Shown piece after piece: positions 1-24,447 of a stretch of DNA of 24,447 nucleotides. The stretch covers positions 1 to 24,447 of the forward strand of contig JAMONW010000155.1 of the NCBI GenBank assembly GCA_027066355.1, given 5' to 3'. The stretch comes from Campylobacteraceae bacterium (lineage in GTDB: Bacteria; Campylobacterota; Campylobacteria; Campylobacterales; Sulfurovaceae). Numbering within the stretch: the first letter of the stretch is position 1; the number at the start of each line of letters is the position of its first letter. The translations under genes and the position numbers were made by a program. Under the pieces are notes generated by a model. It saw nothing but the letters and a program-made list of their open reading frames with translations. It was not told where the DNA came from and made no database searches.

Positions 1-514
1 CGCTACTATCTTCTAGGTATTGTCCTTTTGAATCAAATCTCTTTTTTTGATAAATTCCTTTAAATTCAACTAAGCTTTTTAGGGCATTTAAAATTGTATC
101 TTTAAATTTATATATTCCAATGCTATACCAAGTTATTAGATAGTATCCATTAAAATAATCTATGCTCAAGCCCCCTACTCCATCGCCTTCACCATTAAAT
201 ACTCTAAAAGCATTTGTATCTTTACTTTTATAAAAGTTGGCTCTATAATCTATAGCGCTTTTTATCTTTTGCTTAAAAAAGTTTAAATCTATTTGCTCTT
301 TTTTATTTTGCGTTAAAACCCAGCCATAACCTTTGTTTTGTCTGCCGTAGTAAGCTCTTGCTATAAAGTGATTTTTATTGTCAATTATATCGATAATTGC
401 GCCCTCATCTTTTAGAGTATTAATATTTTCTAAAGACTCTTTTGCAATTAAAGGGTAGCCATTTAAAAACTTCTGTTCATACTTTTTTGTAGCTTTTAAT
501 TTATATCTTTGCAT
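1..514 (-). CDS. Class I SAM-dependent rRNA methyltransferase, RlmI/YwbD-like, N-terminal part (runs off the window's left edge)
   Basis: Not in ORF track. Manual translation from ATG at 514 is open to the edge: MQRYKLKATKKYEQKFLNGYPLIAKESL...ARAYYGRQNKGYGWVL...TNAFRVFNGEGDGVGGLSIDYFNGYYLITWYSIGIY...KGIYQKKRFDSKGQYLEDSS. GYP (PUA domain) and FRxFNGEGDGxGGLxID are RlmI/YwbD-family motifs. An AAGGA SD overlaps the ycaO stop. Confidence 0.88.
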   Translation of the reverse strand, partial: MQRYKLKATKKYEQKFLNGYPLIAKESLENINTLKDEGAIIDIIDNKNHFIARAYYGRQNKGYGWVLTQNKKEQIDLNFFKQKIKSAIDYRANFYKSKDTNAFRVFNGEGDGVGGLSIDYFNGYYLITWYSIGIYKFKDTILNALKSLVEFKGIYQKKRFDSKGQYLEDSS

Positions 515-523
515 CTTTTATCC

Positions 524-2131
524 TTAATAACCTGAGTTCAATGGTATATCATATATTTCTAATATATCTAAATACTCTTGTGCAAATGTTATATCTACTA
601 AATAACTTCTACCCTCTAAAATTTCAATTGCTTTGTTTAAAAGTTCCTCTCCAAAAAGCTCTATTAGTGGCTCTTTATAATCATTAAAATTTAAGTTTTG
701 ATTATTCATTTTGTAGAGTTCAACTAATAAAATATGCAACTTTTTATCACTATACTCTAAAAGCTCCATAGCATCATCTATCTCGCCTAGAAGTAGCAAA
801 AGTTGGGCTTTTAGCTCTCTTATATTAAAGCTATTTTCAAAAATTACTCCAATATACTCTCCTAGATTTATATTTTCATCTAAAAACTCAATTTTTTCAA
901 GTAAATCATTTGGATTTTTAGTTTTAAAATTTAAAACTAAATCTCTTATAAATTTACCTTGATTGCTATTGTTGTAAACTAAATCATCAACGGGATAAAC
1001 TTCACTAAGCCCAGGTATTAGCACTTGGCAAGAGTAGATGTTAAGATAGTTGTAATCTCTTATGTAAATCTCTTTGTCAAGATTGTAAATTAGATTTACA
1101 AGATATTTATGTTCATCATTTATTGAGTTGCCACTATAATTAAATGGAGTATATTTAAAACTCTTTTTACTACTTAACATCTGCATTGCAACTTTGCCAT
1201 TTGAGTCTATAAAGTGGGATTCTAAGTTAAAGCTAGATTTAACATAATCTAAATCGAATGTTGGTATCTCCAAATTTTTAAACTCTTTTGAAGTTCTGCC
1301 TTGAAGTAGCTCTGTTAGGGTTCTCTCTATTGCAACTTCTAGCTTTGGATGTGAACCAAAAGAGTAAAATATGGTTGAGTTTTTTTTGTCAATTAAAGAG
1401 ATTGCAACTACAGGGAATTTACCACCCAAAGAGGCATCTAAAATATCTATTTTGTAGCCTAAATTTTGAAGCTCTTTAATATCGCTAGTTATATTTTTAA
1501 ACTCTTTTATTAATCTATTTGGAATTGTTGGCAAAGAGTAGCCTTGTTTAATTATTGTAAATTTTGTGTAACGCTCTATTATTTCACAAATTGCCTGAAC
1601 TTGTGCCTCTTTTGGGGTGTTTCCAGTTGCTAAACCATTACTAGCGTAAAGATTGTGTAAAATATTTACAGGAAAATATATAGTTTCATTTGTAGCTAAT
1701 TTTTTAAATGGAAGAGCTATAATTTTATCAAAATTGTTGCTATTAAAATCTAGTAACGACTCTTTTGTAAGCTCACCATTTGGATTGTAAAACTCCTTTA
1801 ATTTTGGGTTTAAATAGTTGTCATTAAATTTAAAACTTTTTTGATCTAGTGAGTGTTTTTTATCTTCTAAATATATATCATTAAAAAAATTTTTTGTTTG
1901 AAGCCTCTCTATAAATTCACCCAAAGCACTAGCAGTTGCTGCCTCTTTTGAAGCTCCTTTGCCATTAGAAAAGAGCCTAGTTGGTGAATAAAGGAAGCTT
2001 AAATTAACCCAAAAACTATGCTTTAGTGGATTATAAAAAGAGCTAAATTTATACTCAATATTGCACCTTTTTAAGGCATTTTGCATTAATTTAATTGACT
2101 CACTTAAAGGTTTTGCTTTTGATTGATACAT
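524..2131 (-). CDS. ycaO: YcaO-family ATP-dependent protein, E. coli YcaO-type (stand-alone)
   Basis: Motifs SNGKGASKEAATASALGEFIER, SNGLATGNTPKEAQVQAICEIIERY, LERTLTELLQGR-like (IERTLTELLQGR), NLESHFIDSNG and VLIPGLSEVYP are colinear with E. coli YcaO over most of the length. Confidence 0.88.
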   Translation of the reverse strand: MYQSKAKPLSESIKLMQNALKRCNIEYKFSSFYNPLKHSFWVNLSFLYSPTRLFSNGKGASKEAATASALGEFIERLQTKNFFNDIYLEDKKHSLDQKSFKFNDNYLNPKLKEFYNPNGELTKESLLDFNSNNFDKIIALPFKKLATNETIYFPVNILHNLYASNGLATGNTPKEAQVQAICEIIERYTKFTIIKQGYSLPTIPNRLIKEFKNITSDIKELQNLGYKIDILDASLGGKFPVVAISLIDKKNSTIFYSFGSHPKLEVAIERTLTELLQGRTSKEFKNLEIPTFDLDYVKSSFNLESHFIDSNGKVAMQMLSSKKSFKYTPFNYSGNSINDEHKYLVNLIYNLDKEIYIRDYNYLNIYSCQVLIPGLSEVYPVDDLVYNNSNQGKFIRDLVLNFKTKNPNDLLEKIEFLDENINLGEYIGVIFENSFNIRELKAQLLLLLGEIDDAMELLEYSDKKLHILLVELYKMNNQNLNFNDYKEPLIELFGEELLNKAIEILEGRSYLVDITFAQEYLDILEIYDIPLNSGY

Positions 2132-2150
2132 TAATAATCTTTTTAGTCAA

Positions 2151-2158
2151 ATTATAGC
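2151..2158 (-). promoter_or_regulatory. Putative sigma70 -10 box for ycaO
   Basis: gcTATAAT on the minus strand (hexamer 2151-2156), about 20 nt upstream of the ATG at 2131; fits the Campylobacterota gnTAnAAT consensus. Confidence 0.55.
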
Positions 2159-2165
2159 TACATTG

Positions 2166-2174
2166 TGATAAAAT
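2166..2174 (+). promoter_or_regulatory. Putative extended -10 promoter for the waaC operon
   Basis: TGaTAAAAT at 2166-2174, back-to-back with the ycaO -10; SD AAGGAG follows at 2193-2198. Confidence 0.6.
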
Positions 2175-2203
2175 TTGCCCTAATTGCTAGGGAAGGAGTA
2201 GGT

Positions 2204-3193
2204 TTGAGAGTTGCTATTGTAAAGCTATCGGCTATGGGTGATATAATTCATGCTATGGTTGCACTACAATTTATTAAACAAAGAGTGCCAAATTTGCAAA
2301 TTGATTGGATAGTTGAGAGTGCATTTGCTCCTATTTTAGAGAAAAATCGTGATATTGATAATATCTTAACACTAAATTTAAAAGCTATCAAAAAGAGTAA
2401 AAAAGCAATTTTTGATGAGATAAAGAGAGTAAAGAGTTATGCTAAAAATAGTTACGACTTAGTTATTGATGCCCAAGGGCTTATAAAATCTGCATTGACT
2501 TCAAAATTGCTTGGAAAAAGAGTTGCTGGATTTAGCAAAAGCTCAATTAGAGAGGGAGTGGCTTCATATTTTTATAATTTTAAAGTAGATATTGATTATG
2601 CAGCAAATACAATAGATAGAAATGTTAAAGTCATTGGTGAGCCTTTAGGGGTTAAAATTAATAAAGATGATATTTTAAACAAAGAGCCTTTTTTATTTTT
2701 TGAACCTAGCGCTAAAATAGAGCCTCTTTTAAGTAAAAATAGAAAAAATATAGTTTTTGTAATTGGTTCAACTTGGGAGAGTAGAAATTATCCAAAAGAG
2801 AAGTTTTTAGAGATTGCAAAGGCTCTAAAAGAGAGTATTTTAGTTGTTTGGGGTAATGAAGATGAGCATACAAAAGCTCTTTGGCTAGAGAGTAAAAGCA
2901 GATATATAAAAGCCGTGCCAAAGTTAAACTTAAATGAGTTAAAAGAGTTAATTGCCAAAAGTGATTTAACAATTGGAAATGATACAGGACCAACCCATAT
3001 GGCTTGGGGATTTAATCGCCCAAGTATAACTATTTTTGGACCAACACCAGTTAGCAGAGTCTATATAACAGATATTAACAAAGTTATAAAATCAAGCTCT
3101 AAAGTTAATCCATATAAATTAAATAAGCAAGATTTTTCTATTGGTGAAATTAATCCACAAGATATTGTTAGCATTGCTAAAGAGTTAATATAG
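2204..3193 (+). CDS. waaC: Lipopolysaccharide heptosyltransferase I (GT9)
   Basis: IVKLSAMGDIIH, DLVIDAQGLIKSA, GNDTGPTHMAW and TIFGPT motifs. Start revised from 2165 to TTG 2204 (MRVAIVKLS) because AAGGAG lies 5 nt upstream and the longer ORF begins inside the -10 box. Confidence 0.9.
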   Translation: MRVAIVKLSAMGDIIHAMVALQFIKQRVPNLQIDWIVESAFAPILEKNRDIDNILTLNLKAIKKSKKAIFDEIKRVKSYAKNSYDLVIDAQGLIKSALTSKLLGKRVAGFSKSSIREGVASYFYNFKVDIDYAANTIDRNVKVIGEPLGVKINKDDILNKEPFLFFEPSAKIEPLLSKNRKNIVFVIGSTWESRNYPKEKFLEIAKALKESILVVWGNEDEHTKALWLESKSRYIKAVPKLNLNELKELIAKSDLTIGNDTGPTHMAWGFNRPSITIFGPTPVSRVYITDINKVIKSSSKVNPYKLNKQDFSIGEINPQDIVSIAKELI

Positions 3194-3220
3194 TATAATT
3201 TACTCAAAAAAAGGCTATAT

Positions 3221-4930
3221 TTGGCTACTAAAAAATGGTATGGCTTAAAATTTTTATCTAAATATTTTAAGCAGTATAAAACTACTATTGTTTTTGCTTT
3301 AATCTCTATGGCTGGAGTAGCTATAACCTCAGCACTTACAGCTTATATTATGAAGCCTCTTTTAAATAATTTGTTTATTGAAAAAAATGAACAAATGCTC
3401 TATATGATACCGCTAATTATTATTTCAATTTTTAGTGCCAGAGGAGCTTTTAGATTTTTTAGCGCATATTTAAGTGAAAAAATTGGCGTTGAGATAACTC
3501 AAGATATTAGAGCAAAACTTTATGAAAAGATTTTAAATAGCAAAATGGATGCAATTGAACATAAAAGTTTAAGTGATATTAATACAAGAGTTATTGAAAC
3601 CGTATTAAATTTACATCAAATTATATCAAAAGCTATTCCAAAATATTTAATTGGATTTATGACAATTTTAGCTTTGGTTGCAACTATTTTATACTTGAAT
3701 TGGAGATTATCTCTTTTTGCTATTATTTTTGCAGTTATTGTAATTATACCTGTAAAAGTGCTTGGGAAAAGAGTAAAAAAACATGTTCATAAATCAGAAA
3801 GCTATGTAACAGAGCTTAACGAAAGAATTAATGAAACTTTTAACAACCTTGATATTGTAAAAGTTTACAATCAAGTTGACAATGAGAGAGTAAAATTTAG
3901 CAAATATTTAAAAGAGTATAAAAAAGCTCTACTTAAACTTGTAAAGTATCAAGAGTTAACTTCACCTTTGATGGAGTTTTTTGTATCTCTTTCTGTTGCT
4001 TCTGTTGTTTTTTTTGGTGGATATGAAGTTATTCACAACCGTATGAGTGTTGGTGATTTTTTTGCTTTTTTGACTGCTCTTATGATGCTTTATAGCCCCA
4101 TAAAAACAGTTACAAAATACTCTTTAGTAATTAATATGCTTGATGGCTACATTGATAGAGTTGAAAATATCTTAAATTTAGAGCAAGAGGATAATACAAA
4201 AGAGAGATTAAGTAGTGAAATTGAAGAGATAGAGTTTATAAACTGTTCTCTTAAAATAAAAGATAAAAAGATTTTAAATAACTTAAATTTTTCTATCAAA
4301 AGGGGAGAAACTATTGCAATAGTTGGAAAAACTGGTGCTGGTAAAAGCTCTATTTTAACTCTTTTATTTGGCTTTAAAGAACCAACAAGTGGTGATATTT
4401 TAATCAATAAAAAGAGTATTAAAGATATAAATTTACTATCTTTAAGAGAACAGATATCTTATGTAAATCAAGCTAGTGGAATTTTTAATATTAGCATAAA
4501 AGATAATATAATTTATGGTTTAGATTATGATGAACATAGATATAAAAGAGCTATTGAGTTGGCTCATTGTGAATTTATAGGCTCTTTTAAAGAGAGAGAT
4601 AACTTTATTGTTGGAGAAGGTGGCAAATTTTTATCTGGAGGGCAAAGGCAACGTATTGCACTAGCTCGTGCATTATATAAAGATGCACCACTATTTATTT
4701 TAGATGAAGCAACGAGTGCGCTTGATGCAAATACTGAAAGCTTAATTCAAGATAGCTTAGCTACAATTATGAAGCAAAAAACCACATTAATAATAGCACA
4801 TAGATTGCAAACTATAAAACAAGCAGATATTGTTATTGTTTTAAGTGAAGGAAAAATTGTTGCAAGTGGTGGATATGATGAAGTTAGCAAAACTAAAGAG
4901 TTTAAAAAGAATTTTGCACTAAAGGGTTAA
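3221..4930 (+). CDS. ABC exporter, fused TMD+NBD, MsbA-like lipid/glycolipid flippase
   Basis: N-terminal hydrophobic helices; Walker A GKTGAGKS; signature LSGGQRQRIALARA; Walker B/D-loop ILDEATSALD; H-loop IAHRL; located in an LPS operon. Confidence 0.85.
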   Translation: MATKKWYGLKFLSKYFKQYKTTIVFALISMAGVAITSALTAYIMKPLLNNLFIEKNEQMLYMIPLIIISIFSARGAFRFFSAYLSEKIGVEITQDIRAKLYEKILNSKMDAIEHKSLSDINTRVIETVLNLHQIISKAIPKYLIGFMTILALVATILYLNWRLSLFAIIFAVIVIIPVKVLGKRVKKHVHKSESYVTELNERINETFNNLDIVKVYNQVDNERVKFSKYLKEYKKALLKLVKYQELTSPLMEFFVSLSVASVVFFGGYEVIHNRMSVGDFFAFLTALMMLYSPIKTVTKYSLVINMLDGYIDRVENILNLEQEDNTKERLSSEIEEIEFINCSLKIKDKKILNNLNFSIKRGETIAIVGKTGAGKSSILTLLFGFKEPTSGDILINKKSIKDINLLSLREQISYVNQASGIFNISIKDNIIYGLDYDEHRYKRAIELAHCEFIGSFKERDNFIVGEGGKFLSGGQRQRIALARALYKDAPLFILDEATSALDANTESLIQDSLATIMKQKTTLIIAHRLQTIKQADIVIVLSEGKIVASGGYDEVSKTKEFKKNFALKG

Positions 4931-4936
4931 AAGAGA

Positions 4937-5833
4937 ATGCATTTAATAATTGAACCACCAACTTGGCTAGGCGATGCAACAATGGCAAGTGGTGCAATAA
5001 AAAAGCTAATTAATGAACTAAAACCTAGCAAAGTTACACTCTTTGGAAGCATTACTTCAACTGCTCTCTTTCCAGAATATGAAGCAATTATAGATAAGCG
5101 AAATAATCGCTTAAAAAATTTTTTTAAAATGCCTAAAGCTGATATGTTTGTAAGCTTTAGAAGAAGTTTTTACTCTAAATTATTGCGTTTAAAAATTGGT
5201 GGTTACACTTTGGTTAAAAGTGGTAATGGACATTTATCAAAACAGTATAATGAGTATGTAGATAGTATTTTAAAGAAAGAGTTAGCTGAAGTTAAGCCTA
5301 CTTTGCCTTTTGAAGCAAAAATTTACAAAAAACCAACAGTTGGCATAAATCCTGGAGCTGCATTTGGAGCTGCCAAAAGATGGTATCCACAAGAGTTTGC
5401 AAAGGTTGCAAATAGTTTAAATGCCAATATTATTATCTTTGGAGGACCTGGTGAAGAGCTTATGGCAAAAGAGATAGAAGATAATTTAGATAATAGTGTA
5501 GAGTATGTTAATTTATGTGGAAAATTAAGCATTAAAGAGCTTTGCGAATATTTAGGAGGATTAGATTTATTAGTAACTAACGATAGTGGTCCTATGCATA
5601 TAGCAGCAAGTTATGGAGTAAAAGTTGTTGCTGTAATTGGACCAACAAGTTATAAGCATACATACCCATATAATACAGAGTATAAAATAGTTACAAAAAA
5701 TTTATATTGCGCACCTTGCCAAAAGAGAGTTTGCCCAATTAAAACTCATGAGTGCATGAAAGAGATAAAAGCAAAAGATGTTTTAAATGCAATTGAAGAG
5801 TTAGAACCAAAATTACTAAAGAAGGAAGTGTAG
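4937..5833 (+). CDS. waaF: Lipopolysaccharide heptosyltransferase II (GT9)
   Basis: PTWLGDATMA, GINPGAAFGAAKRW, TNDSGPMHIAA and C-terminal CAPCQKRVCPIKTHEC; colinear with Campylobacter-type WaaF. Confidence 0.88.
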   Translation: MHLIIEPPTWLGDATMASGAIKKLINELKPSKVTLFGSITSTALFPEYEAIIDKRNNRLKNFFKMPKADMFVSFRRSFYSKLLRLKIGGYTLVKSGNGHLSKQYNEYVDSILKKELAEVKPTLPFEAKIYKKPTVGINPGAAFGAAKRWYPQEFAKVANSLNANIIIFGGPGEELMAKEIEDNLDNSVEYVNLCGKLSIKELCEYLGGLDLLVTNDSGPMHIAASYGVKVVAVIGPTSYKHTYPYNTEYKIVTKNLYCAPCQKRVCPIKTHECMKEIKAKDVLNAIEELEPKLLKKEV

Positions 5834-7035
5834 TGTCGCCTAAAATAGATAATGCAAGAAAGATACTTTTGGGATTATATATATTTAGTATCCCTATTTC
5901 TGCTGCAATTAATAATATTCTATTTGGTTTTGTAATTCTATTTTGGATAATTTGGGGTGATAAAAAAGAGACACTTAAACTACTTAAAAATCCTTTAGTA
6001 GTTGCATTTTATACGCTTTTTGCAATATTTACTATAAGTATGCTTTGGAGTGATGATTTAAAGCAGGGATTGCTTATGCTAAAAAAGGAGATGTTTTATT
6101 TAGTTTTGCCAATTTTTATGAGTTTGGTAAAAAAAGAGGAGATAGATTTTTATCTAAAAAGTTTTTTAGCTGCAATGTTTATATCAGAACTCTCTTCATA
6201 TTTAATTTTCTTTAAAATTGTGCCTCCATTTTTACATGCAACACAATATGACCCAGTGCCATTTATGGGAGCAACAGGGCATATATCTTATAATCCAATG
6301 TTAGTTCTTTCTATATTTTTGCTTCTATATTTTTTCTTTAGAAAAGATAATAGCAGTTTATGGTTTAAGATAATATCAGCTATATTTATTTTAACAATGA
6401 CTATCAATTTATTTATAACAGGTGGAAGAGCTGGGCAAGTTGCGTTTTTCTTTGTTGCAATAGTTGCATTTATGCAGTTTTTTAAAGCCAATTTTAAAAC
6501 ATTTTTTATATCAATATTTGCAATAATAGCAATATTTTTTATAGCTTACAATAGTAGCACAATTTTTCATAATAGAGTTAATTTAGCAATACATGATGTT
6601 AAAACATTTAAACAAAATCCAAATACAAGTGTAGGTATGCGTCTTGCTAATTGGGAAAACTCTTTAAGACTTATAAAAAAACACCCTCTAACTGGTGCTG
6701 GTATTGGAGATTATAAAAAGGATTTAACTTACTATTTTAAAAAATATACGCCAAAGGCAGCTATATTACCTCAACCTCATAATATGTATCTTTTTGCTTG
6801 GGTTCATAGTGGTTTATTTGCACTTTTAGCACTACTATCTATTTTTGCTATAGAATTTAAAGGATATAGAGTTTTAAATGATGAATATAAGCCAATTAGA
6901 CTTATTTTACCAACTCTATTTTTAATAATTATGTTTAGTGAGTCTTATCTATCTGTGCATTTTACCAAAATATTATTTTTGATTTTTAGTGCTTTTTTAT
7001 TTAAAGAGTTAAATTTTAAAAAGCTAAAGGGTTAA
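5833..7035 (+). CDS. waaL: O-antigen ligase family (Wzy_C/WaaL) membrane protein
   Basis: About 10-12 hydrophobic segments; TGGRAG motif; large loop with SVGMRL-W, GAGIGD and PHNMY; GTG start overlaps the waaF TAG by 1 nt. Confidence 0.75.
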   Translation: MSPKIDNARKILLGLYIFSIPISAAINNILFGFVILFWIIWGDKKETLKLLKNPLVVAFYTLFAIFTISMLWSDDLKQGLLMLKKEMFYLVLPIFMSLVKKEEIDFYLKSFLAAMFISELSSYLIFFKIVPPFLHATQYDPVPFMGATGHISYNPMLVLSIFLLLYFFFRKDNSSLWFKIISAIFILTMTINLFITGGRAGQVAFFFVAIVAFMQFFKANFKTFFISIFAIIAIFFIAYNSSTIFHNRVNLAIHDVKTFKQNPNTSVGMRLANWENSLRLIKKHPLTGAGIGDYKKDLTYYFKKYTPKAAILPQPHNMYLFAWVHSGLFALLALLSIFAIEFKGYRVLNDEYKPIRLILPTLFLIIMFSESYLSVHFTKILFLIFSAFLFKELNFKKLKG

Positions 7036-7038
7036 TAT

Positions 7039-7779
7039 TTGAACTATTGTGAATATGATTCAAACTATAAAGAGTTAGCTCTAAATATTGAAAATTTTTT
7101 TAGCAACTCTAAAAACTTACTATTTCAGGGTAGAAATAGCATTAAAATAGTAGAGTTTAATAGAAAAAAAGTTGCTATAAAATATTTTAAAATTCCAAAT
7201 TTTATAAATAAAATTGCTTATAGATTTTTTAGAGATTCAAAGGCAAAACGCTCATATAAAAATGCTAAAAAATTAATATATTTAGGTATAAATACACCAA
7301 AGCCTATTGCTTATGTAGAAAAACCAAAAGCTCTTTTTTTTGATAAAAGTTACTATATTTGTGAATTTTTTGATTACGATTTTGAGATAAGAGATGTTTT
7401 AAAAAGCTCTAATTTTAAAGATAGAGAAACTATTTTAAAAGAGTTTGTTAAATTTAGCTATAATTTACACAATTTAGGTGTTTATCATATAGATTACTCT
7501 CCAGGAAATGTTTTGATAAAAAGAGATAATAACTCTTATATCTTCTCAATTGTAGATGTAAATAGAATGAAATTTATAGATTTTAGCAATAGTTTACGTT
7601 TTAAAAATTTATCAAGATTCTCTACTTCAATAGAAGATTTAGAGTTTATAGCCAAAGAGTATGCAAAAATTTCTAGCATAGATGAGAATTTTGCTATTTT
7701 AGAGCTTAGAAAATATCACAATAAACATCAAGATTATCTTAAGAGAAAACAACTATTAAGAAAGTTAAAGGGTAAATAG
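7039..7779 (+). CDS. Lipopolysaccharide/Kdo kinase family (WaaP/KdkA/InaA-like) protein
   Basis: Kinase motifs VAIKYF (catalytic Lys), HIDYSPGNVL (HxDxxxxN) and VDVNR (DFG-equivalent); TTG start. Confidence 0.82.
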   Translation: MNYCEYDSNYKELALNIENFFSNSKNLLFQGRNSIKIVEFNRKKVAIKYFKIPNFINKIAYRFFRDSKAKRSYKNAKKLIYLGINTPKPIAYVEKPKALFFDKSYYICEFFDYDFEIRDVLKSSNFKDRETILKEFVKFSYNLHNLGVYHIDYSPGNVLIKRDNNSYIFSIVDVNRMKFIDFSNSLRFKNLSRFSTSIEDLEFIAKEYAKISSIDENFAILELRKYHNKHQDYLKRKQLLRKLKGK

Positions 7780-8825
7780 TGAAAGAACCATTTATTTGGG
7801 ATAACTACTCTGACCAACCATACCCTATAAAAGATAAAAAATATAAAAATTCACTTAGAGTAAAAAATCTATTTAACTATTTAAAAAACTTTATAACTAC
7901 ACTTTTACTCTTACCATTTATTATTATAGTAATGCCATTTACAAAGGCTAAAAAACTTCCAAATAAAAATTTTTATGGAATGGGAGTAGATATATCAAAA
8001 GGAGCTATTCAAAAAGAGTTAATTAATGAGCTTGGTATTAAAAATTTGTTAATTAGAGTTCCCTTATGGCATATTGATAGAGTAGATGAGTATATAGAGT
8101 TTGCAAAAAGTTTTGGCAGTGATAAAAATATTTTAATCAATATTTTACAAGATAGAGAGCATATAGAAGATTTAAAACTCTTAGAAAAAGATATAAATAT
8201 AATTTTTAATAAATTTCAAAATATAACTAATGAATTTCAAGTTGCAAATGCAATTAATAGAACAAAATGGGGCTTTTTTTCAGTTGATGAGTATTTAAAA
8301 TATTATGAAACTATACAAATTTTAAGAGATACTTGCTATCCAAATATTAAGTTAATAGGTTCTAGTGTAATAGATTTTGAACCACATATTACAATTAGAA
8401 CGCTATATAATTTATTTAAAGTTAGGTATGATATATTCTCTACACTACTTTATGTAGATAGAAGAGGAGCTCCAACAAATAAGCAAATGTTAATTTTTGA
8501 TACCAAAAGGAAGATTGATTTAATTTATACTATGGTTAAATTATCACCCAAAAGTAATAATTCAATATATATAACAGAGGTAAATTGGCCACTTAGTAAT
8601 ACTGCTCCTTATGCACCAACATCTGAAACAGAGTGTGTAAATCAAAAGAGTTATACAAAATATATGTTAGAGTTTTACAATATTGCAAAAGAAAGCAATA
8701 AAATCGATAGAGTATATTGGCACCAATTAATAGCACCTGGATATGGCTTGGTTGATAATAGAGATGGAATTAAAAAGAGAGAAGCATTTTATGAGTATAA
8801 AAGGATGATAAATGAAAATAATTAA
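7779..8825 (+). CDS. Membrane-anchored glycoside-hydrolase clan A-like (beta/alpha)8 protein lacking the canonical acid/base Glu
   Basis: Hydrophobic segment at about residues 36-53; strand pattern GMGVD / LLIRVPLW / ILINILQ / FQVANAIN / KLIGSS / DIFSTLLY / IYITEVNWP / RVYWHQL, then GYGLVD..KREAF; GTG start overlaps the kinase TAG. Confidence 0.65.
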   Translation: MKEPFIWDNYSDQPYPIKDKKYKNSLRVKNLFNYLKNFITTLLLLPFIIIVMPFTKAKKLPNKNFYGMGVDISKGAIQKELINELGIKNLLIRVPLWHIDRVDEYIEFAKSFGSDKNILINILQDREHIEDLKLLEKDINIIFNKFQNITNEFQVANAINRTKWGFFSVDEYLKYYETIQILRDTCYPNIKLIGSSVIDFEPHITIRTLYNLFKVRYDIFSTLLYVDRRGAPTNKQMLIFDTKRKIDLIYTMVKLSPKSNNSIYITEVNWPLSNTAPYAPTSETECVNQKSYTKYMLEFYNIAKESNKIDRVYWHQLIAPGYGLVDNRDGIKKREAFYEYKRMINENN

Positions 8826-10701
8826 AAAACTATTTAACTACTATCTTTTGATGATAGTAATATTTTTTATAGGAAGATTAGCCCTATTTATTTGGCAATT
8901 TAGCAGATTAAAAAATAGTGATAGCTCTATTTGGTTAACATTTATTTATGGCTTAAAGATGGATACAATGCTAAGTGCTATGCTACTTGTAATACCCCTT
9001 TTAGTGCTAACACTTGCTCCAAGCAATTTAAAAAAAATTGCAAATAGCTTTTTAAAGTTATATTTTGTAGCTATAATTTCACTAATTATCTATATTGAGT
9101 TTGCTACTTTTCCTTTTTTTGCACAATATGATGTAAGACCAAATTATAAATTTGTAGAGTATTTAGCATACCCAAAAGAGGTAATTGGTATGATTTTGGC
9201 TGATTATAAACTACCTCTATTTTTAGCTATTAGTGCAATTGTAATATTTATAATACTCTATTTAAAAAAGTTTTCAAATAGCTTTATAGAGATATTAAAT
9301 ACTCCATTAAAAAAGAGAGTTATTTGGTTTTTGCCAATAGCTTTAATTTTATTTATTGCGATTAGGTCATCGTTTGGACATAGACCAGCAAATATTTCTG
9401 ATGCTATGTATTCAAATAATAGAATATTAAATGAAGTTACTAAAAACTCTCTATACTCAATTGGATATGCAATATATTCAAATAAAAATTCATCAGCTAA
9501 AGTTGCAAAACTTTATGGAAAAATGAATCCAAAAGAGGCTTTGGAGAGAGTTAAAAAGAGATTAAAAATTGAAGGTAGTGAATTTAATAGCACTTCACCA
9601 TTTAGTCGCTTAGAGAAGAGTCATTTCAAAACTAATAAAAAGAGGAATTTAGTAATTTTTCTACAAGAGAGTTTGGGCTATCAATTTATCTCTCCTAAAA
9701 TTACACCAAATTTAATAAAACTACAAAAAGAGGGTATCTGGTTTAATAACACTTATTCTAATGGAACACGCTCAGTTAGAGGAATTGCTGGGGTAACTTC
9801 TGGCTTTTTAGCAGTGCCTGGAAAGGGCGTGGTTAAGAGAAATAAATCTCAAAGTGGTTTTTTTACTTTTGCATCACTTTTAAAACCACTTGGTTATCAT
9901 AGTATGTTTATTTATGGAGGAGAGGCAAGGTTTGATAATATGCGCTCTTGGTTTTTAGGCAATGGTTTTGATGAAATAATAGAGCAAAAAGATTATAAAA
10001 ATCCACACTTTGTTGCAAATTGGGGTGTTAGCGATGAGGATTTAGTTAAAATGGCAAATAGAAAATTTAATAAATTATATAGTAGTGGTAAACCATTTGC
10101 AGCACTTATGTTTAGTTCATCTAATCATAGTCCATTTGATATACCAAATGATAAAGTAAAACCAATAATTCCAAATAAAAATTGTGTAGAAAATGCTGTG
10201 CATTATGCAGATTTTGCTATTGGCAAATTTTTTGAATTGGCAAAAAAATCACCTTATTATAAAGATACTATCTTTGTAGTAGTTGCAGATCATAATGTGC
10301 GTGTTTATGGAGATGATGTTGTGCCTGTTAATATGTTTCATATTCCAGCATTAATTATTGCTGATGGTATAGATAGCAAAATCTATAAAAAAGCTACCTC
10401 TCAACCTGATATATTAGCTACTGCCTTGGATTTATTGGGCAAAGATTTTAAATACCCTATTCTTGGAAAGTCGATATTTTCAGATAAAAAAGCAGATATT
10501 AATTTATTACAATTTAACCAAAATTATGCTCTTAAAGTAAAAGAGAAAGTAGCAGTAATTGTGCCAAAACAAGAGCCACAAACATATATTTATAAAAATA
10601 AGCATCTTATTAAAACAAAACATGACAAAGAGCTAGAAAAAGATGCATTGGCATTTATAACAACACTTAATTATCTATATGATAAACAGAAATTTAAGTA
10701 A
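8812..10701 (+). CDS. LTA synthase (LtaS/MdoB) family membrane-bound phosphotransferase, alkaline phosphatase/sulfatase fold
   Basis: About 5 N-terminal TM helices; metal and catalytic motifs FLQES, SNGTRSVRG, WGVSDE, NHSPF, YAD and VADH; overlaps the upstream gene by 14 nt. Confidence 0.85.
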   Translation: MKIIKKLFNYYLLMIVIFFIGRLALFIWQFSRLKNSDSSIWLTFIYGLKMDTMLSAMLLVIPLLVLTLAPSNLKKIANSFLKLYFVAIISLIIYIEFATFPFFAQYDVRPNYKFVEYLAYPKEVIGMILADYKLPLFLAISAIVIFIILYLKKFSNSFIEILNTPLKKRVIWFLPIALILFIAIRSSFGHRPANISDAMYSNNRILNEVTKNSLYSIGYAIYSNKNSSAKVAKLYGKMNPKEALERVKKRLKIEGSEFNSTSPFSRLEKSHFKTNKKRNLVIFLQESLGYQFISPKITPNLIKLQKEGIWFNNTYSNGTRSVRGIAGVTSGFLAVPGKGVVKRNKSQSGFFTFASLLKPLGYHSMFIYGGEARFDNMRSWFLGNGFDEIIEQKDYKNPHFVANWGVSDEDLVKMANRKFNKLYSSGKPFAALMFSSSNHSPFDIPNDKVKPIIPNKNCVENAVHYADFAIGKFFELAKKSPYYKDTIFVVVADHNVRVYGDDVVPVNMFHIPALIIADGIDSKIYKKATSQPDILATALDLLGKDFKYPILGKSIFSDKKADINLLQFNQNYALKVKEKVAVIVPKQEPQTYIYKNKHLIKTKHDKELEKDALAFITTLNYLYDKQKFK

Positions 10702-10712
10702 TTTATATAAAA

Positions 10713-10746
10713 ATTTAAGCTTTTAAAAAACTCTAAAAGCTTAAAT
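10713..10746 (-). terminator. Probable intrinsic (possibly bidirectional) terminator between the convergent LPS operon and gmhA
   Basis: Perfect 13-bp inverted repeat ATTTAAGCTTTTA-N8-TAAAAGCTTAAAT, followed by a T-run on the minus strand; includes the gmhA stop codon. Confidence 0.6.
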
Positions 10747-11296
10747 CTACTTCATTGCACAATGTATGTCCTATAAGAATGTGCATCTCTTGAATTCTTG
10801 GGGTATTGTTTGATGGAACAACAAGGTTTAAATCACAAAGTTTATTCATCTCTCCACCACTATTTCCACTTAAACCAAGAGTAGTTAACCCATGCTCTTT
10901 TGCCTTTTGAAGAGCTAAAATTACATTTTTTGAGTTTCCAGATGTTGATATACCAATTGCTAAATCACCCTCTTTTCCAAGTGCTTCTATTTGTCTTGCA
11001 AATACTATTTCATATCCAAAATCATTTGAAATTGCAGTAATAGCAGAAGTATCGGTTGTTAAAGCAATTGCTGCTAAGCCTATTCTATTTGTTTTGTAGC
11101 GTCCTGTCAGTTCAGCAGCAATATGCTGGGCATCTGCTGCACTACCTCCATTACCAAAAATTAAGACTTTATTGCCTTGTTTTAAGGTATTTATTAAAAT
11201 TTGTGAAGCCTCTTCTATCTGTTTTGGCATCTGCTTAATTGTTGCCTCTATTGTAGCTTTATGTTCATTTAACTCTTCTAAAATTTTATTTTGCAT
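10733..11296 (-). CDS. gmhA: D-sedoheptulose 7-phosphate isomerase
   Basis: [40 protein letters not shown] and RIQEMHIL motifs. Confidence 0.96.
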
Positions 11297-11297
11297 A

Positions 11298-12707
11298 TTA
11301 TACCTTAGACTCTATTTTTTTAATAATATTTGAAGTGCTTTTACCCTCTACAAAATCAATTAATTTAACCTCTTTTGCTATATCACTTCCTACAACCTCT
11401 TTATCCTTATAGTCAGCACCTTTAACTAAAATATCTGGTTTAATTGTTTTAATTAATTCATAAGGAGTATCCTCTTCAAATGGAACTATATAATCTACGC
11501 TAGATAATGCGCTAAGCACAGTAGCTCTATCTATTAATTGATTTACAGGTCTATCTTTTCCTTTTAAACGCTTAATACTCTCATCGCTATTTAAGCCTAA
11601 AATAAGCACATCTCCTAACTCTTTTGCTTTTTGCAAATATGTGGTATGCCCACTATGTAGTATATCAAAACAACCATTTGTAAATACAACTTTTTTACCT
11701 TGAGATTTTAACTCTTTGGATATCTTTTCTATTTCATTAAGATTTTTTAATTTATTTGTTAGAGTGCTGTTTTTAAGAGAGTTTTCATATGCTTCTATCT
11801 CTGCAAAAGTAGCAACTGCGGAACCAACTTTACCAACAACAACTGCTGCTGCTGAGTTGGCAAATTTACAAGCTTGATAAATAGATTTACCATTAGCCAA
11901 AGCTACTGCAATTGCTGAAATTACAGTATCTCCAGCTCCTGTAACATCATAAACCTCTTTAGCCACTGTTGGTATTATTTGCAAACTCTCATCTAAAAGA
12001 GCTATTCCCTCTTCACTAAGTGTAATTAGAGGATATTTTAGCTCTAAAGTATCTTTAAAATATTTTAAGGCAACTTTTAAGTTATCTTTTGTATCTAAAT
12101 TTATATTAGTTGCAATTTGCGCCTCTTTTTTATTTGGAGTAATTAGTGTAGCACCCTTATATTTACTAAAATCACTACCTTTTGGGTCAATTAATATTAA
12201 TTTATTGCTATTTTTCGATAAGCTAATAAGCTCTTTTGCAAGATTTTTAGTTATAACACCTTTAGCATAATCAGATACTATAATGGCATCAAAATTATCT
12301 ATTTTATCTCTTAATATATCTAATAAAGCATCAGAGGAGTTATCTGATATAGGCTTGGTAGTCTCTTCATCTAGGCGTAATACTTGATGTGTAGATACCA
12401 TTATTCTACTCTTTTTTGTAGTAACTCTATTTGGCTCTACTAGGAGGTTACTCTCTATATTTTGCAATAAAGATTTTAACTCTTTAGCATTGATATCATC
12501 TCCAATTACGCTAAATAAAGATACATTAACATTTAATGCTAAAAGATTATTTACAACATTTCCAGCTCCTCCAAGAGTTGATGTGCTTTTTTGCTTTAAT
12601 ACTACTTGAACTGGAGCTTCGGGGGATATTCTATCACAACTTCCCCATATGTAGCTATCTATCATTAAATCACCAATAACTGCTATATTTAAACTTCTAC
12701 TACTCAT
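11298..12707 (-). CDS. hldE: Bifunctional heptose 7-phosphate kinase / heptose 1-phosphate adenylyltransferase
   Basis: PfkB-type [23 protein letters not shown]; C-terminal [28 protein letters not shown] and LVKGADY. Confidence 0.96.
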
Positions 12708-12733
12708 TATTAAGCCTTAAGTGATTTTTTAAA

Positions 12734-12742
12734 ATTGTAGCA
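12734..12742 (-). promoter_or_regulatory. Putative extended -10 promoter for hldE-gmhA
   Basis: TGcTACAAT on the minus strand, about 27 nt upstream of the ATG; TAAGG SD near the start. Confidence 0.55.
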
Positions 12743-12769
12743 AAAAAAACTTCATATGAAGATATTAAT

Positions 12770-12786
12770 GCCTCAAAAAAAGAGGC
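12770..12786 (-). terminator. Possible hairpin/terminator downstream of the tRNA operon
   Basis: GCCTC-N7-GAGGC inverted repeat about 85 nt after the tRNA-Ser 3' end; no strong U-tract directly follows. Confidence 0.3.
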
Positions 12787-12869
12787 TTAGAGTATAAAGT
12801 AAATTTAAAAAACAAGAAAAAAGGAGAAGTATTTTATATTAAAAAGATATATTTGTTAAGTTCTTAAAG

Positions 12870-12957
12870 TGGCCGGGAGAGGGGGATTCGAACCCCCGGT
12901 GGCTCTCACCACACCGGTTTTCAAGACCGGCACGTTCAACCGCTCCGACATCTCCCG
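12870..12957 (-). tRNA. tRNA-Ser (anticodon UGA)
   Basis: Acceptor stem CGGGAGA/TCTCCCG, anticodon arm CCGGTC-TTGAAAA-CCGG, long variable arm, GGTTCGAATCC T-loop, discriminator G, encoded CCA. Confidence 0.97.
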
Positions 12958-12971
12958 AAACAATAAAAAAG

Positions 12972-13046
12972 TGGAGGCGGCACCCGGATTCGAACCGGGG
13001 ATCAGAGCTTTGCAGGCTCCTGCCTTAGCCACTTGGCTATGCCGCC
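12972..13046 (-). tRNA. tRNA-Cys (anticodon GCA)
   Basis: GGCGGCA/TGCCGCC acceptor stem, GGAGC-CTGCAAA-GCTCT anticodon arm, GGTTCGAATCC, discriminator U, encoded CCA. Confidence 0.97.
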
Positions 13047-13118
13047 AAAAAAGCCGCCTTATAAAACAGATTCTATATTATAAATATAACATTTATAATA
13101 TGGAGTGATTTTTAAAAG

Positions 13119-13206
13119 TGGTGCCCGGGGCCGGACTTGAACCGGCACGGCCAAAACGGCCAAGGGATTTTAAGTCCCTCGTGTCTACCAATTCCACCAC
13201 CCGGGC
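13119..13206 (-). tRNA. tRNA-Leu (anticodon UAA)
   Basis: GCCCGGG/CCCGGGC acceptor stem, AGGGA-CTTAAAA-TCCCT anticodon arm, long variable arm, GGTTCAAGTCC, discriminator A, encoded CCA. Confidence 0.97.
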
Positions 13207-13242
13207 AAATAAATGCTGGTAGGACACCACATTAACAATAGT

Positions 13243-13317
13243 TGGAGCGGGAGACGAGATTCGAACTCGCGGCCCTAACCTTGGCAAGGTTATGCTCTAC
13301 CCCTGAGCTACTCCCGC
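13243..13317 (-). tRNA. tRNA-Gly (anticodon GCC)
   Basis: GCGGGAG/CTCCCGC acceptor stem, AACC-TTGCCAA-GGTT anticodon arm, GTTCGAATC, discriminator U, encoded CCA. Confidence 0.97.
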
Positions 13318-13331
13318 TTATTTGGAGTGCA

Positions 13332-13339
13332 ATTATAAC
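13332..13339 (-). promoter_or_regulatory. Putative -10 promoter of the tRNA Gly-Leu-Cys-Ser operon
   Basis: gtTATAAT followed by TGCACTCC, 14 nt before tRNA-Gly, with A/T-tract-rich upstream DNA. Confidence 0.7.
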
Positions 13340-13415
13340 TATTTAACTTTAAAAAAACTTTAAACTATTTAGTGTTTATAGATTTTTTTAAAAAAATATC
13401 TTTTTAGCTGGTTTT

Positions 13416-13424
13416 TGGTATAAT
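13416..13424 (+). promoter_or_regulatory. Putative extended -10 promoter for ilvD
   Basis: TGgTATAAT 28 nt upstream of the ATG; SD AGGA at 13442-13445. Confidence 0.65.
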
Positions 13425-13451
13425 ATTGCGATTTCAAAAATAGGAAAAACA

Positions 13452-15131
13452 ATGAGAAGTGATGAAGTAAAAAAAGGTTATGCTAGAGCGCCACATAGAA
13501 GTTTACTAAGAGCAACAGGGCTTAAAGATGAAGATTTTGATAAACCATTTATTGGTGTTGCAAACTCTTTTATTGAGATAATTCCAGGACACTTTTATTT
13601 AAACAAAGTAGCTGAAATTATAAAAGATGAAATTAGAGCAAATGGATGTGTGCCATTTGAGTTTAATACAATTGGTGTAGATGATGGTATTGCGATGGGG
13701 CATGATGGTATGCTCTATTCATTGCCAAGTCGTGAAATTATTGCAAACTCCATTGAAACAGTAATGAATGCGCATAAACTTGATGCTATGATTGCTATTC
13801 CAAATTGTGATAAGATTGTTCCTGGTATGATAATGGGGGCTTTGCGTGTAAATGTTCCTACTATCTTTGTAAGTGGTGGTCCTATGAAAGCTGGAGCTAT
13901 GAATGATGGCACACCAATAGATTTAGCTACAGTATTTGAAGGTGTTGGAGCATATGAAGCTGGTGAAATTAGTGAAGATACATTAGTAGAGATGGAGTGC
14001 AATGCATGTCCAGGAGGTGGTAGTTGTAGTGGTATGTTTACTGCAAATTCAATGAATACATTAATGGAAGCTATGGGAATTGCACTCCCTGGAAATGGAA
14101 CAATTTTAGCTCTTACAAAAGAGAGAGAGGAGCTTTTTAAAAAGGCTGCTAGAAGAATTTGCGAAATTGCACTCTCTAAAGATAGTAATAAGATGAACTT
14201 TAGAAATATTTTAAATGAGAATGCTGTTAGAAATGCATTTGCTGTTGATATGGCAATGGGTGGAAGCTCAAATACAGTTTTACATATGTTAGCAATTGCA
14301 AATGAAGCAGATGTAAATTTTAATATTGCAGATATTAATGATATTAGCCAAAAGGTAAGCCATATTGCCAAAATTAGCCCTAGTTTAACAACTGTTCATA
14401 TGGAAGATATTCATAGTGCTGGTGGTGTAAGTGCAGTATTAAAAGAGATGACAAAGCGTGATAATAGTGTGCTTTTAGATAATCCAACAGTTACTGGAGA
14501 GAGCCTCTTTGAGAGAATTGCTGATGCTAAGATTTTAGATAAAGAGATTATCCACACAATTGATAATCCATACTCAGATGTTGGTGGTTTAGCAATTTTA
14601 TTTGGTAACTTAGCAGAGCAAGGTGCTGTTATTAAAACTGCTGGTATTATTGGGGAGAGAAGTTTCAAAGGGAAAGCTGTATGTTTTAATTCCCAAGATG
14701 AAGCAATTGCTGGAATTACTAGTGGTAAGGTAAAAGCTGGTGATGTTGTAGTATTAAGATATGAAGGTCCAAGAGGTGGTCCTGGAATGCAAGAGATGCT
14801 AAGCCCAACAAGCCTAATTATGGGTATGGGTTTAGGTGATAGTGTTGCATTAATTACAGATGGTCGCTTTAGTGGAGCTACAAGAGGTTTAAGTATTGGT
14901 CATGTTAGCCCAGAAGCAGCTGAGGGTGGTTTAATTGCACTTGTAGAAGATGGTGATGAGATATTTATTGATGTAGATGAGTATAAAATTGAGCTTTTAG
15001 TAAGTGATGAAGAGATTGCAAAAAGAAGAGAAAACTTTAAGCCAATTGAAAAAGAGTTAACTAGCCGCTGGTTAAGACAATATAGAGCATTAGTAACAAA
15101 TGCTAGTAAAGGAGCTGTTTTAGAGGCTTAA
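13452..15131 (+). CDS. ilvD: Dihydroxy-acid dehydratase
   Basis: [67 protein letters not shown] and GHVSPEAA motifs. Confidence 0.97.
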
Positions 15132-15141
15132 ACCTCTAAAA
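15118..15141. terminator. Hairpin at the ilvD 3' end between convergent genes
   Basis: 9-bp inverted repeat TTTTAGAGG-CTTAAA-CCTCTAAAA with the ilvD TAA in the loop; no classical U-tail. Confidence 0.4.
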
Positions 15142-15160
15142 GAGTTTATCATAGATTATA

Positions 15161-15781
15161 TTATTTAGCTACATTTTTTTCAGCTAAATCAAGTGTAAAG
15201 TAGTATTTATCTCTTGTTTTTTGATAACCAACACCAGCATATGTAAAGCGTGGATTCATTAATATTTTGCAGTGTTGTTCATCATTTAGCCAATTATCAA
15301 CTGCCTTTTTATAGTTATCTGAAAATTTAGAGCTTTTAGTATTTTTAAATTTAGTAAATGTAATATTCTCTCCAACTAATAAGTTTGGTTTTACAGGATA
15401 TCCATAATAGGTTATTCTATCTACAAATGTGCTATGTAAAGCACCCTTTGGTTTTGCAGCATCTAGTTCTGTTCCTGAGCCATTATGTTGTAAAAAGTTA
15501 TTTATTGCCATATCTTTAGAGTGTGATATTGCCGCTCTTTCTAATGCACCGTTGCTATATAAAGGTGGGGCTGGTGGAGCGCATTTTGCTCCTTTATTTC
15601 TTATGCTATTTATATATGATAAAACTTCATTACTCTCTTGTGAACTTAAATATTTGTTGCTATTAATTTCTACATTAGCAAATCTTTTTTGTGGAGCTTT
15701 TAATGCTCTGTGAGTTGCTGATGAACATCCGTTGATTGAAAATATTGATATTATTGAAAGAAGAGCTATTTTTTTATACAT
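15161..15781 (-). CDS. CAP (SCP/PR-1) domain lipoprotein
   Basis: Lipobox INGC; INSIR, AISHSKDMA, LQHNGS, GENI, WLNDEQHCKILMNP and YAGVG are CAP hallmarks. Confidence 0.88.
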   Translation of the reverse strand: MYKKIALLSIISIFSINGCSSATHRALKAPQKRFANVEINSNKYLSSQESNEVLSYINSIRNKGAKCAPPAPPLYSNGALERAAISHSKDMAINNFLQHNGSGTELDAAKPKGALHSTFVDRITYYGYPVKPNLLVGENITFTKFKNTKSSKFSDNYKKAVDNWLNDEQHCKILMNPRFTYAGVGYQKTRDKYYFTLDLAEKNVAK

Positions 15782-15882
15782 TTATTCCCTTTTTATTGAT
15801 GTAAATATTATTTTATAATCATTGTATCTTATTATATGTTAAAGTTATACTTATATCGGTTAAAAGGAGTTAAAAAAGTTTT

Positions 15883-15906
15883 TAGGGGAGTTACTAATTT
15901 CCCCTA
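15883..15906 (-). terminator. Probable terminator of secG-frr-pyrE
   Basis: TAGGGGA-N10-TCCCCTA stem with the pyrE stop in the loop, followed by AAAACTTTTTT on the minus strand. Confidence 0.5.
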
Positions 15907-16502
15907 CTTCCTGGTTTTATTGCAGTTGAGCCCTCTTTACAAAGTGGACAATTAGATGGTTCATAAATTTCAAACTCAAAATCTGCTAATGCAAAAAGTG
16001 GTTTATTTGTTGGTAGTTTACACTCTGGTTTTGGAGAGTTTTGAGTGCCTTCTCTTTTACAAAAGCCTCTATTAGCAAGTGCGGCAAAGCCTACAACATT
16101 TGCACCTAGAGATTCAATTATATCACTTGCTTCAAGAGCAGAGCCTCCAGTTGTAATTATATCTTCACAAATTAAGATATTTTCACCCTTAGCTACTTCA
16201 AAACCACGGCGAAGTTCCATTTTGCCCTCTTTTCGCTCTACAAAAATTGAGCGAACTCCCAAAGCTCTTGCTAGTTCATAACCAGCAATTACGCCACCAA
16301 GAGCTGGAGCGCAAACTGTATCTATCTTGATGCCACTACTTTTTATCATATCTGCTAGTGCTGTTGCTAAAAGCTCTGCTCTTTTTGGGTCTTCTAAAAC
16401 TTTTGCACTTTGTAGATAATTTGGAGAGTGATTACCGCTACTTAATATAAAATGTCCACTTAAAAGTGCGCCACTATCTTTATAAATTTGCTCTATATTC
16501 AT
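15894..16502 (-). CDS. pyrE: Orotate phosphoribosyltransferase
   Basis: [24 protein letters not shown] motif [11 protein letters not shown] and terminal KPGSRGN; secG-frr-pyrE synteny. Confidence 0.95.
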
Positions 16503-16504
16503 AG

Positions 16505-17062
16505 TTACACTTTTAAAATATCAGCTTCTTTAGATTTTAAAGCTTCATCAATTTTAGCAATATGCTCATCTGTAATTTTTTGAACACTATCTTGAGCTTT
16601 TTTGCTCTCATCTTCACTTATCTCTTTATCTTTCTCAAGACGCTTAATTTTATTATTTGCATCTTTTCTAACATTTCTAACTGCTACTTTTGCATCTTCA
16701 GCCATTGATTTAGCTTGTTTTACAATTTGCTCTCTTTGCTCACTTGTCATTGGTGGGAAAAATAGCTTAATAAAATCGCCATCATTATTTGGATTTACGC
16801 CTAAATTTGCTTGTTGAATTGCCTTTTCAATATCTGGCAACAAACTCTTCTCCCATGGAGAGATTGCAATTGTTGTTGCATCAAGTGCAGTTACACTTGC
16901 AACTTGATTTAGTGCAGTTGCTGTGCCATAGTAATCTACTTTAACATCATCTACAACAGAAGTTGTAACTTTACCAGTTCTTAGAGTTAAGAATCTCTTT
17001 TTCATTGTATCTATGCTTTTTTGCATATGATCTTTTGTATCGTTTAAAATTTCATTTACCAT
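16505..17062 (-). CDS. frr: Ribosome recycling factor
   Basis: [41 protein letters not shown] and ISEDE motifs; 185 aa. Confidence 0.97.
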
Positions 17063-17092
17063 AGTAAATACCTTTTAGTAAAATTTTTTATT

Positions 17093-17100
17093 ATTTTAGC
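17093..17100 (-). promoter_or_regulatory. Putative internal -10 promoter for frr-pyrE
   Basis: gcTAAAAT in the secG-frr gap, with AAGG SD before the ATG; a second candidate TGcTACACT lies at 17137-17145. Confidence 0.45.
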
Positions 17101-17153
17101 TTTTTTTTGGTAAATATTGAGTTATTTTTAAGATTTAGTGTAGCAAAAGAGAG

Positions 17154-17522
17154 TTACTTTGTAGTATTGCTCTCTTTTTTCTCAGTTGCCGGGGCTTTTG
17201 GAACTTCTGATTTTTTATCTTTTGGAGATGTTAATGGAATAGTAACTTTTTTTGCTGGTATTTCTGTTTTAATTGTATCTACTGCACTTTTATTATTCTC
17301 TTGTGAGTAGAAGTATCCAAGTGCTAGTGTATTAATTACAAAAAGTAGCGCTAGTGTAAATGTTGCTTTTGTTAAAAAACCAGCTGGTCCTTTTGCTCCA
17401 AATACAGATTCGTTACTACCACTATATGCACCCAAACCGATGCTTGAACTCTTTTGCAGTAGAACTAAAATTGTAATTAAGATAGCTAAAACTATCTGAA
17501 CAATAAATAGAGTTGATGTCAT
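17154..17522 (-). CDS. secG: Preprotein translocase subunit SecG
   Basis: Two TM helices flanking VLLQKSSSIGLGAYSGSNESVFGAKG; charged low-complexity C-terminal tail. Confidence 0.94.
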   Translation of the reverse strand: MTSTLFIVQIVLAILITILVLLQKSSSIGLGAYSGSNESVFGAKGPAGFLTKATFTLALLFVINTLALGYFYSQENNKSAVDTIKTEIPAKKVTIPLTSPKDKKSEVPKAPATEKKESNTTK

Positions 17523-17561
17523 AAATAATCCTCTTTAAGTGTAAAATAATATAATTGGCGC

Positions 17562-17569
17562 ATTATATC
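17562..17569 (-). promoter_or_regulatory. Putative -10 promoter for secG with GC-rich discriminator
   Basis: gaTATAAT followed by GCGCC on the minus strand; SD AGAGGA before the ATG at 17522. Confidence 0.6.
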
Positions 17570-17603
17570 TAAAAAAACTTCAAAGTAAAATGAATGGGAA
17601 GCA

Positions 17604-18317
17604 ATGAGAGTTAAAGAAGAGTTTAATAAATATGCCAAAAATTATAGCAAATATAGCCATATTCAAAATAAAATAGCTTCAATTTTAGTAGAAAATATAG
17701 ATAGCTTTAGAGTTGATAATATAGTTGATATTGGCTCTGGAGATGGAATGATATATAAAAAACTGATAGAAAAAGATATAAAATTTAAAAATTTTTATGC
17801 CATTGATTTTGCTCCAAAAATGCTTAAGTTGCACCCTAAAGAGAGCAGAGTTAAAGTAATTTGTGCAGATTTTAATAAAGGTAAAATTTTTAATTTACTA
17901 AAGGATAAAGGCATAGATTTAGCTATATCTTCATCTGCTTTACAGTGGGCTAAAGATTTAAAATTTACATTTAAAGAGATATCTAAGGTATCAAATAGTG
18001 GACTCTTTTTTCTCTTTACATCAAATACATTCAAATCTTTACATAATTTAGTAGGAGTAAAATCTCCTATTTTCTCTGAATATGAAATTGTAGATGCCTT
18101 TATTAATAGCTATGAGAGTTTAAAAATTCAAAAGTTTAGCTTTAAATTAGAGTTTAGAGATACTCTTGATATGTTGCGCTATATAAAAAAAAGCGGTGTA
18201 GGTGGCAATTTAAGATTAAATTATAGTGATATTAAATATATTATTAATAACTACCCTAACGATTATTTAGAGTTTGAAACAATATTATTAAAAGGTAAAA
18301 GTAGATGCCAAAGCTAA
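17604..18317 (+). CDS. Class I SAM-dependent methyltransferase, BioC (malonyl-ACP O-methyltransferase)-like
   Basis: Motif I IVDIGSGDG; DLAISSSALQW; N-terminal FNKYAKNYSKYSHIQ and C-terminal MLRYIKKSGV resemble BioC. Confidence 0.7.
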   Translation: MRVKEEFNKYAKNYSKYSHIQNKIASILVENIDSFRVDNIVDIGSGDGMIYKKLIEKDIKFKNFYAIDFAPKMLKLHPKESRVKVICADFNKGKIFNLLKDKGIDLAISSSALQWAKDLKFTFKEISKVSNSGLFFLFTSNTFKSLHNLVGVKSPIFSEYEIVDAFINSYESLKIQKFSFKLEFRDTLDMLRYIKKSGVGGNLRLNYSDIKYIINNYPNDYLEFETILLKGKSRCQS

Positions 18318-18622
18318 ATGAGTATAAAAAACTACTTAATGAACAGTTGTTCTTTGAAGCCCATGAAGCCCTAGAGGAGTATTGGTTTCCAAGAAGAAAA
18401 GATAAAAGTAGTGATATTTTGATAATAAAAGGTTTTATAAATGCTGCTGTGGCTTTTGAGCTAAAAAAGCGGGGCAGAGATAAAAATGCCATAAAGGTTT
18501 GGCAAACTTATAAAAAGTTTTCTAACTTAATTAAAAGAGATGAAAAGGAGTTATATAGGTTAAAAATATTTGTTGATAATTTTGCAAAAAATTGGCTATT
18601 TAATAATATTAATATGTTATAA
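18305..18622 (+). CDS. DUF309 family protein
   Basis: FFEAHEALEEYW and KGFINAAVA; overlaps the upstream gene by 13 nt. Confidence 0.8.
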   Translation: MPKLNEYKKLLNEQLFFEAHEALEEYWFPRRKDKSSDILIIKGFINAAVAFELKKRGRDKNAIKVWQTYKKFSNLIKRDEKELYRLKIFVDNFAKNWLFNNINML

Positions 18623-18623
18623 T
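18615..18623 (+). promoter_or_regulatory. Putative extended -10 promoter for the AsmA-like gene
   Basis: TGtTATAAT overlapping the DUF309 stop; SD GAGGG before the ATG at 18651. Confidence 0.5.
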
Positions 18624-18650
18624 ATCAATATATAGTTTAGAGGGACTACC

Positions 18651-21266
18651 ATGAAAAAAATTATCTTATTTATATTATTACCTATTTTTGCAATTTTTAT
18701 AGCAATATTTGTTATTTTATTTACACCTTTTGGCTCAAATGCTATTATTAAACCAATAGCAAATAGTCTTATAGAAAAGAAAATTAAAGAGCCAAAAGTT
18801 GAAATTACAAAGTTAAATAGTAAATTTGGTTATATTGATATTGATGCAAAAAGTAGCAATGGAATAAAAGCAAACACTAATGGTAGCGTAGAGTATTTGG
18901 ATAAAAAGTTTGATTTAGCCTACACAATTAATGCTCCAAGTGTAAAGATGAGAGAGCAAGAGATAAAAGTAGATTTAAGTCTTAGAGGACAAGCAGTAGG
19001 AAGCGTTAAAAACTTTGGTGTAAATGGAAGTGGAAAGGCGTTTGATTCTGATATTAAATATAAATTTATAATTAAAAACAGTAATCCTCAATCTATTGAA
19101 GCAATTATTGATAGCGCACAAATATCTAAAATATTTGCTACTTTAAATCAAGTTCCTATTGTTGATGGATACCTTTTTGTAAATGCAAATATGCCAAGTT
19201 TAGATATTAAAAATCCAAGTGGTAAAGCTCATATTGAAGTAAAAGATGGAAGATTTAATAGAGGTTTTATAAAAAGAGAGTTTAAGATACTTTTACCTAA
19301 AGATGAAAAATTCAAAGCAAAAATAGATATGGCTGTTGCTAAAAAATATATTATTGGAAAGGGTGATATAAATACTACAACTGCCAAACTTAAGATAAAA
19401 AAGATTACTTCTACACTAAACTTTAAACAAGCTAAAGCTTACTACAATTTAAAAATTGATAATTTAGCTAGAATTAATCAAATAGCAAATATAAAACTAA
19501 AAGGCAGATTAGATTTAGATGGTGCTTTTTATGCAAATTTAGCTAAAAATATATATCAATTTGATGCACTTACAAAATCTTTAGGTGGTAAACTAAAGCT
19601 CATATACAATACAAATAGAGTAAAGTTAAATTTAAAAGATATATCAATTGTTAAAGTTTTAAGAATGCTCTCTTTGCCATACTATATAAGTGCCGGAAGA
19701 GTAAATGGGGTAGTAAATGTTGCAGATATAAAACATTTAAACGGTTTATTTGATATATCTTCAAGTGGTGTAATTAATAGAAAGCTATTAAAAGTTAAGT
19801 TACCAAATTATAAATATAGCATAAAAGCAAAAGCTATTTTAAAAGACTCTATTTTGACTCTAAAAAGAGCAGATATTAATAGCAAATTTTTAGCACTTAA
19901 TCTAAAGAATACAAAATACTCTATTTTAACAAGCAGAGCAAAAGGGGATTATGCTCTAAGAATAGCTAATTTAAGGGCTTTAGAGAGTTTTACAAAACAA
20001 CCTTTAAGAGGAAAATTATCTGCAAGTGGAGCTTTCTCTTATGCAAAAGATAATATAGCATTAAACTTAATTACAAAATCTTTTGGTGGAGTATTAAAAG
20101 CTAAATATAGAGGCAAAAGTTTAGCTACACAATTTAGAGATATCTCTTTAGATAAAGTATTATATATGCTAAATCAACCCCATTTATTAAGTAGTGCTTT
20201 TGCATCAGGAGATGTTAAAATATATGATATAGATAAGTTAGATGGTAAATTTACACTTAAATCTACTGGAGCAGTTGATACAAAAAGTATTAAAAAATTA
20301 TATAATATAGAGTTAGGAAAACTATTTAGATACTCTATATTTATAAAAGATGCAACAATAAAAGATGGAATATTATTAACAAAACCTAAGCTAAATACAA
20401 CAATGGCTGCTATGAACTTTGATTATCTTAATTATGATATAAAAAAGCAAAATTTATCTGCAAAATATAGTTTAAAAATTGATGATTTAAGAAGGCTTCA
20501 ACCAATAATTAAACAGCAGTTAAATGGCTCTTTTAGTGCAAAAGGTAATATAAAATATGCGGCTAAACAACTCTTAATAAATGGTGTTGCCAATGAACTT
20601 GGTGGAGTTATTAATTTTATGGTTGAAAATAGTAATATTAAGGTAAATGGCGCTGGAATAAGTGTTGTTAAAGCTTTTAAAATGCTAAATTATCCACCAA
20701 CTTTAGATGGCGTTGCAAAGATAGATTTTAAATATAACACAAAGAGCAAAAGTGGTAATTTTATTTTAACTTTAAATGAAGCTAGATTTTTAAATTCACA
20801 ACTTGTAGATAACCTTAAACAGTATGCAAATTTTGACCTCTCTAAAGAGATTTTTAGAAGTGCTAAAATTGATGGCACAATTAGTGGTGATATTATAACA
20901 TTTAACTTAAATACATCTAGTCAAAGAGTTAAAATATCTACCCAAAATGCAAAAATTAATACCAAAACTCAAACTATTGATGCAAGAGTAAAAGTAGTTC
21001 AAAAAAATCAAGATTACAACTTTAGAATTACTGGTCCAATTAAATCTCCTCATATAAAAATATTATTTGGTGGATATATTAAGAAAAAGGTTAAAAAGAG
21101 AGTTTTAAAAGAGTTAGAAAAAGCAGGTGTAACAAAAAAAATAGATAAAGAGATTAAAAAAATTATCCCAAATGAAATAAAGGCTCTAAAAGATGATAAT
21201 GCTACAAAAGAGAAGATAAATAAGATAATTCCAAAAGAGCTAAAAGGACTCTTTAATAAACTATAA
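18651..21266 (+). CDS. Large inner-membrane-anchored beta-rich protein, AsmA-like (candidate lipid-transport bridge), with ~170-aa internal repeats
   Basis: Single N-terminal TM segment (FTPFG end), alternating-hydrophobic beta strands throughout, C-terminal ITGPIKSPHIKI plus amphipathic helices typical of AsmA-like C-termini. The family call is from pattern, not a profile search. Confidence 0.6.
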   Translation: MKKIILFILLPIFAIFIAIFVILFTPFGSNAIIKPIANSLIEKKIKEPKVEITKLNSKFGYIDIDAKSSNGIKANTNGSVEYLDKKFDLAYTINAPSVKMREQEIKVDLSLRGQAVGSVKNFGVNGSGKAFDSDIKYKFIIKNSNPQSIEAIIDSAQISKIFATLNQVPIVDGYLFVNANMPSLDIKNPSGKAHIEVKDGRFNRGFIKREFKILLPKDEKFKAKIDMAVAKKYIIGKGDINTTTAKLKIKKITSTLNFKQAKAYYNLKIDNLARINQIANIKLKGRLDLDGAFYANLAKNIYQFDALTKSLGGKLKLIYNTNRVKLNLKDISIVKVLRMLSLPYYISAGRVNGVVNVADIKHLNGLFDISSSGVINRKLLKVKLPNYKYSIKAKAILKDSILTLKRADINSKFLALNLKNTKYSILTSRAKGDYALRIANLRALESFTKQPLRGKLSASGAFSYAKDNIALNLITKSFGGVLKAKYRGKSLATQFRDISLDKVLYMLNQPHLLSSAFASGDVKIYDIDKLDGKFTLKSTGAVDTKSIKKLYNIELGKLFRYSIFIKDATIKDGILLTKPKLNTTMAAMNFDYLNYDIKKQNLSAKYSLKIDDLRRLQPIIKQQLNGSFSAKGNIKYAAKQLLINGVANELGGVINFMVENSNIKVNGAGISVVKAFKMLNYPPTLDGVAKIDFKYNTKSKSGNFILTLNEARFLNSQLVDNLKQYANFDLSKEIFRSAKIDGTISGDIITFNLNTSSQRVKISTQNAKINTKTQTIDARVKVVQKNQDYNFRITGPIKSPHIKILFGGYIKKKVKKRVLKELEKAGVTKKIDKEIKKIIPNEIKALKDDNATKEKINKIIPKELKGLFNKL

Positions 21267-21269
21267 ACT

Positions 21270-21870
21270 GTGTTTTAAGTAGTTGAGTATATAGGAATTG
21301 TTGCATTTGCAATAAGTGGCTTTTTGGTAGGTATTAGAAATAGACTCGATCTTCTTGGTGTTTTAATTTCTGTTTTTTTAACTGCACTTGGAGGAGGAGT
21401 TATAAGAGATATTTTAGTAGATAAAACACCTTACTCTTTTACACACTATGCTCCAATTATATTTGTTATTTTAGTTATTTTATTTATGCTTATTTTTAAA
21501 TTATATAGACAAAATAAACTTGAAAAGAGACTTTTTTTTATTATAAGCGACTCTTTAGGGTTGGCTTCATTTTCAATTTCAGGAGCTATAGCTGCACTTG
21601 AGAGTAATTTTAATATTACAGGAGTTTTAGCAATTAGCTTTATTTCATCTGTTGGTGGTGGAATAGTTAGAGATATCATCATAAATGAGGTGCCTTTAGT
21701 ATTTAAGACAGGTCTTTATGGCACAATATCTTTGTTAATTGGAGTAGTTATATATATTAAACTATTTTAAATACATTAATATAAGCAGTTTAATATTAAT
21801 ACTAACTCTAGGAACACTCCTTAGAGTATATGCCTATTATAAAAAGTGGTCTTTGCCCAGAATAGATTAA
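21270..21870 (+). pseudogene. Trimeric intracellular cation channel (TRIC/UPF0126, YadS/YicG-like) pseudogene
   Basis: GTG TTT TAA GTA GTT GAG TAT ATA GGA... reads MF*VVEYIGIVAFAISG (stop at codon 3). The track ORF 21324-21770 carries TALGGGVIRD and SVGGGIVRD. The natural C-terminus (ISSLILILTLGTLLRVYAYYKKWSLPRID*) continues in the +1 frame to TAA 21868-21870. Confidence 0.85.
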
Positions 21871-21877
21871 ATCTATT
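21861..21877. terminator. Hairpin at the junction of the convergent TRIC pseudogene and CAP gene
   Basis: AATAGAT-TAA-ATCTATT followed by TACTTTTTT on the plus strand. Confidence 0.3.
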
Positions 21878-22485
21878 TACTTTTTTGCTCTTGCACCTGC
21901 TAGTAGAAGAGTCCAGTAAGCTTTGTTATCTTTATTGCTAATTACTTTAGCTAGTGCTACATCTGTATATCTACTATCCATTATAACTTTGCAGTCATTT
22001 GGGTTTTTAAGCCAGTAGCCTATTAACTCTCTTGGACCTTTTAGGGTATTTGTGGTAGTTCTAATAATAAGTTCACCACTTAATATCTTTTTTGAATTTA
22101 CCTTTTGGTTAACTCTTTCATAAAAGTAACTACCTCTATTTAATTTTAAATTTTGAGCTGTAATATCTGTTTTGGTTCCAGAACCCATATGCGATAGCTT
22201 ATTATTTACTGCCATATCTATTGAATGCTCTTTTGCATGGTAGTATAAGCCTTTATTCCATCTTAAAGGATTTGTTGCACGAGAGCAAATTTGGTTTAAG
22301 CTTCTTGCTTCATTAATTGCTTTTAGGGTTGCTTGTGAAATTGTTAATTTTTTAAGATGCTCTGTTTTTGCATATGTTTGAGTTACGCTTTGAGCTTTTT
22401 GGAACTGGTCATTAATTTTATTAATTGGCTCTGTGGCAAAAAGCGAAAGTGGCAATATTAAATATAAAAAAAATTTATAATCCAT
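21877..22485 (-). CDS. CAP (SCP/PR-1) domain secreted protein, paralog of 15161-15781
   Basis: Sec-type signal peptide ending LFA; INEAR, AKEHSIDMA, LSHMGS, GELI and WLKNPNDCKVIMD. Confidence 0.85.
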   Translation of the reverse strand: MDYKFFLYLILPLSLFATEPINKINDQFQKAQSVTQTYAKTEHLKKLTISQATLKAINEARSLNQICSRATNPLRWNKGLYYHAKEHSIDMAVNNKLSHMGSGTKTDITAQNLKLNRGSYFYERVNQKVNSKKILSGELIIRTTTNTLKGPRELIGYWLKNPNDCKVIMDSRYTDVALAKVISNKDNKAYWTLLLAGARAKK

Positions 22486-22516
22486 AATATCCCTTTATTT
22501 GGTAAAAATTAACCAT

Positions 22517-22525
22517 ATTATATCA
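22517..22525 (-). promoter_or_regulatory. Putative extended -10 promoter for the second CAP gene
   Basis: TGaTATAAT on the minus strand, 32 nt upstream of the ATG; SD AAGGGA. Confidence 0.6.
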
Positions 22526-22604
22526 TAATTATAATCTCTTATCAAAGAGATATAAAATATAAATAACTATAAAATGTGTAGTTTTGTTATATCTGTTTAT
22601 TATT

Positions 22605-22655
22605 TTGATATAAAAAAAATCTTAATTAATCATTAATTAACTAATTTTATATCAA
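22605..22655. repeat. Nested inverted repeat (11-bp outer arms, 9-bp inner arms)
   Basis: TTGATATAAAA (22605-22615) pairs with TTTTATATCAA (22645-22655); inside, TTAATTAAT-C-ATTAATTAA (22622-22640). Confidence 0.7.
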
Positions 22656-22667
22656 TTTATGGAGTAA

Positions 22668-22689
22668 TTTTTTGTTTAGAAACAAAAAA
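22668..22689. promoter_or_regulatory. 22-bp dyad, candidate transcription-factor operator
   Basis: TTTTTTGTTT-AG-AAACAAAAAA with perfect 10-bp arms, centred about 40 bp upstream of the rhodanese -10 box. Confidence 0.5.
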
Positions 22690-22715
22690 GACAATTTGTT
22701 AAAATCTCTATTGTA

Positions 22716-22724
22716 TGGTATCAT
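22716..22724 (+). promoter_or_regulatory. Putative extended -10 promoter for the rhodanese-like/PilJ-repeat operon
   Basis: TGgTATCAT; SD AAGGGGAG before the ATG at 22760. Confidence 0.55.
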
Positions 22725-22759
22725 TATCAATATGCTTACTATCCTAAAGGGGAGAGATA

Positions 22760-23404
22760 ATGTTTTTAAAGAGATTTACTTTAATAGTTATGGCTATATC
22801 TTTATTTATTTCAATATCAAATGCAAAAGAGTATAAAGTAAAAATTACAGAAAATTTACCTTATGTTGATGTTGATGTTCTTGGAAAACCTGTTAGAATA
22901 GATAGAATTCAAGATACCAAACATAAACTGAAAAACTCTTATGTTAAAACATCAAGACCTTGCCCACCTTTTTGCGTTCAACCATTTGAGCCAATAAAAG
23001 GCATTGAAACTTATGGAGAGCTAGAGTTATTAAATTTTTTAAAAAATGAAGTTAGCAATAATAGTGGTGTATTAGTTGATGCAAGACTTCCTAAATGGTA
23101 TAAAGAAGGAACAATTCCAGGTGCAATAAATTTACCATTTTCTATACTTAATCCTAAAACTTCAAAAGATTATCTTGAGCAAGTATTACCAATTTTGGGT
23201 GCTAAAAAAGATGGAGATAAGTGGGATTTTAAAGATGCACAAAAGCTAGTTATTTTTGATAATGGCCCATGGTGCCAACAAGGTGTTAGAGCTATGGAGC
23301 ATCTCTTAGAGATTGGTTATCCAAAAGATAAAATAAAGTATTATCGCGGTGGTATGCAGTATTGGGAAATACTTGGGTTTAAAGTATTAAATAATAAAAA
23401 TTAG
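22760..23404 (+). CDS. Periplasmic rhodanese-like domain protein with Asp in the active-site loop
   Basis: Signal peptide ending SNA; LVDARLPKWY, GTIPGAINLP, YYRGGMQYW rhodanese motifs; loop reads IFDNGPWCQQG; N-terminal CPPFC. Confidence 0.85.
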   Translation: MFLKRFTLIVMAISLFISISNAKEYKVKITENLPYVDVDVLGKPVRIDRIQDTKHKLKNSYVKTSRPCPPFCVQPFEPIKGIETYGELELLNFLKNEVSNNSGVLVDARLPKWYKEGTIPGAINLPFSILNPKTSKDYLEQVLPILGAKKDGDKWDFKDAQKLVIFDNGPWCQQGVRAMEHLLEIGYPKDKIKYYRGGMQYWEILGFKVLNNKN

Positions 23405-23413
23405 GATGTTCTA

Positions 23414-24447
23414 ATGCAAAGACTCTTTTTAGCACTTATTTTACCACTATTTTTATTTGCAATGAGTGATAAAGAGTTAGCTACTGCTATTAATCTTGCT
23501 GGAAAACAGAGAATGCTAACGCAAAAAATGAGTAAAGATGCTTTAATGATATTTAAAGGAGTAGATGTTAAAAATAGTCAAAAAGAGTTAAAAGAGTCAT
23601 ATACTCTATTTGATAAAACACTAAAAGGTTTGTTAAATGGGGATAAAAGTTTAAACCTAGTGCCATCAAATAATAAAAAAATAGAAGACAAACTAAAAGA
23701 AGTAGAGAAACTATGGAAACCTTTTTTAGTAAAAATTAAAGAGGTAGAGAGCTTCAAAAATTTAACAGATAAAACTTTTGAGTATATTGACAAAAATAAT
23801 TTACCTCTTCTTAAAAAGATGAATGAGGCGGTTACTTTATATACAAAGCTAGGAGATAGCAAAACAAGCAAACTTAAAATGGCAAATGATATTAATTTAG
23901 CAGGAAAACTTAGAATGCTAACTCAAAGAGTAGCTAAAGATGTTTTACTCTACCAATTAGATTTAAACCCAAAAGAGGCTTTAAAAGATTTAGACTCTTC
24001 TGTAGAGCTATTTGATAAAATTTTAAATGGCTTATATAATGGAGATAAAGAACTTAAATTAGAGGGAACGAAACTACCTAAAATTATAAAACAGTTAAAT
24101 ATTGCAAAAGAGAGTTGGCAGAAGACAAAACCACTAATAGCAGAAGCTATAAAAGATAAAAATAACTTAAAATTAACAGATGAACTTATTAGAAAATTAG
24201 ATAAAGTAAAATATGAAGTAAATATAGCAGTTGGATTGTATGAGAAGTCTTTAAATAGACAAAAACAGGTTTTAAAACTAAATGCTTTAATAGATGGTTT
24301 TATGACTAAAAAGAGTAATTCAAAACATTTAATCAATTTAGCAGGTAAACAGAGAATGCTAACTCAAAGAGTTTCTAAATTGGCAATTGAGTGTGGCTTC
24401 TCATTAAGAGCCAATAGTTGCGAAATGATGGAAAAATATATGAATCT
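23414..24447 (+). CDS. Secreted protein with at least three tandem PilJ/NarX-type four-helix sensor domains (partial, runs off the right edge)
   Basis: Not in ORF track. ATG 23414 with SD AGGA overlapping the upstream stop; open for 344 codons: MQRLFLALILPLFLFA-MSDKELATAINLAGKQRMLTQKMSK...INLAGKLRMLTQRVAK...INLAGKQRMLTQRVSK. P-box-like motifs start at 23489, 23891 and 24332. Confidence 0.88.
   Translation, partial: MQRLFLALILPLFLFAMSDKELATAINLAGKQRMLTQKMSKDALMIFKGVDVKNSQKELKESYTLFDKTLKGLLNGDKSLNLVPSNNKKIEDKLKEVEKLWKPFLVKIKEVESFKNLTDKTFEYIDKNNLPLLKKMNEAVTLYTKLGDSKTSKLKMANDINLAGKLRMLTQRVAKDVLLYQLDLNPKEALKDLDSSVELFDKILNGLYNGDKELKLEGTKLPKIIKQLNIAKESWQKTKPLIAEAIKDKNNLKLTDELIRKLDKVKYEVNIAVGLYEKSLNRQKQVLKLNALIDGFMTKKSNSKHLINLAGKQRMLTQRVSKLAIECGFSLRANSCEMMEKYMN

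What the first reader, a model, noticed from the sequence alone, without database searches (positions are those of the whole stretch)
22760..24447. Candidate periplasmic anion-sensing module: secreted rhodanese-fold protein coupled to a tandem NarX/PilJ-domain protein with no visible signalling output
Seen: two exported proteins 9 nt apart (SD overlaps the stop), apparently one operon. The second repeats INLAGK(Q/L)RMLTQ three times at 134- and 147-aa spacing. After the N-terminal signal, which ends in a peptidase-I-like LFA, there is no hydrophobic segment in the 344 visible residues. Established: this motif matches the P-box of NarX/NarQ and the PilJ-type domain of the nitrate chemoreceptor McpN, where the Arg binds nitrate at a homodimer interface in membrane-bound receptors. 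Inference: tandem copies could form intramolecular pseudo-dimer sites in a soluble periplasmic anion-binding or relay protein (nitrate, nitrite or a sulfur oxyanion), partnered with a rhodanese-fold protein. This would link N and S sensing in the periplasm and is the best candidate here for an undescribed system.
Basis: partly seen in the sequence, partly recalled or inferred. Interest (0 to 1): 0.72.

Follow-up and report, generated by a model that had tools for sequence, protein, structure and literature searches.

The report
Secreted four-module nitrate-sensor-like protein, no output
A vent bacterium exports a protein made of four nitrate-sensor-type modules with no signalling part, encoded with two rhodanese-like proteins and cell-wall-binding proteins, which suggests an undescribed way of detecting or handling nitrate-like anions in the periplasm.

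Summary
The window is a whole contig. Contig C63 of the same genome overlaps its end by 171 bases and completes the gene. The full protein has 560 residues: a signal peptide, then four PilJ/NarX-type four-helix bundles. It ends at a stop codon with no second membrane helix and no HAMP, MCP or kinase domain.

The operon runs rhodanese (catalytic Cys replaced by Asp), 4xPilJ, a single-pass LysM protein, a rhodanese with the Cys kept, and a TSP3/OmpA protein. It is conserved in 13 species of a Nitratifractor-like genus and, with shuffled gene order, in other Campylobacterales. The rhodanese/LysM set also occurs without the PilJ gene, so the link is frequent but not obligatory.

Shorter 2xPilJ relatives in other phyla often sit directly upstream of a chemoreceptor gene. 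The most likely role is a periplasmic nitrate or oxyanion-binding accessory sensor. Ligand binding is untested. First-stage readers of this scan flagged similar stand-alone proteins on other genomes, and none of those notes has been followed up.

The parts
21877..22485 (-). Divergently transcribed secreted CAP/SCP-family protein (202 aa). Its position beside the operon is conserved within the genus.
   Evidence: PF00188 E 2e-8. Present upstream of the operon in 12 other genomes. An RNA-library contig matches 22202-22373 exactly.
22760..23404 (+). Rhd1: secreted rhodanese-fold protein (214 aa) with a ~95-aa N-terminal extension. Probably catalytically inactive.
   Evidence: PF00581. Signal peptide at residues 1-20. 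Strong SD-like AAGGGGAGA upstream. Orthologues found.
22961..22975 (+). CPPFC motif (residues 68-72) in the N-terminal extension of Rhd1.
   Evidence: Cys pair kept in 14/18 Rhd1 and 16/16 Rhd2 orthologues. It is the family consensus KTSRxCPPFCIQP. No solved structure matches this extension.
23258..23275 (+). Rhd1 active-site loop D-NGPW-C: Asp167 at the canonical catalytic Cys position and Cys172 at +5.
   Evidence: Asp in 17/18 Rhd1 orthologues. Rhd2 has Cys at this position in 16/16 (FC-x-G-x-W-C).
23403..23413 (+). Gene junction: AGGA overlapping the TAG stop of Rhd1, with a 9-nt spacer before the ATG of the 4xPilJ gene.
   Evidence: Sequence read directly. An RNA-library contig spans 23304-23585 across this junction.
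23414..24447 (+). First 344 codons of the 560-aa secreted 4xPilJ protein. The gene continues on contig C63 (L005 3429 down to 2611, minus strand).
   Evidence: No TM helix or output domain.
23414..23464 (+). Signal peptide of the 4xPilJ protein (about 17 residues, ending LFA|MS).
   Evidence: Hydrophobic segment of only about 12 residues, too short for a membrane anchor. Low-confidence helix 2-14 in the model. FAMSDKELA is conserved in the family.
23489..23524 (+). N-box 1 (residues 26-37, INLAGKQRMLTQ), on the first helix of bundle D1.
   Evidence: Exact fit to the published N-box (PMC6381276). G30, R33, M34, L35 and Q37 are invariant in 40 sequences.
23891..23926 (+). N-box 2 (residues 160-171, INLAGKLRMLTQ), on the first helix of bundle D2. 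It has Leu where the N-box has Gln.
   Evidence: Most family members have Gln here: 94/108 fit the strict N-box in D2. R167 is invariant.
24257..24310 (+). Flexible hinge (residues 282-299) between the D1-D2 unit and the D3-D4 unit.
   Evidence: pLDDT below 50 over residues 282-299 and pTM 0.51 for the whole chain, against pTM 0.90 for D1-D2 folded alone.
24332..24367 (+). N-box 3 (residues 307-318, INLAGKQRMLTQ), on the first helix of bundle D3. It lies inside the 171-base overlap with contig C63.
   Evidence: R314 is invariant.

Best explanation
The finding is the front of a conserved cell-envelope operon of a Nitratifractor-like vent bacterium. The gene order is Rhd1 (secreted rhodanese fold, catalytic Cys replaced by Asp), a 560-aa secreted protein of four N-box PilJ four-helix bundles, a single-pass inner-membrane protein with a C-terminal LysM domain, Rhd2 (secreted rhodanese with the catalytic Cys), a TSP3/OmpA peptidoglycan-binding protein, and a 41-aa membrane peptide.

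Shown by tools: the 4xPilJ protein has no membrane anchor and no output domain. In the models it consists of two rigid units (D1-D2 and D3-D4) joined by a hinge.

Inferred: each unit is an intramolecular pseudo-dimer like the NIT domain of NasR. The N-box helices of its two bundles would sit where NIT's pocket helices 1 and 5 lie, so that their two arginines can hold one small oxyanion. Nitrate is the most likely ligand, and nitrite or sulfite are possible. That gives two sites per chain.

Inferred: because it has no output of its own, the protein most likely works as a diffusible periplasmic binding or accessory sensor protein that reports by contact with partners. Its 2xPilJ relatives are encoded directly upstream of chemoreceptor genes. 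In this operon the candidate partners are the rhodanese pair and the LysM protein. The LysM protein's conserved cytoplasmic tail is the only operon-encoded route across the inner membrane.
For: Architecture:
- The 560-aa protein ends at a stop and has no TM helix or output domain.
- The family clusters tightly at about 560 aa in more than 100 clusters.

Ligand signature:
- D1, D3 and D4 fit the N-box [IVL]-[ND]-x-A-G-x-Q-R-M-L-[ST]-Q, which was defined from nitrate-binding McpN.
- The arginine equivalent to McpN R61 is invariant in all four modules.
- The N-box is kept in every module across 108 homologues.

Fold:
- The D1-D2 unit has pTM 0.90.
- The proposed NIT nitrate pocket uses helices 1 and 5.
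- D1-D2 and D3-D4 are 36% identical, so they are duplicates of one unit.

Accessory-sensor idea: 16 of 66 2xPilJ genes have a chemoreceptor gene directly downstream on the same strand.

Nitrate context:
- The genome has NapA.
- In other Campylobacterales, membrane-bound N-box PilJ proteins flank the nap operon.

Linkage: the operon is conserved in 13 species of the genus and, with shuffled order, in other genera.

LysM protein: its cytoplasmic tail carries a conserved LDDLI / IEEDFI motif.

Expression: an RNA-library contig crosses the Rhd1-PilJ junction.
Against: - No binding data exist.
- The fold does not fix the ligand. The PilJ ligand-binding domain and one NIT domain (PA4520) bound no nitrate, and NarX/NarQ also accept nitrite and sulfite.
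- I could not read model coordinates, so it is not verified that the two N-box arginines face each other.
- The D3-D4 arrangement is inferred from homology only.
- The PilJ gene is not obligatory for the rhodanese/LysM set. G023 and G035 encode them at separate loci, and distant genomes have rhodanese-LysM pairs with no PilJ gene beside them.
- Paralogous 4xPilJ genes in the same genomes lack these partners.
- No chemoreceptor or kinase gene lies in any of the Campylobacterota 4xPilJ loci examined.
- A signalling role for the LysM protein's tail is speculation.
- The RNA contig could come from DNA carry-over.
Confidence: 0.45

Rival explanations
1. Periplasmic nitrate buffer or delivery protein. 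The four N-box modules simply capture scarce nitrate in the periplasm and hold or hand it to the periplasmic nitrate reductase Nap. No signalling role is involved, and the genomic link to the rhodanese/LysM genes reflects co-expression only.
For: The protein is secreted and soluble, has several N-box sites, and has no output domain. NapA is present in the genome and in most relatives. Each genome carries 2-3 paralogues, some beside a PstS-like anion-binding protein, which suits a binding-protein role.
Against: The gene is not next to nap in any locus examined. Its 2xPilJ relatives are tied to chemoreceptor genes rather than to reductases or transporters. NapA presence does not track 4xPilJ presence.
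Confidence: 0.2
2. Sulfur-side function. The PilJ modules bind a sulfur oxyanion or polysulfide (sulfite, thiosulfate) and present it to, or regulate, the Rhd1/Rhd2 sulfurtransferase pair held at the cell wall by the LysM protein.
For: The gene repeatedly lies next to an inactive/active rhodanese pair. NarX and NarQ also accept sulfite. A fused double rhodanese of this family lies beside NrfD/4Fe-4S genes of the polysulfide-reductase type. Two adjacent rhodanese-like genes are induced during sulfur oxidation in Sulfurovum indicum, although their identity with this family was not checked.
Against: The N-box was derived from strictly nitrate-specific McpN, and three modules fit it exactly. The rhodanese/LysM set works without the PilJ gene in several genomes. 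2xPilJ relatives have no rhodanese neighbours.
Confidence: 0.15
3. Structural envelope protein. The chain of four helical bundles is a periplasmic scaffold or tether that works with peptidoglycan-binding proteins (LysM, OmpA). The conserved motif serves bundle packing, not ligand binding.
For: The partners bind peptidoglycan. In other genera the block is flanked by bactofilin and an M23 peptidase, a cell-shape type neighbourhood. Fold searches also hit tandem-bundle scaffolds such as catenin, vinculin and talin.
Confidence: 0.1
4. An ordinary chemoreceptor or NarX-type kinase whose membrane and output parts lie beyond the contig edge.
For: Only that the ORF runs off the window end.
Against: The continuation on C63 ends at a stop after 560 aa and contains only two more PilJ modules. 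An identical 560-aa protein is encoded on three independent contigs. Homologues are uniformly 544-570 aa.
Confidence: 0.01

Closest known systems
McpN ligand-binding domain (P. aeruginosa PA2788; PDB 6GCV) and the N-box class of PilJ domains (PF13675)
   Different: McpN has one module between two TM helices, feeds an MCP signalling domain, and forms its nitrate site between two chains. Here four modules sit in one secreted chain with no TM helix or output domain.
NIT domain of the nitrate-responsive antiterminator NasR (PDB 4AKK)
   Different: Sequence identity is 9%, and no Pfam NIT match was found. NasR is cytoplasmic and fused to an ANTAR RNA-binding output. This protein is periplasmic, has the unit twice and has no output.
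NarX / NarQ periplasmic sensor domains (P-box)
   Different: NarX and NarQ are membrane histidine kinases that dimerise between chains. None of that architecture is present here.
Periplasmic region of the P. aeruginosa PilJ chemoreceptor (PDB 7ZJR, 8WDF)
   Same: Two PilJ modules in tandem, and the best sequence match among solved structures (E 5e-6).
   Different: The mutual arrangement of the two bundles differs (rmsd about 25 A, TM 0.31). Its N-box is not conserved and it binds no nitrate. It is part of a membrane receptor.
Binding-protein-dependent receptors (TorT-TorS, LuxP-LuxQ, MBP-Tar; review PMC8050422)
   Same: The logic is the same: a free periplasmic ligand-binding protein encoded next to a membrane signalling protein. 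This is seen here for the 2xPilJ relatives, which are paired with chemoreceptor genes.
   Different: Known co-sensors are alpha/beta solute-binding proteins. Here the free protein is itself built from receptor-type four-helix bundles. In the window's operon no receptor gene is adjacent.
Two-domain rhodaneses (inactive N-terminal plus active C-terminal domain) and periplasmic single-domain rhodaneses such as PspE
   Same: Rhodanese fold (PF00581; profile matches to the Uba4 rhodanese domain, BH2092, TSTD1 and PspE). It is an inactive (Asp) plus active (Cys) pair, and both proteins are exported.
   Different: The two halves are separate secreted proteins. Each has an unmatched ~95-aa N-terminal extension with CPPxC and a second Cys at +5 in the loop. 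They are tied to a LysM membrane protein.

Membership tests
PilJ / NarX-type sensor domain (Pfam PF13675) | Profile match above the curated cut-off | tested here: met
   152 bits (window part) and 98 bits (C63 part) against a cut-off of 26.6. Five matched stretches in total, covering four modules.
N-box (nitrate-binding) subclass of PilJ domains (Martin-Mora et al. 2019) | Motif [IVL]-[ND]-x-A-G-x-Q-R-M-L-[ST]-Q on the first helix | tested here: met
   D1, D3 and D4 fit exactly. D2 has Leu for Gln in this protein but fits in 94/108 homologues.
N-box (nitrate-binding) subclass of PilJ domains | Four-helix bundle that superposes on the McpN ligand-binding domain | tested here: met
N-box (nitrate-binding) subclass of PilJ domains | Specific binding of nitrate through the N-box arginine | not testable with these tools
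   Needs ITC or thermal shift on purified protein and Arg-to-Ala variants.
NIT-like intramolecular two-bundle nitrate sensor | Two four-helix bundles of one chain packed as in the NasR NIT domain | tested here: met
NIT-like intramolecular two-bundle nitrate sensor | Pfam NIT (PF08376) sequence match | tested here: not met
   Only PF13675 was reported for both parts at E <= 0.01. Identity to NasR is 9%.
NIT-like intramolecular two-bundle nitrate sensor | The two pocket arginines face each other across the bundle interface | tested here: inconclusive
   The N-boxes lie on helices 1 and 5 of the unit, the same helices as the proposed NIT pocket.
Transmembrane chemoreceptor or NarX-type sensor kinase | Second TM helix after the sensor domain, followed by HAMP and MCP-signal or HisKA/HATPase domains | tested here: not met
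   No hydrophobic segment after residue 22, no such Pfam or NCBIfam domain, and a stop after residue 560.
Bimodular PilJ-receptor ligand-binding domain (7ZJR type) | Same mutual arrangement of the two modules | tested here: not met
   rmsd 24-25 A and TM 0.31-0.33 over the full length. AlphaFold DB receptor-type entries behave likewise.
Catalytic rhodanese (sulfurtransferase) | Rhodanese domain match | tested here: met
   PF00581 for Rhd1 (46.6 bits) and Rhd2 (34.6 bits), cut-off 22.2. Profile hits to solved rhodaneses.
Catalytic rhodanese (sulfurtransferase) | Cysteine at the first position of the active-site loop | tested here: not met
   This holds for Rhd1, the gene inside the finding: Asp167, and Asp in 17/18 orthologues. 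Rhd2, downstream on C63, meets the feature with Cys in 16/16.
Binding-protein-plus-receptor pair (co-sensor) | Gene for a membrane signalling protein adjacent to the free binding-protein gene | tested here: not met
   No MCP gene lies in any of the ten Campylobacterota loci with 4xPilJ-type genes that were searched. The feature is met for 16/66 2xPilJ relatives in other phyla.

The most novel reading that the evidence does not exclude
Secreted, output-less proteins built from N-box PilJ bundles (2x and 4x forms) are a widespread, undescribed class of periplasmic nitrate-binding co-sensors: receptor sensor domains set free as diffusible proteins. In vent Campylobacterota, the 4x form would couple nitrate availability to a cell-wall-anchored rhodanese sulfur-transfer module. 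That would be direct cross-talk in the periplasm between the electron acceptor (nitrate) and the electron donor (reduced sulfur).
Probability: 0.2. Interest if true: 0.8.

Novelty: new variant of a known kind. Interest (0 to 1): 0.62.

Why it matters
A 2019 review of respiratory regulation in Campylobacterota (PMC6682613) names only the Crp/Fnr-type Nss regulators for the nitrate response in Wolinella. It mentions no PilJ-type or rhodanese component. These bacteria dominate vents, where nitrate-driven sulfur and hydrogen oxidation is central.

A free periplasmic protein with four predicted nitrate sites would be a new element of that physiology. Sensor bundles released from their receptors, often encoded next to a chemoreceptor, would also add a new kind of accessory binding protein to bacterial signalling. 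NIT-based nitrate biosensors already exist (PMC9581486). If binding is confirmed, a single-chain two-bundle N-box unit might offer another compact scaffold for such sensors.

Tried and rejected
- **Truncated receptor.** I first asked whether the ORF was simply a receptor cut by the contig end. This is rejected.
- **Curated names.** NCBIfam gave no curated family for the PilJ protein, either rhodanese or the 41-aa peptide.
- **Atlas label.** The Atlas auto-name "NO-responding regulator Dnr" is a misannotation. It probably spread from neighbouring Crp/Fnr genes.
- **NapA co-occurrence.** NapA is present in 30/41 relatives, so it does not discriminate.
- **Neighbours of 2xPilJ genes without an MCP.** They include aconitase, sigma-54, an ammonium transporter, a PAS kinase and others, with no pattern.
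- **Unannotated ORFs beside a distant rhodanese-LysM pair.** The 567- and 534-aa ORFs are not PilJ-like (hhalign probability below 1%).
- **Promoter scan.** It found no more sites than chance in this AT-rich DNA.
- **Literature.** Searches for stand-alone PilJ/NarX-like periplasmic proteins, and for a rhodanese-LysM system, found no description.
- **Sulfurovum indicum lead.** The sulfur-induced rhodanese pair could not be matched to this family, because that genome could not be addressed by name.
- **Model coordinates.** They are not exposed, so I could not measure the Arg-Arg distance or test the D3-D4 packing directly.
Full report
**Observation**

- The rhodanese ORF is 22760-23404 (214 aa, PF00581).
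- A PilJ-domain ORF starts at 23414 and runs off the window.
- The spacer is 9 nt, and an AGGA begins inside the TAG stop.
- The three motifs are at residues 26, 160 and 307.
- The only hydrophobic stretch is the N-terminal signal peptide.

**Completing the gene**

The window is an entire contig (C155) of a 63%-complete metagenome-assembled genome.
- Contig C63 of the same genome overlaps the window's last 171 bases with one synonymous mismatch.
- It continues the ORF to a stop codon.
- The completed protein has 560 residues and a fourth motif at residue 442.
- It has four PilJ modules, no second hydrophobic segment, and no HAMP, MCP, kinase or GGDEF domain.
- A 560-aa protein encoded on three independent contigs, one of them 68 kb, is 100% identical to both pieces, which proves the join.
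- The assembly break falls inside the third N-box region, so the internal repeat may have caused it.

**The operon**

On the 68-kb contig the order is as follows.
- Upstream, on the opposite strand, lies a CAP-family gene.
- Rhd1 (214 aa) comes first, then the 4xPilJ gene after 9 nt.
- The LysM protein (354 aa) follows after 10 nt.
- Rhd2 (215 aa) follows with no gap.
- A TSP3/OmpA protein (372 aa) follows after 86 nt.
- A 41-aa hydrophobic peptide follows after 2 nt.
- Downstream is a convergent Band_7 gene.

Every product has a signal peptide or a membrane segment. The only terminator-like hairpin on this strand follows the 41-codon ORF. The window's own copy of the downstream genes lies on C63. 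A metatranscriptome contig (282 nt, 3 mismatches) crosses the Rhd1-PilJ junction. This fits co-transcription, but DNA carry-over cannot be excluded.

**The PilJ protein**

*Sequence.* The McpN study defined an N-box, [IVL]-[ND]-x-A-G-x-Q-R-M-L-[ST]-Q, around the nitrate site. In that site R61 gives the hydrogen bonds, and G58, A59 and M62 make contacts.
- Modules D1, D3 and D4 fit the N-box exactly. D2 has Leu for Gln.
- In 40 aligned homologues, the Gly, Arg and Met of every module are invariant, and the last Gln is invariant in D1, D2 and D3.
- Among 108 homologues the strict N-box is present in 76, 94, 79 and 79 sequences for D1 to D4.

*Models.*
- The full chain has mean pLDDT 87.5 but pTM 0.51, with a disordered hinge at residues 282-299.
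- D1-D2 folded alone gives pLDDT 92 and pTM 0.90.
- D1-D2 and D3-D4 are 36% identical, so the protein is a duplicated two-bundle unit.

*Fold comparison.*
- The two-module PilJ receptor domain aligns only at about 25 A rmsd.
- The proposed NIT nitrate pocket involves arginines on helices 1, 5 and 6, with E175 and R176 on helix 5. Helices 1 and 5 of the unit here carry the two N-boxes.
- Several AlphaFold DB clusters, labelled "NarX-like N-terminal domain-containing protein", share the same arrangement at 2-3 A rmsd.
- I could not read coordinates, so the facing of the two arginines remains an inference.

**The rhodaneses and the LysM protein**
- Rhd1 has Asp at the canonical catalytic position in 17/18 orthologues (FDNGPWC).
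- Rhd2 keeps Cys there in 16/16 (FC-x-G-x-W-C).
- A second Cys at +5 and an N-terminal CPPxC are usually present in both. This confirms an earlier first-reader note.
- The rhodanese domain is genuine. The ~95-aa N-terminal extension has no solved relative.
- The family has about 330 representative clusters at E <= 1e-10.
- The LysM protein has a short cytoplasmic tail with a conserved acidic-hydrophobic motif (LDDLI, or IEEDFI in other genera). This is followed by one TM helix, a variable low-complexity linker and a conserved C-terminal LysM domain. From memory, this layout recalls FtsN/DedD-type proteins.

**Conservation**
- The block Rhd1-PilJ-LysM-Rhd2 occurs in 12 other species of the genus. 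One record is titled "uncultured Nitratifractor sp.". The OmpA gene follows in ten of them.
- Other Campylobacterales show the orders Rhd1-PilJ-Rhd2-LysM, Rhd-LysM-PilJ and Rhd-PilJ-LysM-Rhd. Linkage therefore survives rearrangement.
- The link is not obligatory. G023 has Rhd1-LysM-Rhd2 with its 4xPilJ genes elsewhere, G035 likewise, and distant genomes have rhodanese-LysM pairs alone.
- Paralogous 4xPilJ genes in the same genomes stand beside unrelated genes or a PstS-like binding protein.
- In four other genera the block is flanked by bactofilin and an M23 peptidase.

**The wider class**

Secreted 2xPilJ proteins of about 290 aa, with no output domain, occur in Gamma- and Alphaproteobacteria, Desulfobacterota, Planctomycetota and other groups. 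In 16 of 66 cases a methyl-accepting chemotaxis protein gene follows directly on the same strand. This is a lower bound, because many contigs end early. It suggests that such proteins act as accessory sensors for membrane receptors. None of the ten Campylobacterota 4xPilJ-type loci that were searched has such a neighbour.

**Nitrate context**
- The genome encodes NapA (1352 bits), so nitrate is reduced in the compartment this protein is exported to.
- NapA is too common among relatives to be informative.
- In three other Campylobacterales families a membrane-bound N-box PilJ protein lies beside the nap operon. In two of them it is paired with a Crp/Fnr regulator. This ties N-box domains to nitrate respiration in this order.
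- A review of respiratory regulation in Campylobacterota mentions only the Crp/Fnr-type NssA for the nitrate response, and no PilJ or rhodanese component.

**Interpretation**

The best-supported reading is a periplasmic anion-binding accessory protein. It would have two NIT-like sites per chain, most likely for nitrate, and would act through contacts with co-encoded envelope proteins.

The rival readings are:
- a nitrate buffer for Nap;
- a sulfur-oxyanion partner of the rhodaneses (NarX/NarQ also accept sulfite);
- a structural scaffold.

Ligand identity is open, because a PilJ ligand-binding domain and a NIT domain have been shown not to bind nitrate.

**Novelty**

I found no paper that describes output-less secreted PilJ-repeat proteins or this operon. 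First-stage readers of this scan noted stand-alone 2x and 4x proteins on other genomes, without follow-up. The building blocks are known, but this architecture and its gene partnership appear undescribed. I class it as a new variant of a known kind.

Noticed in passing
L131 (G032:C1) 11088-12748; L133 (G025:C105) 10100-12099; L132 (G030:C27) 6200-7162: In other Campylobacterales families the nap operon is flanked by a membrane N-box PilJ protein: TM, PilJ, TM, then about 130 aa with no known domain. In two of the three cases it is paired with a Crp/Fnr-family regulator. It could be the unidentified nitrate sensor that feeds Nss-type regulators.
   Followed up: partly
L070, L078, L086, L092, L099 and 11 further loci: Secreted 2xPilJ proteins in Gammaproteobacteria, Desulfobacterota, Planctomycetota and Rhodobacteraceae are directly followed by a chemoreceptor gene whose own periplasmic domain has no Pfam match. 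The pair looks like a split receptor.
   Followed up: partly
L124 4035-7350: A fused double rhodanese of this family (449 aa) overlaps the end of a 657-aa dCache protein that shows no recognised output domain. It lies beside NrfD/4Fe-4S genes, and a 2xPilJ gene sits 5 kb upstream. This is a second pairing of a sensor-domain protein with these rhodaneses.
   Followed up: no
L047, L049, L051, L062 (flanks of the block): In Sulfurovum-like genera the rhodanese/PilJ/LysM block lies between a bactofilin gene and an M23 peptidase with a coiled-coil N-terminus, plus an unannotated 310-330-aa ORF. This is a peptidoglycan or cell-shape type neighbourhood.
   Followed up: partly
L116 6904-8631; L041 1100-1966: PilJ-repeat genes recur next to PstS-like PBP_like_2 proteins. 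In one case the PstS-like domain is fused to an OmpA domain, and in another it stands alone beside a 4xPilJ paralogue. This is a repeated oxyanion-binding theme.
   Followed up: no
window 24277-24447 and L005 3260-3430: The assembly broke inside the third N-box region. The two contig ends share 171 bases with one mismatch, so the internal repeat or strain variation probably split the gene across contigs.
   Followed up: yes
L130 463-3467: A distant rhodanese-LysM pair follows folC. From memory, this is the position held in E. coli by the single-pass division protein DedD. It is a weak hint that the LysM protein is a septal-type peptidoglycan binder.
   Followed up: no
AlphaFold DB hits (A0A812RVR8, A0A813K9Y5, A0A812JFI0, A0A812U4A1): Proteins of 634-976 aa, one of them named GABBR2 protein, contain the same two-bundle unit at TM 0.85-0.88. 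The module therefore also occurs fused into much larger proteins. Their organisms were not shown.
   Followed up: no
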